From a virus (lineage: Duplodnaviria > Heunggongvirae > Uroviricota > Caudoviricetes): a stretch of DNA of 64,000 nt. Below the pieces are notes generated by a model, which was not told where the DNA came from, did no database searches, and worked only from the letters and a program-made list of their open reading frames with translations. The DNA lies in IMG/VR virus record IMGVR_UViG_3300037466_002980, positions 64,001-128,000 of that record; one strand, written 5' to 3'. Positions 1 through 64,000 of the stretch are shown here, in pieces. Positions within the stretch are counted from its first letter, which is position 1, and every line of letters begins with the position of its first letter. The position numbers and the translations under genes were made by a program.

Positions 1-162
1 AGTGAAAAAAGTTAATATAAAATATAATCCAATAATAATGAAACTTATCTTGGATACATCAGCTACCCACATAATTGAAAAGATGCCTCTGTGTTGCAGA
101 ATAATCTGAAAAATCACAGAAACACAAGTTAATAACCACCATCTAAGCATTGCATAATTCAT
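1..162 (-). CDS. Partial membrane protein running off the left edge, possibly MotA/TolQ/ExbB-like
   Basis: Not in the ORF track. Manual translation MNYAMLRWWLLTCVSVIFQIILQHRGIFSIMWVADVSKISFIIIGLYFILTFFT shows two hydrophobic segments, with AAGGA upstream. Family call is from memory only. Confidence 0.5.
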   Translation of the reverse strand, partial: MNYAMLRWWLLTCVSVIFQIILQHRGIFSIMWVADVSKISFIIIGLYFILTFFT

Positions 163-175
163 TCTGTGTGTTCCT

Positions 176-526
176 TTATTGAAATTCTATTCTAGCCGGT
201 TTAAATATTGCATTAGGAAATACTCGTGTAGCTCTGTCTATAATTTCTTGTGGGAAATCAATAGAAGCATTATACTCATTGATAAGATCAATGAGTATTT
301 CTTTTTCCATTTCTAAATAAAAATCTTGAGGATTCCAGCCGCATTCCTCTAGTATATTTATTGTTTCAATATAAAAATGGATATCATCGAAAAAATCTTT
401 TCTTTGAACAACAGACGAACCTAATTTAAAAACCGGAGGTATTCCATTTTTACCACGACTTATTCTGTCCTTAACTTCTTGAACTGGTAATCTTCTTAGT
501 TTATCAAATGTTTTCTTTTCAGACAT
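176..526 (-). CDS. Hypothetical protein, related to the ORFs at 56498-56902
   Basis: 116-aa ORF sharing E-x-x-T-x-x-x-LRR-(x)-P and a later GW motif. Confidence 0.65.
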   Translation of the reverse strand: MSEKKTFDKLRRLPVQEVKDRISRGKNGIPPVFKLGSSVVQRKDFFDDIHFYIETINILEECGWNPQDFYLEMEKEILIDLINEYNASIDFPQEIIDRATRVFPNAIFKPARIEFQ

Positions 527-774
527 TATTTTAATCCAAAGTGATTATCCCGTTGCTTAATAAATTGAATTTCTTCTTCGGTTGCGAGTGGTAATGAATT
601 TTCAATTAACACTTCATTCAAGAATTCAAATTTATCAAATCCCGGACCTAATGTATTTTTTAATTTATCAGATATATTTAACCTGGTAGATTGGTTATCC
701 TCAATAACCATAACAGCCGGAAAAGGTTTATAGGTAGTTGAATCAACCATAATAGCTACATTAAATTTCCTCAT
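526..774 (-). CDS. Hypothetical protein
   Basis: 82-aa ORF with start/stop overlaps on both sides. Confidence 0.65.
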   Translation of the reverse strand: MRKFNVAIMVDSTTYKPFPAVMVIEDNQSTRLNISDKLKNTLGPGFDKFEFLNEVLIENSLPLATEEEIQFIKQRDNHFGLK

Positions 775-1265
775 GCTGTTTTCCTTTTCTTTTTCATTCT
801 AAGATATATATAATCTTCGTGTTGAATCCATTTAAAGGTATTAGGTTTCCATTTCTTATGTGTAAGAAATCCCCAATCCCTTTCTTGCGGACCGGGCATA
901 AAAAGTGTCCAACAATCGACCCCTGTTTCCAATTCGATTCTATGATAACTTTCAGCCTTACAGGTTCTAAAATGTCCTGCACCGCGCCAAACTTTTGTTT
1001 CACCTTTAGAAAAATCCATTGGATCGTTTAATCTCCATTCCCAATACCCACCCTTTAGTACCAGTGTTGCATATGGCCATGGATGATCGTGTTCATCGTC
1101 GGGGTCGCTTCTTAAAAATTGATGTAAGAAAATATTAAATGGAAATTTTTGTCTATCCTTAAGAAAAAGGTAATATCTATTTAGATAGGGAGATTGACTC
1201 TCCCTATCTAAAATTACTCTTTTCCTTCCCATCTTTTCCAATAGAGTTAGAAAGAGTCCGAACAT
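771..1265 (-). CDS. Cupin-fold protein
   Basis: HDHPW...LKGGYWE and YHRIEL...WTLF cupin metal-binding motifs. Confidence 0.7.
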   Translation of the reverse strand: MFGLFLTLLEKMGRKRVILDRESQSPYLNRYYLFLKDRQKFPFNIFLHQFLRSDPDDEHDHPWPYATLVLKGGYWEWRLNDPMDFSKGETKVWRGAGHFRTCKAESYHRIELETGVDCWTLFMPGPQERDWGFLTHKKWKPNTFKWIQHEDYIYLRMKKKRKTA

Positions 1266-1266
1266 A

Positions 1267-1950
1267 TTATTCCTTTCCTATCGAGACAAGTCTCATAAAT
1301 TCTGTTCTGACATTATTATCTGTTTTGAATACTCCACCTAATTTACTAGTGATAGTGGATGAACCCGTGTCTTCAACTCCACGAGATTTGACACAGAAAT
1401 GCTGAGCATGAATTAGAACTGCAATATTATCGGTTTCAAGAATATATTGAAGAGCGTGATAAATCTGTTCTGTCAAACGTTCTTGAATTTGTGGTCTCTT
1501 ACTAAAATATTCAACTATTCTATTGATTTTACTAAGTCCAAGAACCTTCTTATTTGGAATATAGGCAACAGTAGCTAATCCATCAATTACAACAAAATGA
1601 TGTTCACAATTGGATTGAACACTTACATTTCGTTCAATTACCATTTCATCATAACTCATTTTATTATCAACTGCGGTACATTTTGGAAATGCTTCATAGT
1701 CAAGTCCCCACATTGTCTCGTTTACCAGCATTTTGGCATATCTCTTTGGTGTTTCGATTAGACTATCATCGGATAAATCTAATCCAAGACATTCCATAAT
1801 TTCTTTAAATTTATCTTCGATAACTGAGATCTTTTCCTTTCGATCTCCATTTACCATTTCTGTAGTCGGTGTTTCGACTCCACATTTAAGTAAATGTTGG
1901 TGAATTTTTTGACCTAATTCGGGGTCACATTTTGTTTTATTATATGCCAT
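1267..1950 (-). CDS. folE: GTP cyclohydrolase I
   Basis: ETPKR, SNCEHHF, GLSKINRIV, RPQIQERLT and HFCVKSRGV motifs. Confidence 0.97.
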   Translation of the reverse strand: MAYNKTKCDPELGQKIHQHLLKCGVETPTTEMVNGDRKEKISVIEDKFKEIMECLGLDLSDDSLIETPKRYAKMLVNETMWGLDYEAFPKCTAVDNKMSYDEMVIERNVSVQSNCEHHFVVIDGLATVAYIPNKKVLGLSKINRIVEYFSKRPQIQERLTEQIYHALQYILETDNIAVLIHAQHFCVKSRGVEDTGSSTITSKLGGVFKTDNNVRTEFMRLVSIGKE

Positions 1951-2023
1951 AATTTGAATCCTTCCTTAAACGGATATTGTTAATTGAAATTTGTCACCGT
2001 TGTGTGACATTTTTATTTATCCT

Positions 2024-2353
2024 TTAAAATACACCATACCGTGATTTAAGATTCTGAAATTCATATGTATAAGCAGTATCAAATGGTTTATTCATAACCT
2101 TTAACATTGTTGTCATATCACCACGTAATAGCATCAGTTCCGATTTTAAAGAAGTTATCTCAATTGATTGACTATTGATTATCTCGACCATTTGTCGAAT
2201 TATACCAATATCACCATTTAAGGAACCTTTTAACTTCCCTACAATTTCTTCTTTTTCAATAAGATCTTTAAGAAATTCATTATCTACCAGATGTAATAGT
2301 TTATCTAATAGCTCTAAGGTTTCTTTATCTTTTTCGGTTATATACATTAACAT
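2024..2353 (-). CDS. Hypothetical coiled-coil protein
   Basis: 109-aa ORF coupled to the thyA stop. Confidence 0.65.
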   Translation of the reverse strand: MLMYITEKDKETLELLDKLLHLVDNEFLKDLIEKEEIVGKLKGSLNGDIGIIRQMVEIINSQSIEITSLKSELMLLRGDMTTMLKVMNKPFDTAYTYEFQNLKSRYGVF

Positions 2354-3237
2354 TAAATTGCCATCCCTGGTTTGTTTGTAACATCGGGATACGGATCGTA
2401 TCCAATTAATTCAATATCTTCCCATTGTAATTCTAAAATGCTTTCAAATGTGGGAAGATCCTTCTTAATAACAACATTAGGTAATTTTCTCGGAGTTCTT
2501 GTTAGAATTTCATCTACCATTTTCATTTGATTTTGATAGATGTGAGCGTCCCATCCCATATAAACTAGATCACCGGGAATCAATCCTAAATGTTTTGAAA
2601 AGATGTGATTTAGTAATGCATATGATGCGATATTAAATGGTAATCCAAAAGGAACATCATTACTTCTCATTACAAAGCAATTATTTAATCTACCACCTTC
2701 AACAGTGAAGTCTCCTTCAACAGAATAAAGATGCATCATATGGCAAGGAGGTAATGCTGCTTCGTTAAGCTGACCGGGATTCCAATGAGTAATAACATGC
2801 CTTCGACCATAAGGATCATTTTTCAGACCATCGACTAAATTCTTCAGTTGATCTGTTTCTTTAACGATTATGGAACCCTTATCCAGTTTGGGAGTTTCCC
2901 AATGTCGAATCTGATAACCATATCCCTTTCCCATATCGCCTTCGGGAAGATGAATTAATCCTCGGTTATTTAAAAATTCTCTTGTTGTATTACCTTTCCA
3001 GATATTAATTTTTTTGTCTTCTAATATCTTGGTATTTGTCAATCCACGAAGAAAAAACATTGTTTCTTCGAACGCTATTCTTAATGGAACTTTTCTGGTT
3101 GTTTGTAATGGAAATCCTTCTGATAGATTCCACCTTAATAATCTTCCAAAAACAGACCTAGATCCAACCCCGGTTCTGTCCGGTTTATCAACACCATTTT
3201 CTTTGATGTCACGAAGCAAAGTTAATAAATTCTCCAT
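2353..3237 (-). CDS. thyA: Thymidylate synthase
   Basis: DRTGVG, catalytic ALPPCH, RSND.PFGLPFNIASY and DAHIY motifs. Confidence 0.97.
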   Translation of the reverse strand: MENLLTLLRDIKENGVDKPDRTGVGSRSVFGRLLRWNLSEGFPLQTTRKVPLRIAFEETMFFLRGLTNTKILEDKKINIWKGNTTREFLNNRGLIHLPEGDMGKGYGYQIRHWETPKLDKGSIIVKETDQLKNLVDGLKNDPYGRRHVITHWNPGQLNEAALPPCHMMHLYSVEGDFTVEGGRLNNCFVMRSNDVPFGLPFNIASYALLNHIFSKHLGLIPGDLVYMGWDAHIYQNQMKMVDEILTRTPRKLPNVVIKKDLPTFESILELQWEDIELIGYDPYPDVTNKPGMAI

Positions 3238-3253
3238 TGATACCTCTTTGTTG

Positions 3254-3282
3254 ATTATATTGAATAGTTATGTTTTCGTCAA
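3254..3282 (-). promoter_or_regulatory. sigma70-like promoter for thyA
   Basis: TTGACG-17 nt-TATAAT on the minus strand. Confidence 0.8.
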
Positions 3283-3313
3283 TGAACTTCATAACAATTC
3301 CGATACGAATGGT

Positions 3314-3321
3314 GATAAATA
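3314..3321 (+). promoter_or_regulatory. Late-promoter-like GATAAATA
   Basis: The motif switches strand together with the plus-strand gene at 3343. Confidence 0.7.
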
Positions 3322-3342
3322 ACAAAAATCGAAAGGATTAAG

Positions 3343-4269
3343 ATGCCGAACTTATTAGACGAATATATCAATTTATTTGAAGAAAACGAGATTCCCGGAA
3401 TCGGTGATACTATTCGTACGAAGAAAATGCAAATGGATGGTGTTGTTGAAAAAATAAGAAAAAATCCAGTTGGCTATACTGAAGTATTATTCAGAACACC
3501 AGATGGAAGATTAATGAAAACTCCGGCTTCAAATATTATTCAAATCCAGAAATTAGAAGACGGATCGATGGGCGGAATTAATAGAAGTCATCCAGCACAA
3601 GATGTAAGTTATGAAAAAGTTCTAGATGAATATGAAGAATATCTTCGAGAAGAAGATGGAGAATATACCTTCCAGACCGCGAAAGGTAGCATTTATGTAG
3701 TTCATGCAAATCATACCACTACCAGGACAAAAGCGAAAAGACCCGAACATGGAGAAGATCATGGATTAATGCCAACATCGGATCTTACCTTTTATGTTAC
3801 ATATAATAATGTTTTAAGGCTAAGTGAAATTCAAACACGTAGTCCGTATGAAAGAAGAATTTTAGTAGCAGGTAATCAGGCTGCGGTACAATATCTTACG
3901 GGACCAAATACCGGAAAATGTGAAAGAAGAACATTAGCTGATATTCAATTCGAACCTGCTGTAGATCTTTATCCTGTAGAATTATGGAACGATGGAGAAG
4001 TTCTCCATTTTGGAAATAAAATTGTTAATATAGATAAAGATATAAATGAAGGATTTCTTTCTAATCTATTCGGCATTACAGAAAAAGATATAACACCGGG
4101 TTCAATTTTTTATTTAAGAAAACTAAGTAAAAAATATTATATCACCGAAATAACTGATCGTTGGGTTTTCTATAAAGATGGACTTCATGATACAACCACT
4201 GGTCGCGGAAAGAGTATGGCTGCCATGCTTCGTATTTTAAACTCTTCTGATGCTGAAAAATTAAATTAA
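3343..4269 (+). CDS. Hypothetical multi-module protein, candidate internal head protein
   Basis: 308-aa ORF with AAGGA RBS and late motif; acidic N-terminus MPNLLDEYINLFEE. Confidence 0.65.
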   Translation: MPNLLDEYINLFEENEIPGIGDTIRTKKMQMDGVVEKIRKNPVGYTEVLFRTPDGRLMKTPASNIIQIQKLEDGSMGGINRSHPAQDVSYEKVLDEYEEYLREEDGEYTFQTAKGSIYVVHANHTTTRTKAKRPEHGEDHGLMPTSDLTFYVTYNNVLRLSEIQTRSPYERRILVAGNQAAVQYLTGPNTGKCERRTLADIQFEPAVDLYPVELWNDGEVLHFGNKIVNIDKDINEGFLSNLFGITEKDITPGSIFYLRKLSKKYYITEITDRWVFYKDGLHDTTTGRGKSMAAMLRILNSSDAEKLN

Positions 4270-5726
4270 AATTTAATTTCTTCGCCACTTTCGTTAATAA
4301 TCTCAACCGGAAATCCCCAGAGATTTTCAATATGTCTTACAACCTTTAAAGATTTTTCAGATAAACGTCTATTGTTCTTCTGATGATACATTAATGTAAG
4401 TTTTCTGGTGTTGTAATCAACATTAACTACTTCAATTTTCGGAATATGATTTTCAATCAAATAAGAATCTGCAAGAGATCTCCTGATCGTTTTATATCCA
4501 TTTTCGTTGTGAATAGCATTAACCGTATAATCCGATGAATTATCATCTTTTAATAGGAAAAGCTTCAACTTACGGCAAAGTGTTGGACTAAGATATTGTC
4601 TAATTAAACTTTCATCTCTATAGTTAGCAACAGCATCTAAACAGGCATCAACCCAATTTGCTCCAATTAATTCCGGAAAGAATTCTTCATCCTCAGCCGT
4701 TGGTTCGGTACATATTCTTTTAATTTCAGAAAAAATTTCAAATCCAAGATAATATGGATTTAATCCCGAATACCATTCGCTATTGAAATCTGGTTGATAA
4801 AGAACCGAAGTATGCAATTGATAAAATTCAAGCATAGATCCATCTTCCAAATATCCTTTATCCCATAACCTATTAACCAGATAGTAATGAGTGAAACTTG
4901 CCCAACCTTCATTGAGTACTTTTGTGGCACGTTGTGGTTCGAAATATTGTGAAATTTTTCTAACAATGCGAAGTAATTCTCGCTGCCATAGCTCTAATTT
5001 AGGTGATTTCTTTTCAAGAAAATATAATAGATTTTCTTCGGGTTCTTTAAGAAATTTATTATCTTCTTTTGGTTTTTCTTTCTGTTTAGGTAATGTCTTC
5101 CAGAGTTCATTAACCTGTTCTTGCAAATATATTTCTCTGGCTTGTTTTCTTTCTTGTTCTTTAGCAAAACTTAACTTAGGTGGACGAATTGATCTGTCTA
5201 CTCCGTGATTCATTAATGCATGTGCTGAATCCAATGTTTGTTCCACTGCCTGTAATCCATATTTTTCTTCACATTCGGAAATAAAACCTTTAGAGAAATT
5301 TAGATAATCAACAATACTGGCTGCATCCGTCCATTGTTTAAATAGGTAATTATTCTTAAAGACATGATTATGTCCAAAAGCAGCATGAGCAAGTACCAAT
5401 ACCTGCGTCATTGCTGAATTTTCTTCCATTAAAAAGTTAATACAAGGATTGGTATTCAGAACGATTTCATATGCCAATCCTCGTTTTCCTTGCCTATACA
5501 TATCGGACTCATATGAAAATTTCTTACCAAAACTCCAGTGCTTATACATTACAGGAAGCCCAACACTTGCATAGGAATCCAACATCTGTTCGCTGGTAAT
5601 TATTTCTATCTGGTTGGGATAGAGATCAAGTTTTAATTCAGGAGCAAGATCATTCAACACATCCATGGCACGTTTAATCAGATCAAAATCCCATTCAGCA
5701 CCCTTAAATAATGGTTTATTTGCCAT
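4266..5726 (-). CDS. spoVR: SpoVR/YcgB family protein
   Basis: YPNQIEII, GLPVMYKHWSFGK, GLAYEIV, AHAAFGHNHVFKNN, NEGWASF and NPYYLGF motifs. Confidence 0.93.
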   Translation of the reverse strand: MANKPLFKGAEWDFDLIKRAMDVLNDLAPELKLDLYPNQIEIITSEQMLDSYASVGLPVMYKHWSFGKKFSYESDMYRQGKRGLAYEIVLNTNPCINFLMEENSAMTQVLVLAHAAFGHNHVFKNNYLFKQWTDAASIVDYLNFSKGFISECEEKYGLQAVEQTLDSAHALMNHGVDRSIRPPKLSFAKEQERKQAREIYLQEQVNELWKTLPKQKEKPKEDNKFLKEPEENLLYFLEKKSPKLELWQRELLRIVRKISQYFEPQRATKVLNEGWASFTHYYLVNRLWDKGYLEDGSMLEFYQLHTSVLYQPDFNSEWYSGLNPYYLGFEIFSEIKRICTEPTAEDEEFFPELIGANWVDACLDAVANYRDESLIRQYLSPTLCRKLKLFLLKDDNSSDYTVNAIHNENGYKTIRRSLADSYLIENHIPKIEVVNVDYNTRKLTLMYHQKNNRRLSEKSLKVVRHIENLWGFPVEIINESGEEIKF

Positions 5727-7005
5727 TTTTCACCTGTTTTGTAAATACCTTCCTAAATATTGATACGACATCATCAACAGAACCAATATTAACAATTGCT
5801 AAGTTATCAAAATTAGCTGTCATTTGCTTCATAGTTGTAAAAACATTTGTCTGATATGATCTTTCTAAATTCATGTATTCAGAAGTCCCGCCAGGTTTCA
5901 CTTCATTATAAACATAATATTGGCACTTAGGTAATATTTCTTCTAATTCTGATTTTAAATCATTTTCATCATTGCTAAAATTATCACCATCGGATGCCTG
6001 CACTACATAAATATTCCAATCATCCAATGGATATTCTTCATTGATAATTTCATTAACTTTCTTAACTCCGGTACTAACCATTGTTCCACCAGATTCTTTA
6101 TCATAGAAAAATTGATGTTCAGTGCATTCATCAGCAGTCGTAGTATGACGAACAAATCTTATATCCACCTTCTCATATTTTCTCTGTAGAAATAGATATA
6201 ATAACAAAAAGAATCTTTTAGCTATTTCCTTTTCTCTTTCTTCCATACTGCCCGAAACATCCATTAAACAAAAAACAACAGCCTGACTCGAAGGTAATGG
6301 AATTTGAGTATATCTTTTATACTTAACATCAACTTGATCAATATATGAAACAGCATTTCTTCTTGTTTTTAATTCAAGTAATTCTTGCTGTAATTGAATT
6401 AATAATTCGGAGTCAATACATTTCTCAATCTCTTCTTCTTTCTCTTTTATTTTTCTATCAAGTGGGAAGGCTAATGCAATTCTTCTACCTAAAGCATTTT
6501 TTAAGCTTCTTTCTAAATCAAGATTATTTGGTGTACCAGAAGTTGAAAACCCAGATCTCTTCCTTGCGAAGCGTATAGCAGTTTCTTCGCTTTCCTTGAT
6601 TAAATCTGGAAGTTCAAGATCTTCAAAAAGAATGTCTAAATATTCTTCTTTAGAAATAGTAAAGACAAATGTATCTTCACCATCTCCGTTATCACTAGCA
6701 TCTTTTCCTTTTCCTTGTCCAGATTTTTCTCTCTTAATAGTATCTCCCACCACAAAATCTCTATTTCCTGGTAAGACTCTATCCCAATCTCCCGATTGGT
6801 AATCATAATCAAAAACTGGTTCGGAAATTCCATCTGTAGAGATGGTGATAGATTCATCCTCTTCGGATGTGATGTCTCTATCAATTGCTCTTTTTCTTAT
6901 CTTTTCCTTTATCCAATCGTTTGCCCTTTTTAGGAAACGTTGCCTATTAGACAGATTTTTTCCTTTCGGATTCAATCGTCTATCAATAATGGTATAATTA
7001 TCCAT
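5716..7005 (-). CDS. yeaH: YeaH/YhbH (DUF444) vWA-domain protein
   Basis: IIDRRLNPKGKNLSNRQRF N-terminus, LFEDLELP, MIDAS DVSGSM, SGGT and ASDGDN. Confidence 0.93.
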   Translation of the reverse strand: MDNYTIIDRRLNPKGKNLSNRQRFLKRANDWIKEKIRKRAIDRDITSEEDESITISTDGISEPVFDYDYQSGDWDRVLPGNRDFVVGDTIKREKSGQGKGKDASDNGDGEDTFVFTISKEEYLDILFEDLELPDLIKESEETAIRFARKRSGFSTSGTPNNLDLERSLKNALGRRIALAFPLDRKIKEKEEEIEKCIDSELLIQLQQELLELKTRRNAVSYIDQVDVKYKRYTQIPLPSSQAVVFCLMDVSGSMEEREKEIAKRFFLLLYLFLQRKYEKVDIRFVRHTTTADECTEHQFFYDKESGGTMVSTGVKKVNEIINEEYPLDDWNIYVVQASDGDNFSNDENDLKSELEEILPKCQYYVYNEVKPGGTSEYMNLERSYQTNVFTTMKQMTANFDNLAIVNIGSVDDVVSIFRKVFTKQVKNGK

Positions 7006-8945
7006 TAAGAGCTCTTGGCCACCCTAATATGCCATTCAACCAGGCGTTTAACCTGTTTAGCAGTATATCCCTTACTCATCATTCTGTGAACAAATTCGTC
7101 GTGTTTCTTTTGATCGTCACTGTTTGATTTAGCACCAAAACTAATAACTGGCAATAATTCTTCCGTACTAGCAAACATCTTCTTTTCAATTACTTCACGT
7201 AAATTTTCATACGAAGTCCATTTTACAGGATTGCCACCATTTTTTGCCCTTGCTCGAAGTACAAAATTAACAACCTCATTACGAAAATCTTTAGGATTTG
7301 AAATACCTGCAGGTTTTTCAATCTTTTCAAGTTCTTTATTTAAAACATTTCTATCAAAAAGATTTCCTGTGTCAGGATCTTTGAAGTCAATTTCTTGTAT
7401 CCATGCATCAGCATATTCGATATATCTATCAAATAAATTCTGTCCATAATCACTATAACTTTCAAGATAAGCCTTTTGAATTTCACTACTTAATTGATCA
7501 GCATATCTTGGTGCTAAATGTTCTTTAATGAAATTAATATATTTTCCTTCTTTCTCTTCGCCAAATTGTTCTTGTTTAATTGCATCTTCAAGAACATACA
7601 TTAAATGTACCGGATCGGCCGCAACTTCAGATGGATCGAAATTAAATGTCTTAGATAATATCTTGAATGCAAAACGTGTGCTAATTCCACTCATTCCTTC
7701 GTCGACACCGGCATTGTCCTTATATTCCTGAAGTCCTTTTGCTCTTGGATCAGTATCCTTAATCGCTTCTCCATCATATACTCGCATCTTACTGTATATA
7801 TTAGAGTTTTCGTGATCTGAGATTCTGGTTAATACACAAAATTTAGCCAAAATATCCAATGTTTCTGCTGCGCACGGTGCTTGACTAAGGCTCGAACTTT
7901 CGAGCATTTTAACATAAATATTTTTCTCGTCTGTAACACGCAAACAATATGGAACTTTTACAACATAAACTCTATCAATAAAAGCTTCATTATTCTTATT
8001 ATTCTTAAATGTTTGCCATTCACTCTCGTTACTATGTGCTAAAACAACACCATTAAACGGGATTGCACTAATGCCTTCTGTTCCGACATAATTGCTTTCT
8101 TGTGTTGCAGTTAATAATGGATGTAACATTTTAATTGGTGCCTTGAACATTTCTACAAATTCAACCAGGCCCTGATTTCCACGGCATAGTGCTCCAGAGA
8201 ATGAATAGCTATCTGGATCATTCTGGTCGAAATGTTCTAACATTCTAATATTTGTTTTTCCAACTAGGTTACTAATATCCTGGTTATTATCATCACCCGG
8301 TTCGGTCTTGATAACACCGATTTGTTCTAATTTATTTGGAAATACTTTTACGACCTTAAATAAAGTCTTATCGTGTCCATATTCTTTCAATCTCTTGATT
8401 GCCCATGGACTAAGAACATTATTTAAATATCGTTGTGGAATGCCATATTCCTTTTCAATAAGATCACCATATTGTTCCTTATTGAAAAGACCTAATGGAG
8501 ATTCAAAGACCGGACTCATATTTCCGTCTTTGTCTGCTAGTACATAAATGGGAAATTTCTGAATTAGTTCCTTGAGGCGCTCTGCTAAGGAGCTCTTTCC
8601 GCCGCCTACTGGACCAAGGAGATAGAGAATCTGTTTACGTTCTTCTAATCCTTGTGCAGCATGTGTAAAATATCCAACAATTCTTTCAATTGATTCTTCC
8701 ATTCCAAAAAAATCACTGAAAGCTGGATACCTTTTTATTGTTCTATTTAAAAAGATCCGACTTAGGCGTGGATCTCTATGTGTATCTATTAATTCCGGTT
8801 CACCGATTGCTTTAAGAATTCTTTCAGCTGCGGTGGCATACATTGTATTATCTGATTTGCATCCTTCAAGGTATTCCTTTAAAGAAATAGTCTCCTGACG
8901 AAATGCGATTTTCTCATCAGATAATAATTTGAACAACTTAGACAT
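7005..8945 (-). CDS. prkA: PrkA/YeaG AAA+ ATPase / serine protein kinase
   Basis: Walker A GPVGGGKSS, EPGDDNNQDIS, Walker B GLVEFVEMFK, HPLLTATQE and GISTRF. Confidence 0.95.
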   Translation of the reverse strand: MSKLFKLLSDEKIAFRQETISLKEYLEGCKSDNTMYATAAERILKAIGEPELIDTHRDPRLSRIFLNRTIKRYPAFSDFFGMEESIERIVGYFTHAAQGLEERKQILYLLGPVGGGKSSLAERLKELIQKFPIYVLADKDGNMSPVFESPLGLFNKEQYGDLIEKEYGIPQRYLNNVLSPWAIKRLKEYGHDKTLFKVVKVFPNKLEQIGVIKTEPGDDNNQDISNLVGKTNIRMLEHFDQNDPDSYSFSGALCRGNQGLVEFVEMFKAPIKMLHPLLTATQESNYVGTEGISAIPFNGVVLAHSNESEWQTFKNNKNNEAFIDRVYVVKVPYCLRVTDEKNIYVKMLESSSLSQAPCAAETLDILAKFCVLTRISDHENSNIYSKMRVYDGEAIKDTDPRAKGLQEYKDNAGVDEGMSGISTRFAFKILSKTFNFDPSEVAADPVHLMYVLEDAIKQEQFGEEKEGKYINFIKEHLAPRYADQLSSEIQKAYLESYSDYGQNLFDRYIEYADAWIQEIDFKDPDTGNLFDRNVLNKELEKIEKPAGISNPKDFRNEVVNFVLRARAKNGGNPVKWTSYENLREVIEKKMFASTEELLPVISFGAKSNSDDQKKHDEFVHRMMSKGYTAKQVKRLVEWHIRVAKSS

Positions 8946-8974
8946 TTAACCTACCTTTATCTAATTTGAGGTTG

Positions 8975-9020
8975 ATAAAAATACACCCTAGATGGAAATT
9001 ACCATCTTAGTGTATTTATC
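8975..9020 (-). promoter_or_regulatory. Late-promoter-like GATAAATA (9013-9020) embedded in an inverted repeat / terminator-like hairpin upstream of prkA
   Basis: Minus strand reads GATAAATACACTAAGATGG-TAATTT-CCATCTAGGGTGTATTTTT. Confidence 0.6.
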
Positions 9021-9054
9021 TATACCCTTTTAATTATATAAAGGATCTGGATTC

Positions 9055-10161
9055 TTATCTATTTGAAGTATAATAGAGTTTGAAACTTTCTGTATTTAGA
9101 AAATCAGTTAGAGAGATATCAGTATGATTAACTATGCCTTTAATTTTTCCAGATAGGAAAAGTTCTAATACAGCAACTCCGCCACCAGCCGTGGTAGATT
9201 GGATAGAAGTAAAATTTTCTGCTCCATAGAATTTTCTAGAGAAAGTATTTCTTACCTTCTTGCCTTTCTTGGTTCCCATTGCTACGCCAAAGACAACAAT
9301 AACGTCTTGTCTAGTATAAGGAAACACCTTTAAGAATTCAGCCTTAATTCGGTCGAAATCTCCGTGATTTCTTTCCACGGCATCTGCAACATAATCATAA
9401 TGTGTAGGATATCTTAAAGTCTTATAGGAAACATTTGGAACTGATTTTAAATCCTTAATCAGGGATCCAATGCCACCGGATGTAAATGCGGCTTCATATT
9501 CACATCCGTCGATAATGACTTTTTCTCTTCCTGTTAAGGCAGGAATATCATAGAGTCTGCCATCCTTCTTAATTCTACAATCACGGATATATTCATTAAC
9601 AAGTCCATCAACACTCCAAGAAAGGCTATATAGATCTTGCGGACGAGTGCCGTTTACATTTTTCGGAAGAGCACCAACAGATACCATAAGACTATCAGCA
9701 GTATCTAAATCCTTTACTAGGTTATATCCTACATAATTGATAAATCCTGGAGCAAGTCCGCATTTAACGGCACAATTCAATTCGGGATGATCCTTGTAGA
9801 TATCCTGAACTTTATCTGCCATTACATCGTCTTCAGTAAAATCAATATAGGAACAATTTGCATCTGCTGCGGCAATAGCAACCTTTTCGTTTAAGAAAAA
9901 CGGCAAAGCATTGATTACATAAGAAATTTCATACTGCCGGAAAATCTTTGATAATTCTTCCGAAGAGGAGTTTCCAATATCGAAAAGAATATGCGAAAAA
10001 TTCCCGGCAGCCTGAAGTGCTGAAAGATCAGAATCGATTAGGTAGCAACGAACATGGTTTAAGTCATTATTTTCGTCATAATCTTTGTATTTGAAATTTT
10101 CAATCATTTCGACTAATGCCGAACCAATTTGACCTGCACCAAGTATTGCTACCTTTCTCAT
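9055..10161 (-). CDS. Saccharopine dehydrogenase family oxidoreductase (lysine 6-dehydrogenase / carboxynorspermidine synthase-like)
   Basis: Rossmann GAGQIG, INALPF, CGLAPG, VGALP, WSVDGLVNEY and YKTLRYP. Confidence 0.85.
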   Translation of the reverse strand: MRKVAILGAGQIGSALVEMIENFKYKDYDENNDLNHVRCYLIDSDLSALQAAGNFSHILFDIGNSSSEELSKIFRQYEISYVINALPFFLNEKVAIAAADANCSYIDFTEDDVMADKVQDIYKDHPELNCAVKCGLAPGFINYVGYNLVKDLDTADSLMVSVGALPKNVNGTRPQDLYSLSWSVDGLVNEYIRDCRIKKDGRLYDIPALTGREKVIIDGCEYEAAFTSGGIGSLIKDLKSVPNVSYKTLRYPTHYDYVADAVERNHGDFDRIKAEFLKVFPYTRQDVIVVFGVAMGTKKGKKVRNTFSRKFYGAENFTSIQSTTAGGGVAVLELFLSGKIKGIVNHTDISLTDFLNTESFKLYYTSNR

Positions 10162-10173
10162 AATTTCCTCTCT

Positions 10174-11559
10174 TTAATGTACTAATTCTTTTGCTCTTGC
10201 ACGAACTTCATTGAAGTTTGTTTCATTCATAATCTCACCATTCTTAAATCTCGTAACAAGATAATCAGTCTGGTCACTGTGTGTTTCATATCGGTTGGTA
10301 ACAAAGTTACCGTCCTTGTCTTTGTTAAGAACAGGACGACCCTTGAAACTTTTCTTCATCGACGATGTAACAGGATCCTTAAACACATCTATCCATTTGC
10401 CATTAATCTTAGCAGCGGAACATTTCATTGCGAATTCCAACGTATCTCTATTGACTTGTTGCAATAGAGCACCGCCTTGTCCAAATGCAACGTTATCTGC
10501 ACTATATCCTGCAATTTCCATACAGAACAGAATAGAACGGATGCTACTGTGATCAATACCGTCGCCTTGAATAATTCGAACATTATTCAGCACTCTGTAA
10601 CCCTTAGAGTTTACAATATGTCCAAAATGTTTATCAAGTATTCTAAGGCAATTCAAAACAACTTCGCTCGGATTTCCACTATCGGGACGAATCACAACGG
10701 TTGCCTTGCTCTTAAGAACATCTTCTTTCAGTTCTGTTCCCCATTTTTCACATGCCTCATAGATATTATAGCTATCACTGACGCAAGCAACATTTTTGCC
10801 TTCACCGCCATATAGTTTAATCATGTTTCGGAAAGAATCGGTTTCGTGTTCTCTTCCCCAACTGGTAACTGTACTATGTTCCATTGCAGGAATACTGAAA
10901 CCACAAATTCCCGAATCATAATACTCCATTGCAGCAAGAAGTCCATCGACAGTATCGGTCCCCATGAAGTTAACCAAGTGAGCCATACCACCGAGTCCAG
11001 CACTTTCTCTACTGGAAACACCACGGCAACCGAAATCATGAAGTTTAAAATCGATCAATTCGGGTGTACCTGTTTTTTCAAGGTATTCCAGAATAATTTG
11101 TTTGCTATGATAACTGTTGCTTGCAACAGTAGTCGGGTACCAAATGGATCTAAGAATCAAGGTTTCTAAGAAACCAGGTACCCAATAGCACTTCGGGTCT
11201 GTATTTGTCACAGTCAATAAGACATTCTTGAGGCGCATCACTGTCCCTTCATCGACTGCCTTAATTTCAATCGGTAAATACCCGCCGTGTTCCTTGACAA
11301 TATATTCCCAACCTTCCCTGTTGAAGGGTTCGCCGTGTGCTGTAATGATTGCCTCTGCTTGATCAATCATTTCCATAGTAATGGGATCAGTTAGATACTC
11401 TCGAATTAATGCCTGTGTACCGAGATACACAAGTCTATCATAGATACCACCACGAGATGAAATATACAGAACAACTTGCTCGGTCCCTTGCGGGAATTGA
11501 TTCCATTGTGAATATTTGTAACTATCAGCTGATAAGAGTAAATTTTTTCTAAATTTCAT
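10174..11559 (-). CDS. nadV: Nicotinamide phosphoribosyltransferase
   Basis: DSYK, LHDFGCRG, SIPAMEHS, VSDSY, IRPDSG, IQGDG, GGALLQ and KDPVT. Confidence 0.96.
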   Translation of the reverse strand: MKFRKNLLLSADSYKYSQWNQFPQGTEQVVLYISSRGGIYDRLVYLGTQALIREYLTDPITMEMIDQAEAIITAHGEPFNREGWEYIVKEHGGYLPIEIKAVDEGTVMRLKNVLLTVTNTDPKCYWVPGFLETLILRSIWYPTTVASNSYHSKQIILEYLEKTGTPELIDFKLHDFGCRGVSSRESAGLGGMAHLVNFMGTDTVDGLLAAMEYYDSGICGFSIPAMEHSTVTSWGREHETDSFRNMIKLYGGEGKNVACVSDSYNIYEACEKWGTELKEDVLKSKATVVIRPDSGNPSEVVLNCLRILDKHFGHIVNSKGYRVLNNVRIIQGDGIDHSSIRSILFCMEIAGYSADNVAFGQGGALLQQVNRDTLEFAMKCSAAKINGKWIDVFKDPVTSSMKKSFKGRPVLNKDKDGNFVTNRYETHSDQTDYLVTRFKNGEIMNETNFNEVRARAKELVH

Positions 11560-11605
11560 TTTAAATCTCCTTTAAAACAATGCCACAATCCGTTTGTGGA
11601 CTTTC

Positions 11606-11848
11606 TTACACTTCTGAATCTCCGGACAACCATTTGACTGGTATGTCGTGGAATATTTTACCACCTTTTTTCAAAATATAAAATAATGCATCTTCCTCGT
11701 CAGTAAAAGAAATGTGTGCCTGGACCATTCTAGGTTTCATATCATACCAACCACCATTATCCAGTCTAACAATTCCTTTAAAATCTATGTCCTGAATGTA
11801 TTCTTTAAATCTTTCATCCGACATTCCATAGACTCGAACATAGAACAT
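11606..11848 (-). CDS. Small hypothetical protein (F-x-D-E-x-D-A family)
   Basis: 80-aa ORF coupled to the nadM stop; ISFTDEEDALFY. Confidence 0.6.
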   Translation of the reverse strand: MFYVRVYGMSDERFKEYIQDIDFKGIVRLDNGGWYDMKPRMVQAHISFTDEEDALFYILKKGGKIFHDIPVKWLSGDSEV

Positions 11849-12912
11849 TATTTTGCCCTGCCAACCATAGTTTGAATAATACTATAATGGTCTTCAAATA
11901 ATACTTCGCTCATTTCAAGTGCCTGGTTTATAGGAAACCATTGCGCTTCTTCGGCGTCGTCGTCGCCTTTTACCTTAGGTAATTTTGTATCACCACCAGT
12001 AAGTTCAATCAGATATGCTTGGGTTACAGTTCTTCCTCTTAAGGAGCGATCTGGTTTATCAAATAATTTTTCATACGTGATACTACTCTGCAAAATTACC
12101 GGCGGAACCTTTATACCAGTTTCTTCCTTAAGCTCACGTAAACATGCATTCAATGCGGTTTCTTTCTGATTAACAAACCCACCGGGAAGTGCCCAGAGAC
12201 CCTTACCGGGAGACGATTTACGTCTAACAAGAAGAATATGCCCACCCTGAATAACAACTGCATCGACTGTGAAAAATGTCGGAGCATAAGGTGCGGCGGC
12301 CCAAGATTCCTTATAATTCTTAATGAATTGATATTCTTCAACTAAGGTTTTATATTCTTGTGTATAAGAAAATTGTTCTAAGAATTCTAATACCTTTTCG
12401 GGAACAGCACCTTTGATGTAATCAAAAAGTCCTTCAAAATATAATTCCCTAATCTTGGTTGCATCAATTGGATGTGATCCAATATCAACATATCCTTCAA
12501 GTGGAACAAATGTCCATTTTGGAAATGCTCTAAGATACCAACTGGAATCATCTTTTTCGTATCCTAGAATTGCAATTTTTTCATCGGGAATATTAGGATG
12601 CAAATCCTTTACTACCTGTTGAACATTACTAATCCAAAGATTATCATTATATCCAAAATCTCGAATATATGAATAGAAAGTATTATAATGATCAAGCATA
12701 CTATTCGGAAAACGGAATAGCGAGTTTGATATCATTAATTTTCGTTCTTCGGCTGTAAAAGGATTTTTAATTGTTCTGGGCTGGTAAGAGCTACCAATAA
12801 GAATTTGTACTCTTTCAGCAATTGAAGATGCATAGGCAAAATTTCTAAGATGCCCATGATGGGCAGGTTCATATCGACCAATTAGAATTGCTTTTTCGAA
12901 TTTCTTTGACAT
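11848..12912 (-). CDS. nadM: Bifunctional NMN adenylyltransferase / ADP-ribose pyrophosphatase (NadM-Nudix)
   Basis: GRYEPAHHGH (HxGH), KNPFT and Nudix box GGFVNQKETALNACLRELKEETGI. Start moved to ATG 12912 behind a GGGGGT RBS. Confidence 0.95.
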   Translation of the reverse strand: MSKKFEKAILIGRYEPAHHGHLRNFAYASSIAERVQILIGSSYQPRTIKNPFTAEERKLMISNSLFRFPNSMLDHYNTFYSYIRDFGYNDNLWISNVQQVVKDLHPNIPDEKIAILGYEKDDSSWYLRAFPKWTFVPLEGYVDIGSHPIDATKIRELYFEGLFDYIKGAVPEKVLEFLEQFSYTQEYKTLVEEYQFIKNYKESWAAAPYAPTFFTVDAVVIQGGHILLVRRKSSPGKGLWALPGGFVNQKETALNACLRELKEETGIKVPPVILQSSITYEKLFDKPDRSLRGRTVTQAYLIELTGGDTKLPKVKGDDDAEEAQWFPINQALEMSEVLFEDHYSIIQTMVGRAK

Positions 12913-12975
12913 TATTTGACCCCCAAATAATCTATTGTCTTGCAAACATCTTTTGTTTGCTATCTATTTACCATA

Positions 12976-13004
12976 ACTGTAAAACTAAACGATATTTTTG
13001 TCAA
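12976..13004 (-). promoter_or_regulatory. sigma70-like promoter for the nadM-nadV operon
   Basis: TTGACA-17 nt-TACAGT, followed by a GGTAAATA late-like variant at 12965-12972. Confidence 0.65.
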
Positions 13005-13286
13005 TTAATCATTGCCTTTCAATCGATCAATAACTTTATCTTTATCTGATTTATAATTATAACTAAATTCTTTCCACGAATCATATATAAACATAATAAT
13101 CATACCGATGATAACCAAAAGAAACAGCACAAATGGTGCAAACATAATAATCAAAAAAATCTTACCAAATCCTAATACCTTAGCAATGACAACTATCATT
13201 AACCATATTAAGAATATAATAAAGATCCTGCCATCATCTGATATACTGTTGTTCCAGAAATATGATAAGAATCTAAAAAACTTCAT
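13005..13286 (-). CDS. Small two-TM membrane protein (paralog 1)
   Basis: Hydrophobic core; ends KVIDRLKG. Confidence 0.75.
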   Translation of the reverse strand: MKFFRFLSYFWNNSISDDGRIFIIFLIWLMIVVIAKVLGFGKIFLIIMFAPFVLFLLVIIGMIIMFIYDSWKEFSYNYKSDKDKVIDRLKGND

Positions 13287-13561
13287 TAAAATTTTCCTCT
13301 TAAACGATCAACAACTTTTTCTTGTGGAGATTGATATTGACTAGAATATTTCTGCCATTGTTCAACCGTTAATGCAAACAATATCAATAGAAATAATATT
13401 GCAACCGGAACTATAAAAGAATAGAGTGCAATCAAATAATGTCCTGTGAGTACCAAGGATAGAATTATCAATAGCCATACTCCAAGGACTAAAATAGTCT
13501 TAGCATCATCGGTAAGATTTCCCCATAGCCATGGAAAAAAATAAAAGAATTTTCTAAACAT
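13286..13561 (-). CDS. Small two-TM membrane protein (paralog 2)
   Basis: Hydrophobic core; ends KVVDRLRG. Confidence 0.75.
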   Translation of the reverse strand: MFRKFFYFFPWLWGNLTDDAKTILVLGVWLLIILSLVLTGHYLIALYSFIVPVAILFLLILFALTVEQWQKYSSQYQSPQEKVVDRLRGKF

Positions 13562-13562
13562 T

Positions 13563-13703
13563 TTAAAAAATATCTATATCGTGATCTACAATTTTTAAAA
13601 ATTCCTCTTCCTCTTCCGGAGTCCATTCAAGGTATTCATCAAAATCCTCGTCTGGAATAGGAACCTCGTCGGGAACATTTCCTGGTCTATTGAATTTTCT
13701 CAT
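13563..13703 (-). CDS. 46-aa acidic peptide below the ORF-track cutoff
   Basis: MRKFNRPGNVPDEVPIPDEDFDEYLEWTPEEEEEFLKIVDHDIDIF with an AAGGTG RBS; fills the gap between neighbours. Confidence 0.6.
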   Translation of the reverse strand: MRKFNRPGNVPDEVPIPDEDFDEYLEWTPEEEEEFLKIVDHDIDIF

Positions 13704-14124
13704 ATTTCACCTTTTCTGCGTCATATATTCTCTTCCTTAGATTAGTGGTTGAGAAACTATGATTTCTGGAATTAAAAAATACCTTTTCTTCCATTAATGG
13801 AATATCGTGACCGGTATATTCTTTATCTCGCCAATCCTCGCCGATAAATCTTCTGTTAAAATGAACTGAACAGAAAATATTGTATAATTCTTCTTCAGTT
13901 TCATAAACAATTACTTCATCGACATACTTACAGGCGCGAACCTGAATATACCGTTCATGTATCGATTGTACCGGAATATTCTTTCCTTTCCTATCGATAT
14001 TCGGGTTTGTTTGAAGACATACAATAAGGTAATCGCATTGACCTTTGCATTCTTCAAACATCAAAAAATGGCCGGCATGTGTTATATCGAAACTACCGGC
14101 TGTAATACCAACAATTTTACTCAT
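13687..14124 (-). CDS. Cytidylyltransferase (TagD-like, HxGH family)
   Basis: GSFDITHAGH, ACKYVDEV, IGEDW and FSTTNLR. Confidence 0.88.
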   Translation of the reverse strand: MSKIVGITAGSFDITHAGHFLMFEECKGQCDYLIVCLQTNPNIDRKGKNIPVQSIHERYIQVRACKYVDEVIVYETEEELYNIFCSVHFNRRFIGEDWRDKEYTGHDIPLMEEKVFFNSRNHSFSTTNLRKRIYDAEKVKYEKIQ

Positions 14125-14918
14125 TTAAATTCCAATGATTTATCAATTTTAAATTTTCTATCATTAATAGAAATAGCAAGACCACTAAGGTATCCTCCCT
14201 TTGAGCATCCTGTATCCATAAAAATAACCTTACCGCCATTATTTCCTGTTACATGCAAAGGTGAAAAAATAGTTTCTCCAAAAACTGGTTTCCTGTCGTG
14301 ACCAACAATCGAAACTACGTTTTCCGGAATATCATGAATCCAATTGTACAACCTGACAGGGAATCCGTCTGATTCGTATTCGCCATTTGTTTCTCCATAG
14401 AGTGCATACGCTTTCATTTCGTTTTCTACACCTTCATCAAGTAAGACCATCGAAGAATGAAAAGCACCGTGTGAAAATACAAAATTACCAATTCTATGAT
14501 ATAATGAGGAGAAAATAGGATCTTCTATAATAGACATATATTTCTTGAAGAAATCATCTAATCGATCGTTACCGACCAATTCTAATGTTTTCTCCTGTCC
14601 GTGTGACAATCTAACTTTATTACCTTTATAGTAACGATAGAATTTATCATCATGGTTGCCGATAACAAAACCGGCTCTTTCTTCTAACCATAATTCGTGA
14701 AGAGCATCTATAACCTCAAATGGATTATGACCATAATCAACAAGGTCGCCGAGAGATAAAAGAAAATAATTTTCCTTCTTACAGAAATCAACAGCCTTTA
14801 AGAAAGCTTCGATATTAGAATGAATATCTCCCAGAACAAGAATACCATCAAAACTCGATCTGATATAATCAGATAAGTTTATAGACGAAGAGGGATGCAA
14901 GTTATATGTTACCTTCAT
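14121..14918 (-). CDS. Calcineurin-like metallophosphoesterase (PrpE / Pnkp-phosphatase-like)
   Basis: GDIH, GDLVDYG, GNHD, HG, GH and DTGCSKGGYLS. Confidence 0.9.
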   Translation of the reverse strand: MKVTYNLHPSSSINLSDYIRSSFDGILVLGDIHSNIEAFLKAVDFCKKENYFLLSLGDLVDYGHNPFEVIDALHELWLEERAGFVIGNHDDKFYRYYKGNKVRLSHGQEKTLELVGNDRLDDFFKKYMSIIEDPIFSSLYHRIGNFVFSHGAFHSSMVLLDEGVENEMKAYALYGETNGEYESDGFPVRLYNWIHDIPENVVSIVGHDRKPVFGETIFSPLHVTGNNGGKVIFMDTGCSKGGYLSGLAISINDRKFKIDKSLEFK

Positions 14919-14961
14919 AGCAACATTATAAATGCATCCCTCTTCGTATCACAACCGAGGT

Positions 14962-15177
14962 TTAATGTGATTGTCCGTCTTTTCTAGGTCTTATAGTATC
15001 TTCGGAAACAAATGCATTTAATTTTTTTGCTTCGGTGATTACCTCGTCGGACGTAAATCCTTTTATTGTAGCATGTTCATCATTATCGCGTTCATATACT
15101 TTCTGCATTGTAATAATATCATATGCTAATCTTAAAAGATCCAGACGTATTTCATATGGGGTTTTACCTACCTTCAT
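14962..15177 (-). CDS. Hypothetical protein
   Basis: 71-aa ORF with AAGGAG RBS. Confidence 0.7.
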   Translation of the reverse strand: MKVGKTPYEIRLDLLRLAYDIITMQKVYERDNDEHATIKGFTSDEVITEAKKLNAFVSEDTIRPRKDGQSH

Positions 15178-15197
15178 TATTTTTCTCCTTTTTGTGT

Positions 15198-15461
15198 TTA
15201 TTGTGCTGTGACATCCGGGCTTCCGGAATTTATTATCGCTCCACAGGCGGCATGCGCGCCTACGGTGATAATCTTATTGCCATCGACATCAACATCTGAA
15301 ACAATTGAGGTCAATGCTGTTGTACCGTGTCCATGTATAGGACAACTGTGTAAATCACCTTCTCTAGCTATTGCAATTCCATTTGCAAAACTATCCGAAC
15401 TCGCTGAAACTATTGTTCCTCCGTGACTAGAGGAATCACCTAATCTTGCTACTGCTGCCAT
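15198..15461 (-). CDS. PAAR-domain tail spike tip protein
   Basis: VARLGD.SSHGG, IAREGDLHSCPIHGH and CGAII.SGS. Confidence 0.92.
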   Translation of the reverse strand: MAAVARLGDSSSHGGTIVSASSDSFANGIAIAREGDLHSCPIHGHGTTALTSIVSDVDVDGNKIITVGAHAACGAIINSGSPDVTAQ

Positions 15462-15757
15462 TATGTAATAATCTTCTTATCAGGAACCATAATCGGAGAA
15501 AGTGTTGCTTTATATTTCTTCTCAATTTCTTCGTTTGGAGATCCTGTTATAACTAATTTTTTAGGAACCGTATATGGCTTCTTTGGATCTGACATAATTG
15601 AAACGGGCATAAATTGAACTCCTTTATCTCCCATTCCAAGTGTTAGAGGATTAGTAATTATATACACATCCTCTTCTACTGATTGCACTTCACAAACAAA
15701 TTCTTCTCCACTTGTGAATTTAAATACTGCTGTATAAGGTACTTTTGAAACTAACAT
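15461..15757 (-). CDS. Hypothetical protein, possibly Sm-like fold
   Basis: FKFTSGEEFVC...ITNPL pattern. Confidence 0.55.
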   Translation of the reverse strand: MLVSKVPYTAVFKFTSGEEFVCEVQSVEEDVYIITNPLTLGMGDKGVQFMPVSIMSDPKKPYTVPKKLVITGSPNEEIEKKYKATLSPIMVPDKKIIT

Positions 15758-16773
15758 TAAAAATCATCCCATCCTTTAACTGCTTCTGAACGACTATATT
15801 CAGTTACTTTTGTTTCAAAGAAATTTTCTCTCTTTTCAGCATTTAAATATTCATATGGATTCTTTGTAAATCCTTTATATACTACACCAAGGCCAATTAT
15901 TTTGGCACGTTGGTTTGCTAAAAATTTGATATATTCTTCGGTGCTTATTTTTGATATACCTAAGATTCTATCTCCGTATATTTCTGTTCCCCATTGGATT
16001 TCTTCTTCGGCGGCGTAAGAAATATTTTCAAGAAGAATTTCTCTATCTTTTGTATCATTTAGATCAAAGATTTCTCTAATGATGTTTGCAAACATATTCA
16101 CATGAGTGACCTCATCATTTTCAATATATTTGATCATCTTGGCTACATTCGCAACCTTATTGCGAGCAGCAAGTTGATAGAAGAATTGAAATCCATTATA
16201 AAAATAAATTCCTTCTAATGCATAATCTGCCGCTAAAGCAATTTTGAAGTTTTCAAGTGTCTTCTTATCATTAAATTTCTGATATTGTCCTGCAATAAAT
16301 TTATTTCTTTTAAGAAGTAACGGATTGTTTCTCCAATAATTATAAATTTCTTCACGTTCAATATTCGGAAATAATTCTTGCAATAAGTATTGATATGATT
16401 GTGAATGAATTAATTCCTGAAATGCCTGAATTGTAAATAATCCACTAATTTCAGGAGCAGTGATATAATCTGCAATATTTGGCAAATTAGCAACCTGCAT
16501 ACTATCCAAAGCGATAAGAAACGATAATGTATTCTTGAATGCTTCCATTTCGTCCCTAGTCAATTCTTTAATTGTAACCTTATCATCAACTAAGGAAATT
16601 TTTTCTGGAATCCAAAAATTATTCACCATAATTTTATAGAGTTTGGTAGCCCACTGATATTTGACGCTATTTAAGTTTAAGATTCCTGTAGCATTACCAT
16701 TTATAATATTTCTTTCGGTAATAGAATCGTTTCCTAATTCATCAAAAATTTTCTTATGAATTAATTCTGTCAT
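15757..16773 (-). CDS. nrdB: Ribonucleotide reductase class I beta subunit
   Basis: Metal ligands and radical Tyr present: LDSMQ, QELIHSQSY, LEGIYFYNGF, DEVTH; NFFE tail. Confidence 0.96.
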   Translation of the reverse strand: MTELIHKKIFDELGNDSITERNIINGNATGILNLNSVKYQWATKLYKIMVNNFWIPEKISLVDDKVTIKELTRDEMEAFKNTLSFLIALDSMQVANLPNIADYITAPEISGLFTIQAFQELIHSQSYQYLLQELFPNIEREEIYNYWRNNPLLLKRNKFIAGQYQKFNDKKTLENFKIALAADYALEGIYFYNGFQFFYQLAARNKVANVAKMIKYIENDEVTHVNMFANIIREIFDLNDTKDREILLENISYAAEEEIQWGTEIYGDRILGISKISTEEYIKFLANQRAKIIGLGVVYKGFTKNPYEYLNAEKRENFFETKVTEYSRSEAVKGWDDF

Positions 16774-16788
16774 ATAAGCCTTTCTGTG

Positions 16789-18993
16789 TTATCCGGCGCA
16801 AGCTGCACAATTTTCTTCTGCTTTCACAACCGAATCTACTGTAGCGTTATTCTTGATTGCTCTAATGTAATAGATTGCCTTAATACCTTTCTCGTGAGCA
16901 TAATGAATTGCATCATATAGATCTCTGGCATTAAAGTCTTCTTTGCGCTGATCAAATATTAACTCCATAGAGCACCCCGTGTCAATGAACTTCTGCAGTT
17001 CCGAGACCACATCAATGATTTCTTTTGCTGTATGCTTAGGAAATGTCTTACCATAACCAATAGGATTTTCCTTAAGATATTTTGCAACAACAACAAGTTT
17101 TCCATTCTTATTATCTTCTGTGAAGAAAGATTCATAAACAGGTAATACACTTGCACTAGAATCCATATAGATTGAGGTACTTGTATTTGGAGCAGGACTT
17201 GTCAATTGACTGTTTCTAATTCCATATAAATCAATCTGTTCTTGTAGATGCTTCCAATCATATTTTCCAGAAGAATATAAAGCAAATTTAGCAACTCTTT
17301 CTCCATTCTTCCAATCAGAATTTTCATATGCCCCGAAACTACCAAAGCGTTTAGACAATTCCACACTAGATAATGCAGCGTGATATTCGATACATTCGGC
17401 GATTTCTCGAATATAATCAAGATCCCTAAAATTCATGTATTCCCTTGCTAGGTGATCATGTAAACCTTGAATACCAATACCGATAGTTCTATATCTATTA
17501 TTATGAGCTGCGGTAATTTCATCAGGTGGATTAGTAAGATTAATTCCATAATCAAGAATTTTAGCCGTTAGTCCCGAAATCTTACCTAGTTCTTTGAAAT
17601 CTTTAATATTACCAAGAACAATAGATGCAAGATTACATACGTGACCCAATTCATCTGGTTTCACATTAGAAAAGGATTCGGTACAGAGATTAACGCATGG
17701 AATTCCAATGTGGCCATTATCGTCATTTTTGTTAGGATTATATTCATTAATTGTATCGGTAAATGAAAGATAAGGCAATCCTGTTTCAAACTGAACTCTC
17801 ATCATTAATTTAGTGAGTTCTCGTGCGTTTTCAAATTTACGAATAATTTGTAACTTGCCTTCTTCGGCAGCTTCTTCGATTTTCAAATATGCTTCTGTAA
17901 ATTTTTCGCCATACAATCCTCGAACATCAATGCCTAATTTCTTTCTCACTTCAAAGGGACAGAATGTAATCCATTTTTCCTTATTCTTATCCCTTTCCAT
18001 AAAAATATCAGGCATTGTAACCTGTGGAAAAATATCATATGCCTTCATTCTTGGATCACCATGTTCGGTTTGCATATCTAAGAAATCTAAAATATCGTTG
18101 TGCCAAATTGGTAATGCAATTGTACCAGCACCGGCTCTCTTTCCGCCTTGGTTAACAGCAACGAGTGTATCATTTAGAATTTTAATCCATTGAACAATTG
18201 TTCCTGCCGCATTGGTATATCCATTAACATCGGAACCCTTAGCACGAAGATTACCAAGATAAATTCCAAGTCCACCACCGTTCTTAGAAATTAATGCCAC
18301 ACGTTTAACATTATCGAAAATACTATTAATATCGTCTTCAACGGCAATAATAAAACAAGAAGCAATATTTCCACCTTTGCGTAGATTAGCTAAGAATGGT
18401 GTGGCAAGTGAAATCTTTCTTTGAGAAAGTGCATTATAAACTTCTTTTACAAATTTAATTCTTGTTTCTGGGGGTTCGAATTGCCCAAAACGCATTGCAT
18501 TCACCATATGCATGTGTTGGTTTAATTCAAACTTTCCAAGATATTTTTTCTTTGCGGTAATTAGACTGGCATAACTATAATCCAAATCCCTGCTCATCTT
18601 TACCGCTGCACCTAATTCATCTAGGTCGGTTTCAGAATAATGAGTAAGAAGATCTTTTGTATAGAATCCTTTATTAACATTATATTGGACCACTTCCTTG
18701 AAAGACTTTCCACGAAGTGCAAAATTTGCCCATTCATCCATAGCCAGAGCTCTTCCAGCAACATTTACCCAATCGGGAGCAGCCGGTGTAGCCAATTGAA
18801 TTGCATGTTGTATTACATTTCTCTGAATATCTTTAGTCTTAATGCCATTTTTCAAAAACTGGTCAAATTTAGATTCCAATTCTAAGGGATTTACATCCTG
18901 TCCCTCTGCTGCCATTTGAATTGATTTTTTTATTTTTGCAACATCATACGGCTCCTTGGAACCATCTCTCTTTTCCACCATGATATCTTTCAT
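16789..18993 (-). CDS. nrdA: Ribonucleotide reductase class I alpha subunit with ATP cone
   Basis: VEKRDG ATP cone, ASCF, NLCTE, APNTSTS, YYIR and C-terminal CAAC. Confidence 0.96.
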   Translation of the reverse strand: MKDIMVEKRDGSKEPYDVAKIKKSIQMAAEGQDVNPLELESKFDQFLKNGIKTKDIQRNVIQHAIQLATPAAPDWVNVAGRALAMDEWANFALRGKSFKEVVQYNVNKGFYTKDLLTHYSETDLDELGAAVKMSRDLDYSYASLITAKKKYLGKFELNQHMHMVNAMRFGQFEPPETRIKFVKEVYNALSQRKISLATPFLANLRKGGNIASCFIIAVEDDINSIFDNVKRVALISKNGGGLGIYLGNLRAKGSDVNGYTNAAGTIVQWIKILNDTLVAVNQGGKRAGAGTIALPIWHNDILDFLDMQTEHGDPRMKAYDIFPQVTMPDIFMERDKNKEKWITFCPFEVRKKLGIDVRGLYGEKFTEAYLKIEEAAEEGKLQIIRKFENARELTKLMMRVQFETGLPYLSFTDTINEYNPNKNDDNGHIGIPCVNLCTESFSNVKPDELGHVCNLASIVLGNIKDFKELGKISGLTAKILDYGINLTNPPDEITAAHNNRYRTIGIGIQGLHDHLAREYMNFRDLDYIREIAECIEYHAALSSVELSKRFGSFGAYENSDWKNGERVAKFALYSSGKYDWKHLQEQIDLYGIRNSQLTSPAPNTSTSIYMDSSASVLPVYESFFTEDNKNGKLVVVAKYLKENPIGYGKTFPKHTAKEIIDVVSELQKFIDTGCSMELIFDQRKEDFNARDLYDAIHYAHEKGIKAIYYIRAIKNNATVDSVVKAEENCAACAG

Positions 18994-19014
18994 GAATCTA
19001 AATTCCTTTTTGGT

Positions 19015-19452
19015 TTATACTATAGACTTTATAGTATCTTGTGAATATCTTTTTAGTATTTTAAAACTTTTCTTTATCTCTGAATGTGTACTTACCTCTC
19101 CAAGGTGGTAATTTAAAACAAATGTATTATTCACCAATGGTAAGAGATAAATATCACCTTCATCATCTATGAGAAGCAATTCTAATTTCTTTTCATTCGG
19201 CATAAGTGAAAGAGTGTAAAAAATTAGAAGACTTATTGAACTACTACAGAAAGAACCATAGAATAATATCTCCCATGGCGTCGGCCAATTTTCCGAATTA
19301 TAATAATCTAAGGTTCTACTACCGATAGGCATACTTGAACAAAATTTAGCAATTTCATTCAGTTGGTCCTGTAATGGGAGTTCTTTTATTTTATCTCGAA
19401 ATTTCTTCCAGATAAGAAGCTTCTCTTCGTTAGGTATTGTATTCCAGAACAT
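19015..19452 (-). CDS. Hypothetical protein
   Basis: WPTPWEIL motif. Start moved to ATG 19452 to avoid overlapping the upstream gene. Confidence 0.6.
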   Translation of the reverse strand: MFWNTIPNEEKLLIWKKFRDKIKELPLQDQLNEIAKFCSSMPIGSRTLDYYNSENWPTPWEILFYGSFCSSSISLLIFYTLSLMPNEKKLELLLIDDEGDIYLLPLVNNTFVLNYHLGEVSTHSEIKKSFKILKRYSQDTIKSIV

Positions 19453-19465
19453 TCTTATCTTTTTC

Positions 19466-20098
19466 TTAAGCGAAGGTGGTCCATTTAATTGTACTTGTAT
19501 TGAAATACAATGTGGATCCATAATTGTGCTTATAATAGATTTCGATAAAATTTCCTGTTATATCATATTGTGCAATAAAATTTATTGACGAAGTAGGATA
19601 AATGCTTGCCTCTGTTCCTGTATCTGTTAAAGATACAGGATTAGGATTAGCAGATTGAATGGCTGTAATAGCCAATTCACCATTTTTCGAGAATCCTGCT
19701 CCAACGGCATTCCAATCTACTGATCCGGAATCAGAGACAGAATATAAAAAGCTGAAAAATGGTGTTGCCGAATAAGTTAATTCGGGAATTAATGTAAATG
19801 TTCCTTCCGGTGCCAAAGAAACAGTTAAAGGATTAAGGATAAAACCAGAGGTTGCTTCAGATATTTCAACATATTCACCGTTGATATTTCCAATAAAGAG
19901 TCTTCTTGAATCAGTACAGAATGCAAGTTCGCCCGACATCAAGACATTCGGGTAATTTGTTAGATTAAAACCTACAATACTACCGAATCCACCGGTTCCG
20001 GTGTATCCTGCTGGATATAAATTATCAAATTGGGCTTGTGTTCCTCTTCTGTTCTGTATTCTCGAAACAACAACTGGAGCTAACGTTGGCGATGTCAT
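19466..20098 (-). CDS. Virion structural protein, tail-fibre N-terminal-like
   Basis: SRIQNRRG...GELAFCTDSRRLFIGN; late motif at 20123-20130. Confidence 0.65.
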   Translation of the reverse strand: MTSPTLAPVVVSRIQNRRGTQAQFDNLYPAGYTGTGGFGSIVGFNLTNYPNVLMSGELAFCTDSRRLFIGNINGEYVEISEATSGFILNPLTVSLAPEGTFTLIPELTYSATPFFSFLYSVSDSGSVDWNAVGAGFSKNGELAITAIQSANPNPVSLTDTGTEASIYPTSSINFIAQYDITGNFIEIYYKHNYGSTLYFNTSTIKWTTFA

Positions 20099-20121
20099 TA
20101 GACTTTATTCCTTATAATCTA

Positions 20122-20790
20122 TTATTTATCGTTAGAATATAATTTATAATATTTTTCTAAGGAGGTTAACCAAATACTAATACATTGATCGAATTCTTTA
20201 CCTTCGAACACAAATTCCTGATATTTTGCATCTCTAGTGGCAATCATAATTACACCACGCTTTATATCTGTTCCAAACATTTCATTATGAGCCAATGCAT
20301 AGGCTGCAATCTGCGCACGATAGTCATCAATCCATTCTTTTTTCTTTTCTCTTAAACTATTCTTAAAGTCAATAATAGCTGGCTCGCCATTATGTATTCC
20401 AATCAAATCAGTAGAACCTGCATATAGATCTTTTGAATATAAGGAAACTTCAGAACCCCAAACTTCTTCTATGTTTGTAAGTCCATTATTAATAATTACC
20501 TTCGCCAATGTCTGTGCCATATAGGAACCAGTAAGAGATTCTCCGAGAATATGCCTTTCAAGATTTTTGTGCATACCAGAACCAAGTGTACTGGCCTCCA
20601 CTTTAATCTTTTCAGCCTGTTCTTCTCCTACTTTCTTTTTCCAGGCATTCAGATGAGTCATGTCTTTGGTTTTAGAAAGGATAGTTGTGACCGATGGCAA
20701 TGCTCTTCCCTCTCCAACGATATAACGTCGGCCTTCGGGTGACTCAACACGCTCTAATGGTTTATAATCAAATTTCTTATTTATAATCAT
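20122..20790 (-). CDS. PD-(D/E)XK exonuclease
   Basis: PSVTTIL, G.GMH, YAGSTD, IIDFKN and QIAAY. Confidence 0.88.
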   Translation of the reverse strand: MIINKKFDYKPLERVESPEGRRYIVGEGRALPSVTTILSKTKDMTHLNAWKKKVGEEQAEKIKVEASTLGSGMHKNLERHILGESLTGSYMAQTLAKVIINNGLTNIEEVWGSEVSLYSKDLYAGSTDLIGIHNGEPAIIDFKNSLREKKKEWIDDYRAQIAAYALAHNEMFGTDIKRGVIMIATRDAKYQEFVFEGKEFDQCISIWLTSLEKYYKLYSNDK

Positions 20791-20795
20791 AATTG

Positions 20796-20824
20796 ATTAT
20801 AACATTTCGGTTTTCAGAGGTCAA
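20796..20824 (-). promoter_or_regulatory. sigma70-like promoter, probably giving a leaderless transcript
   Basis: TTGACC-17 nt-TATAAT, 5 nt before the ATG. Confidence 0.75.
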
Positions 20825-20825
20825 T

Positions 20826-22010
20826 CTACCAACACACTTTCCATTGAATTGTGCTGCCTGTTTGCGGATTAGATTGTATTTGAATTGTGTAATTCAAGTT
20901 TTGAAAATAAGACAATACTTGATTTAACTGAAGCTGAATTGCTTTATTGGTAACTGTACCAGCCCAAACTTGCCAATAAAGTGATGGGGTAGTTCCGTAT
21001 GTATTTGTTGAAATATTCACAGTCACTACAGCTTGGGAAGTTGGTGGATTTGGCAATGTGGCAGTTGATGGATTAAACACTGTCCCAGTAATAGGAGTAA
21101 CATAATTCGATCCTGATTTATTCACAGCTATCGAAGAAACTGATGTACCTGTTAAATTTACTGTTGTATCTGCTCCAGAACCTGGATTTGAAATAACAAG
21201 AAATGGTGAAACGTCAGCATAACCTGCACCACTGTTATTAACTACCACTTGTGTAATTACACCACTATTATCAGTAAGAACAGTTGCTTGAAAACCACTA
21301 CCAACAGGATATGGTAATGCATTATTAAGAGATGATACAATTTCAACTTGAGCAACACTTGGTTGATAACCCGAACCTGGATTTAAAATAGCGACTGCAA
21401 GAATATCCCCTGATATACCGACTGAAGTAATTTTAAATGTTGCATCAACATAATTTATATTCGGGAGAACTGCCCTCGTAGCGGTCACAGTATCATTGAT
21501 TGTATATCCGGAACCGGCATTAGCGATATTTATGTTAACAATAGCTCCGATTGAATCTACCAACGGTTGCAATACAGCGCCAGTTCCGCCAAGTGAAGTA
21601 ACAGACATTGTTGAATTAACTGGTTGATAGCCAGTTCCGCCAGCGGTCATATTAATAGAAAGAATTGCTCCACCATTTGTAGTAGCTGTGGCTGTAGCAC
21701 CGGATCCCGATGATCCATTTGGTGGAATAAACTTAACTGCAGGTGTATCCTTATAGTATCCAGAACCGCCATTAACAACGGTAACTGAAGTTACACCAGA
21801 AACAAAAGTCATAGGTGTTGTTCCGCCGACGGTAGTACACATCTGTCCGCCGCTAGGCGAACATTGACTGGATGCGGCTAAAATTGCTTGTTGAATTGCG
21901 CAAATTTCTTCCCACACAACTGGAAGATTAGTTGCCAATGTTTCCATTGTAGAAGCATTAGGAAATGAAGAAGAAGGAATTGATGCTGATGTTGATGAAT
22001 TGCAAGACAT
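20826..22010 (-). CDS. Virion structural protein with repeated beta modules
   Basis: About six copies of (V/I)-x-(V/I)-x-N-x-G-(S/T/A)-(G/N)-Y; Ser/Thr/Gly rich. Confidence 0.7.
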   Translation of the reverse strand: MSCNSSTSASIPSSSFPNASTMETLATNLPVVWEEICAIQQAILAASSQCSPSGGQMCTTVGGTTPMTFVSGVTSVTVVNGGSGYYKDTPAVKFIPPNGSSGSGATATATTNGGAILSINMTAGGTGYQPVNSTMSVTSLGGTGAVLQPLVDSIGAIVNINIANAGSGYTINDTVTATRAVLPNINYVDATFKITSVGISGDILAVAILNPGSGYQPSVAQVEIVSSLNNALPYPVGSGFQATVLTDNSGVITQVVVNNSGAGYADVSPFLVISNPGSGADTTVNLTGTSVSSIAVNKSGSNYVTPITGTVFNPSTATLPNPPTSQAVVTVNISTNTYGTTPSLYWQVWAGTVTNKAIQLQLNQVLSYFQNLNYTIQIQSNPQTGSTIQWKVCW

Positions 22011-22330
22011 TATTTCACCTGTTTCTGAGTTGCTTGTTGGGCCATATCGGATACTCTACTAGCACTATCCTCTCCATCCATTCCATCTGTACCTTCCTGA
22101 TTTGTTAAAGAAATCATTTCGGGCGTAACATTAGCAATTGATGGATCATTGCTTAATAATGGAATTAAGCTATTCACATCAATAGAATAACCCATGCTTT
22201 GCAATTGGGTTATTAAATCGTTTGTATTAATTTCAGAAGCACCAGAACCTTTTGCACCTATCAAAATATTCTGTAAATCTGATTGGAGGCTTTGGTTATA
22301 GTCTTCTTTGAGAATTTCCCATGCTCTCAT
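22010..22330 (-). CDS. Hypothetical head-associated protein
   Basis: 106 aa; N-terminus MRAWEILKE. Confidence 0.65.
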   Translation of the reverse strand: MRAWEILKEDYNQSLQSDLQNILIGAKGSGASEINTNDLITQLQSMGYSIDVNSLIPLLSNDPSIANVTPEMISLTNQEGTDGMDGEDSASRVSDMAQQATQKQVK

Positions 22331-23634
22331 CAGGCTTTCTTGCTTTCCTTAATTTTTCTTGCTCTTTCGACAAGGTTTTTCATTTCAGTAACCTTTCTCT
22401 GCAAGCGTTCAACTGATTCTGATTTCATTGCACGACCAAGTGGTTCTTCGGTTTCTGCACCGCCAAATTCATCCTCGCCACCTAATTCGTCATCAATATT
22501 ATCTAAATCAAGTTCAGGTTCATCCATCGGCATATCATCGCCAACAACACCTAAATCACCATCGAGTCCCTTATCCATATCGATTTCAGCACCAATGTGT
22601 CCTGTTTCGGCTAGATTAGAAACAGCATCATCGACCTGGCTCTTAGCAGTATATAATGCATCCATCACACCTTGAAGAGCACCATAGATTTGAGTTTGGA
22701 ATGCAGAAGAAGATTCTGAACCGTATGTTTCTCTCATTTGATCGACAACAGGTGGAAGATCTTCGTTTTGTAAACGTCCAATCTTTTCAACCATTTCTTG
22801 AAGTTCTTGAGCAAATCCTTTTGCGGCCATCATAACTTCTGCCTGGCTAACTTCCGTTTCAAGTAAACGACGAAGATTCTTAACTAAATTAGCATGTTCT
22901 TTCATGATATTTGATTTGGCTTCTTCGATACTTTCGTCGCCATCAACTTCTTTCTTTTCAACAAGACCAGCTGCGGCTGCCTGTTTATTTAATTCAGCTG
23001 TTTTTCGCATTAATTCTTTTTTCATCATCGGATCTCTTGCTGTTTCGGGATCCATTTGAATTCTTTGTAATTCTTTTCTTTTTGCAAGATATTCGTCGCG
23101 TGTCATTATTGGACTTTCCTTAAATTCATTAATATGAAAACTATCAGTTATAACAGGCTCTTCAGAAGAAATAGGTGAATGAATTCTAGACATTGCTTCT
23201 TGTCTAACCTTCTGCTCAATTAATTCATCTGGAAAACGATATTTACTCGAACGGTAATGTTTCATACCATCTCTTAAACATTCTTCAAAATCTTGATGAG
23301 TTGTTCCAGATAATCTAAAACAATCTGCTACATAATCCGATAGGCCATTAACTACCTTATCGAGGTCTGGAGATTGAAGCTGTAAAATTGCAAATTCTCT
23401 CAGAGTTTTCATTCCCTCGAGAACTAAAAGTCTCTTGGAAATTTCTGGAGATGTTTTGGAATCTTCGCCTTTAACTTTTAATTCAATGATTTCGCCTTCA
23501 ATCTGTTCCATAATAGAAACAAGATCTTTATCGCTCACATCTTCATAAATTTTAAAACCATAATTAGTTTCTAAATACTGATTAATTCTATTAAACCTTG
23601 TATTTGGAGACTTACCAATATCGTTCAAGAGCAT
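22330..23634 (-). CDS. Acidic coiled-coil protein, candidate prohead core/scaffold
   Basis: 434 aa, Glu-rich and helical with an acidic low-complexity tail; late motif at 23664-23671. Confidence 0.55.
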   Translation of the reverse strand: MLLNDIGKSPNTRFNRINQYLETNYGFKIYEDVSDKDLVSIMEQIEGEIIELKVKGEDSKTSPEISKRLLVLEGMKTLREFAILQLQSPDLDKVVNGLSDYVADCFRLSGTTHQDFEECLRDGMKHYRSSKYRFPDELIEQKVRQEAMSRIHSPISSEEPVITDSFHINEFKESPIMTRDEYLAKRKELQRIQMDPETARDPMMKKELMRKTAELNKQAAAAGLVEKKEVDGDESIEEAKSNIMKEHANLVKNLRRLLETEVSQAEVMMAAKGFAQELQEMVEKIGRLQNEDLPPVVDQMRETYGSESSSAFQTQIYGALQGVMDALYTAKSQVDDAVSNLAETGHIGAEIDMDKGLDGDLGVVGDDMPMDEPELDLDNIDDELGGEDEFGGAETEEPLGRAMKSESVERLQRKVTEMKNLVERARKIKESKKA

Positions 23635-23681
23635 ATACCGTTCCTGTTAAATCTTATTTCTAGTATTTATCATTCTAACTA

Positions 23682-24131
23682 TTATTTCGTTCTCTTGTAA
23701 GAACTGATCTTTTCTTTGATCGAACGAGCAAGCAATTCTGTTGTTTGAAATTTATCCTCAAGAATTAATAATCTCTCATCGTCATTCTTTTTCTTGGCTG
23801 TCTTCATACAATTAAGATAATGAATCATATCATTATGATATTTTGAATATTTTTCTTCAAGATAAAGAATTTTTCTAACTATAGATTTTTCACCCATTGA
23901 ATGTTGCTGAGCCAGAATAATAGCAATTTCGAAATTAACTATATTCTCGAAAATAGGTGTTTTATTAACTGAATAAACATCATAAAATCCATTAGAATTT
24001 TTCTGAACAAATAGATTTCCAACTAACATCGAATTTTTCGATAAAGGAATAGGATAGCTACTTTGAATTACATAAGTAACTGCCCTATCGGTAGCCTGAT
24101 CTAATGATTTTATAAGTTCAACCTTATTCAT
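23682..24131 (-). CDS. Hypothetical protein
   Basis: 149-aa ORF with ATGA coupling. Confidence 0.65.
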   Translation of the reverse strand: MNKVELIKSLDQATDRAVTYVIQSSYPIPLSKNSMLVGNLFVQKNSNGFYDVYSVNKTPIFENIVNFEIAIILAQQHSMGEKSIVRKILYLEEKYSKYHNDMIHYLNCMKTAKKKNDDERLLILEDKFQTTELLARSIKEKISSYKRTK

Positions 24132-24904
24132 TTTCTCTTCACATTTCTTCTATTTGCAGTCTTTAATCCTGTTGCGGCAAGATTAGCCGATAATGCACCA
24201 GTGGCTTGATTTGGCTTTGTATCTCCTGCAACAGTTTTAGCAACAGTTGGTGTATATTCTTTCTTTAAGAGTCCCTCTTCAGTTGGTTCTCTTTTTTTCA
24301 TTTTTCCCAGTGCTGTTGGTGCTACAGCTATTCCGCCGGCACCTGTTGCTCCGGCACTGCAGGTTTCTTGAATTCCAGCTAATTCTTTTAATCTCTGTAA
24401 TTCTTCATCTTCCGATACAGTTTGTTCTGGTTGATTTTGTCCTGGTTGATTTTGTCCCGGTGTTGCACCTGCCGCAAAAGGTTGAAGGCTATCTATATCC
24501 ATCCACTGATCCTTTCCTGTGGAGGGATTCTTGATCTTAGAACCATTGGCCGAAATATCAACTTGTGATACTTCACCCGGCATTGGTACCCCGTTAGGTC
24601 CTGCTAATCCAACTACCATTCCTTGTTGTAAAGGCGTTCCTTTTCCTGCCCACGAATTTATTGTTTGAGGTGATTTAGCAGCTGGCTGACTATTGCTAGG
24701 TTGTGATGTTGGTTGAGTTGTTGGAGCAATAGTCTGCCCAGATGGAGGTGTTACAATGCCAGCTTCTGTTAAATTATAATATTCAGCAAATGACATAGTT
24801 GATATTTTTTCTTTAACTTCGTCTATATTCATTCCGCTAGATTCTGATAATTCTTGAAGGAAATTCTGATATAATGTCCATGACGCTCTTGATTTATTTT
24901 TCAT
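24128..24904 (-). CDS. Hypothetical head-associated protein
   Basis: Start moved to ATG 24904 (ATGA overlap); contains ELQRLKELAGI. Confidence 0.65.
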   Translation of the reverse strand: MKNKSRASWTLYQNFLQELSESSGMNIDEVKEKISTMSFAEYYNLTEAGIVTPPSGQTIAPTTQPTSQPSNSQPAAKSPQTINSWAGKGTPLQQGMVVGLAGPNGVPMPGEVSQVDISANGSKIKNPSTGKDQWMDIDSLQPFAAGATPGQNQPGQNQPEQTVSEDEELQRLKELAGIQETCSAGATGAGGIAVAPTALGKMKKREPTEEGLLKKEYTPTVAKTVAGDTKPNQATGALSANLAATGLKTANRRNVKRK

Positions 24905-25401
24905 ATTGTATCTATCCTTGAAAAGCTCACATTTTGTGCCCACCCACTTGGACTTCCTGTAACAGTTGTAATTCTAACACCACTCGGAATAATCACACCA
25001 TCTAGATCATCAATTAATAATCCGACAGGTCCGGGAGTACCATACGGGGTGAAATTATAAAATTGAACCCCTCTTTCTACAGCGAATTTCCAAATGAATC
25101 CTTCACCTGATAATTCCGAAGTATAATCTGATAGCTGAACGACAGGAATTGGATCTTGAAGGACTACCGGCATGGCTCGTAATCCGATGCTCATCAAGAA
25201 TACTTCAAAATTCTTTTGACTTTCGTCTAATGGATTTCCTGTTACCTGAATATTAACTAATCTTGTTAATTCTTCATTTACCGGAGGATTTGGATTAGGA
25301 TCAGTAAAGCACAATGGAGAAGAAGCATAGCAGACGTAATACTGCAAATCGGCCGTTAAATTCTGCATTGCAGAAGCTGCACCATGAACTTTTGTAACCA
25401 T
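24901..25401 (-). CDS. Putative virion structural protein (MxxxVxG family, copy 3)
   Basis: Start moved to MVTKVHGAA behind AAGGGT; late motif at 25459-25466. Confidence 0.65.
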   Translation of the reverse strand: MVTKVHGAASAMQNLTADLQYYVCYASSPLCFTDPNPNPPVNEELTRLVNIQVTGNPLDESQKNFEVFLMSIGLRAMPVVLQDPIPVVQLSDYTSELSGEGFIWKFAVERGVQFYNFTPYGTPGPVGLLIDDLDGVIIPSGVRITTVTGSPSGWAQNVSFSRIDTI

Positions 25402-25485
25402 AGATACCCTTTTTCTAATCCTATTTACCAACAGTAAATAAGTTCTATCAATTTTCTATATTTATCAATATTTTGAGTTCTTAGA

Positions 25486-25513
25486 TAAAAAGAAAGCACC
25501 CGAAGGTGCTTCT
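25486..25513 (-). terminator. Intrinsic terminator with C(UUCG)G loop
   Basis: AAGCACC-TTCG-GGTGCTT-TCTTTTT. Confidence 0.85.
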
Positions 25514-25533
25514 TCTTTAATATCAATAGCTTA

Positions 25534-26109
25534 TTAGGCCAAGGTATAATATGTTAATGATCCAAGGGAGAATGATACTTCAGTTACCGTTGCTGTGCTG
25601 AAATTTGCTGTTGCAGTTACAGGAGCAGTAGTTGGACTAGGCGCACCACCAACTGAAACATACACGGTTACGCTACCTAATGCACGAATTGCTGTTTGCA
25701 TTTCGGTTGCAGCATGTGTTGGTGTTGTTGGTAATTGATCTTCATCAGCATTTGCTGGTGCTGTATTGTAATCTGGATAATCAGATCCCCAACCAAAACT
25801 TGAAGCTGAAACTGCAATATCAATTTCCGTTGTATTTCCGGCTAATGACGGAGCAAGTCCAATTAATACAATATCCGCTTGTTTACTTACTTCTCTTAAT
25901 GCAAGTTCGGCAGCACTTAACGGAACCGGATCACCACTGCCTACCACAAAATAAGTAGTTGCAGGTGTTGCGCCACCTGTGACGCTAACTGGTAAATTTA
26001 CAGTACCATCAGAAACTGTCCATGCAAAAGGTCCCACAATTTTAAAGAACCTCATACCACCAGTTAATGTCTGTTGATTTATAATACCACCATTTACTCG
26101 AATTGTCAT
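25534..26109 (-). CDS. Putative virion structural protein (MxxxVxG family, copy 2)
   Basis: MTIRVNGG; Thr/Ala rich; late motif at 26142-26149. Confidence 0.7.
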   Translation of the reverse strand: MTIRVNGGIINQQTLTGGMRFFKIVGPFAWTVSDGTVNLPVSVTGGATPATTYFVVGSGDPVPLSAAELALREVSKQADIVLIGLAPSLAGNTTEIDIAVSASSFGWGSDYPDYNTAPANADEDQLPTTPTHAATEMQTAIRALGSVTVYVSVGGAPSPTTAPVTATANFSTATVTEVSFSLGSLTYYTLA

Positions 26110-26170
26110 AATTTGTTTCTCTCAAAAGAATAGTTCGAATATATTTATCAATATTTGTTTAATTACAAAT

Positions 26171-26198
26171 AATAAAAGGGACCGAAGTCCCTTTTATT
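26171..26198 (-). terminator. Intrinsic terminator with C(UUCG)G loop
   Basis: AATAAAAGGGAC-TTCG-GTCCCTTTTATT. Confidence 0.88.
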
Positions 26199-26216
26199 GT
26201 TAGGATTAATCCTAAA

Positions 26217-26804
26217 TTAGGCAGAAGCCAATTCAGTTGGGTAATAACCCGAGGAACCCATTGGGTTAGTAGCAGTACCAGGACCGTTACCATCAGCCCA
26301 AAGGTCAAGATCACCGTTACCATATGTAGCAACTGACATCTTACCGTCAAATGCAGCAAACTTCATATCGAAGGTAACTGCGCTTGGCTTAACTGTAACT
26401 AATGCACCAAGAACGTTTGTTGGTGCTGCGCCAGCTGTTGTGACAACCGCTTCTGCGTTTGAAACTGCATTACCTGTAGAGATAATACCGTTTACATCAG
26501 AAATCCAACCTTGTGCAAAACCTAACATAACATCAACGCTATACGAAGACGAATCGTATTTGGAAACGCCAAGAACTGTAGATTTTGTTTCGAGTATCTT
26601 AAGAGCTTGAACTAAAGCACTTTCAACAACGCCGAAAGTAGAATCGGCAACTGTTCCAGCACCTGCGGCAGTTGTAGTTCCGAGAACGTACAAATCGGTT
26701 GCTGCAAGAGCAGAAATATCCTTACTGAAAACAAGTTTAACAAAAGCTACTTGCTTTTCGACCCAAATGCCTTGGTAGGCTGCGCCATTAACTTTTTGTG
26801 TCAT
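26217..26804 (-). CDS. Putative virion structural protein (MxxxVxG family, copy 1)
   Basis: MTQKVNGAA; strong AAGGAG RBS; late motif at 26852-26859. Confidence 0.7.
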   Translation of the reverse strand: MTQKVNGAAYQGIWVEKQVAFVKLVFSKDISALAATDLYVLGTTTAAGAGTVADSTFGVVESALVQALKILETKSTVLGVSKYDSSSYSVDVMLGFAQGWISDVNGIISTGNAVSNAEAVVTTAGAAPTNVLGALVTVKPSAVTFDMKFAAFDGKMSVATYGNGDLDLWADGNGPGTATNPMGSSGYYPTELASA

Positions 26805-26895
26805 TTTAAAAATCTCCTTAATCTTTGACAGGATTCACCTGTTCATAATTTTATTTATCAGAATTGGAAAAATAATGACTAATTTCTGCCGATTT

Positions 26896-27114
26896 TCAAT
26901 CAATTAAATCGTTAAGGCTGAGATTGATTTGTTTGAGTAAATTATCAAAATGTTTTCTTTGTTTCATTCCTTGTTTCCAAGATTTGATAATTTGATTTTT
27001 AATTCTAGTAGAATTAATATCGGAACCTGTATCAGTCTTAAGTCTACTAAGAAGCTTAAGATATTGACTTGATTTTAAGACATCATTCAATGACACAAAT
27101 TCATCTAAACGCAT
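26896..27114 (-). CDS. Small hypothetical late protein
   Basis: MRLDEF N-terminus; late motif at 27132-27139. Confidence 0.6.
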   Translation of the reverse strand: MRLDEFVSLNDVLKSSQYLKLLSRLKTDTGSDINSTRIKNQIIKSWKQGMKQRKHFDNLLKQINLSLNDLID

Positions 27115-27130
27115 ATCGGTTCCAAAATAC

Positions 27131-28384
27131 TTATTTATCCTTTTTGTTTCTTCCTAGATGTTTGAATTCTGATTGTTTATTCAGTCCTTCACTTAATAGT
27201 AAGAATAGATCTTTTATTTCTTCGTTAGTGGTCTTTCTTCCAAACCAATTAGGTTTTTGCTTCGGCTGAATTTCATCAGCAAATTCATCTTGCATGAAAC
27301 TAATAATCTCACTCTGAAGATTATTTTTCTTAATATAATTTACAATTTTCATTACTGCTTCACTATTTCCAGGAGAAGCATAACCATTCTTATCAGCACC
27401 AAATACTTGTTGAAACACCTTGTTAATATCAGAATCTTCAAAAGAGAAACGCTTCTTTAAAATATATTCCAGATCACGTGTATCATCGGGATATCCAGCA
27501 TCTTTCCATGCTTGCATTAGATCTTCAAAGCTAACTTTCGGTGTCTTTTTCCAGAATGATGAAATTCCATTGTTTTTATATTCCGCTGCGGCCTTAAAAA
27601 CAGCCTTAGCATCTGCAGAAGTGACCTGCGATTCTTGAACAACTTCGTTTAACGCTCTCCAAAGTTGTTTCCTTTGTTCCGGAGTCATTACATCTCGAAT
27701 TGTTCTTTTTAATTTTCTAACGTCCTCTTCTTTTTTTAATTTTTCTTTCTCTGGATCAGCAGTTGGTTCCTTTTTAGGTTCCTGTTCGGGTTCTTGCTGA
27801 CTAGATAAAAGATTAAGAATTTCTTCAACATCTTTTTCGGATAATGTCGCACCCTGTTCGTCGGTGATCTCTTCTTTTAAATTTCGGCTTTTTAAATGAC
27901 CTGCCATTTGTGAAAACGCTTGCTTACCCATTTTCTTTTGGTTGGCAATTTCAGCACGACGTTGTCTTTTTCTTATAGCATCCGGTGTCTGAGATAATTC
28001 GTCTTCTTCAGAATCAGGTGCTTGTGTATTCTGTGTTGGTGCTGGCAATTGTGCCGGTGTAGGTGCAGATATTTGTTTTACATCTTGTGGATTAACATCT
28101 TTAGGTTCAACATCTTGAATATCATCTGTATTGTTTGTTTGTTGATTAGAAGTGGTAGATAATTCTGTAGAAGAACTTATTTTATTCTTCAATACTGTTT
28201 CAATTGCTGATGTTATTTTTTGTTCATCAAAATTAGTGGACGACCTTAGAAAGTGTAATAAATCTTCAACGCGCACTGGTCGTCGATAATCTAATTTTCC
28301 ACTTGGATCAGATTTCATGGAAACAATTTGACTATTCTTTAGATATTGTATCCAATTTTTAATAATTCTTTTATCAACTTGCAT
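27131..28384 (-). CDS. Hypothetical protein
   Basis: 417-aa ORF with low-complexity linkers. Confidence 0.7.
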   Translation of the reverse strand: MQVDKRIIKNWIQYLKNSQIVSMKSDPSGKLDYRRPVRVEDLLHFLRSSTNFDEQKITSAIETVLKNKISSSTELSTTSNQQTNNTDDIQDVEPKDVNPQDVKQISAPTPAQLPAPTQNTQAPDSEEDELSQTPDAIRKRQRRAEIANQKKMGKQAFSQMAGHLKSRNLKEEITDEQGATLSEKDVEEILNLLSSQQEPEQEPKKEPTADPEKEKLKKEEDVRKLKRTIRDVMTPEQRKQLWRALNEVVQESQVTSADAKAVFKAAAEYKNNGISSFWKKTPKVSFEDLMQAWKDAGYPDDTRDLEYILKKRFSFEDSDINKVFQQVFGADKNGYASPGNSEAVMKIVNYIKKNNLQSEIISFMQDEFADEIQPKQKPNWFGRKTTNEEIKDLFLLLSEGLNKQSEFKHLGRNKKDK

Positions 28385-28652
28385 CTAGATCGTCGTCCGG
28401 GCATCCATTTTTAATTCGATTTACCATCCTTGTAAATCTATTCGGATCTGAGCCGCGTATGCTGGACATAAATCTTTTCTTCAACGATTCAGCTTCTTCG
28501 GGAGAAAAGGTTTCGTCGATAGACTCCAATAAGTTTATCGCCGAAACAATTATATGCTGAGCTCTAGTTTCGATAAGATCTTCTTTACTTTTTTGTGGTA
28601 CATAAGAACTTATTTCTTCTAAAATAGATCTACTTCTACGATTTATAGACAA
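28374..28652 (-). CDS. Hypothetical late protein
   Basis: 92 aa; TTG start behind GGAG; late motif at 28677-28684. Confidence 0.7.
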   Translation of the reverse strand: MSINRRSRSILEEISSYVPQKSKEDLIETRAQHIIVSAINLLESIDETFSPEEAESLKKRFMSSIRGSDPNRFTRMVNRIKNGCPDDDLDAS

Positions 28653-28714
28653 TTTATGTCTCCAATTTATTTCAACTATTTATCAAGATTCATTGGAATT
28701 CAATTATAGTCATA

Positions 28715-30145
28715 TTATCGCTTCTTCAGGAAGGATCTTAATACGGCAGCTGATTCTAATGTGTTCGGTTTTTCTTTAATTCCGCCCATATTTGTAATTT
28801 CCCCAGAATCTGGGTCAATTTTTTCTCCTGCCTTAACCACACTCTTTTTCTTGAGTGCTTCATAGATATTTTTCGAAGTTGCCGTAACGGTATTATCATC
28901 GTCCTCTTCGAGATCATAAATTCTCAAACTCTTATTATTGAATGCTAAATCGATTTTTGATCCAACACCAGAACTTGAACGTGTTTTCATAAATTGTATT
29001 TGATAACGTCCACTTTCTTTCATAGCCGCACTGGTAAAAATACCAATTACGTTATCGGCTGTATTAACCTTCGAAATACCACCAGCAATGTGACTCGGAT
29101 CAAATTCAATTTCTTCATAAGATCCTCTGTTTAACTGTGAAGCCGAAACACATAATATATTCAGTTCAACTGCAAGATTTCGTAATTCTTCAGTAACATA
29201 TTTGTCCTTCACGAATAAATTTTCTGCTGATACTTTCCTTGAAATTGGGAACATTAAGTCAAGGTAATCAACAAGAATTGCATCAACTTTTTTTCCAGAA
29301 TGTATTTCGTATTCTTTAATAAATGCCCTAACATCATTAGAAGTGCATCCATTTGGTAATTGCTTAATTCTTAACGAACCATGACTCTTCTGTTGTGACG
29401 CCCTAATCTTCATATGAACGTCTTCGATGTTTTTCATAATTTCTCTTGTTTCATAACCAGTGTGCATTGCATCAATACGCATGGCACACAGTTTTTCACT
29501 AAGTTCTAATGATAGATACAAAACATTTAATCCAGCCGTTGCCCAATTTACTGCCAAATTTTGCAAAAATAATGACTTTCCTGCTCCAGACTGTCCAGCA
29601 AAAATAGTTATTTCGCCTCTGTTCAGTCCGCCAAAAAGTTTATCATCAACTGCTCTCCAATAGGTTGGTAATTGTCCTTTGTTTTCTTTCAATGCCTCTA
29701 ATCTAGATTTTGGATTTTCGTAATAATCTAATCCTAAATCTTTAACCAATGCAATCTGAACTGCTTCCTTGACTGCTGTTTCCACTTCTCCATAACGACC
29801 CTGGTCGAGTAATTCCGGAGATGCCAGGATAGCATCCCTTAAAGACTTATATCTACAGAATAATTCTATTTCTTTTAGAAACCATCTATCCTCCTTGGCT
29901 GCAATTTCTGGAATTAATTCTATATCTTTTCCTGTAATTGCCTTAATCTGATCTACAGAAGGCATTGCAGAATATTGTGTAAAATGTGAATTAATTATTT
30001 TCACAACTTCTCTGTTTTGATTATTATCAAAGAAACTGTCCTTTAATATTCCGGAACATCTAACAAATAATTCGTGATTACTCAACATAAATTGTAGAAA
30101 TAATGTTTCTACTTCGGGTGTATATTCTAAAATTTCACTTTGCAT
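28715..30145 (-). CDS. Replicative DnaB/gp41-like helicase
   Basis: Walker A AGQSGAGKS, YLSLEL, ILVDYLDLM, ASQLNR and KTRSS. Confidence 0.93.
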   Translation of the reverse strand: MQSEILEYTPEVETLFLQFMLSNHELFVRCSGILKDSFFDNNQNREVVKIINSHFTQYSAMPSVDQIKAITGKDIELIPEIAAKEDRWFLKEIELFCRYKSLRDAILASPELLDQGRYGEVETAVKEAVQIALVKDLGLDYYENPKSRLEALKENKGQLPTYWRAVDDKLFGGLNRGEITIFAGQSGAGKSLFLQNLAVNWATAGLNVLYLSLELSEKLCAMRIDAMHTGYETREIMKNIEDVHMKIRASQQKSHGSLRIKQLPNGCTSNDVRAFIKEYEIHSGKKVDAILVDYLDLMFPISRKVSAENLFVKDKYVTEELRNLAVELNILCVSASQLNRGSYEEIEFDPSHIAGGISKVNTADNVIGIFTSAAMKESGRYQIQFMKTRSSSGVGSKIDLAFNNKSLRIYDLEEDDDNTVTATSKNIYEALKKKSVVKAGEKIDPDSGEITNMGGIKEKPNTLESAAVLRSFLKKR

Positions 30146-31196
30146 ATTTTATTCTTCTCATTCGTTCGTGTTGTTCGATATCCCATTTAACTGTAATTTT
30201 TTCTTTTCCTGATATTCTTGATTGTATTATAGAATATAGAGTCAACAATTTTCCATATTTCTCAGACGCTTTTGCAGCATCCTTGATATCTCTTTCCCAG
30301 CGTGGAAAAGAAACAGCCCAATCATTTTCGATTGCAACTTTAACTAAATCCTCGCCTTTCTTATCTCTATCTGGACATACTATTATTTCTTTATTTAACT
30401 TATTAATAATATCGACCTTATTTTGACCGACTTCTCCAAGTACACTCACACCATCAGTTACCCACGCATCAAGAACACCTTCAGTTACAATAAGGTATTT
30501 ACGTGACCATTCTTGTTGATTATCAAGGTTATAAACAAAATCAGTCGGGCATTGTTGATAATATTTCGGTATAATCTTCTGATCAATATCGTATGAAAGT
30601 CTTGCCGTAAATCCAACTATATTATTTCGATATTTGTACGGAATAATAAGACGTTCATTTAAATGATTATCTGTTATTGGCGTCCAATAAAAATTTTCAA
30701 GATTATAAATTTTTCGCTGAAGTGCATAATTGACAACTTTCAGAAAATTCGGATCATCTAATCCGTGTTCTAACCATTGTTTTATTGATAGTGAATTTTC
30801 AGGTAATTCGATTCCTTCCCATCTTTGAAATAATGATCTTAATTTCGATTCTCTATCCTCTTCACCATCTTTAGTTATTCTAAGATTATTTCTTTCTCTA
30901 AAAATTTCGAATTCAATGTGTTTGATAAATTTTTCATCAATACCAAGATGTCTTAAGAAAAATTTAAATGAATCTGAAAGTTCCTTTCCTTCTGAATATC
31001 CAGCAGAAAATCCACAATTAAAACAATTAATTGCAATTGATTGTGGATTTAACTGGATACCTAATCGATTTCTTGTATCTTTTCCGTGGCCACGAGATGT
31101 ACATAAGAAACAGCACCTCTTCTGCCAATTCTTTGGTGCGGATTTAAGTGGTCCGATATTTTGAAGTATGGATTCTTTTAATAGATCTGTAATCAT
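30135..31196 (-). CDS. DNA primase (gp61-like)
   Basis: Zn ribbon CCFLC...NCFNC and TOPRIM VTEGVLDA, PDRDKKG, KDAA. Confidence 0.88.
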   Translation of the reverse strand: MITDLLKESILQNIGPLKSAPKNWQKRCCFLCTSRGHGKDTRNRLGIQLNPQSIAINCFNCGFSAGYSEGKELSDSFKFFLRHLGIDEKFIKHIEFEIFRERNNLRITKDGEEDRESKLRSLFQRWEGIELPENSLSIKQWLEHGLDDPNFLKVVNYALQRKIYNLENFYWTPITDNHLNERLIIPYKYRNNIVGFTARLSYDIDQKIIPKYYQQCPTDFVYNLDNQQEWSRKYLIVTEGVLDAWVTDGVSVLGEVGQNKVDIINKLNKEIIVCPDRDKKGEDLVKVAIENDWAVSFPRWERDIKDAAKASEKYGKLLTLYSIIQSRISGKEKITVKWDIEQHERMRRIKYAK

Positions 31197-31202
31197 AGAA
31201 TA

Positions 31203-31231
31203 ACTGTAACAGATTTTCGTCGAAAAATCAA
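31203..31231 (-). promoter_or_regulatory. sigma70-like promoter for primase, probably leaderless
   Basis: TTGATT-17 nt-TACAGT with extended -10 TG, 6 nt before the ATG. Confidence 0.55.
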
Positions 31232-31264
31232 CGTTTCTGTTGGGCAGTTATTTATACCTTTATC

Positions 31265-32137
31265 TTACATTCTAACAATAAGTTTATCTAATGTTCCGGG
31301 ATCTAACACAGCCTTAGATGGGAAATATCTAAATTTCAACCACATAAAATTTGCCTGGAATGTCCATGCCTGTGTACCAGTATAATTGATATACTGTATA
31401 TCGGTTGCTAACGATGATGGATAAATTTTAACCCATCGAGTGCTATTTAAATAGGCATCCGGAGTCTCTTCTAACGTTCCCCAGATTTCTAAAGTTCCAG
31501 TGAATCCCTGTGTATAAGTTGAAAAACTATGAACTGAATCTTTATGATTAAGAACTCTTGCACCCGGAATTCGTGGAGAATAAAAACAAGGTTGTGGAGC
31601 ACCCATTATAGGAACAATTAAATCTGGTGTCCAATCACCCGGAAGAAGTGTTATACCAACCGGTGGTTTAACCAGTCCCTGTTCGGTGATTTCAATTTGC
31701 ATTGTAATATTATCATTGTAATCAGTGAAGAGTGGTTTCTCGACATAGTACCCCGGTATATCAGATATAAATTCTTGCGTTCTAACCAATACCATCTGAT
31801 ACATACCGGCTGGTAAATCAATTATATCACCGGCATCAATCTTCAATTTCACAAGACCCTTAGCAGGTCCAAGATAACATAGTTTCTCGAACACAATATC
31901 TCTATTCTGCGTATCAACAATTCTAGCAAAAACCTGATATCCACATGCGACATCTACTGGATTTCTATCAGGTCCTAGAACTCTGAAAATTAATTCATTG
32001 TCTACACCTTTATGCGCCTTCAATGGTTGTAAATTATTCATTGGCCCTGTATCCTTACAAAGGCAAAGAGTATCACCAATAGCACGTAGTTCCCAAACAT
32101 GGTCATAGAGGTAAACTTTATTGATGTTAACATTCAT
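31265..32137 (-). CDS. Putative virion structural protein
   Basis: The late motif at 32158-32165 lies inside the track ORF, so the start was moved to ATG 32137. Confidence 0.6.
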   Translation of the reverse strand: MNVNINKVYLYDHVWELRAIGDTLCLCKDTGPMNNLQPLKAHKGVDNELIFRVLGPDRNPVDVACGYQVFARIVDTQNRDIVFEKLCYLGPAKGLVKLKIDAGDIIDLPAGMYQMVLVRTQEFISDIPGYYVEKPLFTDYNDNITMQIEITEQGLVKPPVGITLLPGDWTPDLIVPIMGAPQPCFYSPRIPGARVLNHKDSVHSFSTYTQGFTGTLEIWGTLEETPDAYLNSTRWVKIYPSSLATDIQYINYTGTQAWTFQANFMWLKFRYFPSKAVLDPGTLDKLIVRM

Positions 32138-32219
32138 TATCGATCCTGCCTTTTCAGTATTTATCACAAAGTAAACCAAAAAAATCCAATCTTCGATTGA
32201 ATTATAATAAATAAACCGT

Positions 32220-32591
32220 ATGATAAATTTAGAAGAAATACAAGAAAAATTTCCCTTTTTAACCGGAATACGGTGTCAAAATCAAGAATTTATTGGCATA
32301 ATTCAAAATTCTGATGAAAAAATCATCAGTTTCTATGATTACGAGTCAATAAAAACATCAGAGGAAAAAATTCTCTTTCTCCAACATGGCGAAACATGGT
32401 GGTGGGAAAGTAATAGATTATTACCTATTAATATATTTCTTCAAGGACAGATGTCGTCTTTTAGATATTGTCTAAAAACAATAATGAATAAAGATGTTGA
32501 AATTATGTTTGGTTCCGTTACCAGTTTAAATAACATAATGAAGAAACGAATCAAAAAGCGCCAAATTCAATTAATCAGAAAAGCAGATTAA
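32220..32591 (+). CDS. Hypothetical protein
   Basis: 123 aa; GETWWWESNR.LPINIFL; AATAAATA just upstream. Confidence 0.75.
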   Translation: MINLEEIQEKFPFLTGIRCQNQEFIGIIQNSDEKIISFYDYESIKTSEEKILFLQHGETWWWESNRLLPINIFLQGQMSSFRYCLKTIMNKDVEIMFGSVTSLNNIMKKRIKKRQIQLIRKAD

Positions 32592-33175
32592 TTTTCATTT
32601 CCCATTTTTTCCAATAGAAGATTCAGATTAACAAGAATTGCTAATGCATAGGCAAGTCCGTGACCACGTTTAAATTGGTAACTATCTGCTGAATTTTTTA
32701 CCCAAACTTCTTTACGTATTCTTTCCCAATTTTCTTTCTGTAAATAAGCCTTTGATGGGCGAATTATAGCTAAAATCATTGCTAGATCTTCTACCGACCT
32801 GGGTTTATATCTTATCAATAATTCACTATAACCGTTCAAATGAAATAGTTGATCTGTTATTTCAGGAAATTCAAAGAATTCCCAAGGTGGTTCACGCTTC
32901 AACAAATCTAATAAATGTTCTTCGTTCTTAATTCCTTCATAAAAATTGACATTAAGAAAATCTACTTTAAAATATCCCAATTCTCCGGCATCCTTATAAT
33001 CGATACTAGAGATATTTGTACTAGGATCTCTTGGAATATTCTGAAAATAAACACCCGTTGGATGTTTATCAAATTTTCCTTCATTCCTATCAATTCGTCC
33101 AAAAACGCAATCTAATCCCGATAATATTTCATCGCGATTGAAAACATCGATATCTACGTCAGTTTGAATTTTCAT
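32588..33175 (-). CDS. Minimal DNA polymerase III alpha (DnaE)-like catalytic-core protein
   Basis: TDVDID, KHPTGVY, GYFKVDFL, LAIIRP and YQFKRGHGLAYA correspond in order to DnaE motifs. Confidence 0.8.
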   Translation of the reverse strand: MKIQTDVDIDVFNRDEILSGLDCVFGRIDRNEGKFDKHPTGVYFQNIPRDPSTNISSIDYKDAGELGYFKVDFLNVNFYEGIKNEEHLLDLLKREPPWEFFEFPEITDQLFHLNGYSELLIRYKPRSVEDLAMILAIIRPSKAYLQKENWERIRKEVWVKNSADSYQFKRGHGLAYALAILVNLNLLLEKMGNEN

Positions 33176-33375
33176 TTCAATAATTTGTCAAATTTCAATT
33201 TGAAGAGTGAGGCTTCTGATTCATCAAAGAAAGTAAAAACATGATAACCAAATTGTTTTAAATTATCTTGATAGATACAATCTGTATTTTGATCCAGCCA
33301 TTCCTCAATCTCTTCTGGTAAATCTTTGCGACGATACCCCAATTTCCATACTGGATAACGAACAACAACTGTCAT
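33172..33375 (-). CDS. Small hypothetical protein (F-x-D-E family)
   Basis: FTFFDESEASLFKLKF. Confidence 0.65.
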   Translation of the reverse strand: MTVVVRYPVWKLGYRRKDLPEEIEEWLDQNTDCIYQDNLKQFGYHVFTFFDESEASLFKLKFDKLLK

Positions 33376-33677
33376 TTGTAATTTTTCTCTTGTTCTAAGC
33401 TATTTTCATGCAATATCATTTTTTCTAACTTCGATAATGTTTTTTCATGCATGCCAAAACGAAGAGTAAACATTGTTAGATCATTTTCATCTGCAAATTC
33501 GATACTTAAATTATCTTTTGATATTCGATAATTCTCTGGGTTCACACATTCATCTAACCAATTTTTATATACTTTCATTTCCTCTTCAGATGGTGCTATA
33601 TAATGCCGGGAAGAAAATGGATTCTGTCTAAAAGGAATTCTAATACAATATGGAAATATAAAATTCTTCTTTTTCAT
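33372..33677 (-). CDS. Small hypothetical protein (F-x-D-E family)
   Basis: IEFADENDLTMFTLRFG. Confidence 0.65.
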   Translation of the reverse strand: MKKKNFIFPYCIRIPFRQNPFSSRHYIAPSEEEMKVYKNWLDECVNPENYRISKDNLSIEFADENDLTMFTLRFGMHEKTLSKLEKMILHENSLEQEKNYK

Positions 33678-34366
33678 AATCCTGCCTGTTCCAATAGGTT
33701 CTTTATATATGTAACATCATCCTCGGATTTTTTAAATTTTCTCATCCAAAAACCGGGATCAATAATATTCTGTATCATCTTTGCATGATCATCGTTAAAT
33801 TTATTCATTAATAATTCACCAGTTGAACTTAAATACAATACCCACGGACTTATTTTTCCTGTGTTGATAAGATATGCTGCTTCATTCGGATTAATAATAT
33901 TAAAGAACTTCGAGAATTCACAATTATTTTCATTACACCAATTCATTATTTCAGTAATAGTTCGTTCTACCGCACTTTCGGCAGGTTCTTTTTTAATTAA
34001 ATCTTCGATATAATGTTGATATACAAAATCCTGTGTCCAATCCTTTAATTTGACACTATTCATAATAACAAAATCAATATATTTTTCCATATATACTGGT
34101 TTCAATAATGCAAGATAATTTCCAAATTTTACAAAATCAATATAATATGGACTATTAATAAATTCGTCAGCAGATTTTACCTTCTTGGACTTAGTTGTAA
34201 GATCATAGAAACGCTGAAAGGCTCTAAAACCGATTCTAGAACCTGTGGCATTTAAATCCATGTGTCTTCTTTTCTTAACACACATATGTTTAGAAAGAGT
34301 AGTTTCTTTCTGAAATTTAGTACCACAGAATTGACATTCATAATTCTGTTGCATTTTAGCCTTCAA
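33674..34366 (-). CDS. Zinc-finger-containing protein
   Basis: YECQFCGTKFQKETTLSKHMC. Confidence 0.7.
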   Translation of the reverse strand: MKAKMQQNYECQFCGTKFQKETTLSKHMCVKKRRHMDLNATGSRIGFRAFQRFYDLTTKSKKVKSADEFINSPYYIDFVKFGNYLALLKPVYMEKYIDFVIMNSVKLKDWTQDFVYQHYIEDLIKKEPAESAVERTITEIMNWCNENNCEFSKFFNIINPNEAAYLINTGKISPWVLYLSSTGELLMNKFNDDHAKMIQNIIDPGFWMRKFKKSEDDVTYIKNLLEQAGL

Positions 34367-34900
34367 TTATTTTTCCTTCTGAACCGAAAATAATTCTTTT
34401 ATACTCTTATCATCGAATCCGTTATCTTTAAAGAACTGTTTAAGTTCTTCATCGCTATTTAGTTGAAAAAATAGCTCTAGTTCTTCGTCTCGAAATGTTG
34501 GATAGAAATTAAGAATGGCTTCTTCTAGTTTATTTTTCTTTACGCCTTTACCAGGAGCAATCCATGGATGAAATTGTTTCCTCTTTGTTCCACAAAGTGC
34601 CAATAACTTCCATTGTAAATTTGGATGTTTAGAAATTAAATTGAAATTATGATTTACCAAATCATTTACCATTAATAAATGATGTTCGGGATCACTTTGA
34701 GAAGAACTCATAAACCTCATCAAAACCCATAGGCTTATTTCTTTCTTATGTTGTGGAGATAGATTTTCGTAAAAATCCATCTTCTTATAATCCATTGCAG
34801 GTAACTCCATTGCTAATGTCAACGAATTTTCTTTTTCAGAAGCGATTGTTTCTTCTTCTATATTTTCTTCAGGCAATAACCAATTTTCAAATGAGTCCAT
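34367..34900 (-). CDS. Hypothetical protein, possibly gp62-like clamp-loader small subunit
   Basis: MRFMSS...KHPNLQWKLL...QFHPWI; start moved to ATG 34900. Family call is tentative. Confidence 0.45.
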   Translation of the reverse strand: MDSFENWLLPEENIEEETIASEKENSLTLAMELPAMDYKKMDFYENLSPQHKKEISLWVLMRFMSSSQSDPEHHLLMVNDLVNHNFNLISKHPNLQWKLLALCGTKRKQFHPWIAPGKGVKKNKLEEAILNFYPTFRDEELELFFQLNSDEELKQFFKDNGFDDKSIKELFSVQKEK

Positions 34901-35249
34901 CTTTAGATACAAAATAATCGACACTAAATTCATAATCAAAATTATTATAATAATATTGTCGAACTGTTAACATGCCTACTATACACATTTCTTCAGTAAT
35001 AATGCAATACCTTTCACCGGGTTCCAGAACAAGTGTACTATTAAATCTAAAATCAATGTTCTTCTTACCGGCAACCCTAGTAACCAATGTGGGTGAATTT
35101 AATTCAATAACATCATAGGTAATATTAGGTACTCCAGAATATGTTAACCATCGGCCGTCGATTAATGTATAGTCGGGAAGTGGCCTAGGCAACCATGGAT
35201 GTTTAAGAGTTAGAAATACCTTATCTTCTTCTTCAAAAAATCCATTCAT
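34887..35249 (-). CDS. Hypothetical protein
   Basis: 120-aa coupled ORF. Confidence 0.6.
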   Translation of the reverse strand: MNGFFEEEDKVFLTLKHPWLPRPLPDYTLIDGRWLTYSGVPNITYDVIELNSPTLVTRVAGKKNIDFRFNSTLVLEPGERYCIITEEMCIVGMLTVRQYYYNNFDYEFSVDYFVSKDGLI

Positions 35250-35749
35250 TCGAATAATGCTCCAATATCGATTACATCAGGTAATTTATTGATTTCTTTC
35301 ACAAATAAGGCACAATTCGGATTTGGTTTATTCTCTAAGGGAACAACTAAGATATTTCCGTTCTTCAATTTCGGAAAATACCATTTAACTTCGGAATAAA
35401 CATTTGTAATATTAATTTCATGTGGCCTAGGAACCATATGTCTAAGTGGATTGAATACCATTGTATGAAATCCTCTATCATTTAAACTAGTCAGAGGCAT
35501 CACTTCTAAATCGCTATAATCTTCATCGCAGACCAATATAGACCAATCCAACGGCATCTGAATAGTATATTCCCCTATTTTCAACACAACCGCCGGTGCA
35601 TAAAAACTTTCTAAGAAAATCAACGGAATAAAGAAATAATCAGGATCTGATGGATCCGAATAATCCATTACACAATAACGAATATCATCTACCTCGTTCG
35701 GAATCTTATCTAGATTATACGCTACATTATCATTGGTTAATATGTTCAT
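35246..35749 (-). CDS. Hypothetical protein
   Basis: 167 aa; PDYFFIPLIFLESF and VKWYFPKLKNG; GAAAGGAAG RBS. Confidence 0.75.
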   Translation of the reverse strand: MNILTNDNVAYNLDKIPNEVDDIRYCVMDYSDPSDPDYFFIPLIFLESFYAPAVVLKIGEYTIQMPLDWSILVCDEDYSDLEVMPLTSLNDRGFHTMVFNPLRHMVPRPHEINITNVYSEVKWYFPKLKNGNILVVPLENKPNPNCALFVKEINKLPDVIDIGALFE

Positions 35750-36134
35750 GTCTTCCTTTCAACCATTTTGATTCTTCATCTTCTCTTATCAATTTGGTTT
35801 TTAATTTGTTAGTTTCTTTTTCATATCTTGCATAGATTCCTTCAGGGCTTCGTTGGCATTTTAATAGATAATCTACCAACATATTTTCGATACCATTATG
35901 TACTATTGCCATATATGAAAGTTGAGTTGCTGAATCACAATGTTCGTCGAAAGAAATTTCAATTAAATCATATTTCAGTTCCCATTTCTGTCTCGGATCG
36001 GTTACATACTGATAAGATGAAATATAAATCTCTTCTTTTAGTTTATTTGCATCAAGAAAAATATCGAGTAGACCAAGATTTTCTTGACTAGCCAATATAC
36101 CTGTTTGAATTACCTTACTATATTCTATTTCCAT
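35730..36134 (-). CDS. Hypothetical protein
   Basis: 134-aa ORF coupled to uvsW. Confidence 0.6.
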   Translation of the reverse strand: MEIEYSKVIQTGILASQENLGLLDIFLDANKLKEEIYISSYQYVTDPRQKWELKYDLIEISFDEHCDSATQLSYMAIVHNGIENMLVDYLLKCQRSPEGIYARYEKETNKLKTKLIREDEESKWLKGRHEHINQ

Positions 36135-37594
36135 TAATATTCTACCTTTGTAACGCTAAATGGATACTCCGATTCATTATAGAATTTTTTTCGTTTTGTT
36201 AAATGCCTCTTAGAGAATTTACAATTAGAACAGATATCATAGACATCTACAAAATCCTTATCAGGTGCTACTCGAATACCTCTACCAATACTCTGAATAA
36301 CTCTAACAAAACTCTTTCCTGCTTCAAATAAAACAAGGTTAAAAATTCGAACAATATTAATACCAGTTGAAGCCACGCCATATGTTGCAATAATAACCTT
36401 ATTATCAACTTCTTGTACTTCTTTATATTCTTCTTTTCTATCTTTTGATTTCATTTTACCCGAAACAAAAATAGAATCTGGAATTAATTTTTCTAACATT
36501 TCTCCCGTCTGAACTCTATCTACAAGAACTAAGGTATTGCCTTTTTCGGAAATATTCTTAACACTTTCTGCCACAAATTTCAAACGATGTTCACTGGTAG
36601 TTAACCATTTCAATTCCTGTTGATAACTATCAAAGACATCACCTAGATCTTGAAGTTGCCAAACATTAATATGAAGTTTAGCTAATATTCCTTTTTCTTG
36701 TAATTCTTTGGTCCTAATTGTTCCTAACATAGGCCCAATGCAAGCAAGAACGGCTAATTTATCAAACTCTTCCTCTGGCATTGTTCCCGTTAGCCCCCAT
36801 CGAATTGGGCAGTCCTTCAAATAAGAACTCAATAATTTTCTTAGAACGTCTGCTTTTGCTTTGTGAACTTCGTCTACGATAACCGCTGTGACACCGCTGA
36901 AGAATTCTTCTATATTGATTGGTAAATCTTCTTCGGATTTCGATTTTTTTGCTAAATTTTCTAGACTTTGCCATGTGCAGATTGTATGGGTTTTTCCATA
37001 TTCCTTTCTATCACCGAAGAATACACCGACATCTAAACCAAAATTTCGATAATCTTCTTCTGTCTGAGTTACTAAATCCTTTGTAGGAACAATAACAATA
37101 CTTCTACCATATGGTTCCACTTTATGGCTTAAAATAGCAGTAATAATTGTTTTTCCTGCACCTGTCGGAGCAATATTAATACCTGTTGGATTTGTTAGAT
37201 AGGAATTTATAACATCAAGTTGATGCTCACGAAGTAAGACAGATTCTCCCGCCTTAGGATGACCTTTGGGCCAAATAATATGAGCATAACTATCCTCATT
37301 AACTTCTTCAAATTCAAATTCCGGAGATGGTTGACGTTGATCGTCAATTTCTATTTCATATCCTTCGTGTTGTATTACAGGCAGCAATTTATCAAGTAAA
37401 TTTAGATAAGATCTACCACCTATATCACAGAATGAAATCTTTCCGTTCCATCTTCCTAATTTGAATGCTGGCGTATGTCTTGCATACGGAACCATAAATT
37501 CCAATGCTTGAACCAATTTACGTCGTGTTGATACATCAAGGTCAGTAAACCGGATGTTTACCTCATCGAGTATCTGTAAGGTTGTTTTTGCCAT
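36134..37594 (-). CDS. uvsW: UvsW-like SF2 DNA helicase
   Basis: APTGAGKT, DEVH, GLTGT, STGINI and QSIGRGIR. Confidence 0.92.
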   Translation of the reverse strand: MAKTTLQILDEVNIRFTDLDVSTRRKLVQALEFMVPYARHTPAFKLGRWNGKISFCDIGGRSYLNLLDKLLPVIQHEGYEIEIDDQRQPSPEFEFEEVNEDSYAHIIWPKGHPKAGESVLLREHQLDVINSYLTNPTGINIAPTGAGKTIITAILSHKVEPYGRSIVIVPTKDLVTQTEEDYRNFGLDVGVFFGDRKEYGKTHTICTWQSLENLAKKSKSEEDLPINIEEFFSGVTAVIVDEVHKAKADVLRKLLSSYLKDCPIRWGLTGTMPEEEFDKLAVLACIGPMLGTIRTKELQEKGILAKLHINVWQLQDLGDVFDSYQQELKWLTTSEHRLKFVAESVKNISEKGNTLVLVDRVQTGEMLEKLIPDSIFVSGKMKSKDRKEEYKEVQEVDNKVIIATYGVASTGINIVRIFNLVLFEAGKSFVRVIQSIGRGIRVAPDKDFVDVYDICSNCKFSKRHLTKRKKFYNESEYPFSVTKVEY

Positions 37595-37974
37595 TATTCG
37601 CTTAATTCAAAATCTGCTGTACCAACAAGAAGAAAAGTATTTTCATCGGAAATTTTTGCAACAAAGCTAATTTCGTCGATTCGTTTTTCAATTGTTGCAG
37701 AGGTTTTTACAGAAAGTGTTATCATCTCCTTGCTGATTATATATGCATTATCTGTATTATTAATTACTGCATATTCATCTGGTTCAATTTCGATATTAAC
37801 TGTTTTGCCTTTTTCATCTAGGTTTCTAATTATATGAAATTCTTTTGAGACTCCATGTTTTGAAACTAGATTCAAGACATCCTCTTTTAATTTTTTCTTT
37901 GCTTTTCTAATGTCTGAATCAATTTTCTTAGAAACAGATTCATTTGCCATTTTAACCATTTCATCAATATCCAT
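37594..37974 (-). CDS. Hypothetical protein
   Basis: Start moved to ATG 37974 behind AAGGAG. Confidence 0.6.
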   Translation of the reverse strand: MDIDEMVKMANESVSKKIDSDIRKAKKKLKEDVLNLVSKHGVSKEFHIIRNLDEKGKTVNIEIEPDEYAVINNTDNAYIISKEMITLSVKTSATIEKRIDEISFVAKISDENTFLLVGTADFELSE

Positions 37975-37984
37975 TTTATTCTCC

Positions 37985-38446
37985 TTATAGAGTTGCATCA
38001 TCTAATCCAGCAACCCTCAATTTAATAATGTGTCCGGTCATAAAATTCTTAGTTTCAAATCCCTTTGAAATTCCTAAAAATTTATTTCTTAACAATGCGA
38101 CTTCGTTTACCAATAATGTTAAATCGATTACATCTTGAACACCATCAACATATTTTTCAGCATCCCTTGAACTTAATACCTTGTTATAGGTTTCTAAAAA
38201 TTTCTTAAATTCCTGCGATCTTTTCTTCTTTAATTCGATATTCAAAAATTCTAATATAGCTTCAATTTCCTGAAGCTGTGAGAATCTATATTCAACCAAA
38301 CCTGGAAGTTCTGCTGCATGTTTTTCAAGAGTTTTTCCTTTTAAAGATAACTCTTTTCTTGCTTCTTCTAATTCGCCTTCAAAATATACAATGCACGGAG
38401 GTACATTGTTAAAACTTGAAACTACTTTGTAATACCAATCTGACAT
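37985..38446 (-). CDS. uvsY: UvsY-like recombination mediator
   Basis: Helical protein with LSSRDAEKYVDG and IKLRVAGL, located between uvsX and uvsW. Confidence 0.75.
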   Translation of the reverse strand: MSDWYYKVVSSFNNVPPCIVYFEGELEEARKELSLKGKTLEKHAAELPGLVEYRFSQLQEIEAILEFLNIELKKKRSQEFKKFLETYNKVLSSRDAEKYVDGVQDVIDLTLLVNEVALLRNKFLGISKGFETKNFMTGHIIKLRVAGLDDATL

Positions 38447-38447
38447 T

Positions 38448-38621
38448 TTAATAAAGTAATGAAATGTGCCATCGTCTAATTATTTCAATGACATCGGGGT
38501 TATCTTTTGTTATTCTTTGCCACCATTCGGAATTTGTTTTTATTTCACGTAAAAGATCTTCATGACTATAAACATATCCCTTGAGTATTTCTACTAATAA
38601 TAAATCGTAATCAACTTTCAT
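38448..38621 (-). CDS. Small hypothetical protein
   Basis: Likely start MKVDYDLL at 38621. Confidence 0.45.
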   Translation of the reverse strand: MKVDYDLLLVEILKGYVYSHEDLLREIKTNSEWWQRITKDNPDVIEIIRRWHISLLY

Positions 38622-38865
38622 TTGCAATGCGATGTAGAATATCGCCATGACATGCTAACGGTGCACAGAAACAAATTAAATCTTTTCCTTTTAATTCTTT
38701 TCTTGCTGCCTCTATTAGAGCAGGATTTGACAATAGATATTGTTCAAATCTACGAACCACATCTTCGCGTGTTCCATCTTTGCCTATTACGAAAGGATTT
38801 CCCCATTTACTAGGTCGCCCGATATAAACACCGTTAGATGTGTTTCGTTTATTTAAAACCGCCAT
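38611..38865 (-). CDS. DUF4326 family protein
   Basis: VYIGRPSKWGNPF and LKGKDLICFCAPLACHGDIL. Confidence 0.9.
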   Translation of the reverse strand: MAVLNKRNTSNGVYIGRPSKWGNPFVIGKDGTREDVVRRFEQYLLSNPALIEAARKELKGKDLICFCAPLACHGDILHRIANES

Positions 38866-38867
38866 TC

Positions 38868-39191
38868 TTAAATCAGTTTATGTACTTTTTTAATCGCAAT
38901 TTCCATAGCCTGAACTAAAAGAACAGCTTTCTGTGTTCTGGTCATTTGCATTCTCTTGATAGCCATAGCTCGTGGAGGGACCCCTAGGTCTTCTGCAAGA
39001 GCCTTATGTACCCTTGTCAGATTGGCAGGTTCAGATATCCATGCAACGTAATCAGCGCCCACAGTTGTATCTCTCATTCCTTCTTTAAACTGCTGGATTT
39101 TCGTTATAGTATCTTGAACATCCTTACGTCTAATTGCTTCAAGTAGCATTTCTCCAGAATTAATCGTTCCAGTCATTGTCTTCCTCATCAT
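38868..39191 (-). CDS. Hypothetical protein
   Basis: 107-aa ORF. Confidence 0.6.
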   Translation of the reverse strand: MMRKTMTGTINSGEMLLEAIRRKDVQDTITKIQQFKEGMRDTTVGADYVAWISEPANLTRVHKALAEDLGVPPRAMAIKRMQMTRTQKAVLLVQAMEIAIKKVHKLI

Positions 39192-39390
39192 ACGAATTTG
39201 ATAGATGACTCTTGGCTGCTGCTGTTAGTTCTTTATCAAGATCTTCGTCTAATAAACTATTTTCGATAAATCCAAATTCATCGAACACAGCAATAAGCGT
39301 ATCGGCTGCCTCTAATCTTTCTTTTGCCGGAATATATGATTTAATTCTAGCCCAGAGCTCTAATAATAAATCGTGTTGATCATTTATCAT
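39160..39390 (-). CDS. Hypothetical protein
   Basis: 76-aa ORF directly after uvsX. Confidence 0.7.
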   Translation of the reverse strand: MINDQHDLLLELWARIKSYIPAKERLEAADTLIAVFDEFGFIENSLLDEDLDKELTAAAKSHLSNSYDEEDNDWND

Positions 39391-39391
39391 A

Positions 39392-40492
39392 TCAAACCTC
39401 TTGGTCCACCATTACTGGTACCTGAATACCATCTTCAGGAGAATCATGAATCACCACCCTAAAATCATCGTCTGTGAATTCATCCATAATTACTTTCATC
39501 TTTTCAATATCGTTCCATTCTTTACGGAAGTATTTCATTTCCTCTCCGGTGCGCTTGGAGACATATTTATATCGATTGCCCTCTTTTATAAGAACTCCTG
39601 ATTTTTCAAATAAATCAAACAGGCCGGAAATTGGATTCATACCCGATTCCCACGGAATATCAATCTTGATAGATTCAAATGGTTTTGAGTATCTAGTTTT
39701 AACAACCTTACACGTTGCACGAATTCCTCGCACTTCTGATACCTTGCTTCCATCTTCGTCTTCTTTTAATTTGTATTTCTTCATTGCAACAACAATACTC
39801 GATGCAAAGATAAACCCCGATCCACCGGAAATTTTATCATCGGGATCAAACATATCCTGACTTGCATATGTATGGTTTGTAACTGCCATACCGATATTTA
39901 GGTCTCCAAACATGTTAACGCAATTAGAAACAAATGCCTTCAACTGCTTTGCCTTTCTGCCCATGTCTCCCTTCATATCGCCTTGCTGGAACTGATTAAC
40001 TTCTGTTGGTGTTAATAACATTCCGATTGAGTCAACAATGAATAAGACTTTTGGTCTATCATCTCTTGGCAAATCAAAATAACTTTGTTTATATTCGGTT
40101 ACAAAATCATGAACAATTTTTGCAACTTCATCGACCATCGATGCACTAATACGAAGCATTTTTTCTTCACTAGTATCGACACCTAGATTTTTTAACCATT
40201 TTTCATCTAAGGCATTTTCAGTATCAATCATAACTACGAAAATACCCTGTTCTTGTGCCGCCTTGGCAACATTACCAGATACGATATAGGATTTTCCTGC
40301 ACCAGATTCTCCAGCAAATACAGTTACCTTACCCATTGGAATTCCTCTATAGAAATTTCCGCTAATTAAGTAATTCAATCCGTAAGAACCAGTACTAATC
40401 CAGATATCAGGATCATTGAATCCCGTTGAAATACCTGTAATATTCTTTGTTAAATTTTTTCTAAATTTTGAGATATCAATTGGCTTCGACAT
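39392..40492 (-). CDS. uvsX: UvsX/RecA-like recombinase
   Basis: ISTGS..LN, AGESGAGKS, IDTENA, IVDSIG, NHTY, ISGG and KTRY. Confidence 0.94.
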   Translation of the reverse strand: MSKPIDISKFRKNLTKNITGISTGFNDPDIWISTGSYGLNYLISGNFYRGIPMGKVTVFAGESGAGKSYIVSGNVAKAAQEQGIFVVMIDTENALDEKWLKNLGVDTSEEKMLRISASMVDEVAKIVHDFVTEYKQSYFDLPRDDRPKVLFIVDSIGMLLTPTEVNQFQQGDMKGDMGRKAKQLKAFVSNCVNMFGDLNIGMAVTNHTYASQDMFDPDDKISGGSGFIFASSIVVAMKKYKLKEDEDGSKVSEVRGIRATCKVVKTRYSKPFESIKIDIPWESGMNPISGLFDLFEKSGVLIKEGNRYKYVSKRTGEEMKYFRKEWNDIEKMKVIMDEFTDDDFRVVIHDSPEDGIQVPVMVDQEV

Positions 40493-40549
40493 AAGCCTCC
40501 TTCTTAAATAATTGTCATAAGAGGGGCGCCTTCACGCCCCAATCAGAAT

Positions 40550-41572
40550 TTACTTATTTCTATTTCTGAGCATCGCAAGAATTTCTTGCGGACTCTTTCC
40601 TGCAGCAGAAGAAGAAACAGTTGTTTCCACCTTTTCGGTACTTTCTTCTACGACAGTTGTCGAAGTTGTGGAATCATCTTCGTCGTCTTCAACAATAGGT
40701 GCTGGTGCTGGTTTCGAAACAGGCATTTGTCTTGTAAATGTGTTCTTACGACCTTCAGTGCCTTCCTCGTCGAAGACTGAATCAAACCCACTTGGTTTGT
40801 AATATTGGCCCCATTTATCTGGATCATATAATTCACCATCAAGTGAAGCTTGGAACATTTCGAATTGTATTGCCAACTGTTCCGGTGTTGGCTTCTTTGG
40901 TAGATAACTAGTGAGGTCTACTAATCCATATTGATTAATTGCATCTTGCATTTCTTCAGTTAGACTAGATTCTTTTCTAGCCCACTTCGAAGTTCCATAA
41001 TCAGCAAATCCGCCTTTACTGGTCTTTGATACAATAAAATCTGTACCATTGATATAGTCAACAGGACTATGTTCCATATCTGGATCCAATAATGCTGCTT
41101 TGATAATTGCAAAGATTTGTGGTGTGATAATAAACTTACGAATTGGATTTTCTGGTGGTGTCGCTTCATTGAGTGGATCTTGCTTCACAAAACCTTGCAT
41201 ATAATAGGTACGTTTTACCCAATATGTGCTCGCGGTTTCCTTAAGTGAATCGTCTCTCCACCATGGTCTAACTTCGTTAAGAATAGGACACGAATTTTTT
41301 CCATCCCACATTTCAATGCACGGAATCTGAACTACAACCTTCTTGTTTTCGTCCTGTCCTTTTATGCCGGGAAATGGAAATTTAAATAATTGTCTTTCTG
41401 ACCAAAAGAATGTATTGTTTGAATTAGCATCTGGCAAAAACCTAAGTATTGTCGATGTTCCTTCTGGGATATTCCAGTGTGGATATGTTGTTTTATCCAT
41501 GGAACCTGTTGAATTTCTCTTACCTTCTAACTGACGTAATTTAGCACGGATTTCTTCTAAAGATTTTGACAT
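40550..41572 (-). CDS. gp32-like single-stranded DNA-binding protein
   Basis: LRFLPD, PCIEMW...CPIL, G.DF...KTSKGGFADY..SKW and an acidic tail. Confidence 0.88.
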   Translation of the reverse strand: MSKSLEEIRAKLRQLEGKRNSTGSMDKTTYPHWNIPEGTSTILRFLPDANSNNTFFWSERQLFKFPFPGIKGQDENKKVVVQIPCIEMWDGKNSCPILNEVRPWWRDDSLKETASTYWVKRTYYMQGFVKQDPLNEATPPENPIRKFIITPQIFAIIKAALLDPDMEHSPVDYINGTDFIVSKTSKGGFADYGTSKWARKESSLTEEMQDAINQYGLVDLTSYLPKKPTPEQLAIQFEMFQASLDGELYDPDKWGQYYKPSGFDSVFDEEGTEGRKNTFTRQMPVSKPAPAPIVEDDEDDSTTSTTVVEESTEKVETTVSSSAAGKSPQEILAMLRNRNK

Positions 41573-41682
41573 GATTTATAAATTTTCCTTATGTTGAACG
41601 CAATTTCCCCGAGTTGCAGCTTACTTAGGCCACGTTACGCCTGTTCACGCCTTTATGATGTACAACTTTTCGTATAGCAACT

Positions 41683-41712
41683 ATTATACGAAAACTAATA
41701 TCTGTGTGTCAA
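41683..41712 (-). promoter_or_regulatory. sigma70-like promoter for the SSB gene
   Basis: TTGACA-18 nt-TATAAT; a second, late-like motif at 41753-41760. Confidence 0.7.
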
Positions 41713-41763
41713 GAATTTCAAGATCTTCTACGAAAATCTTGTAATCGTAATTTATTTATCTCT

Positions 41764-42588
41764 TTAAAATTCTTTCTGATCTAATTTTCTACAGATCATA
41801 TCTTGATTTTTTGAATGATAAATGATACGTTGAGTTTTATTATCGTATTCAAAATGACTACTCCATGCATGACAAACAATAGGATTTGGTATTTCCATAT
41901 CATTTTCCACATTATTCGGAATGTCCTCTATTCTATAGATACACATCTTGAAGTCTAATCCGACATTGTTAAATTCACCTGGTTCACGTTCATATGCCAT
42001 TGATGGTGTATCAATAACAAATATCCGTGGTGGAAGTGTTTTATAATCTGATCTTTTCAATAATTCATATAATGGAATGGTATGATCCATTGAATACTCA
42101 CCTATCTTAGAAGTCCAACGATAATATGCTAATCGCCCTCCAATTAATTCTCTTTCTTCTTCATCCGGAGTTCCATAATATAACGGATCCTTTGAAACAG
42201 AATCGATTGACCATTCATGAAAAGAAAATAATCTTCTTTTATCAAGATGTTTAACAATTTCTCCAATTCGATATGTATTTGCTCCGTTTGGACCAATAAT
42301 CGTTACATAAGTGCATCCACGTATATATTGAACGAATGCATATTTTTGAAGATTTTCCCAGGTATCTGCTTCGAATCCAGCCCGTAGAATAGTACCATAA
42401 TATGGCGAGGTATCTTTTCCATCAATAGAACTAAAACTAGTAATATCGATAAAAAATTTCGTAATACCACAATTGTTACAGAAATCGGTATATTGTCTCA
42501 CCTGATGGTGAATCAATTGTTCCTTTGCGAAACTATCCGCTAAGAAAAAAGCAAGGAAAAAGAAAATGAATTTAATAATTGTATTCAT
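41764..42588 (-). CDS. Putative exported protein
   Basis: Signal-peptide-like MNTIIKFIFFFLAFFLADSFA; six Cys. Confidence 0.65.
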   Translation of the reverse strand: MNTIIKFIFFFLAFFLADSFAKEQLIHHQVRQYTDFCNNCGITKFFIDITSFSSIDGKDTSPYYGTILRAGFEADTWENLQKYAFVQYIRGCTYVTIIGPNGANTYRIGEIVKHLDKRRLFSFHEWSIDSVSKDPLYYGTPDEEERELIGGRLAYYRWTSKIGEYSMDHTIPLYELLKRSDYKTLPPRIFVIDTPSMAYEREPGEFNNVGLDFKMCIYRIEDIPNNVENDMEIPNPIVCHAWSSHFEYDNKTQRIIYHSKNQDMICRKLDQKEF

Positions 42589-42607
42589 TTTCTTTTGCTT
42601 TTTCTTA

Positions 42608-44113
42608 TTAATTACGATTTAGAAATGTAAAATCGAATCGATTAAAATATGTTGATAATTCAATTGATTCTTTCAATTCTTTTTCTTTTTCCTCTTCGTG
42701 ATCCTTAACTTTGGCATTTTCCAAGACCTGTCTAAGAATAGCTTTTTCAAAATCATTAACAGCAGATTCTTTACAAAGTTTGGTGCCAATCTTATTAATA
42801 AAACCAGCCAATTCATCATTTTCAGTTATTCTTAATGCTAATTCGTTAATCTTAAATCCAAGTTTCGCATTCTCGCTTGAGAATTCAAATATTGGAGTTG
42901 TATTTATTGTTTCTGGTTTTAGGAAAATTGTATTACCGGCTGCTTCTTCAATTCTCTTAAAATAAGTGTCCTTTTCCTGAACCAATTGTTTAACAATCGG
43001 GAGAACTTCTTCAAACTTTTCATCAAATCTACGAATTGTGAATAATTCTTTCAAGTTTGAAACATCATCTTCTTCGAGAGTTTCTCTTTCAAATGTTTCA
43101 AGTCTTGCTTTCACACTTTCATATGTTTTAACACCGGTTAATTTTCTTAATTCAGTTCTAAGTGTTTCGATACTTTCTTTGATTGTTTCAACTATAGAAG
43201 AACTATCTTCATTAATTAATTTATTGTTGGTAACATAACGATTAAAAGATTGAAGCTTTAGTAATTGTCCGGTGCTTTCTGAAATATAGCTTCCAACTTT
43301 ATCGTTCATTGCTCCACCATGTGCTAAATGCTGAGCCATGGCTCTTGCTCCAGCAAGATAATTATGTGGGAAACGGAATCTCTCTCCATTGCATTCAAGG
43401 AAGATCGCACTAATATGGCGAGATCTTGCACCACGAACATTTTCATCAATTGGTGTCTTATGACGAACTAAAATTTTAACATTTTCTAATGTCTGTTGGG
43501 AAGTACGCAATGTTCCAAACATCTTGCTAAAACTTTCCATCATTGTTTCTTCAACCTTAACAGAATAGATAGGACCGACACCATCGTTTTCGATTGTTAT
43601 TTTTCCTAATTGTGCTAATCGATTTACAACAGGACGTAATTCACTTACGTCATTAAGACCTAGTGTTCCCAATAAATCAACTTCACTCATGCTTCCACCA
43701 CAGTCTTTTATCAACTTTAGAGTTTTTCCAACAAGGTGGTGATTAATTGGTTTTACAGTATCTTCCATGACAGATTCTTCCTTCCTCATTTTAGCCTGAT
43801 ATGCATAATCCTTTGGCTGAATTGTCTTACCAAAAACTTTAATTGAAGAATTCATTAAAAATTCATCAGCAAGTTTTCTAATATTCTTTTGTAAAGAAAG
43901 TACCTCATCTCCTGTGGTTCTTCCCTTACTAAATTCCACTGTGTTACTATCTTCATCGATAGTAACCATAATATTGGGATCGATCGCAAAGAATCTTCGT
44001 CCTTGAGTTGGATCGGTAGTCTCTGCTCCTTCTTCGTTAAAAATTTTGATCTGAAGGCCATTTCCCTTTAAAAGGGCAAATACCTTTTCTGCTAGATCAT
44101 TAATTTCAACCAT
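42608..44113 (-). CDS. Late protein of unknown function downstream of terminase
   Basis: 501 aa; GARSRHI...GERF...GARAMAQH; late motif at 44133-44140. Confidence 0.7.
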   Translation of the reverse strand: MVEINDLAEKVFALLKGNGLQIKIFNEEGAETTDPTQGRRFFAIDPNIMVTIDEDSNTVEFSKGRTTGDEVLSLQKNIRKLADEFLMNSSIKVFGKTIQPKDYAYQAKMRKEESVMEDTVKPINHHLVGKTLKLIKDCGGSMSEVDLLGTLGLNDVSELRPVVNRLAQLGKITIENDGVGPIYSVKVEETMMESFSKMFGTLRTSQQTLENVKILVRHKTPIDENVRGARSRHISAIFLECNGERFRFPHNYLAGARAMAQHLAHGGAMNDKVGSYISESTGQLLKLQSFNRYVTNNKLINEDSSSIVETIKESIETLRTELRKLTGVKTYESVKARLETFERETLEEDDVSNLKELFTIRRFDEKFEEVLPIVKQLVQEKDTYFKRIEEAAGNTIFLKPETINTTPIFEFSSENAKLGFKINELALRITENDELAGFINKIGTKLCKESAVNDFEKAILRQVLENAKVKDHEEEKEKELKESIELSTYFNRFDFTFLNRN

Positions 44114-44148
44114 ATCTTTCCTTATTTCCTCTTATTTATCTAAATACT

Positions 44149-46713
44149 TTAAATCATGATCGGCATTGGTGCATCATATCCAATATCGTCATCAGTTGAA
44201 ATATTGCTATTGATGGCTGCATGCGAATCATTGTCCCAGGTTGAAATATAATCTGTCATTCTGATTGCTAAAATCATTGCCATAATTAAATCATCTGTAT
44301 GTCCGATTCTGGCTTCAAATGTATTAGCTCTGGAAACAAATACTTTCAATTCAGAAACAATAGGTTTTGAATTTAATGTTATCTTACCAGATTCTACAAG
44401 ATACTTTAATTTGGCACAGGCTTCTAGTTTAGATTTATTTGTTGTCACAAATCCAGAACGTCTTCCATTTCTACCTTGCAATCTATTTTTCGGATCATGA
44501 AGCATTGTTCCGGGAAAGTTTTCCTCTCCAGTGTCTCTAATAACAACCAATGCAGCTTCACCTAAGGAATTACTTTCAACTGACCAATAAATTTCAGGTT
44601 TTCCATTTAGATAAATTTCTTCTAAAATTTTCTTCATTGTTCTAACCTGTTCTTCAACTGGCGATTTGTTATTACTCCATTCGGCAACTTGCGTTAATGA
44701 TGGCAATTCTAAGACCTGAATTGCAGAATTGTCGCCACCTGTTCCCATTGAAGGGTCGAGAGAAACAACATAGATAGCATCTGACCTAATTGGTGCATAC
44801 CATCTAACCTGACCTGTTCGATGTATTGGATCGATTGGTTTAATTTGATTTAATTTAATTGGATTAATTAATGTTTCTTCGAATGTAATGAATTGACATT
44901 CGTGTTCTCTTAAGAATCTATCCTCACCAATAGAAGCCATTTCACTATCTGCCCATTCTTGATTTCTTTCCGGGTGAGCTTTCCATGTTGCGATATATGG
45001 TCTAAATCCATTAATTCCAATTTCAGTTTCATTTCCATGGTGATCAATCATCTTATTTGCATTAAACCAAATATCAGCAAACTGGTCTTCGTCTGTATTT
45101 GGTGTTGATGTAATAATACACTTACCACCTGTTGAAAGTGTTGGAGAAAGTGATGTCCAGAATGCCTTCGCAATATTCGGTTCTACGAATGCGAATTCGT
45201 CCAAATAAACAAGTGATAATGACATACCACGACCGGTATTTTCTGTAGTTGTGGTAGCTATAATTCTTGAACCATTATCAAAATCTAAGGAACGTTTATT
45301 ATATGTTCTAACACCAGCACGAATATGATCGGGAATAGATTCATAGGCATATCTAACCCTGTGCATAATTTCCTGTGCACCATCGTATTTGTTTGAAGCG
45401 ATTAATATTGTTGCATCTTCGTTAAACATTGCGTACCAAAGAAGATAACCTGCAGCAACGGTTGTATTATGAGTAGGAATAAGCGTTTTTCCACATAAAA
45501 ACAAATGGTCATTATTATCTACCTGTAGACAACGCACAGGAACCGAACTTATTTCTTTGATATTCCTAATATAAATTCTTCTATTTTTAGGATGATTCTT
45601 TAACCTTTTTTGTCTTTCTAGCTTCCTCGGGAGACAAAAAATCTTATGAAAACTTGTATCCACTGAAAATGCAAATTGATAATTATCTTTATGAGTTGTA
45701 GTGCGTTTCTTTGTTGTGCTCTTAATTCCTAAGGTAGATAACAACAATCTAAATTCCTCTGCCAACTTTTTATTAGACTGATAAAACCTACTTACTCCAG
45801 TCTTTTCACAGGTACCATCGGTATCCATTAACCCACGCAGTAGTTCTAATCTATTCTCAATGGAATTAAAAATAAAATGTTGAGGAATGTGTTTATTTCC
45901 CCAAGCACCAGTTTTCTTTAAATCAGTTACCAATCCATATGTTGTAAAATTTCCTGTTCTTTCTGATCTAGGATCTAATCTAAAATCGGAAACTCGATAT
46001 CCTGCCTTCTCAAATTTAGATCTATAAGTAGGATAATCATCAATGGTACAGGTAATTCTTCCATCTGAAGTACCTCCGTCTCCAAGCCAGACTCCAAATA
46101 CATATGGATCTACCGGTAATTCTATTTCATTGAATTCTAATGGTTTCGTATATTCAATAAAAACCGATTGTCCTTTTCTGTTAAACTTCTTAAAATTAGA
46201 AATTAATTCTTCTGTATTTGTTGTAATAGAACCCTTGTGTGGAACATTATATGTCCATAGGTGATCTTTATCTGCGGTAATCTTTTCACCGTGCATGAAT
46301 TCAATTTCATAACATTGATGATTATTCATAATATCGGTTATGTATGTAACCGATGTAGGTTTTCCATTAGGACCGAAGATCGTATCTCCTACCTTTATAT
46401 CACCCACTGTTGTAAATCCAGTAGGAGTAATAATATGTGTATCCAGGCTAAGAGCCTTGCCCATCTGACGGCCAATCATGTTAATTGATTTTCTATATTT
46501 GTGATAATTTTTAATTAAATCAAACTGAAAATCATATAATTGAATCTTTTCTCTTCCACGCAATGGATGCTGAATATACATAAAATTACGAATGAAATAT
46601 TCAGCCCCTGTGGCAGGATCCATGCAAGCTCTTAATTCATCAATTTGCTCTTTAGTGTACGAAACCTTTGTATAGGCTCGTTTAACGAGTTTATCATCTT
46701 GATATATTGCCAT
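44149..46713 (-). CDS. terL: Terminase large subunit (gp17-like), intein-containing
   Basis: Walker A GRQMGK|TT split by the intein, Walker B VYLDEFAF, ITSTPN, nuclease LDPSMG and HTDDLIMA. Confidence 0.95.
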   Translation of the reverse strand: MAIYQDDKLVKRAYTKVSYTKEQIDELRACMDPATGAEYFIRNFMYIQHPLRGREKIQLYDFQFDLIKNYHKYRKSINMIGRQMGKALSLDTHIITPTGFTTVGDIKVGDTIFGPNGKPTSVTYITDIMNNHQCYEIEFMHGEKITADKDHLWTYNVPHKGSITTNTEELISNFKKFNRKGQSVFIEYTKPLEFNEIELPVDPYVFGVWLGDGGTSDGRITCTIDDYPTYRSKFEKAGYRVSDFRLDPRSERTGNFTTYGLVTDLKKTGAWGNKHIPQHFIFNSIENRLELLRGLMDTDGTCEKTGVSRFYQSNKKLAEEFRLLLSTLGIKSTTKKRTTTHKDNYQFAFSVDTSFHKIFCLPRKLERQKRLKNHPKNRRIYIRNIKEISSVPVRCLQVDNNDHLFLCGKTLIPTHNTTVAAGYLLWYAMFNEDATILIASNKYDGAQEIMHRVRYAYESIPDHIRAGVRTYNKRSLDFDNGSRIIATTTTENTGRGMSLSLVYLDEFAFVEPNIAKAFWTSLSPTLSTGGKCIITSTPNTDEDQFADIWFNANKMIDHHGNETEIGINGFRPYIATWKAHPERNQEWADSEMASIGEDRFLREHECQFITFEETLINPIKLNQIKPIDPIHRTGQVRWYAPIRSDAIYVVSLDPSMGTGGDNSAIQVLELPSLTQVAEWSNNKSPVEEQVRTMKKILEEIYLNGKPEIYWSVESNSLGEAALVVIRDTGEENFPGTMLHDPKNRLQGRNGRRSGFVTTNKSKLEACAKLKYLVESGKITLNSKPIVSELKVFVSRANTFEARIGHTDDLIMAMILAIRMTDYISTWDNDSHAAINSNISTDDDIGYDAPMPIMI
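45466..46455 (-). mobile_element. 330-aa intein with LAGLIDADG homing endonuclease; Ala1, class-3 (WCT) type
   Basis: Starts ALSLDT; block B TADKDHLW; LAGLIDADG motifs GVWLGDG and LRGLMDTDG; block F VRCLQV; ends IPTHN|T. Confidence 0.92.
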
Positions 46714-46716
46714 CTT

Positions 46717-47472
46717 TTACTTAGTTTCATTTAAGAAGCGTCTATAATTATAAACCAATTCTTTCTGAACTTCAGAGACCTGCATACGCTTCTGTTCTGG
46801 GTTATCACCTTGTCTTGCACCAGATGGGCCGGTATCTCTAACAACTGGACTATCTGCACCAGTTGGAAAATAATCATTTCCGCGTGCATGATTAATATCA
46901 TCATATCCATTGGTTAGGTCAAAATCTTCTTCAACAGCACTTTCTTCGAAACCATCATGACCACCGAAATCGCCATAATCTTCATCAGTTCCCCAACCAA
47001 CACTTGCTAATGTATCTGCATCAGCTTGAACTGAATCCATATCGTATGGTTCATCTGTTCCGACATGATCAGATAACAATGCATATTTAATTTCTTCAAC
47101 TTTTTCCGGAGCTAATCCTGCTTCTTCCATTTCGTGTTCGACAGTATTCAGTGCATCCTGAACATCAACGAAATTATCAATTAATTCATTGAAACGTGTT
47201 TGCCATTGTTCCATTTCTGGATCTGCTTCGCTTTCTGGTTCTTCGTTTTCAAATTCCATAGATTCCTCAGCCTTGCCATGCTTTTTATTATAGATAGACC
47301 ATGCTGTTGCAAATGCCTTTTCTTCATTACCCGGATATTCTTTTTTTAGTTTCATTACTAAATCTTCCATTCCGGGAGGTGCTTTTTCTTGTAATTCATT
47401 AGATTCTCTAACAATGACTTTTGATTGAACATTGACACCAGCTAATTCTTGTAATCTTTTTAATTCTTGCAT
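46717..47472 (-). CDS. Acidic head-associated protein
   Basis: Start moved to MQELKRLQELAG (47472); KAFATAWSIYNK. Confidence 0.6.
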   Translation of the reverse strand: MQELKRLQELAGVNVQSKVIVRESNELQEKAPPGMEDLVMKLKKEYPGNEEKAFATAWSIYNKKHGKAEESMEFENEEPESEADPEMEQWQTRFNELIDNFVDVQDALNTVEHEMEEAGLAPEKVEEIKYALLSDHVGTDEPYDMDSVQADADTLASVGWGTDEDYGDFGGHDGFEESAVEEDFDLTNGYDDINHARGNDYFPTGADSPVVRDTGPSGARQGDNPEQKRMQVSEVQKELVYNYRRFLNETK

Positions 47473-47473
47473 A

Positions 47474-48142
47474 TTATCCTGCCTTAAAAACGTTAGGTCT
47501 CTTAATTCTACCGAACAATCCAATTTGGTGTTGATCTAAATTCTTAGCATCATTAAAACCGTGATAATCTTTTGGCATCATTGATTGGTCAAATTGTTCA
47601 TCGGGACTAAGTGGAGTATTAACCTTTACCATTTCTCTTTCTTTTCTGACTTTTTCTAATTCTTTCAAGAAATCAGTATTATATTTTTCCCCATATCTTT
47701 CACGATCAGCACCTTCAACTTGTTCGTAATCACTTCCAAGCTGAGTTTTATACTTTTCTCTGTACTCTGGGGAACTACGATCGAGGAAAAGATCGGTTTC
47801 GATTTGTCTTGGATCATTTTGTGAATACACAGCAAGATTTGCTGGTGAAATTCCAAGATTGTTAGAAATAAATGTTCTTAAGAAATCTAAAGAAGCAGGA
47901 TATTCTAATGTAATTTGGCAAATAAAAACTTCCGAATTTTTTACATTAGGAAAATCTAGAGGACTCTCCTGAATAGGAGTCTTCTTAAAAGGTGAAGCTT
48001 CTTTAAGTTGATATTTTGAAAGACATGTTTCAAGCTGATCAATCATGACATCTGTCATTTCATTGACTGCAAACTTAAGGGTGTACTTATAGTCTGTTTT
48101 CACTTCAGCAACATAAGTCGCAAATGATTTAAATTCTGCCAT
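47474..48142 (-). CDS. Late protein of unknown function
   Basis: MAEFKSFATYVAE N-terminus; TPIQESPLDFP; late motif at 48166-48173. Confidence 0.7.
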   Translation of the reverse strand: MAEFKSFATYVAEVKTDYKYTLKFAVNEMTDVMIDQLETCLSKYQLKEASPFKKTPIQESPLDFPNVKNSEVFICQITLEYPASLDFLRTFISNNLGISPANLAVYSQNDPRQIETDLFLDRSSPEYREKYKTQLGSDYEQVEGADRERYGEKYNTDFLKELEKVRKEREMVKVNTPLSPDEQFDQSMMPKDYHGFNDAKNLDQHQIGLFGRIKRPNVFKAG

Positions 48143-48164
48143 TATAATAACTCCAGTATTACTG

Positions 48165-48674
48165 CTATTTATCAGATTTTTCAGTTTTACTGGATACTAT
48201 ATATTTAAGGAGCTCATTGCGATCAAATTCACCGGAATTTCCGGATCTAGAAGCAGCCGGATTGTCTTCATCTTGTTGATCTACTCTCATTTTCTTAATT
48301 TGAAGTTCGATCATTCGAAGTTTCTTTTCAGCCTTTGCATTTTTTGCTTCTAATGCTGTTTTCAACATCTGTCCTGCTACTTCGAATATCTTTCCGGCAT
48401 GCATATCAGGAACATTTGCACCAAGCGTAATTAGATCATCGAATGTCTTAACCGCTTTATCAGCAATATCATCCATTTCATTATCATGAGTATCTAAACC
48501 ATTGACTGTGGGAAGTGCAGAGTCGATTTTTTCAGCATTAGTAAGTGAAGAATATATTTGCTGTGCTTCAGAAAATAATTCTTCTTTTGTTTTTGTAACT
48601 ACTTCAGTCGAGGCAGATTCTGCCTCTTCAGACATAGGTGGAATCTGGAAAAAATCCTCTATTTTTTTTGTCAT
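48165..48674 (-). CDS. Helical protein, candidate terminase small subunit
   Basis: Size, helical pattern, IFEVAGQMLK and DRNELLK tail, position near terL. Inference only. Confidence 0.45.
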   Translation of the reverse strand: MTKKIEDFFQIPPMSEEAESASTEVVTKTKEELFSEAQQIYSSLTNAEKIDSALPTVNGLDTHDNEMDDIADKAVKTFDDLITLGANVPDMHAGKIFEVAGQMLKTALEAKNAKAEKKLRMIELQIKKMRVDQQDEDNPAASRSGNSGEFDRNELLKYIVSSKTEKSDK

Positions 48675-49111
48675 GCTTTACCTTTCGGGTTGTTGAAGAT
48701 ATTTTCTTCGTTCATTACCCTAAATGTCATGCCATGATATTTGGCGAAAGCCTGTGCTGCTGCCCATTTATAGGTATTCAATGCGAACGCTGCCTTAGCC
48801 TTTTGAGATTTAGCCTTTTCTAAGAAAGTCTCCTTGGCGGGCTTTACTTCAATAATCTCAGTTTTTTGATTACCTTTAGCATCTACATAAGTAACCACGA
48901 AATCTGGCACATACACAGTATATTTACCAGTAAATGGATTTTGATAAGGGATTTTCAATGATTCACTAGCCCATTGAATAATATTTGGATGAACATCAAA
49001 TTTTTGCATTACCTTAAATTCCCACGAGGAACGAAAGATTATAGGATGTTTTCCGACATATTTGTCTGGATTAACAGGTTTATAAACTCCTTGCACATAT
49101 GAACGACTCAT
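48671..49111 (-). CDS. Head completion nuclease (T4 gp4-like, TnsA fold)
   Basis: NPDKYVG, FRSSWE, WASE, YVPDF, IEVKP and KWAAA. Confidence 0.9.
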   Translation of the reverse strand: MSRSYVQGVYKPVNPDKYVGKHPIIFRSSWEFKVMQKFDVHPNIIQWASESLKIPYQNPFTGKYTVYVPDFVVTYVDAKGNQKTEIIEVKPAKETFLEKAKSQKAKAAFALNTYKWAAAQAFAKYHGMTFRVMNEENIFNNPKGKA

Positions 49112-49581
49112 GATCGAATTTGTCTGGCCTGTGGACTTAAACTATTATTCACTGACGTAACCATACCAACTTGATTACCCGGATCACGAAGATTATTAAA
49201 TGCACGATAGGCATTTTCTGAAAACAATAATCTTCCATTTATTTCTGATTTTTCTATTAATGATTGCGGAGTTTGCCCAGTCATTGCTGCCATATCAATA
49301 ACTAGTGCTGCCATTGTATCAGCATACAGATTACCTACTCCTCTGGATAAGAAAAAAGATTTTGTCGAATCATATGCCGAAGGTGAATAGCTACCGACAA
49401 CACCCGCACCAAGCGCAGATTGAGTTAAGGAACCTGCATTAGGAAAAGCTACCGGACCTGATGCATATTTAAATGTGTTTGTTGGAACTCCATTTATAAT
49501 TTTAACTGTTCGCTGAGTTCCAAGATATGTAAGCATCTGTGAACTAAAACGACCAAGAGATGCAATATTTGAATTAGACAC
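49108..49581 (-). CDS. Putative virion protein
   Basis: 157-aa ORF in the tail operon. Confidence 0.6.
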   Translation of the reverse strand: MSNSNIASLGRFSSQMLTYLGTQRTVKIINGVPTNTFKYASGPVAFPNAGSLTQSALGAGVVGSYSPSAYDSTKSFFLSRGVGNLYADTMAALVIDMAAMTGQTPQSLIEKSEINGRLLFSENAYRAFNNLRDPGNQVGMVTSVNNSLSPQARQIRS

Positions 49582-50839
49582 CCGGATTTCCTCCTATTCT
49601 GCTAATATCCTGATAAGCAGTTGATAATAACGAAGCTGTCGAAGAAAACGGTCTAGTCAATATATCTGGAGCACTTTGAGGATGATACGGTGTTGGAGAG
49701 ATATTAGCTAATCCATCTAACGCACTGGCACTAACACGTCTTACTACCTGGTCAGAAGCAAATGCACCTGCTACTGAACCTATTGTAGATTGAACATTCT
49801 TACCGATCTGTTGAAGTATTGGATTATCTGATTGCGATAATGGGTTATTCGAATCAATAAAGTTATTCAATGTTGCAGTAAATGCTAAGGCAGGTAATTC
49901 AAGGAAATCACCATGCGAATATTGGTCAATATTAGAATTATTATTTGCCTCTGTTCCACCTAATTTCATATTTTGAATGTTATAATAGGCATATTCGTAT
50001 TCAAAGGTAAAGGTTAATTCTAAAGTCTTACCACCCTCTCCATAATTTAATATATCATGATTAAACGCCGCAACTCTTGGATTAACTAATGTTACCTGAT
50101 TGAATCTTCCGGCATGAACTTGATATATATCGATTGTTTGAATTAGATTTCTGACATTGGCAACTGTAGGTAAATTAAATCCAAATTTATGATTATTCAA
50201 TGTATCTGAAACAATATTCTGTGTATCTTGTTTACTACCAACCGTATCTGTTGGAGAATTAAATGTTGATGATGTATTCCCTTGAAATAGATTTGTTATA
50301 CTAGCTGGTAAATTTAATAAATTTGGATTGAAAGATGGTGTGATATTATTTAAAAATTGCTCTACAGAATAACTGCTCTTTCCATTTTGACTTTGTTTTG
50401 CTTCATTCTTACCCGGTTCGTTTCCATCACCGAAGTAATATCTATAATACATTTCCCAAAATTTTAATGTCTTTCCATCCACTACATCATGAAATACAAC
50501 TTTAATTGGTTCAAACTGAATTTTAGTTTGACTTATTCTTTTTCTATTATATTGATTTAAGGGTGTGGTTTCGATTTTAAACGATGGCATTTCCACTGCC
50601 TTAACAAGTGGAGCAATTTGATCCCAGGTAGTATTATTAAAATATTGTTGAATATAGTAGGCAGCCGTTCCTACATTATTCAAACTAATATTAATATAAT
50701 ATTCAAAGGGCAGCCTTGGTTGGTTAATGTATAGAGTTTGCGCTGTCTGATTGAAATTATACGTAGCATGGCGCGTGCTTTTTTCATACATGAAACCGGC
50801 ACCGGTTAGACCTGTGAATAAACTTGAGATAGATGGCAT
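49574..50839 (-). CDS. Tail tube-like / baseplate-tube junction protein
   Basis: NQYNRKR...FEPI.V.FHD and LTFEYE tube-fold motifs; follows the tail tube gene. Confidence 0.65.
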   Translation of the reverse strand: MPSISSLFTGLTGAGFMYEKSTRHATYNFNQTAQTLYINQPRLPFEYYINISLNNVGTAAYYIQQYFNNTTWDQIAPLVKAVEMPSFKIETTPLNQYNRKRISQTKIQFEPIKVVFHDVVDGKTLKFWEMYYRYYFGDGNEPGKNEAKQSQNGKSSYSVEQFLNNITPSFNPNLLNLPASITNLFQGNTSSTFNSPTDTVGSKQDTQNIVSDTLNNHKFGFNLPTVANVRNLIQTIDIYQVHAGRFNQVTLVNPRVAAFNHDILNYGEGGKTLELTFTFEYEYAYYNIQNMKLGGTEANNNSNIDQYSHGDFLELPALAFTATLNNFIDSNNPLSQSDNPILQQIGKNVQSTIGSVAGAFASDQVVRRVSASALDGLANISPTPYHPQSAPDILTRPFSSTASLLSTAYQDISRIGGNPGV

Positions 50840-50867
50840 AATTAACTATTTATCATCAGAAAATATT

Positions 50868-50896
50868 CAAAAAAATACCCCGAAAATCGGGGTATT
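50868..50896 (-). terminator. Intrinsic terminator after tail tube
   Basis: AATACCCCGA-TTT-TCGGGGTATT-TTTT. Confidence 0.8.
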
Positions 50897-50913
50897 GTTT
50901 AGTGAAATAACTA

Positions 50914-51531
50914 TCATCCAAAAGTTGTACCACCAGTTGGGCTGGCGATATCTGGGTATGGATTTCCACCAACTGTTGTACCATCGTTGGTGTTTGGACC
51001 AGCAATGTTGGTAGCATTATCGTAACGAATGGTTAGTGTGACCATTTGTGATTCACCGCTCGCATAATCTCCATCGTCGTATTGTGCACCGGTTAACCAA
51101 CAACCTTCAAGGTTCCAAAATTCGAGAGCATCATTATCAGTACCATCTAATGACTCAATAGTCATGGTAAATTTATAATTGATACCAGCAACAGCACTTG
51201 TCTGTTCAAAATGGTTCATTTGTTTCTGAACTTGAGCACCTACAGACGAAATAACTGAGTTTGTTATATCGTCACGTAATTTCAATTCAATTGGTTCAAA
51301 TGAGTGTTTACCCTGAATCCATGCAACAGAGTTATAGGAATCAAGTTTAATATCTTCGTAGGTGATTTTTGGTCGTGTGCAAGTAACCACGTTTGCAGTC
51401 ATTTCACGTAATCCATTATTTTCACCGAAATTCTGAAAGGTTACTCTAAAACGATATTTTTGTTTTGGTTGAAGAATACCTAATGGAGTTCCGTCTAATG
51501 GGACACCGAATTTACCTAATGTACTTGGCAT
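50914..51531 (-). CDS. Tail tube protein (gp19-like)
   Basis: PKQKYRFRV, GKHSFEPI.L.LRDD, W.LEGCW and LTIRYD; directly after the sheath gene. Confidence 0.85.
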   Translation of the reverse strand: MPSTLGKFGVPLDGTPLGILQPKQKYRFRVTFQNFGENNGLREMTANVVTCTRPKITYEDIKLDSYNSVAWIQGKHSFEPIELKLRDDITNSVISSVGAQVQKQMNHFEQTSAVAGINYKFTMTIESLDGTDNDALEFWNLEGCWLTGAQYDDGDYASGESQMVTLTIRYDNATNIAGPNTNDGTTVGGNPYPDIASPTGGTTFG

Positions 51532-51595
51532 AATTTCTCCTGCTCTAAAAGCTAATACTATTTATCAATTCGAAGAAATTTTCCTTCCAGTGGTC

Positions 51596-51625
51596 AAAAA
51601 AATACCCATACAGTAGTATGGGTAT
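51596..51625 (-). terminator. Intrinsic terminator after tail sheath
   Basis: ATACCCATAC-TACT-GTATGGGTAT-TTTTTT. Confidence 0.8.
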
Positions 51626-51646
51626 CTAGAGTCCTAAAAATACCTA

Positions 51647-54436
51647 TTAGGTATTTGTTAAACTTGTACCAGTATTTACGATACGGATTGGAATATAGAT
51701 AAATTCGATAGCCTTGGTTGGTTGAATTGCAACATCAATCCAAAGTTCATTTCTATCGATTCTAGCTGGTGTGTTATTGCTTGTGTCACACACAACCAAA
51801 TAATCATATAAACCACGTAACGTAATAAGCTCAGATAGGAATCTGTTAAACGCTTCTGTTACAGCCTTACGTGTGATTGAATCGTTTGGCTGGAACAAGA
51901 ATGGTTGAGCTAATTGGTCAAGTTGATAGCGCAAGTAGTTTTCTAAACGAACTACGTTGATACGATCAGTCGCGCTCGCATACGATTGTCTTGTCTTCTG
52001 TCCATAAATTACAATACCACCATTTGGCATTGTTCTAATTGGGTTAATTCCGTTTTGATATAGAATATCACGTTGACCTTCGTTCAACTTAACCGGAACA
52101 TATTGACCAGAACTGTTAACATAACCAACTGATGCAGCATTGTTTACAACACCACGTTGTAGACCAGCTGGTGCAAACCATGGATATGCTACCTGATCGT
52201 TGTAAGCAATAGTTCTAAGAGCCATATGCGAAGGTGGAACAACAACATCTGTTCCATCAACATTGGTACTCAATCCCGATGGATACCATGCAGCAAAATA
52301 CTTACTTGCCGAAATTAAACCATCAGGTCCATTATCGATTGCCGCAGAACTATTGGTTGCCCAATTTTGTAAAGAAGTTCCAGTTGAAGATAATGTAAAT
52401 GGTGTATCACCAACGACAAATGCCGTATCTTTTCTATCATCGTTAAGTGCTAACATTTCATCAATAGCTTCAACAAATCCCGGAGCAGCAATTAGGTTAA
52501 AGAATAAATCTTCTGCTCTAATTTCTTCGTTACCAACAATCTGTGCTTGAATTGCATCAACAATAACATGTTGTTGAGCGGCGGCACCCATATATGGAAC
52601 ACCGTTTGCTTGATTTCCGGACTTATTAACCCAACGACCTGTTGAATTATTATTTGTATCATCAGCAGAAGCTGTTACTCCATCAAATACATATGGAGAA
52701 TGCCATTCTTTCACGTTATCCGATGAGTATCTTGTATTCCATAGCAAGAATCCTTTTGGATAAAGTGCTGCATTAGGTGCATCTGGATCCAAGTCTGGAT
52801 TATTTCCACCGCCGTTGTTTTCGCCAGTATATGTACCATTATGGTATAATGGGTTAGGACGAGCATCTTGGAAAATAATACCATTTGGGGTAGTCTGATC
52901 TGAATTACTGACCAGTGCCCATGCCGAACCACTCCAACGATAAATTACAGGATATGGTTGAGCATCTGTCTTAACCCAAATATCACCCTTAATTAATGTT
53001 GGTGCTGGAACGTTGTCCTGTGGATCATCCGCCTGTGGATACAATGTTGGAGAACCAACATCAACCGGAATAGCATTAAATCCTGGAAGATTAATATTAA
53101 TCCAAGAATCAACACCGTTAGCCATTAAAATATCAATTGTTGAAGTACCATCACTATTAAGTCCAAGCAACGAATTAAACCACAATTGTCCATTTGTCGG
53201 ACCTTGTGTTGGTGTTGTCTTTGAACCAACGATAGTTTCTAGAGCACTCCATGGGCCCGAAGCTCCACTGGATAACCTAAATTCAAACGTATTATTTGCT
53301 GTAACGCCTGTACCACTTTGAACTGGCTCAATGTAAATCTTTCCATTTGAACCATTTGTATCAGTACTATAATATGTATTAGCTGCCGAGTCACTTGCAA
53401 GAATTGGAGCTTCAACCTGCAAGAATGATTGTGCGGTTGCATCCATTTTACGCAATACAAGGTTTGCTCCTTGTGCTGCAGATGTGGTCTTAACCCAATA
53501 TTCTTGTGTTGTTGAAGAACTTGTTAAATCTGGCCAAACAGCCTGAATTGTCATTTCAAAAGATGCTTTTACAACAGTAGCACCACCGGATAAAGCAACA
53601 CTTGGAGCATTATTAACAGTAAAAGTAGTAGAACTATTAACTGCGGTAATCACTGTATCAGCAGCAAAAGTACCTACACCGGCCGAAATTGTTGGAATCA
53701 TACCAACTGCAAGTCCTGTGGTACTTCCTACCGTAATAACTGTGCTGGCAGATGTGGCGCCGGCTGCAGAAGTATATGCGGTTGTTCCAATTTGGGTCCA
53801 TGTGCTTCCCACCTTTCTCCAATATGAAAGCATACCAGATGCGGTCTGGAATACAACTGCATGATTACCATCAACACCATCAGTGTTAATTGGTGTATTG
53901 CTTGTACCAGTCGAAAAATTATATACGAAATTTGGTGTTACTGCTGTCCATACTTCGTTGGGTGAAGTTCCTGTACGAACAAATAAACCATATGAAGAAC
54001 CAGTTGGCAATGCAGATTCATCAAACCAATATGTACCGGTTGCGGCAGCACTAGTTGGTGCTATCGGGGTTGGTTCTAATTGTGATGTATCAACATCAGC
54101 ACGAACTACTCGCACTAAATTCGATAAACCAAGATATGAATAAGATGCCAATAAACCATATTCGTTTAATGGATATCCATTTAATGAAGTACCACTAATT
54201 GAATAAAATACAGGATCACCAAAAGTAGAAACTAGTTCTCTTTGAGAAGTAATAGACCATACCTTTCCAGCAGTCGCCTTAGTGGTTCCTGGTGCAACGG
54301 TTGCCTGGCCGGTAGGATCTGCCTTATCCTGTTGAGTTGCGATGAAGATTAAAGGTACTGTACCAGGTCCTGCACCAACATTGATGCTCTGATCGATAAC
54401 TGATATGCTTACGCCTGGAGATAGTAAAGTTGCCAT
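51647..54436 (-). CDS. Contractile tail sheath protein (gp18-like) with large insertion domains
   Basis: LLSPGVSISVID, FGDP, PWFAPAG..RG, INPI, GQKT, DRINV.RL, CD.SNN and IEFIYIP. Confidence 0.95.
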   Translation of the reverse strand: MATLLSPGVSISVIDQSINVGAGPGTVPLIFIATQQDKADPTGQATVAPGTTKATAGKVWSITSQRELVSTFGDPVFYSISGTSLNGYPLNEYGLLASYSYLGLSNLVRVVRADVDTSQLEPTPIAPTSAAATGTYWFDESALPTGSSYGLFVRTGTSPNEVWTAVTPNFVYNFSTGTSNTPINTDGVDGNHAVVFQTASGMLSYWRKVGSTWTQIGTTAYTSAAGATSASTVITVGSTTGLAVGMIPTISAGVGTFAADTVITAVNSSTTFTVNNAPSVALSGGATVVKASFEMTIQAVWPDLTSSSTTQEYWVKTTSAAQGANLVLRKMDATAQSFLQVEAPILASDSAANTYYSTDTNGSNGKIYIEPVQSGTGVTANNTFEFRLSSGASGPWSALETIVGSKTTPTQGPTNGQLWFNSLLGLNSDGTSTIDILMANGVDSWININLPGFNAIPVDVGSPTLYPQADDPQDNVPAPTLIKGDIWVKTDAQPYPVIYRWSGSAWALVSNSDQTTPNGIIFQDARPNPLYHNGTYTGENNGGGNNPDLDPDAPNAALYPKGFLLWNTRYSSDNVKEWHSPYVFDGVTASADDTNNNSTGRWVNKSGNQANGVPYMGAAAQQHVIVDAIQAQIVGNEEIRAEDLFFNLIAAPGFVEAIDEMLALNDDRKDTAFVVGDTPFTLSSTGTSLQNWATNSSAAIDNGPDGLISASKYFAAWYPSGLSTNVDGTDVVVPPSHMALRTIAYNDQVAYPWFAPAGLQRGVVNNAASVGYVNSSGQYVPVKLNEGQRDILYQNGINPIRTMPNGGIVIYGQKTRQSYASATDRINVVRLENYLRYQLDQLAQPFLFQPNDSITRKAVTEAFNRFLSELITLRGLYDYLVVCDTSNNTPARIDRNELWIDVAIQPTKAIEFIYIPIRIVNTGTSLTNT

Positions 54437-54548
54437 TGTAATTTTAACTCCTTAGAAGAATTATATTCTTTGTTATGAGTATTTATCAAGGCAACTAACA
54501 AATATAATGGAAATACCACCAGATAATTTCCAATAGGAATTAGATTAT

Positions 54549-55181
54549 TTATAAAATCACATCAATAATATTTCTTATTTGATTATTTAGATCTTCAATG
54601 GATCCATTATTATCAATTTGATAATTAACTTCACTACCGACCCATGCCCATTCACTTAAATGGGCTTCCGAATAGGTTTTGGTCATAACCTCTTTGGCCA
54701 AAGAATTTCCTTGATTTGCTTTAATTGCAGTTTCATACCAGACAGGCAATGGACCCCTAGAAACCCTAACTAGAATACCATTTTGTTCTTTGATAAATTT
54801 TACTTCATTTGGAAAACGAACATCACTAATTACCACATGTTGATTAGGATTTTTTCTAATTCGATTTTCTAATGTTAAAAACCAAATATCGGGATTAAAG
54901 TTATTTCTTAATGCATCAGTGCCAATTAATTGCAAAGCCAATCTCGGAGTAAAATTAGGAATATTCAATTTTGACGACCACCATGGATCTACAATTTCTC
55001 TCCATTCTCTGGATTCGTCTGTATCGCCTTCGAGCATGTTTCTTGGCCAATCGAACATAACTGCACAAGCATCTTTCAAACTTGTTGCAAAGCTATCCTG
55101 CCTAAAACCATAATCCCTAACTAAATTGGTTGCAACGGTTCCTTTGCCACTATTAATAAATCCAAGTATTCCAACAATCAT
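54549..55181 (-). CDS. Deoxynucleoside monophosphate kinase (gp1-like)
   Basis: GFINSGKGT, SFATSLKD, TPRLALQLIGT, ISDVRFPNE and HLSE. Confidence 0.92.
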   Translation of the reverse strand: MIVGILGFINSGKGTVATNLVRDYGFRQDSFATSLKDACAVMFDWPRNMLEGDTDESREWREIVDPWWSSKLNIPNFTPRLALQLIGTDALRNNFNPDIWFLTLENRIRKNPNQHVVISDVRFPNEVKFIKEQNGILVRVSRGPLPVWYETAIKANQGNSLAKEVMTKTYSEAHLSEWAWVGSEVNYQIDNNGSIEDLNNQIRNIIDVIL

Positions 55182-55241
55182 AAGAAAGCCCCTAATGTTG
55201 TAGTAATTATCACTAGGGGCTTGAATTATATGATTTTTTAA

Positions 55242-55994
55242 TTAACCAATAACAAATCCGTATCCGTCTCCGCTTGTAACTAGATTCAACAATTCTAATT
55301 CTAGTTTATCAATTTCTGTTTGAGCTTCTTGTTTTAAAGTTGCTCCATTTAATTGAACTGTTCCGGTGGGTCCAGGAAATCCTCCTGGAAATTTATCTCT
55401 GGCTTCACCTAAATAATATTTTGCTTTGGCAGTAGCATAAGAAAATAACCATGGGGAAGTATAAGGATCTGAAATTAGATCATCATCTGATTTCTTCACA
55501 TATACACGTACATCAACATCCTCATCTGCTGTTGGCCTTCTAATTAAAGTAAGAAGGTGCATATTTGGATCCCATGTAAAATTATATTGACTAGCAAATA
55601 GACGTTCTGTTGTTTCTAAGAATTCATTATAAAAATCCCAGGTTGCTAATCCACCTGTTCTATTTGGTTGTAAAAGATAGATATTATAGAAAGCAGCGTC
55701 AACAGGATCAAAATTAATACCACCGTTTGTATATGCTCCTACACCACGACGATATAAACGTCTTACTTGTTGAACTTCTTCAGGTAAGGTATATTCTACA
55801 ACATCCCTTGTTACATGAAGGAAAATATCTTTTTCTAGAAGAGCACCATCAGATCTTTGTCTTAGTTTCTGAAGTCCAAAAGAAATAGCAAGTTCAATAT
55901 GTTCAGAATCCAATTCAATATCAGTCATTTGGTCACCGAGTGCTAATCGGATTCCTCTGGCTAATTCTAGCCTTGGTGTTGATTGTGAAGACAT
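55242..55994 (-). CDS. Neck protein (gp13-like)
   Basis: LG...DIELD and A.AK..LGEAR.KF...PGP.G...LNG..L..EA..E. Start moved to ATG 55994, downstream of the late motif at 56019-56026. Confidence 0.8.
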   Translation of the reverse strand: MSSQSTPRLELARGIRLALGDQMTDIELDSEHIELAISFGLQKLRQRSDGALLEKDIFLHVTRDVVEYTLPEEVQQVRRLYRRGVGAYTNGGINFDPVDAAFYNIYLLQPNRTGGLATWDFYNEFLETTERLFASQYNFTWDPNMHLLTLIRRPTADEDVDVRVYVKKSDDDLISDPYTSPWLFSYATAKAKYYLGEARDKFPGGFPGPTGTVQLNGATLKQEAQTEIDKLELELLNLVTSGDGYGFVIG

Positions 55995-56031
55995 AGTGTA
56001 TCTACTCCTAAGATACACTATTTATCAATTT

Positions 56032-56487
56032 TTAACTATCTAATGTTCCACGCTTCATCACCAAGGCATCATCTAATGCATTATGCACCTTAAGATTTCC
56101 TTGTTTATACAATTTATCGCTTACTTCACTGGGAACATATACAAGATAATAATTCTTGAGCAAATTCGGTGGCCACAGTGTATCTAACATTGGTTTTAAG
56201 AATGGAAAATCCCATCCCGGATTATCCATTGCCAACATACATTCTTCATTTCGTTCTTCAATCCATTTACACATTTCAGCGGCACATTTATACCATGACA
56301 TTTGATATTTTGCACCTTTTAAATATGGCAGAACATCAGTTTTAACAAACAAAGAACAATCGGAAATATTCCATGTATCAGTTAATTCAGCATAAAAATA
56401 GTTCTCATTCTCATCGACCAAAGCAATACTGATAAGCTTTGCACCTGGTCTGAGATCGGTAAATTCTGTATCTAAAAATAGCTTCAT
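56032..56487 (-). CDS. DEDDh 3'-5' exonuclease
   Basis: FLDTEFT, LISIALV and HNALDDA. Confidence 0.88.
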   Translation of the reverse strand: MKLFLDTEFTDLRPGAKLISIALVDENENYFYAELTDTWNISDCSLFVKTDVLPYLKGAKYQMSWYKCAAEMCKWIEERNEECMLAMDNPGWDFPFLKPMLDTLWPPNLLKNYYLVYVPSEVSDKLYKQGNLKVHNALDDALVMKRGTLDS

Positions 56488-56497
56488 GTTATCCTAT

Positions 56498-56701
56498 TTA
56501 TTTGTCTCTATATGCTGAATAGACATTAACGTCCCACCCATATGATTTAAAAAATTCATCAATCTTTTTCTCCACATGCGGAGAGAAAAATTTAAGTTTA
56601 CAACAATCAGAATATAATTCAGAAGATGCCCATATTTCTCTCATATCATTATAGGTAGGGCGTCGTAGAATTCTAAGAGTGTCTTCTTCGGTTTTTATCA
56701 T
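56498..56701 (-). CDS. Small hypothetical protein (tandem paralog)
   Basis: TEEDTLRILRRP...SYGW. Confidence 0.7.
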   Translation of the reverse strand: MIKTEEDTLRILRRPTYNDMREIWASSELYSDCCKLKFFSPHVEKKIDEFFKSYGWDVNVYSAYRDK

Positions 56702-56704
56702 TTT

Positions 56705-56902
56705 TTAAAAGTTACACCGAATAGAATTATTTGTATATTCTTCTACTGTCCATCCATAAGAATGAAATAAACGTCTGATTGCAATTTGCAAATCGGGATA
56801 ATTCGAAATTTTATCTTTATACTCTTCTGAATTTATCCAGATATTTTTCATTTCATGGTAGCTAGGTCGTCTTAAAATTCTAAGAGTGTCTTCTTCGGTC
56901 AT
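56705..56902 (-). CDS. Small hypothetical protein (tandem paralog)
   Basis: TEEDTLRILRRP...SYGW. Confidence 0.7.
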   Translation of the reverse strand: MTEEDTLRILRRPSYHEMKNIWINSEEYKDKISNYPDLQIAIRRLFHSYGWTVEEYTNNSIRCNF

Positions 56903-57132
56903 TTTAAAAATTCTAGTTTCGTTATTTGTATTTTTGGTATAGATATTACACCCGCTATGTGGCTCTTACCTATGCTCTGGGCAATTAAAAATCTTTCATC
57001 ATTATCATTAACGATATAACCTACCGTTTCGATTCGATTGGAACTATAATTTTCTATTTCGGATAATTGCACCCATCCGGATGATACCACACCCGAATCT
57101 ATCCAAGAAACTTTTACAATTTTATCTTTCAT
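56899..57132 (-). CDS. Small beta-barrel hypothetical protein
   Basis: VSWIDS...GW...TVGY...IP; start moved to ATG 57132 (ATGA overlap). Confidence 0.65.
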   Translation of the reverse strand: MKDKIVKVSWIDSGVVSSGWVQLSEIENYSSNRIETVGYIVNDNDERFLIAQSIGKSHIAGVISIPKIQITKLEFLK

Positions 57133-58268
57133 TTGTCGATCCTTAAAATCACACAATGTTCATTTAACTTTCCGTTTGCCGAAACATCAACAGTCGAAAG
57201 GTCTTTTAAAAATGTTCTAAGTTTTACCTTGCTTGCCTTCTTAAACTCTGCTAACGTCTCTGCAGGTTTACGTAGCGTTTTTTCTTTAGAATCTTGCGAA
57301 TAATTCTCTAATCCTGTGCCCTTAACAGCAAGGCCACGTTCGTCAATTGCTTTGTAATGTGCTAATTTTCTAGTCTTGGTGTTATAGATCCAGAGTTCCT
57401 TAGAACCTAAAATTTGAACTGGATTTTGACTAACAATACCTAACGTTGGATCTTCTTTCTTATATTTTAGTTTTGATACTAATTTTTCTTGCGATACAGG
57501 TTTTTTCTTTCTTGGTGTTCTATTTGCCTTAGCCACCTCCTGAAGCATATCACATGCAGAACTAAAATTATCAAACATAGAATTTAATTTCTTAAAATCC
57601 GATCTTCCAACTCTAGGATAACATTCTAATAATTCTTTATCTTTTGTTTCAGATAAAAATTTAAAGTTTTCAATCCTTTTAGATAACGCATTTCTTAAAA
57701 AATTCATATGAACAGATTTTAAATCATTAGTTTTGAATAATGCAACAAAATCATCTATTGTTTTAGTCGGATGTTCCTTAATAATAAAAAAATCATCCAC
57801 CCAACCTTCGATTTCTCCAGCAACTTCCCTAGCCTTTTCCCTAAGTCTATCTTGAATTGTAATTTTGAATGTTTCTTCTTTTTCTTCTTTTTCTTCAATC
57901 AAGGAGATATTTTTAACAACTCGTTGTTCCTCTTCCTCGATAATCTTTTCAAGTGATTCAATTAATTTCTCGTTTACATTATCAGGCAATTCTCCACCAT
58001 GATTTAAAATGAAAAAATATTTTCCAATTGTAATGAATCTATTTTCATTTAAATCTTTTATCCTATCTAAAAGAGGATCTTTAGCATTCTTAGTTTTTAG
58101 ATATTTAATAACCTCTTTCTTCAATTCTGAAGATTTCATTTCATAATGTGCATACATCAATGCGGCATTATAATTAGATGTATAATTCTTATGTTCCTTC
58201 TTTAAAATAGAAAAATCTGGTTTAGCCCAGCCGAAAAATACAGCCGCAGGTTTATTCTTAGATCCCAT
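57129..58268 (-). CDS. Hypothetical protein
   Basis: 379 aa; LWIYNTKTRKL, KTLRKP and NGKLN. Confidence 0.75.
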   Translation of the reverse strand: MGSKNKPAAVFFGWAKPDFSILKKEHKNYTSNYNAALMYAHYEMKSSELKKEVIKYLKTKNAKDPLLDRIKDLNENRFITIGKYFFILNHGGELPDNVNEKLIESLEKIIEEEEQRVVKNISLIEEKEEKEETFKITIQDRLREKAREVAGEIEGWVDDFFIIKEHPTKTIDDFVALFKTNDLKSVHMNFLRNALSKRIENFKFLSETKDKELLECYPRVGRSDFKKLNSMFDNFSSACDMLQEVAKANRTPRKKKPVSQEKLVSKLKYKKEDPTLGIVSQNPVQILGSKELWIYNTKTRKLAHYKAIDERGLAVKGTGLENYSQDSKEKTLRKPAETLAEFKKASKVKLRTFLKDLSTVDVSANGKLNEHCVILRIDK

Positions 58269-58335
58269 ACCTATCCCTTTTTGTAATACTTTTTTATTTT
58301 AGTTGTTACAAATCGAACAATGCAAGATTCTTGGT

Positions 58336-58506
58336 TTAATCTTCGTTTCTATTCTTGTTCTTATGCTTCTCTTTACGAGAATATTTCTTTGTTTCGTGAG
58401 AACCTGCACCAGAATGTTGGGCATTCTTAGCAACAAAATTTCTAGCAGGAGGTGATTTTACAATCTTCTTACTAGATTTATTTTCAAAAAGTTCTATTAA
58501 TTTCAT
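58336..58506 (-). CDS. Small basic protein
   Basis: Start moved to MKLIELFE; RNFVAK...GAGSH...KYSRKEKHK. Confidence 0.65.
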   Translation of the reverse strand: MKLIELFENKSSKKIVKSPPARNFVAKNAQHSGAGSHETKKYSRKEKHKNKNRNED

Positions 58507-58510
58507 AGTT

Positions 58511-58591
58511 AAAAAATATGGGAGGCGGTAGCGAATGCCTCCCATAGACGCCTTTCGACGTAACCCACAATGGTCCTAAGGGGGTTATCAA
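58511..58591 (-). ncRNA. Candidate ~75-nt structured late RNA ending in an intrinsic terminator
   Basis: GATAAATA (58592-58599), then three hairpins, the last TATGGGAGGC-10 nt-GCCTCCCATA-T6. Confidence 0.4.
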
Positions 58592-58594
58592 TAT

Positions 58595-58981
58595 TTATCG
58601 ATCTTTCTTAAAATGTAGATAATTTGTAAGAATTGATCGAATATTTTCTGCCCCAACTGGATTTTTACTATGAACTGAAAAATTAAAATCCTTAGGCATC
58701 GTTTGATTATTCATATCTTGTTCTATTAACCATTTAGCGAAATCGTAGCCAGAAGGATCTTTACTTTCTTCTGTCATCACGATAATACCATGTTCATTGG
58801 TATCATAAATATCAAATCCCAAATCATGGTCGAAACTAATAAAATTAGGAAACCCATTTTGATTTACCCAATTTACAGCTTCCTTATAGGATCGGACAAT
58901 TTCCCAATTGACATTATGTGGAATTTTAACCCACGTAACATCATGTGGAACCCTAACATCGTCTAAAAAAAGATATTTCAT
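58595..58981 (-). CDS. Stand-alone receiver-like protein (cyclic-phosphate-processing Rec family)
   Basis: LFLDDVR.P, VRSY, ISFDHDLG, SGYD and HSKNPVG. Confidence 0.8.
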   Translation of the reverse strand: MKYLFLDDVRVPHDVTWVKIPHNVNWEIVRSYKEAVNWVNQNGFPNFISFDHDLGFDIYDTNEHGIIVMTEESKDPSGYDFAKWLIEQDMNNQTMPKDFNFSVHSKNPVGAENIRSILTNYLHFKKDR

Positions 58982-58984
58982 ATC

Positions 58985-59024
58985 AAAAAAAAAATGGTAG
59001 CAAGACTTTTACATCTTGCTACCA
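58985..59024 (-). terminator. Strong intrinsic terminator
   Basis: TGGTAGCAAGA-8 nt-TCTTGCTACCA followed by T10. Confidence 0.9.
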
Positions 59025-59235
59025 CCGAGTATATACTGGATTCCCCTGCAATGTCAAATTGCCCCAGTTCCCCCACCTATATAAAAGGTGCCACCGCGGT
59101 TACATTTCCATGATAGTAGAAAGTGCCGCGCCATGGGTTTTTAGCAGCATGTTGCCCGTTAACAGACATTTTTCACATAGGCCCCAAAACCCCACCATAG
59201 GTTCTCAACCGGCCCTATCAGGCCATATACTCAGC
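59025..59235 (-). ncRNA. Candidate multi-stem non-coding RNA
   Basis: GC-enriched intergenic stretch closed by GAGTATAT/ATATACTC pairing, with several internal stems, directly followed by the terminator. Confidence 0.55.
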
Positions 59236-59273
59236 AAACATCAACACACACCTCTTTTATTGTTCAACACACA

Positions 59274-60194
59274 TTAGACAGTACCGTGAGGAACCATCTT
59301 CAATCTAGCTTTCTTTTGTCTATCGTTCTTTTCAAGTTGCTTTTGAGCTTCTTCAAAGGTCATACCCTGGTATTCAAGTTGGTTATTGCTAACCCGAACC
59401 AAATCATACAAATTATCGGACGATGTATTGGTATCGACTGGTGCCGGAGAAACGTCTTGAACTGCCTTTGTAAAGGCTTCTGCCGGATCTCCATTAACCT
59501 GTCCAACTACCGTATATTTGCAACAACGACCTTTTGCACCATCATAATCCTTCGGAATACTAACTACATCAGCAGGATTAATTTTCAAAATCATAACAGG
59601 CTCATCTTGAGAACCGAAATGATTCAAATAAGTTTCGCTGCAAAAATGCAATCCTGCAGAACAATATGAATCGGGATTATCGTCAACTAAATTTCGTGAC
59701 ATAGAAACAGTTTGCCCAACACTATTATCATATGTGCCACTATGAATATCTTTATAATCCTTACGAACTCTCTTATAGGCCAAGAAATGTCCATCGCTTG
59801 TAATAGGCAATTTATTCTTTTCAAGGAATCCATACATTTGATCAACTGATCTCTTCGAAGGATTTTCCATAAGGTTTTCCATGAAACGAACCATCGGATC
59901 AATAGGAAAACCATCTTGATACATTTCAATCATTCGTTGAGCAAGCGAGTTATGGAACTCAACACCCTTCCACATAACCTTATTACCAACAATTGAAACA
60001 AAACCTTGTCCAAAATTAACAAGAGCTTTCTTAGGTTCAACTAGATCACGCAAAGTGTCCCAATCTTGATTCTTTAATGCTTCAAGAATCTTCACATAAG
60101 AAATATGTGTATCTTTATTAATGGTATGACTCTTATTGTCTACCACAAGGATAATATTCTTACCTTGAATAAGATACGGAACGGGTTCAGTCAT
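59274..60194 (-). CDS. rIIB: rIIB-like protein
   Basis: PITSDGHFLAYKRV, MSRNLVDDNP...CSAGLH, INPADVVSIP.DY and KGRCCKY; start moved to ATG 60194. Confidence 0.9.
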   Translation of the reverse strand: MTEPVPYLIQGKNIILVVDNKSHTINKDTHISYVKILEALKNQDWDTLRDLVEPKKALVNFGQGFVSIVGNKVMWKGVEFHNSLAQRMIEMYQDGFPIDPMVRFMENLMENPSKRSVDQMYGFLEKNKLPITSDGHFLAYKRVRKDYKDIHSGTYDNSVGQTVSMSRNLVDDNPDSYCSAGLHFCSETYLNHFGSQDEPVMILKINPADVVSIPKDYDGAKGRCCKYTVVGQVNGDPAEAFTKAVQDVSPAPVDTNTSSDNLYDLVRVSNNQLEYQGMTFEEAQKQLEKNDRQKKARLKMVPHGTV

Positions 60195-62334
60195 TTTGTT
60201 TCTCCTGTTTATCAATTAGGTTGATGTAATCTACCATTTTTATATCCGGTGCACCAGTTATATATTCAATCATTGGATATCTGGTCTTAATTTTTGATGC
60301 AGCATTCTTTAATTTTTCTCTCACATCGCCAATTACAATTTGATTTCCAAATCTTTTACAAATAGTAAGTAATACTCCAGATTTAATGTTTTTCTCTATT
60401 TTCTTCTTCTTAAAAATCTTAGATTGCTCCAAAAATGGAGAATCTATCGATAACTTTGTAATTGATGTTGATTCAACTATAGCTTTAACGTTATTATAAA
60501 ACTTATCATATGTACTGTCAATATTTTCTGAAATCATCATTTGTTCTATATAATCCGAAGAAATCTTTGAAACAATTTCTTTCGCTTTAGTTTCAAAGGG
60601 GATCCAATTCGGAAGATCTTTAATCTCTTTTATCTTACCTTTACGAACACCCCAAATTTGAATTTCAGACAACTCCTTATAACCACTGGAATCAAGATCA
60701 GCCTTGATCCCAAATACATCCATAGAACTACCGTCTAGATATGATGCTTCGAAATTACTTAATTCGATATAATAATAAATAGTCTTATCATCGATAACAA
60801 AATTATCAATGGTCCAGGTATAATCTTCCCGATTAATATATCGAGAAGTTCCTTTTCTATCTAATTTAAGAATTCCATTAGCAGTAGGTGTCTTTTTCTT
60901 GGGTTCAGGTTTTTCTAACGAAGAAGCTTTCACAATCACCGGAGGATTATGAAGTTCCTTTAGGAAGGAATTAACACATCTTTCTTGATCTTCTGGTAAG
61001 GTAGCAGTGCTGGAAATACAATAAATATTTCCTCTAAAATCAGTCATCTGTTGATAATGATATTTGGCTCTATTTCCACAACCAGTTTTTAAATCATTGA
61101 TGACAAAAACCGTTGGCAATTGAACTTGTATGGAACGATACATAATATTCGTTCCTTTCTGCCAATCGTGTTCTTTATCCATTGTAAGATTATACGATTG
61201 GTGCGGGGAAACATACAATCCGGTAATTTCCAGGCCACGCTTCTCAAGTTCCTCTTTAGAGAACTTAAAAATCTTCTGGCCGTGATATTTTGTAATATCG
61301 ATTAATTCAAATTTGGTATTTGTAACATAGGCGGTAACCGCTGCCGACCACAAATGAGAACCGTATCGTACCGAAAGAAATTCTGCACGAGCCCATTCAT
61401 TTTGAATTTTATCAGCTTCGTTTGCCAATACAGAAACAAGATTGTTATTAATTGCTTCAAGCTTCGTTTTGATATTATTAATAGTCAGTGGAACATAACT
61501 AAGTTCTTCTCTAGAAGCTGCAAAGTCCAATTCACCGATATTGAATTCTATAACCAATCCGCAGTCTAAAAGTTTTTCTAAATTCCCGAAATGTTTCTTA
61601 GCTTCGGGAACATTCAAGAGATAGCAGATATTACCCATAATTGCATAGGAGTCATATCCATCGATTGAGTGGACACCGGGAACAATATCTCGATCCCGAT
61701 ATTTAACATCTTTAATCTCGATAATTTTTCCAGTAATTTTTGGTCTTAATTTAAACCACTGAAAAACCTCCTGAGCATAGTGCTCAAAAGAATGATAATC
61801 ATATTGATTTACTACACTAAATTTAACTTCTACACCATTTTCCTCATCGGTATCGGTTTCACTCATTCTGGCAACCGACGGAACACCATTTTGGTTAATG
61901 AAAGCAGTATAAATTCTTTTCTTACCGTCCTTAACAGCAGTAACGGTAAAATTTTCAGTGTAACTAAAGGGGGACTTAGAACCCAAACCAAGTGCTCCAA
62001 TAAAATCATTGGAATTTGTTTTGGTAGATTCAAAATAAGTGGTATAAATGTTTGTAACCTGATCGTGATCAAGACCAATACCAAAATCACGAACGGAGAA
62101 CCAAGGCTCTAATACAAAAGGAAGATGAACTTCAAAAGGAACATCACCTTTTCCTGCAGCAACATGACTATCAACTGCATTACAAGATAATTCACGAATG
62201 ATAGCTTTAATCTTATTAGAATAAAGTCCATCTGATAGAATCTTGAATGCTTTTGCAGAATTTCTAATACGAAATTCGCCAACATTAGAAACATTATTTA
62301 ATGTAACTTCCTGTGTATCGACTTCAAGCTTCAT
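60187..62334 (-). CDS. rIIA: rIIA-like protein with GHKL ATPase N-terminus
   Basis: LYSNK..AIIRELSCNAVDSH, VRDFGIG, GALGLGSKSPFSY and SREELSY; adjacent to rIIB. Confidence 0.92.
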   Translation of the reverse strand: MKLEVDTQEVTLNNVSNVGEFRIRNSAKAFKILSDGLYSNKIKAIIRELSCNAVDSHVAAGKGDVPFEVHLPFVLEPWFSVRDFGIGLDHDQVTNIYTTYFESTKTNSNDFIGALGLGSKSPFSYTENFTVTAVKDGKKRIYTAFINQNGVPSVARMSETDTDEENGVEVKFSVVNQYDYHSFEHYAQEVFQWFKLRPKITGKIIEIKDVKYRDRDIVPGVHSIDGYDSYAIMGNICYLLNVPEAKKHFGNLEKLLDCGLVIEFNIGELDFAASREELSYVPLTINNIKTKLEAINNNLVSVLANEADKIQNEWARAEFLSVRYGSHLWSAAVTAYVTNTKFELIDITKYHGQKIFKFSKEELEKRGLEITGLYVSPHQSYNLTMDKEHDWQKGTNIMYRSIQVQLPTVFVINDLKTGCGNRAKYHYQQMTDFRGNIYCISSTATLPEDQERCVNSFLKELHNPPVIVKASSLEKPEPKKKTPTANGILKLDRKGTSRYINREDYTWTIDNFVIDDKTIYYYIELSNFEASYLDGSSMDVFGIKADLDSSGYKELSEIQIWGVRKGKIKEIKDLPNWIPFETKAKEIVSKISSDYIEQMMISENIDSTYDKFYNNVKAIVESTSITKLSIDSPFLEQSKIFKKKKIEKNIKSGVLLTICKRFGNQIVIGDVREKLKNAASKIKTRYPMIEYITGAPDIKMVDYINLIDKQEKQND

Positions 62335-62361
62335 TTTACATTTTGTCCTGTTAATGACGCA

Positions 62362-62390
62362 ATTATATATACATCGCTAATTTGCGTCAA
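62362..62390 (-). promoter_or_regulatory. sigma70-like promoter for rIIA
   Basis: TTGACG-17 nt-TATAAT. Confidence 0.8.
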
Positions 62391-62399
62391 GGTACGATT

Positions 62400-63227
62400 T
62401 TAAAAATCCTCCCAGATATCATACGCGCGAGAATATTTTCCTTTAATATTTCTTACAGTATTGTAATGTATTCCATATTTTTCCGCTATTTCTGAATTAG
62501 TTCCTTCTTCATTGAATATTTCTTCTATCATATCCCTTGTTAATCCATACCTCTTTACCTGCCCTGGTGTTCCGAGTTTTGAGGTTATTTTTTTAAATGA
62601 TTTTTTATTTTTAATACTCTTAACCACAATTGGTGTTATCTTATATTTTTCCCAAAAATAAGAATAATCTCCCGAATCATAAAAGACTTCTTTAATTAAA
62701 TCTATCGGTAATGGAAATCCACCTCCCTTCTTAAATAAATCTTCATCTGAACATCCTGGTAATTCTTTTATATCTTTAGTAATATTTGTATAATAAATCT
62801 TCCTTTTGATTGTGATAATATTATATCTTGTGACATTATATTTTTTAGAGAGATTATCGATTGTATCATTTGAATGATAAATTTCTAATACCTGATTATT
62901 TGTAAATTTAGAACTTGGATTATTTTCTCCAGAAATTGAATGGGAATATCTTTTTCTTAACCAACCATACCATTTATTCCTTAAATTTTTGGAACTACCG
63001 GTACACATTCTCTGAACCGCTATAATCAACCCTCTGTGCCCGGGATACATTTTTACCAATAACTGGTGTGCAACAAAATGTTCCTCTGGTGTTAATTCAA
63101 CAATATTTAAAGGGCTATCGGATCCTCCTAAACATTTTGGAATTATATGATGTTTTACTTTATAACCTTCGATTTTTCTACTTTTTGCCCTCTCAGTTAA
63201 TGTTTCATAATGTTTAAAATAATTCAT
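62400..63227 (-). CDS. Free-standing HNH homing endonuclease with C-terminal HTH-like repeats
   Basis: HHIIPKCLGG...N.V.LTPEEHFVAH.LL and three A/S/W-x-KY-x-(I/V) HTH-like units. Confidence 0.88.
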   Translation of the reverse strand: MNYFKHYETLTERAKSRKIEGYKVKHHIIPKCLGGSDSPLNIVELTPEEHFVAHQLLVKMYPGHRGLIIAVQRMCTGSSKNLRNKWYGWLRKRYSHSISGENNPSSKFTNNQVLEIYHSNDTIDNLSKKYNVTRYNIITIKRKIYYTNITKDIKELPGCSDEDLFKKGGGFPLPIDLIKEVFYDSGDYSYFWEKYKITPIVVKSIKNKKSFKKITSKLGTPGQVKRYGLTRDMIEEIFNEEGTNSEIAEKYGIHYNTVRNIKGKYSRAYDIWEDF

Positions 63228-63329
63228 ATTTTACGTCCTATTAAGAATGTTTCCTTGTATATTTATATCTAAATAGATAAATATTCTTATAAATTCATAA
63301 GGGATATTTTATATCCGCAGGAGGTCATT

Positions 63330-64000
63330 ATAGGAAAACCCATAAAAAAATCATGGTTTGGCTCACCAGTAACAGCCGGAAGTGGACACATCAAAGTAAA
63401 CGGAGTTAAGTTTGCCGATGGTACTACTTCAACAAATGCATATATTGTTAAACAGGTAGGATCTACCGCTTATATTGTTCAGGACGTAGCCCAAACTCAT
63501 GCTGCTGAAATTGTTTTTATGGTAAATGCATCTTCGACAGGTGCATTACAGGCTGGACAATGTTTCATTCTTGCAACACCGTATGGCGGATCGGCACTTC
63601 CATGTGAAAAAATTACACAATTCCGTCTTAGCACATATGAAACTAATGGTACAATTGGAAACTATAGTTGGTCTACAAGACCACCAACAGCAACCGGCGA
63701 AGCAAATCTAGTTGCCGGTAATGGAAGTATCTTATCTGTTACATTATTAACAGCCGGTTTTGGATACTTTACTGCACCAGCCGTGAGCTTCACAGGTGGT
63801 GGCTCTGGTGCAACAGCAACAGCAACCGTTTCTGGTGGTGTAGTGACAGGTCTTACCTTAACTGCTGCTGGAACTGGATATACATCCGGTGGAATGACAA
63901 TTGCTGCACCTCCAGCATTTGTAACAGCATCAACTGGATCAAATACCGTAACTGTTAACGGCGGCGGTACAATTACAGCCGCTCCAGCTATTGTAACAGG
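63330..64000 (+). CDS. Partial virion structural protein running off the right edge, apparent ATA start
   Basis: Open frame (I/M)GKPIKKSWFG...YIVKQVGS...GFGYFTAPAVSFTGGGSGATATA; AGGAGG RBS; GATAAATA at 63276-63283. Confidence 0.75.
   Translation, partial: MGKPIKKSWFGSPVTAGSGHIKVNGVKFADGTTSTNAYIVKQVGSTAYIVQDVAQTHAAEIVFMVNASSTGALQAGQCFILATPYGGSALPCEKITQFRLSTYETNGTIGNYSWSTRPPTATGEANLVAGNGSILSVTLLTAGFGYFTAPAVSFTGGGSGATATATVSGGVVTGLTLTAAGTGYTSGGMTIAAPPAFVTASTGSNTVTVNGGGTITAAPAIVT

Follow-up and report, generated by a model that had tools for sequence, protein, structure and literature searches.

The cellular yeaG-yeaH-ycgB genes are among the most conserved of the poorly understood bacterial modules, and their presence in a giant phage raises the question of whether they belong to the phage, when they would be expressed and what they may do for it. 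The window analysed here is a stretch of 64,000 nucleotides, positions 64,001 to 128,000 of IMG/VR record IMGVR_UViG_3300037466_002980, and the record is a complete 363-kb phage genome with terminal repeats (DTR). [quoted passage not shown]

Analysis of the window revealed three intact, overlapping minus-strand genes coding for full-length PrkA/YeaG, YeaH/DUF444 and SpoVR/YcgB proteins (Table 1). The complete trio with intact motifs had been proposed in a preliminary description of this DNA, and all Pfam matches are indeed full length and all the motifs cited there were found. PrkA matched AAA_PrkA (PF08298; 4e-167, 556 bits, profile 1-358/358) and the PrkA C-terminal domain (PF06798; 5e-70, 237 bits, profile 1-255/255), YeaH matched DUF444 (PF04285; 1.6e-142, 476 bits, profile 2-418/418) and SpoVR matched SpoVR (PF04293; 2.8e-155, 517 bits) and SpoVR_C (PF24755; 4e-13). 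The corresponding PHROG matches are phrog_22605, phrog_19072 and phrog_35217, respectively. PrkA carries the Walker A sequence GPVGGGKS at residues 111-118, YeaH the MIDAS sequence DVSGSM at residues 249-254, and SpoVR the motifs AHAAFGHN at 113 and NEGW at 272. Alignment of 34 viral and bacterial sequences showed that K117 and the acidic Walker B segment E262/E265 of PrkA, the MIDAS residues D249, S251, S253, T308 and D339 of YeaH, and H114, H119, N272-E273-G274 and H280 of SpoVR are all invariant. A distant solved homologue of PrkA is PDB 9xip (5.5e-49), for which a literature search returned no relevant paper.

Table 1. Features of the trio locus, with positions in the 64,000-nucleotide window
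Feature	Position	Strand	Remarks
Hairpin at the convergent junction of spoVR and the plus-strand gene 3343-4269	4212-4230		Terminator-like for the plus strand, weak for the minus strand
spoVR/ycgB	4266-5726	-	486 aa; 11-nt overlap with yeaH
yeaH/yhbH	5716-7005	-	429 aa; DUF444 vWA-type protein with MIDAS motif; start and prkA stop share 1 nt
prkA/yeaG	7005-8945	-	646 aa; AAA+ ATPase and PrkA C-terminal (pseudo-kinase-like) domain
Long imperfect hairpin	8974-9020	-	5' arm holds GATAAATA; inner 6-bp stem at 8990-9007; part of a larger fold at 8950-9050
GATAAATA	9013-9020	-	67 nt ahead of the prkA start codon (ATG); candidate -10 element of a T4-type late promoter serving the trio
Sigma70-like site, TAGATA-17-TATAAT	9033-9061	-	Match 10/12; possible earlier promoter, may be due to chance

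The three genes are translationally coupled. Compared with the cellular module, the window trio retains the same three full-length families, their order, the tight coupling and the signature residues, and its PrkA is 65-70% identical to proteobacterial copies. It differs from the cellular module in being carried by a lytic-type jumbo phage, in having RpoS/NtrC control replaced by a phage late-type motif and in a composition fully adapted to a phage of 36% GC.

The trio is a phage-owned accessory cassette. It lies 68-73 kb from the start of the record, flanked by phage genes, and the arrangement NMNAT-NAMPT-(SacDH)-trio-ThyA-FolE recurs in four related contigs (L004-L007). Its neighbours are metabolic auxiliaries, namely the NAD-salvage genes for NAMPT and NMNAT-Nudix, which adjoin it, together with ThyA, RNR and FolE, and not structural blocks. 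The artefactual explanation, in which host DNA was mis-assembled into the phage contig or a prophage flank was included, has a precedent in the record of Enterobacter phage LAU1, which starts with yeaG-yeaH and whose YeaG clusters tightly with enterobacterial-type bacterial sequences in the tree. For the window such an explanation is of negligible probability. Chimerism is excluded because GC, GC3 and codon usage of the trio fall within the distribution of the genome itself and because the record is complete with terminal repeats; synteny in the relatives and the best bacterial identity found, 70% as against 84-88% for related phage contigs, likewise rule out host contamination, and a phage-type promoter motif stands upstream of the trio. 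The attribution of the module to the phage in the preliminary description is thus borne out by terminal repeats, typical composition and synteny.

Phylogenetic trees constructed for each of the three genes, as well as a concatenated tree, showed that the viral copies cluster apart from the bacterial ones and form congruent sub-clades. The viral clade or clades have longer branches, especially in YeaH, at 40-45% identity. Unsaturated viral pairs gave dN/dS values of 0.02-0.11, and the viral trios are under strong purifying selection. The phylogenetic comparison that had been suggested earlier therefore did recover a phage clade under purifying selection, and copies near-identical to those of the host and free of such selection, the outcome that would have spoken against the earlier proposal, were not what was found (best bacterial identity found 70%, low dN/dS). 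The adjacency of the three genes on one strand and their co-inheritance are seen in the overlapping reading frames, the shared order and the congruent trees. The AU test argued against one common origin for all phage trios, which was rejected at p = 5e-5, a result that the long branches of RsoM2USA, L150 and L037 may inflate. Judged from these sequences, the phage trios appear to descend from at least two acquisitions.

The gene order of the window trio recurs in 36 IMG/VR contigs, in Ralstonia phage RsoM2USA and in the 630-kb megaphages; Thermus phages have the trio in a different arrangement. PrkA was found in 17 phage records. RsoM2USA (MG752970), a cultured giant phage with a latent period of 270 min, carries the trio as ORF30-29-28, and the paper describing it named PrkA and SpoVR separately by BLAST hit, not as a module (PMC8504454). 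The uncultured megaphages LR745206, LR756502 and LR756504 (630-640 kb) have the same trio in the same order. PrkA of RsoM2USA and of the megaphages is only 56-62% identical to that of the window and branches outside its viral clade. Thermus phages phiYS40, TMA and YS40_Isch (genes 056-059) carry a set of PrkA, SpoVR and YeaH-like genes, annotated as 'SpoVR' and 'serine kinase' since 2006. Their set represents a separate acquisition because the genes are arranged otherwise (YeaH-like, SpoVR, an additional gene of 616 aa and PrkA), the phage lineage is unrelated and PrkA is only 27% identical. Phage trios are therefore already known, annotated since phiYS40 and present in PHROGs, and the window is a well-documented further example and not a new kind of system.

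The contigs that carry the trio have related TerL genes. Three complete genomes (G214, G215 and G216), with TerL 78-82% identical to that of the window, are devoid of PrkA, and in these close relatives the locus holds NAMPT, a plus-strand late gene, small ORFs and ThyA. The trio is accessory and dispensable because these three complete close relatives are without it at the same locus. The TerL tree showed that genomes with and without the trio interleave, which together with the three trio-less relatives rules out that it is a core gene of the clade. Cultured TerL relatives (RaK2-like and PA5oct-like) were absent from the 17 phage records with PrkA.

An accessory, patchy distribution is typical of conflict genes, and the adjoining NAMPT and NMNAT-Nudix form a pair that rebuilds NAD+. 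Both observations would fit a counter-defence role, in which the trio degrades host defence proteins or, with the NAD-salvage genes, counters abortive-infection dormancy. We consider this role very improbable, since the extreme conservation and low dN/dS of the trio are unlike fast-evolving anti-defence genes and the NAD genes are kept in relatives that are without the trio. A PADLOC search gave no significant match, its sole hit being IetA with an E-value of 0.0077 over 30 residues, and thus recovered no identity of the trio with a defence system.

The motif GATAAATA, located upstream of prkA, occurs 21 times in the window, as against 8.1 copies expected, a number reached by none of 100 shuffles. 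Seventeen of these 21 copies sit 0-67 nt upstream of an ORF on the same strand, and in the whole genome 46 of 64 copies are found at most 100 nt upstream of a same-strand ORF, compared with 0-26% for one-letter variants. It precedes the sheath, tube, adaptor and other virion genes, and three relatives (L004, L005 and L007) retain it ahead of prkA at a distance of 35-57 nt. GATAAATA is a real regulatory motif. As a TATAAATA-like -10 element it is enriched, has the correct orientation and lies a short way upstream of virion genes. The phage also codes for a late sigma factor of the gp55 family (L155:1369-2331, minus strand; phrog_12791 at 1e-79 and phrog_234 at 3e-21), adjoining a gp47-like SbcD gene. 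Most likely the trio is transcribed from a gp55-type late promoter containing GATAAATA, which would place its expression late. The late control proposed earlier is a reasonable reading in view of the motif before virion genes, its conservation in three relatives and the gp55-family sigma factor, but a sigma70-like site lies just upstream and makes earlier expression possible. Sigma70-like sites in the upstream region of the trio are no commoner than in shuffles.

The leader of prkA (8946-9054, minus strand) is predicted to fold with an MFE of -30.8 kcal/mol (z = -4.2), with GATAAATA in the 5' arm. The preliminary description had called this hairpin terminator-like and suggested that it insulates the operon. 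The significant fold holding the motif was confirmed; the U-run, however, is contained within the long stem, in its 3' arm, and a consensus terminator scan at the prkA leader called no minus-strand terminator. For L004, L005 and L007 the leader folds are not stronger than those of shuffled sequences (z of -0.9, -1.5 and +0.8), so that the fold is not conserved in the nearest relatives and a conserved insulator or ribosome-binding-site switch is unsupported. The putative late transcript of the window would still be able to pair its Shine-Dalgarno sequence.

Pairs of AAA+ and vWA proteins are often chaperone-like. Such a pair, of the MoxR-vWA kind, behind a late-type promoter could remodel or mature phage structural proteins late in infection, as was also suggested at first, but this function in virion assembly or protein quality now looks very improbable. 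The cassette lies among metabolic genes and outside the structural blocks, the three complete close relatives share the virion genes and are without the trio, and the same trio occurs in unrelated phage types with different virions, such as the Thermus phages and megaphages. Cellular PrkA, moreover, has no phage substrates, and the PrkA of the trio shares 67-70% identity with it.

The possible activity of the third protein was approached through its predicted structure. The AF2 model of SpoVR (pLDDT 81) is mostly helical, and its residues ~8-390 align to zincin domains with Z of 8-13.6 over 170-200 residues in VIA-align, values to be read against unrelated matches in the mostly helical class, which can reach Z ~13. 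Nearly all of the top 50 matches are zincins, among them DUF885, M1, M3, M32 and M4. Gluzincin-type metallopeptidases and DUF885 (PDB 3o0y, 3u24 and 3iuk; M1, M3, M32, M4 and M2) superpose on the predicted SpoVR core. The SpoVR motif NEGW recalls the EGW of DUF885, which is invariant in A4, as well as the 'NEGF/EGW' glutamate helix of M1 peptidases. SpoVR differs from zincins in that its two motifs are ~155 residues apart and the zincin HExxH is absent, the sequence being A-H-A-A-F-G-H-N-H, in which an invariant alanine follows the first histidine and no glutamate stands between H114 and H119. Foldseek of the model against PDB gave nothing significant (best E-value 0.17), hhalign of SpoVR with DUF885 detected no similarity (Prob 0.2) and a profile search of PDB sequences with SpoVR gave no match; a link between SpoVR and peptidases at the sequence level was not found. 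On the modelled structure, SpoVR thus shows a resemblance to zincin peptidases only, and not membership. The earlier suggestion that SpoVR may be a metal-binding effector agrees with the zincin-like predicted fold, and the role is putative.

Work on the cellular proteins indicates what the trio may do. Starved E. coli degrades its cytoplasmic proteins in a largely non-specific way that fuels new protein synthesis, and this degradation requires YeaG (PNAS 2026; PMC13684143); that study left YeaH and YcgB aside, and YeaG itself was not shown to be the protease. B. subtilis PrkA degraded casein in vitro in an ATP-dependent manner (PMC9512850), whereas pure B. anthracis PrkA showed no protease activity, and a contaminant may account for the weak activity seen with B. 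subtilis PrkA (PMC13001217). In six bacteria yeaG, yeaH and ycgB show tight co-fitness (bioRxiv 10.1101/072470). Knowledge of PrkA's ATPase activity and of its role in starvation proteolysis is limited to the proteins of E. coli and Bacillus, protease activity is disputed (PMC13684143, PMC9512850, PMC13001217) and the activity of the phage PrkA is putative.

Our preferred reading, to which we give about an even chance, is that the trio would be a late, phage-driven protein-turnover cassette behind a gp55-type late promoter. PrkA would serve as an AAA+ unfoldase-type ATPase, YeaH as a vWA/MIDAS adaptor and SpoVR as a zincin-like metal-dependent partner, the three acting jointly as a protein-turnover machine. 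Late expression of the phage's own copy would let it escape host RpoS/NtrC control. Cytoplasmic proteins of the host would then be degraded, in bulk or selectively, and the amino acids and energy so released would go into virion synthesis, for which a slow, giant phage has a large demand late in infection, in parallel with the breakdown of host DNA for nucleotides by phages. We infer the timing of expression, the formation of the complex, the proteolytic outcome and the benefit to the phage. More tentatively, giant phages might carry their own 'starvation proteolysis' machine, in which a late promoter would cause the host proteome to be broken down in bulk, much as in autophagy, for virion synthesis. 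SpoVR would then supply the zincin-derived subunit, hydrolytic or metal-binding, that has long been sought for the PrkA machine.

Descriptions of YeaG/PrkA as a stress kinase or regulator are of long standing. The trio could accordingly be a device for signalling or selective proteolysis that removes or modifies specific host regulators, as proposed for ScoC in Bacillus or for the RpoS and stringent-response networks, so that a starving or dormant host stays productive or a host is prevented from going dormant, a regulatory takeover that would fit phages of nutrient-poor environments and that we regard as rather unlikely. Takeover of the host by phages is usually early, and a late promoter would be odd for it. 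Where Bacillus PrkA has the T217/S219 control site the phage protein has V and K, as read by eye and with no alignment to the Bacillus protein. PrkA does affect sporulation via ScoC (PMC9512850) and the co-fitness phenotypes are condition-specific (bioRxiv 10.1101/072470), but purified Bacillus PrkA was without detected kinase activity, the P-loop of its C-terminal domain is degenerate (PMC9512850, PMC13001217) and in E. coli the phenotype is a broad one that lacks specificity (PMC13684143). The override of dormancy or starvation signalling put forward in the preliminary description is, given the 2026 E. coli work, now less likely than protein turnover (PMC13684143).

With respect to protein turnover, YeaG was tied in October 2026 to a global starvation-induced proteolysis programme (PMC13684143). 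The phage trios, with their purifying selection, freedom from host stress control and apparent timing with virion production, suggest that viruses may recycle the host proteome as they do host DNA. The cultured carrier RsoM2USA makes this idea directly testable, and the three complete sister genomes without the trio at the same locus are natural controls. If the idea is true, the phage trios would offer the cellular system in a natural, deregulated form that could be used to dissect it.

Analysis of the source IMG/VR record, which is 362,810 bp long, carries direct terminal repeats and is rated 100% complete, revealed three overlapping genes for PrkA, YeaH and SpoVR in the window (bases 64001-128000 of the record), whose GC content is 36%. 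Neighbouring ORFs overlap by 1 nt (PrkA/YeaH) and 11 nt (YeaH/SpoVR) and fill the whole stretch 4266-8945, and Pfam domains cover all three proteins end to end. In an alignment of 34 viral and bacterial homologues, residues K117, E262 and E265 of PrkA, D249, S251, S253, T308 and D339 of YeaH, and H114, H119, N272-E273-G274 and H280 of SpoVR were invariant; the intact genes and motifs reported in the preliminary description were all recovered.

Coordinates of the trio and of other window genes discussed in the text
Gene	Position	Strand	Description
PrkA	7005-8945	minus	ORF, 646 aa; Pfam AAA_PrkA 4e-167 and PrkA C-terminal domain 5e-70; PHROG 22605
YeaH	5716-7005	minus	ORF, 429 aa; Pfam DUF444 1.6e-142; PHROG 19072
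SpoVR	4266-5726	minus	ORF, 486 aa; Pfam SpoVR 2.8e-155 and SpoVR_C; PHROG 35217
Convergent gene	3343-4269	plus	weak PHROG 'endolysin' match
Saccharopine-dehydrogenase-like gene (SacDH)	9055-10161	minus	
Large terminase (TerL)	44149-46713	minus	854 aa

The trio belongs to the phage genome. Its neighbours code for the RNR large and small subunits, a metallophosphoesterase, NMNAT-Nudix, NAMPT, the SacDH-like protein, ThyA and FolE, with helicases, terminase, sheath, tube and rIIA farther away, and its GC (0.32-0.35), GC3 (0.21-0.25) and codon usage are all within the genome's own distribution. Four related IMG/VR contigs (L004-L007) have in common the order NMNAT-NAMPT-(SacDH)-PrkA-YeaH-SpoVR...ThyA-FolE, with PrkA 84-86% identical to that of the window, and many metagenomic PrkA proteins, several on contigs of 340-400 kb, show 73-88% identity. 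The top bacterial PrkA identity was only 70% among the best 80 loci (one genome per prokaryote species), and 44 of 201 randomly sampled Pseudomonadota genomes carried PrkA at 65-70% identity. Terminal repeats, phage neighbours, phage-like composition, synteny and bacterial identity of at most 70% ruled out misassembly with host DNA, a danger raised in the preliminary description; we give an artefact next to no weight. In contrast, Enterobacter phage LAU1 (MN688132.1, a 30.8-kb record) appears to be just such a case: yeaG-yeaH occupy bases 1-3308 at its start, its YeaG groups tightly with enterobacterial-type bacterial rows in the tree, and the two genes are most likely the host flank of a prophage.

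The trio is accessory and not core. The TerL relatives of the window among cultured phages, RaK2-like (43-45% identity) and PA5oct-like (56%) jumbo phages, were absent from the 17 phage records with PrkA, and the PrkA domain was not found in three complete sister genomes with direct terminal repeats (369, 385 and 365 kb; TerL 78-82% identical). The syntenic site of these genomes carries NAMPT, the convergent plus-strand gene, small ORFs and then ThyA, both the trio and the SacDH-like gene being missing. Genomes that carry the trio are intermingled in the TerL tree with genomes that lack it (for example L215, with it, is sister to L225, without it, support 97), so that the starred branches require two or more changes. 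The trios of the window's group are monophyletic and lie at one locus, and the simplest reading is ancestral presence followed by repeated loss.

Variable cargo seems to accumulate between NAMPT and ThyA, an apparent hot spot. In the window and in L005 and L006 the gene immediately upstream of the trio is the SacDH-like one, and another viral lineage (L012-L014) has a SacDH-like gene of 31% identity about 3.6 kb before prkA; a functional link of this gene with the trio via amino-acid or polyamine chemistry is possible. The convergent gene and its syntenic versions code for 308 to about 609 aa, with only a short block (residues ~70-93) conserved. In one sister phage (L234; G214:C1:154000-160500, ORF 784-2259, minus strand) the ThyA match is split between residues 1-114 and 128-294 inside a single open frame of about 500 aa, which suggests an intein-like insertion. 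The terminase of the window likewise seems to contain an intein: about 330 aa (residues ~88-414) are inserted, and a LAGLIDADG homing-endonuclease domain (PF14528 1e-10; Hom_end) lies within them; TerL is uninterrupted, at about 524-535 aa, in some 50 close IMG/VR relatives.

The window has 21 copies of the motif GATAAATA where 8.1 were expected, a count reached by none of 100 shuffles, and 17 of them are followed by an ORF on the same strand 0-67 nt downstream. In the genome as a whole, 46 of 64 copies have such an ORF within 100 nt downstream, as compared with 0-26% for one-letter variants. It precedes the tail sheath, two tail-tube genes, the head-tail adaptor and several virion proteins, as well as FolE and the convergent gene, the last also in two of the three sister genomes. 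A role of the trio as a virion-assembly chaperone is nevertheless considered very unlikely. Outside the window, in the region G000:C1:205133-208330, the phage encodes a gp55-family late sigma factor (phrog_12791 1e-79, phrog_234 3e-21), which at 320 aa is longer than the 185 aa of T4 gp55; its neighbours are a gp47/SbcD-like gene and a gene for a virion structural protein, an arrangement that echoes the 47...55 region of T4. GATAAATA is kept 35-57 nt upstream of prkA in L004, L005 and L007 despite diverged flanking sequence, and more distant lineages have TATAAATA or CTAAATA-like boxes at the same position. From the enrichment and placement of the motif, its conservation upstream of prkA and the gp55-family factor, late transcription of the trio can soundly be inferred, in line with the late control first proposed from the motif common to virion genes. 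A sigma70-like site (10/12 matches) just upstream of the motif could be a chance match.

The 109-nt leader of the trio has a folding energy of -30.8 kcal/mol (z = -4.2), and the 5' arm of a long hairpin in it contains the motif. The insulating role proposed for this hairpin was not supported: because leader folding in the three nearest relatives was no stronger than in shuffled sequences, and the ribosome-binding site could still pair in the putative late transcript, no claim of an insulator or translational switch is made.

The order PrkA-YeaH-SpoVR was found in all 36 IMG/VR loci with PrkA, two short loci ending before SpoVR; many of these loci share further genes with the genome of the window, rIIA and a DnaB-like helicase among them, and TerL of the large contigs is 42-82% identical to that of the window. 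The trio is also present in Ralstonia phage RsoM2USA (ORF30-29-28) and three megaphages of 630-640 kb, while Thermus phages of the phiYS40 group carry a distant, re-ordered version annotated 'SpoVR' and 'serine kinase'. In YS40_Isch (MK257744.1, 51181-57307) the set runs YeaH-like gene ('conserved bacterial protein'), SpoVR, a 616-aa gene without annotation and then PrkA ('serine kinase'); it adjoins a dNMP kinase and is near the terminase.

Unrooted trees, with bacterial sampling of Pseudomonadota-like sequences, placed viral PrkA, YeaH and SpoVR each apart from the bacterial ones, with sub-clades in agreement. Concatenation of the three proteins grouped 21 non-redundant viral trios in one clade (SH-aLRT 88; inner 19 at 99), with RsoM2USA plus a megaphage, and the locus L037, outside it. 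A single clade for all viral copies was rejected (AU p = 5e-5, long branches being involved), which, together with the separate Thermus phage type, means at least two to three acquisitions by phages. Purifying selection was evident in all three genes (dN/dS 0.02-0.11, unsaturated viral pairs).

Phage copies have been annotated since phiYS40, all three families are already in PHROGs, and PrkA and SpoVR appear as separate entries in the RsoM2USA paper. Added here are a complete jumbo-phage example (direct terminal repeats) with a conserved late motif and a gp55-type sigma factor, and a clean contrast of trio presence and absence among complete sister genomes.

In bacteria yeaG, yeaH and ycgB are tightly co-fit (bioRxiv 10.1101/072470). 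E. coli YeaG, renamed SpdA, is needed for starvation-induced, largely non-specific cytoplasmic protein degradation, which provides fresh protein synthesis with amino acids and ATP (PNAS, October 2026; PMC13684143). ATP binding and hydrolysis, and slow casein degradation in vitro, were found for B. subtilis PrkA (PMC9512850); highly purified B. anthracis PrkA, according to its authors a clade-III AAA+ protein lacking protease residues, had no protease activity (PMC13001217), so that, should the system act by proteolysis, a partner protein may supply the hydrolytic activity. With the AlphaFold2 model of SpoVR (pLDDT 81, pTM 0.82), Foldseek gave nothing significant, the weak top rows being zincin peptidases, and exhaustive VIA-align gave Z of 13.6, 11.9 and 11.8 to DUF885 proteins and 8-10.7 to M1, M3, M32, M4 and M2 peptidases, nearly all top 50 rows being zincins that cover SpoVR residues ~8-390. 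Since SpoVR has H-A-A-F-G-H and not HExxH, the profile comparison with DUF885 gave Prob 0.2 and a profile search of PDB sequences gave no match, the modelled resemblance is a lead and not a classification.

Selective regulatory takeover of host starvation or dormancy programmes by the trio is possible, although rather unlikely, and counter-defence ranks just below the chaperone role. Our best reading, by analogy with the bacterial system and with about an even chance of being right, is that the phage's own PrkA-YeaH-SpoVR, expressed late and free of RpoS/NtrC control, turns over host proteins, which would provide for virion synthesis. Such late protein turnover fits the metabolic neighbourhood, and also the very long latent period (270 min) of RsoM2USA, the one cultured carrier of the trio (PMC8504454).

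Follow-up and report, generated by a model that had tools for sequence, protein, structure and literature searches.

A 195-residue DnaE-like protein of an uncultivated phage, almost certainly the C-terminal subunit of a known split, minimal DNA polymerase III alpha

The stretch of DNA analysed here (the window) comprises 64,000 nucleotides, corresponding to bases 64,001–128,000 of a phage record that is complete at 362,810 bp and bounded by direct terminal repeats. The part of the window considered below contains, in order, genes for a DnaB-like helicase, a primase, a virion-protein homologue, a convergent ORF, the protein under study (ORF-B), two small ORFs, a zinc-finger protein, four unknowns and a UvsW-like helicase. 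The DnaB-like helicase (28715–30145, minus strand) is recognized by the DnaB_C profile with an E-value of 2.9e-22. The primase (30135–31196, minus strand) has no Pfam match and was named from a zinc-finger/TOPRIM-like sequence recognized by eye and from synteny, namely its position beside the annotated primases of phages Phosso, PA5oct and RaK2. The virion-protein homologue (31265–32179) is 33% identical to its PA5oct counterpart. The convergent ORF (32220–32591, plus strand) encodes 123 aa, matches phrog_11637 (E 5.7e-33), is 63% identical to PA5oct gp221 and is found in the same position in Phosso, PA5oct and RaK2. On the other side of ORF-B lie the C2H2 zinc-finger protein (33674–34366), 48% identical to PA5oct gp219, and the UvsW-like helicase (36134–37594). 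The gene order around ORF-B is the same in PA5oct, Phosso and RaK2, and ORF-B accompanies the helicase-primase module in all four phages checked.

ORF-B occupies positions 32588–33175 on the minus strand and encodes 195 aa between an ATG start and a TAA stop. Its start shares the tetranucleotide ATGA (33172–33175) with the stop of a 67-aa ORF upstream, whereas its stop overlaps that of the convergent plus-strand ORF in TTAA (32588–32591). An earlier note, made from the sequence alone, had drawn attention to a DnaE-like ORF of this length, with clean start and stop codons coupled to its neighbours, five DnaE-like motifs in a given order and a T4-like replication setting. All of these points were borne out: the ORF and its two overlaps are as described, the five motifs are present in that order, and the DnaB-like helicase, the primase (as assigned by synteny) and the UvsW-like helicase are encoded nearby.

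The first of the motifs, DVDID (residues 6–10; 33146–33160, minus strand, codons read directly), contains D6 and D8, the first two metal-binding aspartates and equivalents of E. coli D401 and D403, a numbering inferred from the register of the hhalign and VIA-align alignments. HPTGV (residues 38–42; 33050–33064, minus strand) forms the palm strand matching H-A-x-G-V of DnaE. GYFKVDFL (residues 67–74; 32954–32977, minus strand) aligns to GLVKFDFL at E. coli 550–557; in both the profile alignment and hhalign, K70 corresponds to E. coli K553 and D72 to E. coli D555, the third catalytic aspartate. Two finger motifs follow. In LAIIRP (residues 135–140; 32756–32773, minus strand), R139 and P140 are equivalent to E. 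coli R639 and P640, IIRP being placed on FRP 638–640 by the profile alignment and hhalign. The second, YQFKRGHGLAYA (residues 166–177; 32645–32680, minus strand), of the pattern YQFKRGH..AYA, aligns to E. coli YGFNKSHSAAYA, residues 754–765, when the family profile is compared with PDB sequences, and its K169 and H172 are the counterparts of E. coli K758 and H760. E. coli D401, D403 and D555 are the established catalytic residues of Pol III alpha, and H760 is its sugar-discriminating residue. DnaE uses the RP and KxxH finger motifs to contact both the template and the incoming dNTP.

These residues are strongly conserved. When 1.84 billion representatives were searched exhaustively with HMMER, 348 matches were obtained at E ≤0.001, and 85 homologues of ORF-B, 28–55% identical, were drawn from these. 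D6, D8, K70, D72 and P140 are invariant in all 85, and D10, H38, G41, W98, P125, A132, R139, K169, H172 and A177 are conserved in at least 90%. The family comprises 2,330 clusters at 90% identity, with lengths of 192–203 aa among the 120 matches listed.

The similarity to DnaE is also evident at the level of the whole protein. Among the PHROGs, phrog_11778, labelled ‘DNA polymerase’, matches ORF-B with an E-value of 1.1e-61 (residues 2–190 on positions 4–194 of 197), and phrog_405, which represents full-length DnaE over 1190 positions, matches it at positions 578–681 (E 3.2e-6). The single Pfam match, to DNA_pol3_finger, is below threshold (E 0.014; 15.1 bits versus a cut-off of 22). The profile of the 85 homologues, compared with all PDB sequences, retrieved nine distinct DnaE sequences with E-values of 6.6e-6 to 1.5e-4, the sole non-DnaE entries appearing at E ~0.9. 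A phmmer search of the PDB with the single ORF-B sequence gave noise alone (e.g., designed TIM barrels at E 0.06). Alignment by hhalign to residues 290–790 of E. coli DnaE, translated from NC_000913.3, yielded an E-value of 2.4e-5 and the same register as the profile alignment.

The AlphaFold2 model of ORF-B, built from the 85-homologue alignment, is highly confident (pLDDT 96.0, pTM 0.88) and consists of a five-stranded sheet followed by a helical finger region. D8 lies in strand 7–11 with D6 just ahead of it, D72 in strand 71–75 and HPTGV in strand 35–43. In a Foldseek comparison with the PDB, the 15 best matches are all C-family polymerases (DnaE/PolC). They include M. tuberculosis DnaE1 (5lew, E 6.5e-4), the T. 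aquaticus structures 4iqj, 2hpi and 3e0d, E. coli 2hnh and 5fku, and G. kaustophilus PolC (3f2b). VIA-align superimposes 183–193 of the 195 residues on DnaE/PolC with Z-scores of 9.7–6.2 and an rmsd of 3.4–4.3 Å; the first unrelated fold, that of glyoxalases, follows at Z 3.9. The resemblance of ORF-B to DnaE thus reflects real homology, well beyond chance.

In the VIA-align superpositions, residues 1–194 map to E. coli 397–784, and also to T. aquaticus 458–841 and PolC 968–1296. ORF-B therefore corresponds to the latter half of the palm together with the finger core, ~190 residues of insertions, the thumb among them, being absent. Relative to DnaE, the stretches from D403 to HAxGV and from RPG to YGFNKSH are each shorter by roughly 100 residues. 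Several further claims of the earlier note stand on these results. It had held that the catalytic aspartates are retained, and D6, D8 and D72 are indeed invariant across homologues of 28–55% identity; a Pol-beta-like palm is predicted, as it had required; and its description of palm and fingers compressed without PHP, HhH or OB domains agrees with the mapping of 195 residues onto E. coli 397–784. The same invariance at such divergence supports its view that ORF-B is not a decayed fragment.

Searching the phage's whole genome with PF07733 and phrog_405 located a complementary DnaE-like gene, ORF-A, on the minus strand (genome positions 37,686–38,216). It lies beyond the window, 58 kb away from ORF-B, and its 176-aa product matches PF07733 at 34.9 bits (cut-off 23.9), with residues 93–175 on profile positions 13–94, and is recognized by phrog_11127 ‘DNA polymerase’ with an E-value of 1.4e-48. 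Across 33 aligned ORF-A homologues, the motif W-G-V-G-R-G-S-(S/A)-V-S-S is essentially invariant and a C-terminal [DE]-Y-L-[KR] is present in all but one (32/33). In the hhalign alignment, G-R-G-S of ORF-A falls on E. coli R362-G363-S364 and its last residue, K176, on E. coli N393. The AlphaFold model (pLDDT 84.5) leads to the same placement: VIA-align matches residues 80–176 to E. coli 279–393, M. tuberculosis 306–413 and PolC 823–965 with Z-scores of 6.2–10.4 (8.4–10.4 on E. coli 279–393), the next fold after DnaE/PolC reaching Z 2.8. Foldseek ranked DnaE and PolC at the top for this model, though not significantly (E ≥0.36). Residues 1–79 have no detectable relative, and an ESM Atlas search with the first 82 residues returned nothing above chance.

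The two proteins tile the palm and fingers of DnaE. ORF-A ends at E. coli 393 and ORF-B begins at ~396–399, so that ~2 residues are missing at the junction and the pair together covers E. coli DnaE 279–784. The split point follows the G[GS] nucleotide-binding motif and precedes the DxD strand, within the minimal Pol-beta nucleotidyltransferase core, and neither half is therefore expected to be active alone. Since the gap amounts to ~2 residues and there is no unaligned tail, there is no room for intein halves; with no intein and a split inside the palm core, the halves would have to associate non-covalently.

This geometry bears on two further ideas, decay of a phage DnaE that was formerly full-length and joining of the two products by a split intein. 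In their favour, both genes are small and lie far apart, and DnaE is the classic host of split inteins. Yet ORF-A reaches E. coli N393 and ORF-B takes over at ~396–399 with no residues to spare, each half is represented by more than 2,300 protein clusters of near-constant length among the matches listed, and the catalytic residues remain invariant at 28–55% identity, so that we regard decay or intein joining as extremely improbable. The split DnaE of cyanobacteria offers a partial parallel, being likewise a C-family polymerase made from two distant genes. However, its parts are joined by an intein and DnaE is there split at about residue 774, whereas the phage halves lack an intein and are divided at the equivalent of E. 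coli 393–396.

The two halves occur together across phages. Among 50,697 phage records, 96 contain the C-half and 93 the N-half, and the hosts of the two are almost the same (counts for C-half and N-half, respectively): Escherichia 34 and 34, Pseudomonas 11 and 11, Klebsiella 11 and 10, Erwinia 8 and 8, Salmonella 8 and 8, and Xanthomonas 4 and 4. In every record whose gene positions were compared, the two lie far apart, from 15 kb in XacN1 and ~31–44 kb in 121Q, RaK2 and PA5oct, through 58 kb in the studied phage, to 116 kb in SCTP-2, 182 kb in Atu_ph07 and 224 kb in Phosso.

The HMMER search of representatives also revealed a metagenomic protein of 375 aa, P0348, in which an N-half, a linker of ~9 aa and a C-half follow one another. 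Its first 180 residues constitute the N-half (E 1e-21 to ORF-A) and end in ...NIKEFIK, after which the C-half opens with ADFDID.... An unbroken PF07733 match spans the junction (59.6 bits, profile positions 12–121), and there is neither a methionine nor a stop at this point, so misassembly of two ORFs looks unlikely. P0348 is a singleton from one ENA contig of 2,415 bp and can be taken, from its sequence, as a candidate natural fusion of N-half and C-half. When used as a query, P0348 matched two separate places in 92 of the 96 phage records, and in none of the 96 did a single place cover both halves. No relatives of P0348 were found in viral contigs, and scans of viral and metagenome contigs yielded no further fused mini forms, the metagenome scan returning two ordinary full-length DnaE genes. 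The search for longer relatives of ORF-B gave a single match, an unrelated methyltransferase chimera of 390 aa that covered 44% of the query.

Could ORF-B nevertheless be a self-sufficient minimal polymerase? It carries all three catalytic aspartates and is predicted to fold confidently by itself. However, it starts ~5 residues ahead of the first catalytic aspartate and lacks the palm half with GRGS, and the complementary protein accompanies it in 92 of the 96 phage records and forms one chain with it in P0348; a stand-alone enzyme is thus very unlikely. The earlier note had left the choice between a minimal nucleotidyltransferase and one subunit of a split polymerase. The second alternative stands, while the first, as an enzyme acting alone, is unlikely, because the GRGS palm half is absent from ORF-B. 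Its candidate partners, the neighbouring genes at 32220, 33674, 34367 and 35246, turned out not to supply the missing half: none has DnaE or PF07733 similarity, and the piece that completes the palm is encoded 58 kb away. As additional accessory factors of ORF-B, these neighbours are a rather improbable proposition as well, although synteny with ORF-B extends across distant phages for two of them, the zinc-finger protein and the convergent 123-aa protein. The latter is a conserved neighbour and could be an accessory factor.

ORF-A is followed by a small unknown gene, a GroES-like co-chaperonin and an RFC-type clamp loader (phrog_168, E 9e-76), and its surroundings are alike in MIJ3/PA5oct, Phosso and RaK2. 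Both polymerase halves are therefore members of replication clusters. The full-genome search for PHP-domain and family B polymerase genes that the earlier note had recommended found an intact family B polymerase (PolB) of 908 aa with exonuclease and polymerase domains, but no PHP domain: PF02811 matches nothing in the phage at E ≤1, whereas it matches all 14 control genomes.

Taken together, these features identify ORF-B, almost certainly, as the C-terminal subunit of a split minimal DNA polymerase III alpha that is already on record. A ‘minimal, split DNA polymerase III alpha’ was described computationally for group 2.2 jumbo phages (RaK2/PA5oct/121Q-like) by Iyer et al. 2021 (Viruses 13:63, PMC7824862), who suggest that it cooperates with PolB in the synthesis of one strand or in repair. 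The system has thus been known since 2021, and the window adds no new kind of system. [quoted passage not shown] The subunit sizes (~195 and ~176 aa), the split point and the wide separation of the two genes are the same in the studied phage, itself a jumbo phage, which likewise possesses PolB, lacks PHP and has the same replication genes on the flanks. Every defining feature that was tested was found in it, and nothing essential differs. Both genes already carry the label ‘DNA polymerase’ or ‘DnaE-like’ in RefSeq, PHROGs and several GenBank records. We found no experimental or biochemical study of either half in the searchable literature; the main text of the 2026 review ‘The biology of jumbo phages’ does not contain the term ‘DNA polymerase’, and that of the PA5oct omics paper does not mention the genes for the polymerase halves.

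As an explanation of the whole, a two-piece minimal Pol III alpha, its assembly and function being inferred, has in our estimate a probability of roughly 0.75. The pair shares with DnaE and PolC (2hnh, 3e0d, 5lew, 3f2b) the Pol-beta-type palm, the aspartate triad, GRGS and the RP and KxxH motifs. It comprises ~370 aa in two chains versus more than 1,000 aa in one for DnaE/PolC, and lacks their PHP, thumb, beta-clamp-binding, HhH, OB and tau-binding parts. In the proposed mechanism, ORF-A and ORF-B would associate non-covalently and form one composite active site, in which ORF-A would hold the triphosphate of the incoming nucleotide, while ORF-B would hold two Mg2+ ions and contact the template. 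An enzyme devoid of thumb, PHP, clamp-binding and OB modules would presumably be a short-patch DNA polymerase of low processivity. Its Mg2+-dependent, dNTP-using synthesis may be accessory to the 908-aa PolB, in replication or repair; one possible role is the filling in or extension of primers beside the primase and helicase.

Because DnaE's thumb and all of its DNA-clamping modules are absent, templated synthesis is not assured. We predict templated DNA polymerase activity of ORF-A plus ORF-B with odds somewhat better than even, and some other nucleotidyltransferase activity with a low probability. Under the latter reading, the two-piece enzyme would be an active nucleotidyltransferase whose task might be untemplated tailing, the modification of DNA ends, or the synthesis of a nucleotide signal or anti-defence product. 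The Pol-beta fold serves many non-polymerase transferases, there is no thumb and no clamp-binding, HhH or OB module, and the genome already encodes a full PolB replicase. Conversely, the finger motifs R139-P140, K169-x-x-H172 and A177 are conserved and both halves reside in replication gene clusters, and we consider a non-templated transferase unlikely. The split minimal Pol III alpha remains our preferred reading. A bolder version of it, in which a template-directed polymerase of ~370 aa divides labour with PolB (e.g., by extending primers of the adjacent primase before hand-off, as Bacillus DnaE does for PolC) and P0348 represents the unsplit ancestor, is a tentative proposal that we regard as doubtful.

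If active, the pair would represent a minimal C-family polymerase whose active site is shared between two small proteins, and would help to define the minimal requirements of a functional Pol III-type enzyme. It would also illustrate how a phage employs polymerases of the bacterial and the archaeo-eukaryotic types side by side. Should its synthesis prove template-directed, this would be the smallest C-family polymerase known, and P0348 would model the primordial core of Pol III. The present analysis adds to the known system a mapping of the two halves, residue by residue, onto E. coli DnaE, a confident structure model for each, and P0348 as a candidate natural fusion, of which the available part of Iyer et al. 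2021 (PMC7824862) makes no mention.

With respect to the phages of group 2.2, the studied phage is uncultivated. Its ORF-B and the PA5oct protein share 52% identity, and the closest relatives of ORF-B are metagenomic, with up to 75% identity among the matches listed. A minor difference in gene content is seen next to ORF-B, where PA5oct lacks the two small ORFs that are located in the studied phage between the zinc-finger gene and ORF-B.

ORF-B, the C-terminal half of the split minimal DNA polymerase III alpha (window 32588-33175, minus strand), is faced by a convergent ORF of 123 aa (32220-32591, plus strand), a member of phrog_11637 and the sole plus-strand ORF with family support inside a long minus-strand run. 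The stops of the two ORFs overlap as TTAA. The encoded protein has a basic C-terminal tail, KKRIKKRQIQLIRK, and is 63% identical to gp221 of the jumbo phage PA5oct, a higher conservation than that of the polymerase half itself. Annotated ORFs also occupy the matching convergent position in the jumbo phages Phosso and RaK2 (ORF125w in the latter). Beyond it, between the primase and ORF-B, lies a gene (31265-32179, minus strand) whose product is homologous to a structural protein of the virion. Its PA5oct counterpart, gp222 (33% identity), was detected in virions by mass spectrometry. The position of this gene is kept in PA5oct, Phosso and RaK2, and such conserved placement of a virion-protein homologue in a replication cluster is odd.

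On the other side of ORF-B, the minus-strand gene at 33674-34366 has a product of 230 aa that carries a C2H2-type zinc finger near its N-terminus (zf-C2H2_2, E 6.7e-5, under the Pfam cut-off). Its family match is phrog_11058, and it shares 48% identity with PA5oct gp219, which is annotated immediately upstream of the C-terminal half of the mini-polymerase. A putative DNA-binding accessory role is possible for this protein. Two small, translationally coupled minus-strand ORFs of 67 aa (33172-33375) and 101 aa (33372-33677) are located between ORF-B and the zinc-finger gene. Neither matched PHROG or Pfam families. A weak similarity of the form W-L-D...F-x-D-E...F-x-L-[KR]-F links the two (pairwise E 0.002), and they may be tandem paralogues. 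PA5oct is devoid of their counterparts at the equivalent position.

The N-terminal polymerase half, ORF-A, is encoded outside the window, and its first ~80 residues (1-79; 37,979-38,216 of the whole phage record, G000:C1) form a conserved small alpha/beta region. Comparison with the Foldseek-ranked PDB list and the ESM Atlas gave no match for this region, whether to DnaE or to any other protein; the region might substitute for a missing DnaE module.

An otherwise ordinary DnaE is present as two consecutive ORFs on the metagenome contig OKRZ01000398.1 (locus L013, 6366-10382). The first ORF (382 aa) resembles, by eye, the PHP part, and the second, 66 bases beyond it, encodes a 933-aa polymerase. 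This arrangement may represent another type of split, or else a frameshift or assembly error.

Follow-up and report, generated by a model that had tools for sequence, protein, structure and literature searches.

The window analysed here, a stretch of 64,000 nucleotides from a jumbo-phage genome of 362,810 bp, carries the rIIA and rIIB genes on its minus strand. The rIIB gene is matched by rIIB of jumbo phages in tblastn. Between its stop (59274) and the next ATG (58981) lies the stretch 59273..58982, described as gene-free and GC-rich in a preliminary description made from the letters alone. Both properties are confirmed, the G+C content being 0.45–0.47 in the stretch and about 0.31–0.36 in the flanks. 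The stretch holds two direct repeats, a structured RNA and an intrinsic terminator (Table 1), and the following gene starts 3 nt past the T-run of the terminator. It encodes a cREC receiver-domain protein; for the cREC domain, a role in processing cyclic phosphates or derivatives of ADP-ribose has been predicted (PMC7824862). The downstream block is syntenic among the loci and comprises UGDH-like (a truncated UDP-glucose dehydrogenase-like NAD-binding protein), p147, cREC and p379, while the first gene after the RNA varies.

Table 1. Features of the rII operon 3' end in the window (positions in the window; minus-strand RNA elements are given in RNA letters).
Feature	Position	Strand	Remarks
Second sigma-70-like promoter	62390..62362	(-)	upstream of rIIA
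Sigma-70-like promoter	60493..60521	(-)	TTGACA-17-TATAAT; in the end of rIIA, upstream of rIIB
rIIB gene	59274..60215	(-)	directly upstream of the RNA; phrog_609 RIIB, E 9e-79
Two exact TGTGTGTTGA repeats	59241..59273	(-)	between the rIIB stop and the RNA
Structured RNA core	59025..59233	(-)	P1 5' strand to P1 3' strand plus 3-nt tail
P1, 5' strand	59225..59231	(-)	AGUAUAU; partner 59034..59028 (AUAUACU)
P2 hairpin	59211..59224	(-)	GGCC/GGCC; loop L2 UGAUAG at 59220..59215
P3, 5' strand	59196..59201	(-)	CCUAUG; long-range helix with 59081..59076 (UAUAGG)
Irregular long arm P4-P5-P6-P7	59133..59195	(-)	helices 5–8
P7 hairpin	59153..59168	(-)	tip palindrome GUUAAC at 59163..59158, centre UUAA
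P8 arm	59096..59129	(-)	invariant internal-loop bases GGCACUU ... AAUGUAAC, plus loop L8
Loop L8	59111..59116	(-)	CUAUCA; partner of L2 UGAUAG, 6-bp pairing in this phage
P9 mini-hairpin	59087..59095	(-)	GG ... CC; weakly supported, 2 pairs, no both-side change
Junction J3/10, conserved G-run	59069..59075	(-)	UGGGGGA here; ACGGGGAA in most copies
P10 with loop L10	59035..59068	(-)	ACUGG/CCAGU; helix 11
Intrinsic terminator	58985..59026	(-)	stem 59024..58995, as many as 14 pairs if G.U is counted; loop GUAAAA; T10 at 58994..58985
cREC receiver-domain protein gene	58595..58981	(-)	next downstream; PF20274, E 4e-23; phrog_1479

The two exact TGTGTGTTGA repeats, noticed earlier upstream of the RNA, are confirmed. 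They resemble the final codons of orf130, the gene found at that place in most relatives, whose upstream flanks end in ...GGUGUGUUGAAAUAG. Because of this likeness, the repeats are probably a remnant of orf130.

With the invariant internal-loop motif of P8 (GGCACUU ... AAUGUAAC) as the search pattern, 56 distinct copies of the RNA were found in IMG/VR and JGI metagenome contigs. All of them occupy one fixed place, rIIA-rIIB-(orf130)-RNA-terminator, in the sense of the gene strand, and their length is about 193–215 nt. The core in the window is a full-length match to the covariance model R1 (cmsearch, 127.5 bits, E 3.5e-35, model positions 1-193), and the phage's own 362,810-bp genome has no second copy. 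All carriers belong to a single group of jumbo phages, a clade that is uncultivated and was recovered from metagenomes of freshwater, sediment and soil; since all copies come from this single clade, synteny cannot separate linkage from function. Among cultured phages, blastn gave no match for the window copy or for a consensus-like copy, nor was orf130 matched there. The exact motif had 0 matches among 185,579 prokaryote genomes, which leaves neither a host nor a prophage copy, and no clue to the host. The more distant rIIB loci (L016-L038) have no match to the covariance model. In one locus, L035, orf130 and p379 are present and the place of the RNA is taken by a short unrelated hairpin.

No known RNA family accounts for the element. 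Rfam 15 (4227 models) gave 0 matches over the whole window at the gathering threshold; with the limit relaxed to E 10, a 451-nt segment containing the element gave just two chance-level matches, both on the terminator, and 13 homologous loci gave none on the RNA. ARAGORN found no tRNA or tmRNA gene within the 64-kb window. These results uphold the earlier impression that the element belongs with neither tRNA nor tmRNA, and with neither RNase P RNA nor hammerhead. The L10 loop reads UGGGGUG or GGGGAA, unlike a T-loop, and P1 is not followed by CCA. Each copy has stops in all three frames and there is no conserved open reading frame. Likenesses to known motifs (the sarcin-ricin motif, a CsrA site, the 11-nt GNRA receptor, the B12 box and the ydaO/ykkC-like ACGGGGA) were rejected, as none of these motifs fitted when inspected and none had a model match. 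A full-text search of the literature found no description of this RNA. By the searches run, the family to which this phage-encoded, complex-folded non-coding RNA belongs is new, and so is the fold.

Helices and covariation

The alignment of the 56 sequences provides decisive comparative evidence for a more-than-chance fold: 98.5% of the pair cells are paired and 45 of the 64 pairs show compensatory changes, whereas pairings slid out of register yield 34–47% paired cells, and the covariation measures were reached by none of the shuffles (0/500). The preliminary description had proposed that the minus strand encodes a structured non-coding RNA and named covariation among homologues as a way to check it. 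This covariation is found in the alignment and, together with an excess of G.U and the lack of a conserved open reading frame, bears the proposal out. The folding energy, likewise suggested as a check, agrees in direction and modestly in size, the window copy being better than shuffles at z -2.5 (2/200). The alignment contains 342 G.U cells and 12 A.C cells; since the former exceed the latter, the RNA has the minus-strand sense.

The RNA consists of a 7-bp closing helix, P1, around two four-way junctions. The closing pairing CUGAGUAUAU/AUAUACUCGG reported earlier is present, and its inner 7 bp are the P1 of the family, extended to 59234/59025 in this phage. P1 (helix 1) has 96% of its cells paired, and six of its seven pairs are changed on both sides. 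The GGCC/GGCC stem corresponds to P2 (helix 2), paired in 100% of cells with all four pairs covarying. The long-range helix P3 (helix 4) is also 100% paired; three of its pairs are invariant (CCU/AGG) and three covary. It surrounds the inner four-way junction formed with the P4-P7 arm, P8 and P9. Two further stems of the preliminary description, GGTT/AACC and CACCT/AGGTG, are not retained in relatives, and their bases belong to P3 and the small P9.

The long GGGUUUU/AAAAACCC pairing proved to be the window's own version of the P4-P5 arm. In helices 5–8, 97–99% of cells are paired, with changes on both sides in 18 of 19 pairs. The stem CGCGG/CCGCG containing UUUCUA/UGGAAA is recovered as P8 (helix 9), 99.9% paired with five invariant and six covarying pairs. 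P10 (helix 11) is 99.5% paired, and six of its eight pairs covary. The columns of the J3/10 G-run are near-invariant and unpaired. The GCAAU/AUUGC stem is real but optional: it forms a hairpin in loop L10, at 59062..59048 in this phage, and an extra L10 hairpin occurs in 8 of the 56 copies. On its 3' side lies a second conserved GGGGAA (59046..59041).

The L2–L8 pairing and the tip of P7

Two features had escaped the preliminary description. The first is a covarying pairing of 5–7 bp between loops L2 and L8, which locks the two four-way junctions. The loops are complementary over 5–7 nt in 53 of the 56 copies, in at least seven covarying versions, compared with 5% for shuffled loops. The column pair 16-132 alone is GC in 36 copies, AU in 16 and GU in three, and L2 and L8 gain an extra base jointly.

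The second is the tip of the P7 hairpin. In 55 of the 56 copies, its four central nucleotides form a perfect palindrome, which occurs in eight versions: UCGA (29), UGCA (11), UUAA (5), GUAC (4), ACGU (2), CCGG (2), UAUA (1) and CUAG (1). On a tree built with the P7 tip columns excluded, the state of the tip changes at least 14 times. The centre of the P9 loop, which serves as an internal control, is under no palindrome constraint. Adjacent bases of the P7 tip are unable to pair within one chain, and the covariation therefore suggests pairing between two copies. The same argument from palindrome switching was made, and structurally confirmed as a symmetric inter-chain contact, for OLE L9.3 and GOLLD L21a (PMC12286853); the P7 tip shows the same pattern of switching, which is a likeness in working and not membership. 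The predicted P7 homoduplex is 15.4 kcal/mol better than two hairpins, compared with 2.6 kcal/mol with a GAAA centre, both energies leaving out concentration and the remaining fold.

A 4-bp kissing contact has little room in a tetraloop, and hence dimerisation may require opened closing pairs or an extended duplex.

The tip is also a 6-bp palindrome at the DNA level (GTTAAC here), and the plus strand folds better than shuffles too (z -4.2), and both observations speak for a signal in the DNA itself, such as an origin, a packaging signal or a palindrome bound by a protein. However, some 10% of the pairs would be lost on the opposite strand or in a cruciform (the same 342 G.U against 12 A.C cells), the strict palindrome is limited to the four central bases while the stems retain G.U wobbles, and the long-range P1, P3 and loop-loop pairings would be meaningless in duplex DNA. 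We regard a DNA-level signal as scarcely credible.

Of the functions listed in the preliminary description, the evidence for self-pairing favours a scaffold or particle over a decoy, a sponge or a ribozyme. The last of these could be a self-cleaving ribozyme of a new class that would free itself from the rII mRNA by a cut where P1 begins or close to that point, and the cut would leave a 2',3'-cyclic phosphate. Phage genomes commonly carry self-cleaving ribozymes. The complex fold with its invariant junction nucleotides would suit such an activity, as would the 5' edge lying right after a stop codon with no promoter and the domain for processing cyclic phosphates encoded one to three genes downstream. 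However, none of the Rfam ribozyme models matched (among them hammerhead, twister, twister-sister, pistol, hatchet, HDV-like, hairpin, VS and glmS), about 190 nt is larger than most self-cleaving classes, no cleavage site can be identified in the sequence, and the link to cREC is shared synteny in one clade only. A ribozyme is therefore very unlikely.

Transcription unit and proposed role

The terminator with its T10 directly after the RNA, already seen in the preliminary description, is real and has a stem of 12–14 bp at 59026..58993. Its predicted energy is -18.3 kcal/mol in the window, the family range being -10 to -23 kcal/mol, and in 55 of the 56 copies it lies within a few bases of P1, with no overlap between the two. 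The promoters at 60521 and 62390 have 12/12 and 11/12 matches, respectively, these being matches to the consensus only. No other strong minus-strand terminator is found between both rII promoters and the terminator of the RNA.

In 54 of the 56 loci, no sigma-70 promoter has the position needed for transcription to begin at P1; L095 has a perfect TTGACA-17-TATAAT whose expected start site falls on the first few bases of P1. The last open reading frame ends in nearly all loci with a stop codon that abuts or overlaps P1. Hence the rII transcript most likely supplies the RNA as its 3' end, and with a promoter aimed at P1 in just two of the 56 loci, the separate, discrete RNA species proposed in the preliminary description would need processing. 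Two other promoter candidates were set aside. The promoter-like hexamers in orf130 vary in the key last T and coincide with conserved codons; TTGACA-18-TATACT within the RNA of the window (59057..59028) is not conserved in relatives and is either chance or a peculiarity of this phage.

The same position would suit an element with no separate existence, that is, a cis-acting part of the 3' UTR of the rII mRNA that protects it against 3'-to-5' decay or tunes translation or termination of the last open reading frame. It lies at the operon 3' end, the last stop codon is at P1 in nearly all loci, and most loci lack a dedicated promoter. On the other hand, a terminator hairpin normally suffices for protecting a 3' end, and about 190 nt with invariant junctions, a kissing loop and a palindromic loop far exceeds the needs of the role. 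Further, the dedicated promoter in L095 would give the RNA without any mRNA, and the RNA is absent from more distant rIIA-rIIB phages, including L035, where orf130 and p379 are kept. Such an element seems quite improbable.

The other side of the terminator has to be considered as well. In about two thirds of the loci, the next gene lies 10–50 nt past the T-run, with a Shine-Dalgarno sequence and no visible promoter. A complex conserved fold, an intrinsic terminator and such promoterless genes form the classic layout of a cis-regulatory leader, either a riboswitch aptamer or a site for a protein or an RNA polymerase antitermination factor, which would govern read-through into UGDH-like, p147, cREC and p379. 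Antiterminator RNAs within operons do exist, EAR and put being examples. The downstream block appears coherent, with cREC and an NAD-binding protein, and thus invites a nucleotide-like ligand.

Several observations speak against a leader. Neither arm of the terminator has a conserved or co-evolving antiterminator partner: when terminators were swapped between genomes, the duplex energies of the terminator arms with the aptamer were -9.35 kcal/mol for native and -9.12 kcal/mol for swapped pairs (z -0.15), with scattered sites. A likeness of the terminator arm (GGUAG) to L2 and P8 was tried and not upheld. The terminator is separate from P1 and, at -10 to -23 kcal/mol, very stable. In L081, L074, L056 and L076, the terminator is followed by a consensus sigma-70 promoter, and the RNA is fully kept in these loci, hence it is not merely a control of downstream genes. 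The first downstream gene varies by locus, a palindromic loop of the self-pairing type is no riboswitch trait, and Rfam gave no riboswitch, EAR or other model match. We consider a leader rather unlikely.

The reading that we prefer, with a probability of roughly one half, is a stable trans-acting RNA derived from the 3' end of the early rII transcript and probably self-associating. The rII region would be transcribed early, starting here at the promoters at 62390 and 60521, and the RNA would be the last ~240 nt of this transcript. Its compact fold and the terminator would let this piece outlast the body of the mRNA, and its 5' end would arise where the A/U-rich linker immediately ahead of P1 is cleaved or trimmed. 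Via the palindromic P7 tip, two copies would then join into a symmetric dimer, and if the L2–L8 pairing is also intermolecular, a larger assembly would be possible. The particle would act in trans, offering the invariant G-runs (GGGGAA in J3/10 and L10) to a partner. The complement of the G-run, GUUCCCC, occurs in the phage genome at about the expected frequency and not at ribosome-binding sites.

A more specific form of this proposal, which we put forward tentatively and with more doubt than belief, is a small protein-free self-assembling particle. It would combine the symmetric P7 contact with 'hand in hand' L2–L8 contacts, if these are inter-chain, into a dimer or a ring, and would be the smallest natural one among the RNA-only quaternary assemblies, a class recognised recently, and the first at a jumbo-phage rII locus, with GGGGAA presenting a multivalent surface early in infection.

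New classes of complex-folded RNA with comparable comparative support (here 56 distinct sequences, covariation at 45 pairs, a loop-loop helix of tertiary kind and an inter-chain signature) are rare, and they have repeatedly opened new biochemistry, as riboswitches, ribozymes and RNA cages did. This one resides at the rII locus, a locus with a function under debate ever since the 1950s, and its size of about 200 nt makes it small enough for direct structural and biophysical work. If self-assembly is true, RNA-only quaternary structure is not confined to giant RNAs. If instead the RNA regulates cREC and the NAD-binding genes, the phage would encode in it a sensor that precedes predicted counter-defence genes.

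Comparison with known systems

The sRNAs derived from 3' UTRs, such as CpxQ and SroC, lie directly after a stop codon, use the terminator of the upstream mRNA and usually have no promoter of their own, and the RNA described here shows the same arrangement as far as sequence features go. However, they are short and loosely structured and act by Hfq-dependent seed pairing, whereas this RNA is predicted to be compact and globular with invariant junctions, and no complementary target motif is enriched for its G-run.

Terminating riboswitches, EAR and put share with it a conserved, tertiary-structured RNA, a terminator and same-strand genes. Unlike them, it has no alternative terminator pairing, is kept where a promoter separates it from the genes, carries a palindromic loop and matches none of their models.

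Y RNAs, too, have a 5'/3' closing stem, and this phage encodes a TROVE-like DUF2828 protein. Hence the RNA could be a partner of a phage protein, DUF2828 being an example, in a Y-RNA-like RNP for RNA quality control or repair; a DUF2828 protein is encoded in four of the four large RNA-carrying genomes tested. However, its gene is 13–21 kb away from the RNA in these four genomes, no canonical TROVE domain was found (PF05731 is absent), and co-occurrence weighs little as the relatives are close and have most genes in common. Unlike Y RNAs and YrlA, the RNA has no tRNA-like module or T-arm, and Rfam gave no Y RNA or Y-RNA-like match. The chance that it is such a partner appears slim indeed.

In the phi29 pRNA, two complementary covarying loops pair intermolecularly, 'hand in hand', and so form a ring. 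Like pRNA, the RNA considered here is phage-encoded, structured and closed by a 5'/3' helix, is of similar size and is presumably early. The complementary, covarying loops L2 and L8 recall the pRNA loops, and may pair within a chain or between chains. The differences are a three-way junction in pRNA as opposed to two four-way junctions here, no match to the Rfam pRNA model, and the carriers: phi29-like podoviruses on the one hand, and a 363-kb jumbo phage with rIIA and rIIB on the other, for which no link to a packaging motor was found.

The last group is formed by the ornate RNAs OLE, ROOL and GOLLD, which are protein-free homo-oligomers (PMC12286853). The present RNA has no sequence or Rfam model similarity to them and is three to four times smaller (193–215 nt compared with roughly 580–830 nt). 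Unlike them, it is situated not beside tRNA genes but at the 3' end of the rII operon, and its oligomerisation is inferred only. What it shares with them is a complex fold with covariation-rich helices and, with ROOL and GOLLD, being encoded by phages. Finally, the inner tetranucleotides of OLE L9.3 and GOLLD L21a switch between palindromes, which is the same signature as that of the P7 tip.

Position and distribution of the element

In the window, rIIB and cREC are separated by 292 nt without a conserved ORF. The G+C content of this gap is 0.45–0.47, against about 0.31–0.36 in the flanks, as the preliminary description of a gene-free, GC-richer stretch had it; the closing stem, terminator and direct repeats described there were all found as well. 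The window covers bases 64001–128000 of a jumbo-phage genome from IMG/VR, which is 362,810 bp long and bounded by direct terminal repeats.

Starting from rIIB, we fetched 37 related IMG/VR loci, and in 16 of them nhmmer placed the element downstream of rIIB, at about 70–75% identity. An exact scan for the invariant motif of helix P8 yielded 28 viral and 57 metagenome contigs, and none of 185,579 prokaryote genomes. The final alignment comprises 62 rows (56 distinct sequences) at a mean pairwise identity of 0.70, and no copy diverges more than that of the window (0.54 to the others). Each genome carries one copy. The covariance model of the RNA matches all collected homologues at full length and has no match in more distant rIIB loci. 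No similar DNA is present in cultured phages, no copy contains an open frame, and ARAGORN predicts no tRNA or tmRNA in the window. The Rfam search, proposed at the outset, matched no family in the window or in 13 homologous loci, E values of up to 10 included, and we found no earlier description in the literature. By our reading of the sample identifiers, the sources of the contigs are freshwater, sediment, soil, rhizosphere and peat. The RNA family is confined to a clade of uncultivated jumbo phages.

All loci share a fixed order of genes: rIIA–rIIB–(orf130)–RNA–(UGDH-like)–(p147)–cREC–...–p379. In about 45 of the 56 loci the RNA is separated from rIIB by the orf130 gene, whose stop codon abuts helix P1; orf130 has no significant Pfam match (the sub-threshold best has E 0.006), and no PHROG or cultured-phage match. 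It is absent from the window, where two repeats resemble its last codons (...G V L K stop). Judging by this resemblance, the window phage seems to have lost orf130 and to have kept and duplicated its last ~15 nt. The UGDH-like gene, also missing from the window, directly follows the terminator of the RNA in most relatives and is itself followed by cREC. Its product retains the NAD-binding and central domains only, and together with cREC makes an unusual combination, in keeping with the genes of "NAD-centred conflict" treated in PMC7824862. Between the terminator and the UGDH-like gene, about eight distinct contigs share a conserved element of ~50 nt, one per locus, with two TAACGCCA/TTACGCCA repeats and ending in ...CTAACGCCAYGACTTAKACA. 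The window lacks this element, which may be a promoter, an operator or another small element. In one relative, an ORF is inserted downstream of cREC.

Features of the RNA locus in the window and in related loci (L numbers)
Feature	Position	Strand	Remark
rIIB	stop at 59274	minus	phrog_609, E 9e-79
cREC	start 58981	minus	receiver-domain protein, 128 aa, PF20274
Sigma-70-like promoter upstream of rIIA	62390-62362	minus	consensus match 11/12
Sigma-70-like promoter inside rIIA end, upstream of rIIB	60521-60493	minus	consensus match 12/12
Candidate promoter TTGACA-18-TATACT	59028-59057	minus	sigma-70-like, 11/12
TGTGTGTTGA repeats (two)	59241-59273
L2/L8 pair	59220-59215 with 59116-59111	minus	UGAUAG with CUAUCA
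P7 tip	59163-59158	minus	UUAA within GUUAAC
DUF2828 (TROVE-like) protein	G000 (full genome of the window phage):C1:144590-145306		~489 aa; ~17 kb past window end
orf130	L010:4068-4475 and homologues		conserved 130-aa protein
UGDH-like	L010:4717-5577 and homologues		truncated UDP-glucose/GDP-mannose dehydrogenase-like, 285 aa
~50-nt element	L006:4690-4735, L047:1215-1260, L044:4400-4440, L079:4120-4165, L049:5600-5645, L072:2350-2395
HNH/NUMOD3 homing endonuclease-like ORF	L049:7051-7614		weak sub-threshold Pfam matches

Conserved fold of the minus-strand RNA

Taken alone, the window sequence folds modestly better than its shuffles (z −2.5), but the plus strand does so too (z −4.2), thus single-sequence folding settles nothing. 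The alignment is decisive. RNAalifold and pair counts agree on a structure with standard pairs in 98.5% of its 3513 pair cells. Of its 64 pairs, 45 change on both sides; none of 500 shuffles reaches any of the observed pairing measures, and sliding the partners by 1–3 columns reduces pairing to 34–47%. The G.U cells number 342 versus 12 A.C cells, which assigns the fold to the RNA of the minus strand; the opposite strand would forfeit about a tenth of the pairs.

The RNA is closed by P1 (7 bp), on which the P2 hairpin stacks directly; a conserved 9-nt junction leads to the long-range P3 (6 bp). The latter opens an inner four-way junction, whose arms are the long irregular P4-P5-P6-P7, P8 with an invariant internal loop (GGCACUU / AAUGUAAC), and the 2-bp P9. 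The GGTT/AACC and CACCT/AGGTG stems proposed earlier are not kept in the relatives, their bases belonging to P3 and P9. Unpaired ACGGGGAA follows P3, and then the P10 hairpin, abutting the 3' strand of P1. In most copies, P10 has a 5–7 nt loop with GGGG; eight copies, including the window's, have an extra hairpin followed by GGGGAA (in the window, the hairpin is GCAAU/AUUGC).

Among column pairs outside the helices, the covariation scan picks position 16 in L2, the P2 loop, with position 132 in L8, the P8 loop (G-C 36, A-U 16, G-U 3). Read from each sequence, all but three of the 56 copies have the two loops complementary over 5–7 contiguous bases, while shuffled loops reach five in only 5% of trials. 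There are at least seven versions: UUGUAG/CUACAG or CUACAA, UUAUAG/CUAUAA, UGAUAG/CUAUCA, UAGUAG/CUACUA, UGGUAG/CUACCA and others; an extra base, where present, occurs in both loops together. This is a genuine new family of complex-folded RNA with a kissing loop, which confirms and extends the initial observation.

End of the rII transcription unit

A strong intrinsic terminator (−9 to −23 kcal/mol, with a GNRA loop in roughly two thirds of cases) lies within a few bases of P1 in 55 of 56 copies, and in the window it is the sole strong minus-strand terminator after the sigma-70-like promoters upstream of rIIA and rIIB. The ORF ahead of the RNA, rIIB or orf130, has its stop codon 0–8 nt from P1 or overlapping it in nearly every locus. 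A sigma-70 promoter positioned to start at P1 is seen in only two of 56 loci; in one of them, L095, a perfect TTGACA-17-TATAAT ends 4 nt before the RNA, making a complete promoter-to-terminator unit. In four loci (L081, L074, L056, L076) a consensus promoter stands 3' of the terminator and the RNA is intact. Taken together, these features identify the RNA as the terminal piece of the early rII transcription unit; it is probably synthesised as the 3' tail of that unit's transcript.

The window also has a candidate promoter formed by the extra hairpin in L10, the P10 loop, and the 3' strand of P1. Transcription from it would begin within the terminator stem, shortly before cREC, a gene for which neither another promoter nor a Shine-Dalgarno sequence is visible; the candidate is not conserved in the relatives.

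The order of RNA, terminator and then genes is riboswitch-like, and in about two thirds of the loci the next gene begins 10–50 nt past the T-run without a promoter. Against this, there is no overlap between the terminator and P1, the terminator arms pair with their own aptamer no better than with foreign ones (−9.35 vs −9.12 kcal/mol, z −0.15, at scattered sites), and the RNA is retained where a promoter separates the terminator from the next gene. We thus consider a riboswitch or attenuator unlikely; it would mainly be a factor-dependent put/EAR-like variant, requiring no alternative pairing.

The palindromic P7 tip and a possible mode of action

In the P7 hairpin, the central tetranucleotide is perfectly palindromic in all but one of the 56 copies; by chance, 1/16 of tetranucleotides are palindromes. 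The versions are UCGA, UGCA, UUAA, GUAC, ACGU, CCGG, UAUA and CUAG. Nine tip states by themselves require eight changes, and at least 14 are seen on a tree built without the tip columns, which is soft given the short alignment. The two middle bases are adjacent and so cannot pair within one chain. The flanking stems retain G.U wobbles, therefore DNA-level perfecting of inverted repeats is unlikely; the P9 loop has no palindrome constraint. As a consistency check rather than proof, the energy predicted with ViennaRNA for the P7 homoduplex is 15.4 kcal/mol more favourable than that of two hairpins, a difference that falls to 2.6 with a GAAA centre. The palindrome switching points to self-association of the RNA.

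Our main reading, to which we give about an even chance as a whole, is that the early rII transcript ends in this structured RNA, which after processing would persist in stable form, pair with a second copy through P7, and act in trans via the invariant G-runs and the P8 loop. What the sequences establish is the structure, its conservation, the strand, the terminator and the palindrome signature, while transcription, processing, dimerisation and action in trans are inferred. In the phage genome, matches to the reverse complement of the G-run are no commoner than expected. The DUF2828 protein might point to a Y-RNA-like role instead, being encoded in all four large genomes tested; but its gene is 13–21 kb from the RNA and the canonical TROVE domain model does not match it, which makes this a weak rival.

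For the proposed P7-paired dimer, the reasoning is the same as that applied to the OLE and GOLLD RNAs. In these, too, loop tetranucleotides change from one palindrome to another, and the symmetric kissing loops were confirmed by cryo-EM (PMC12286853).
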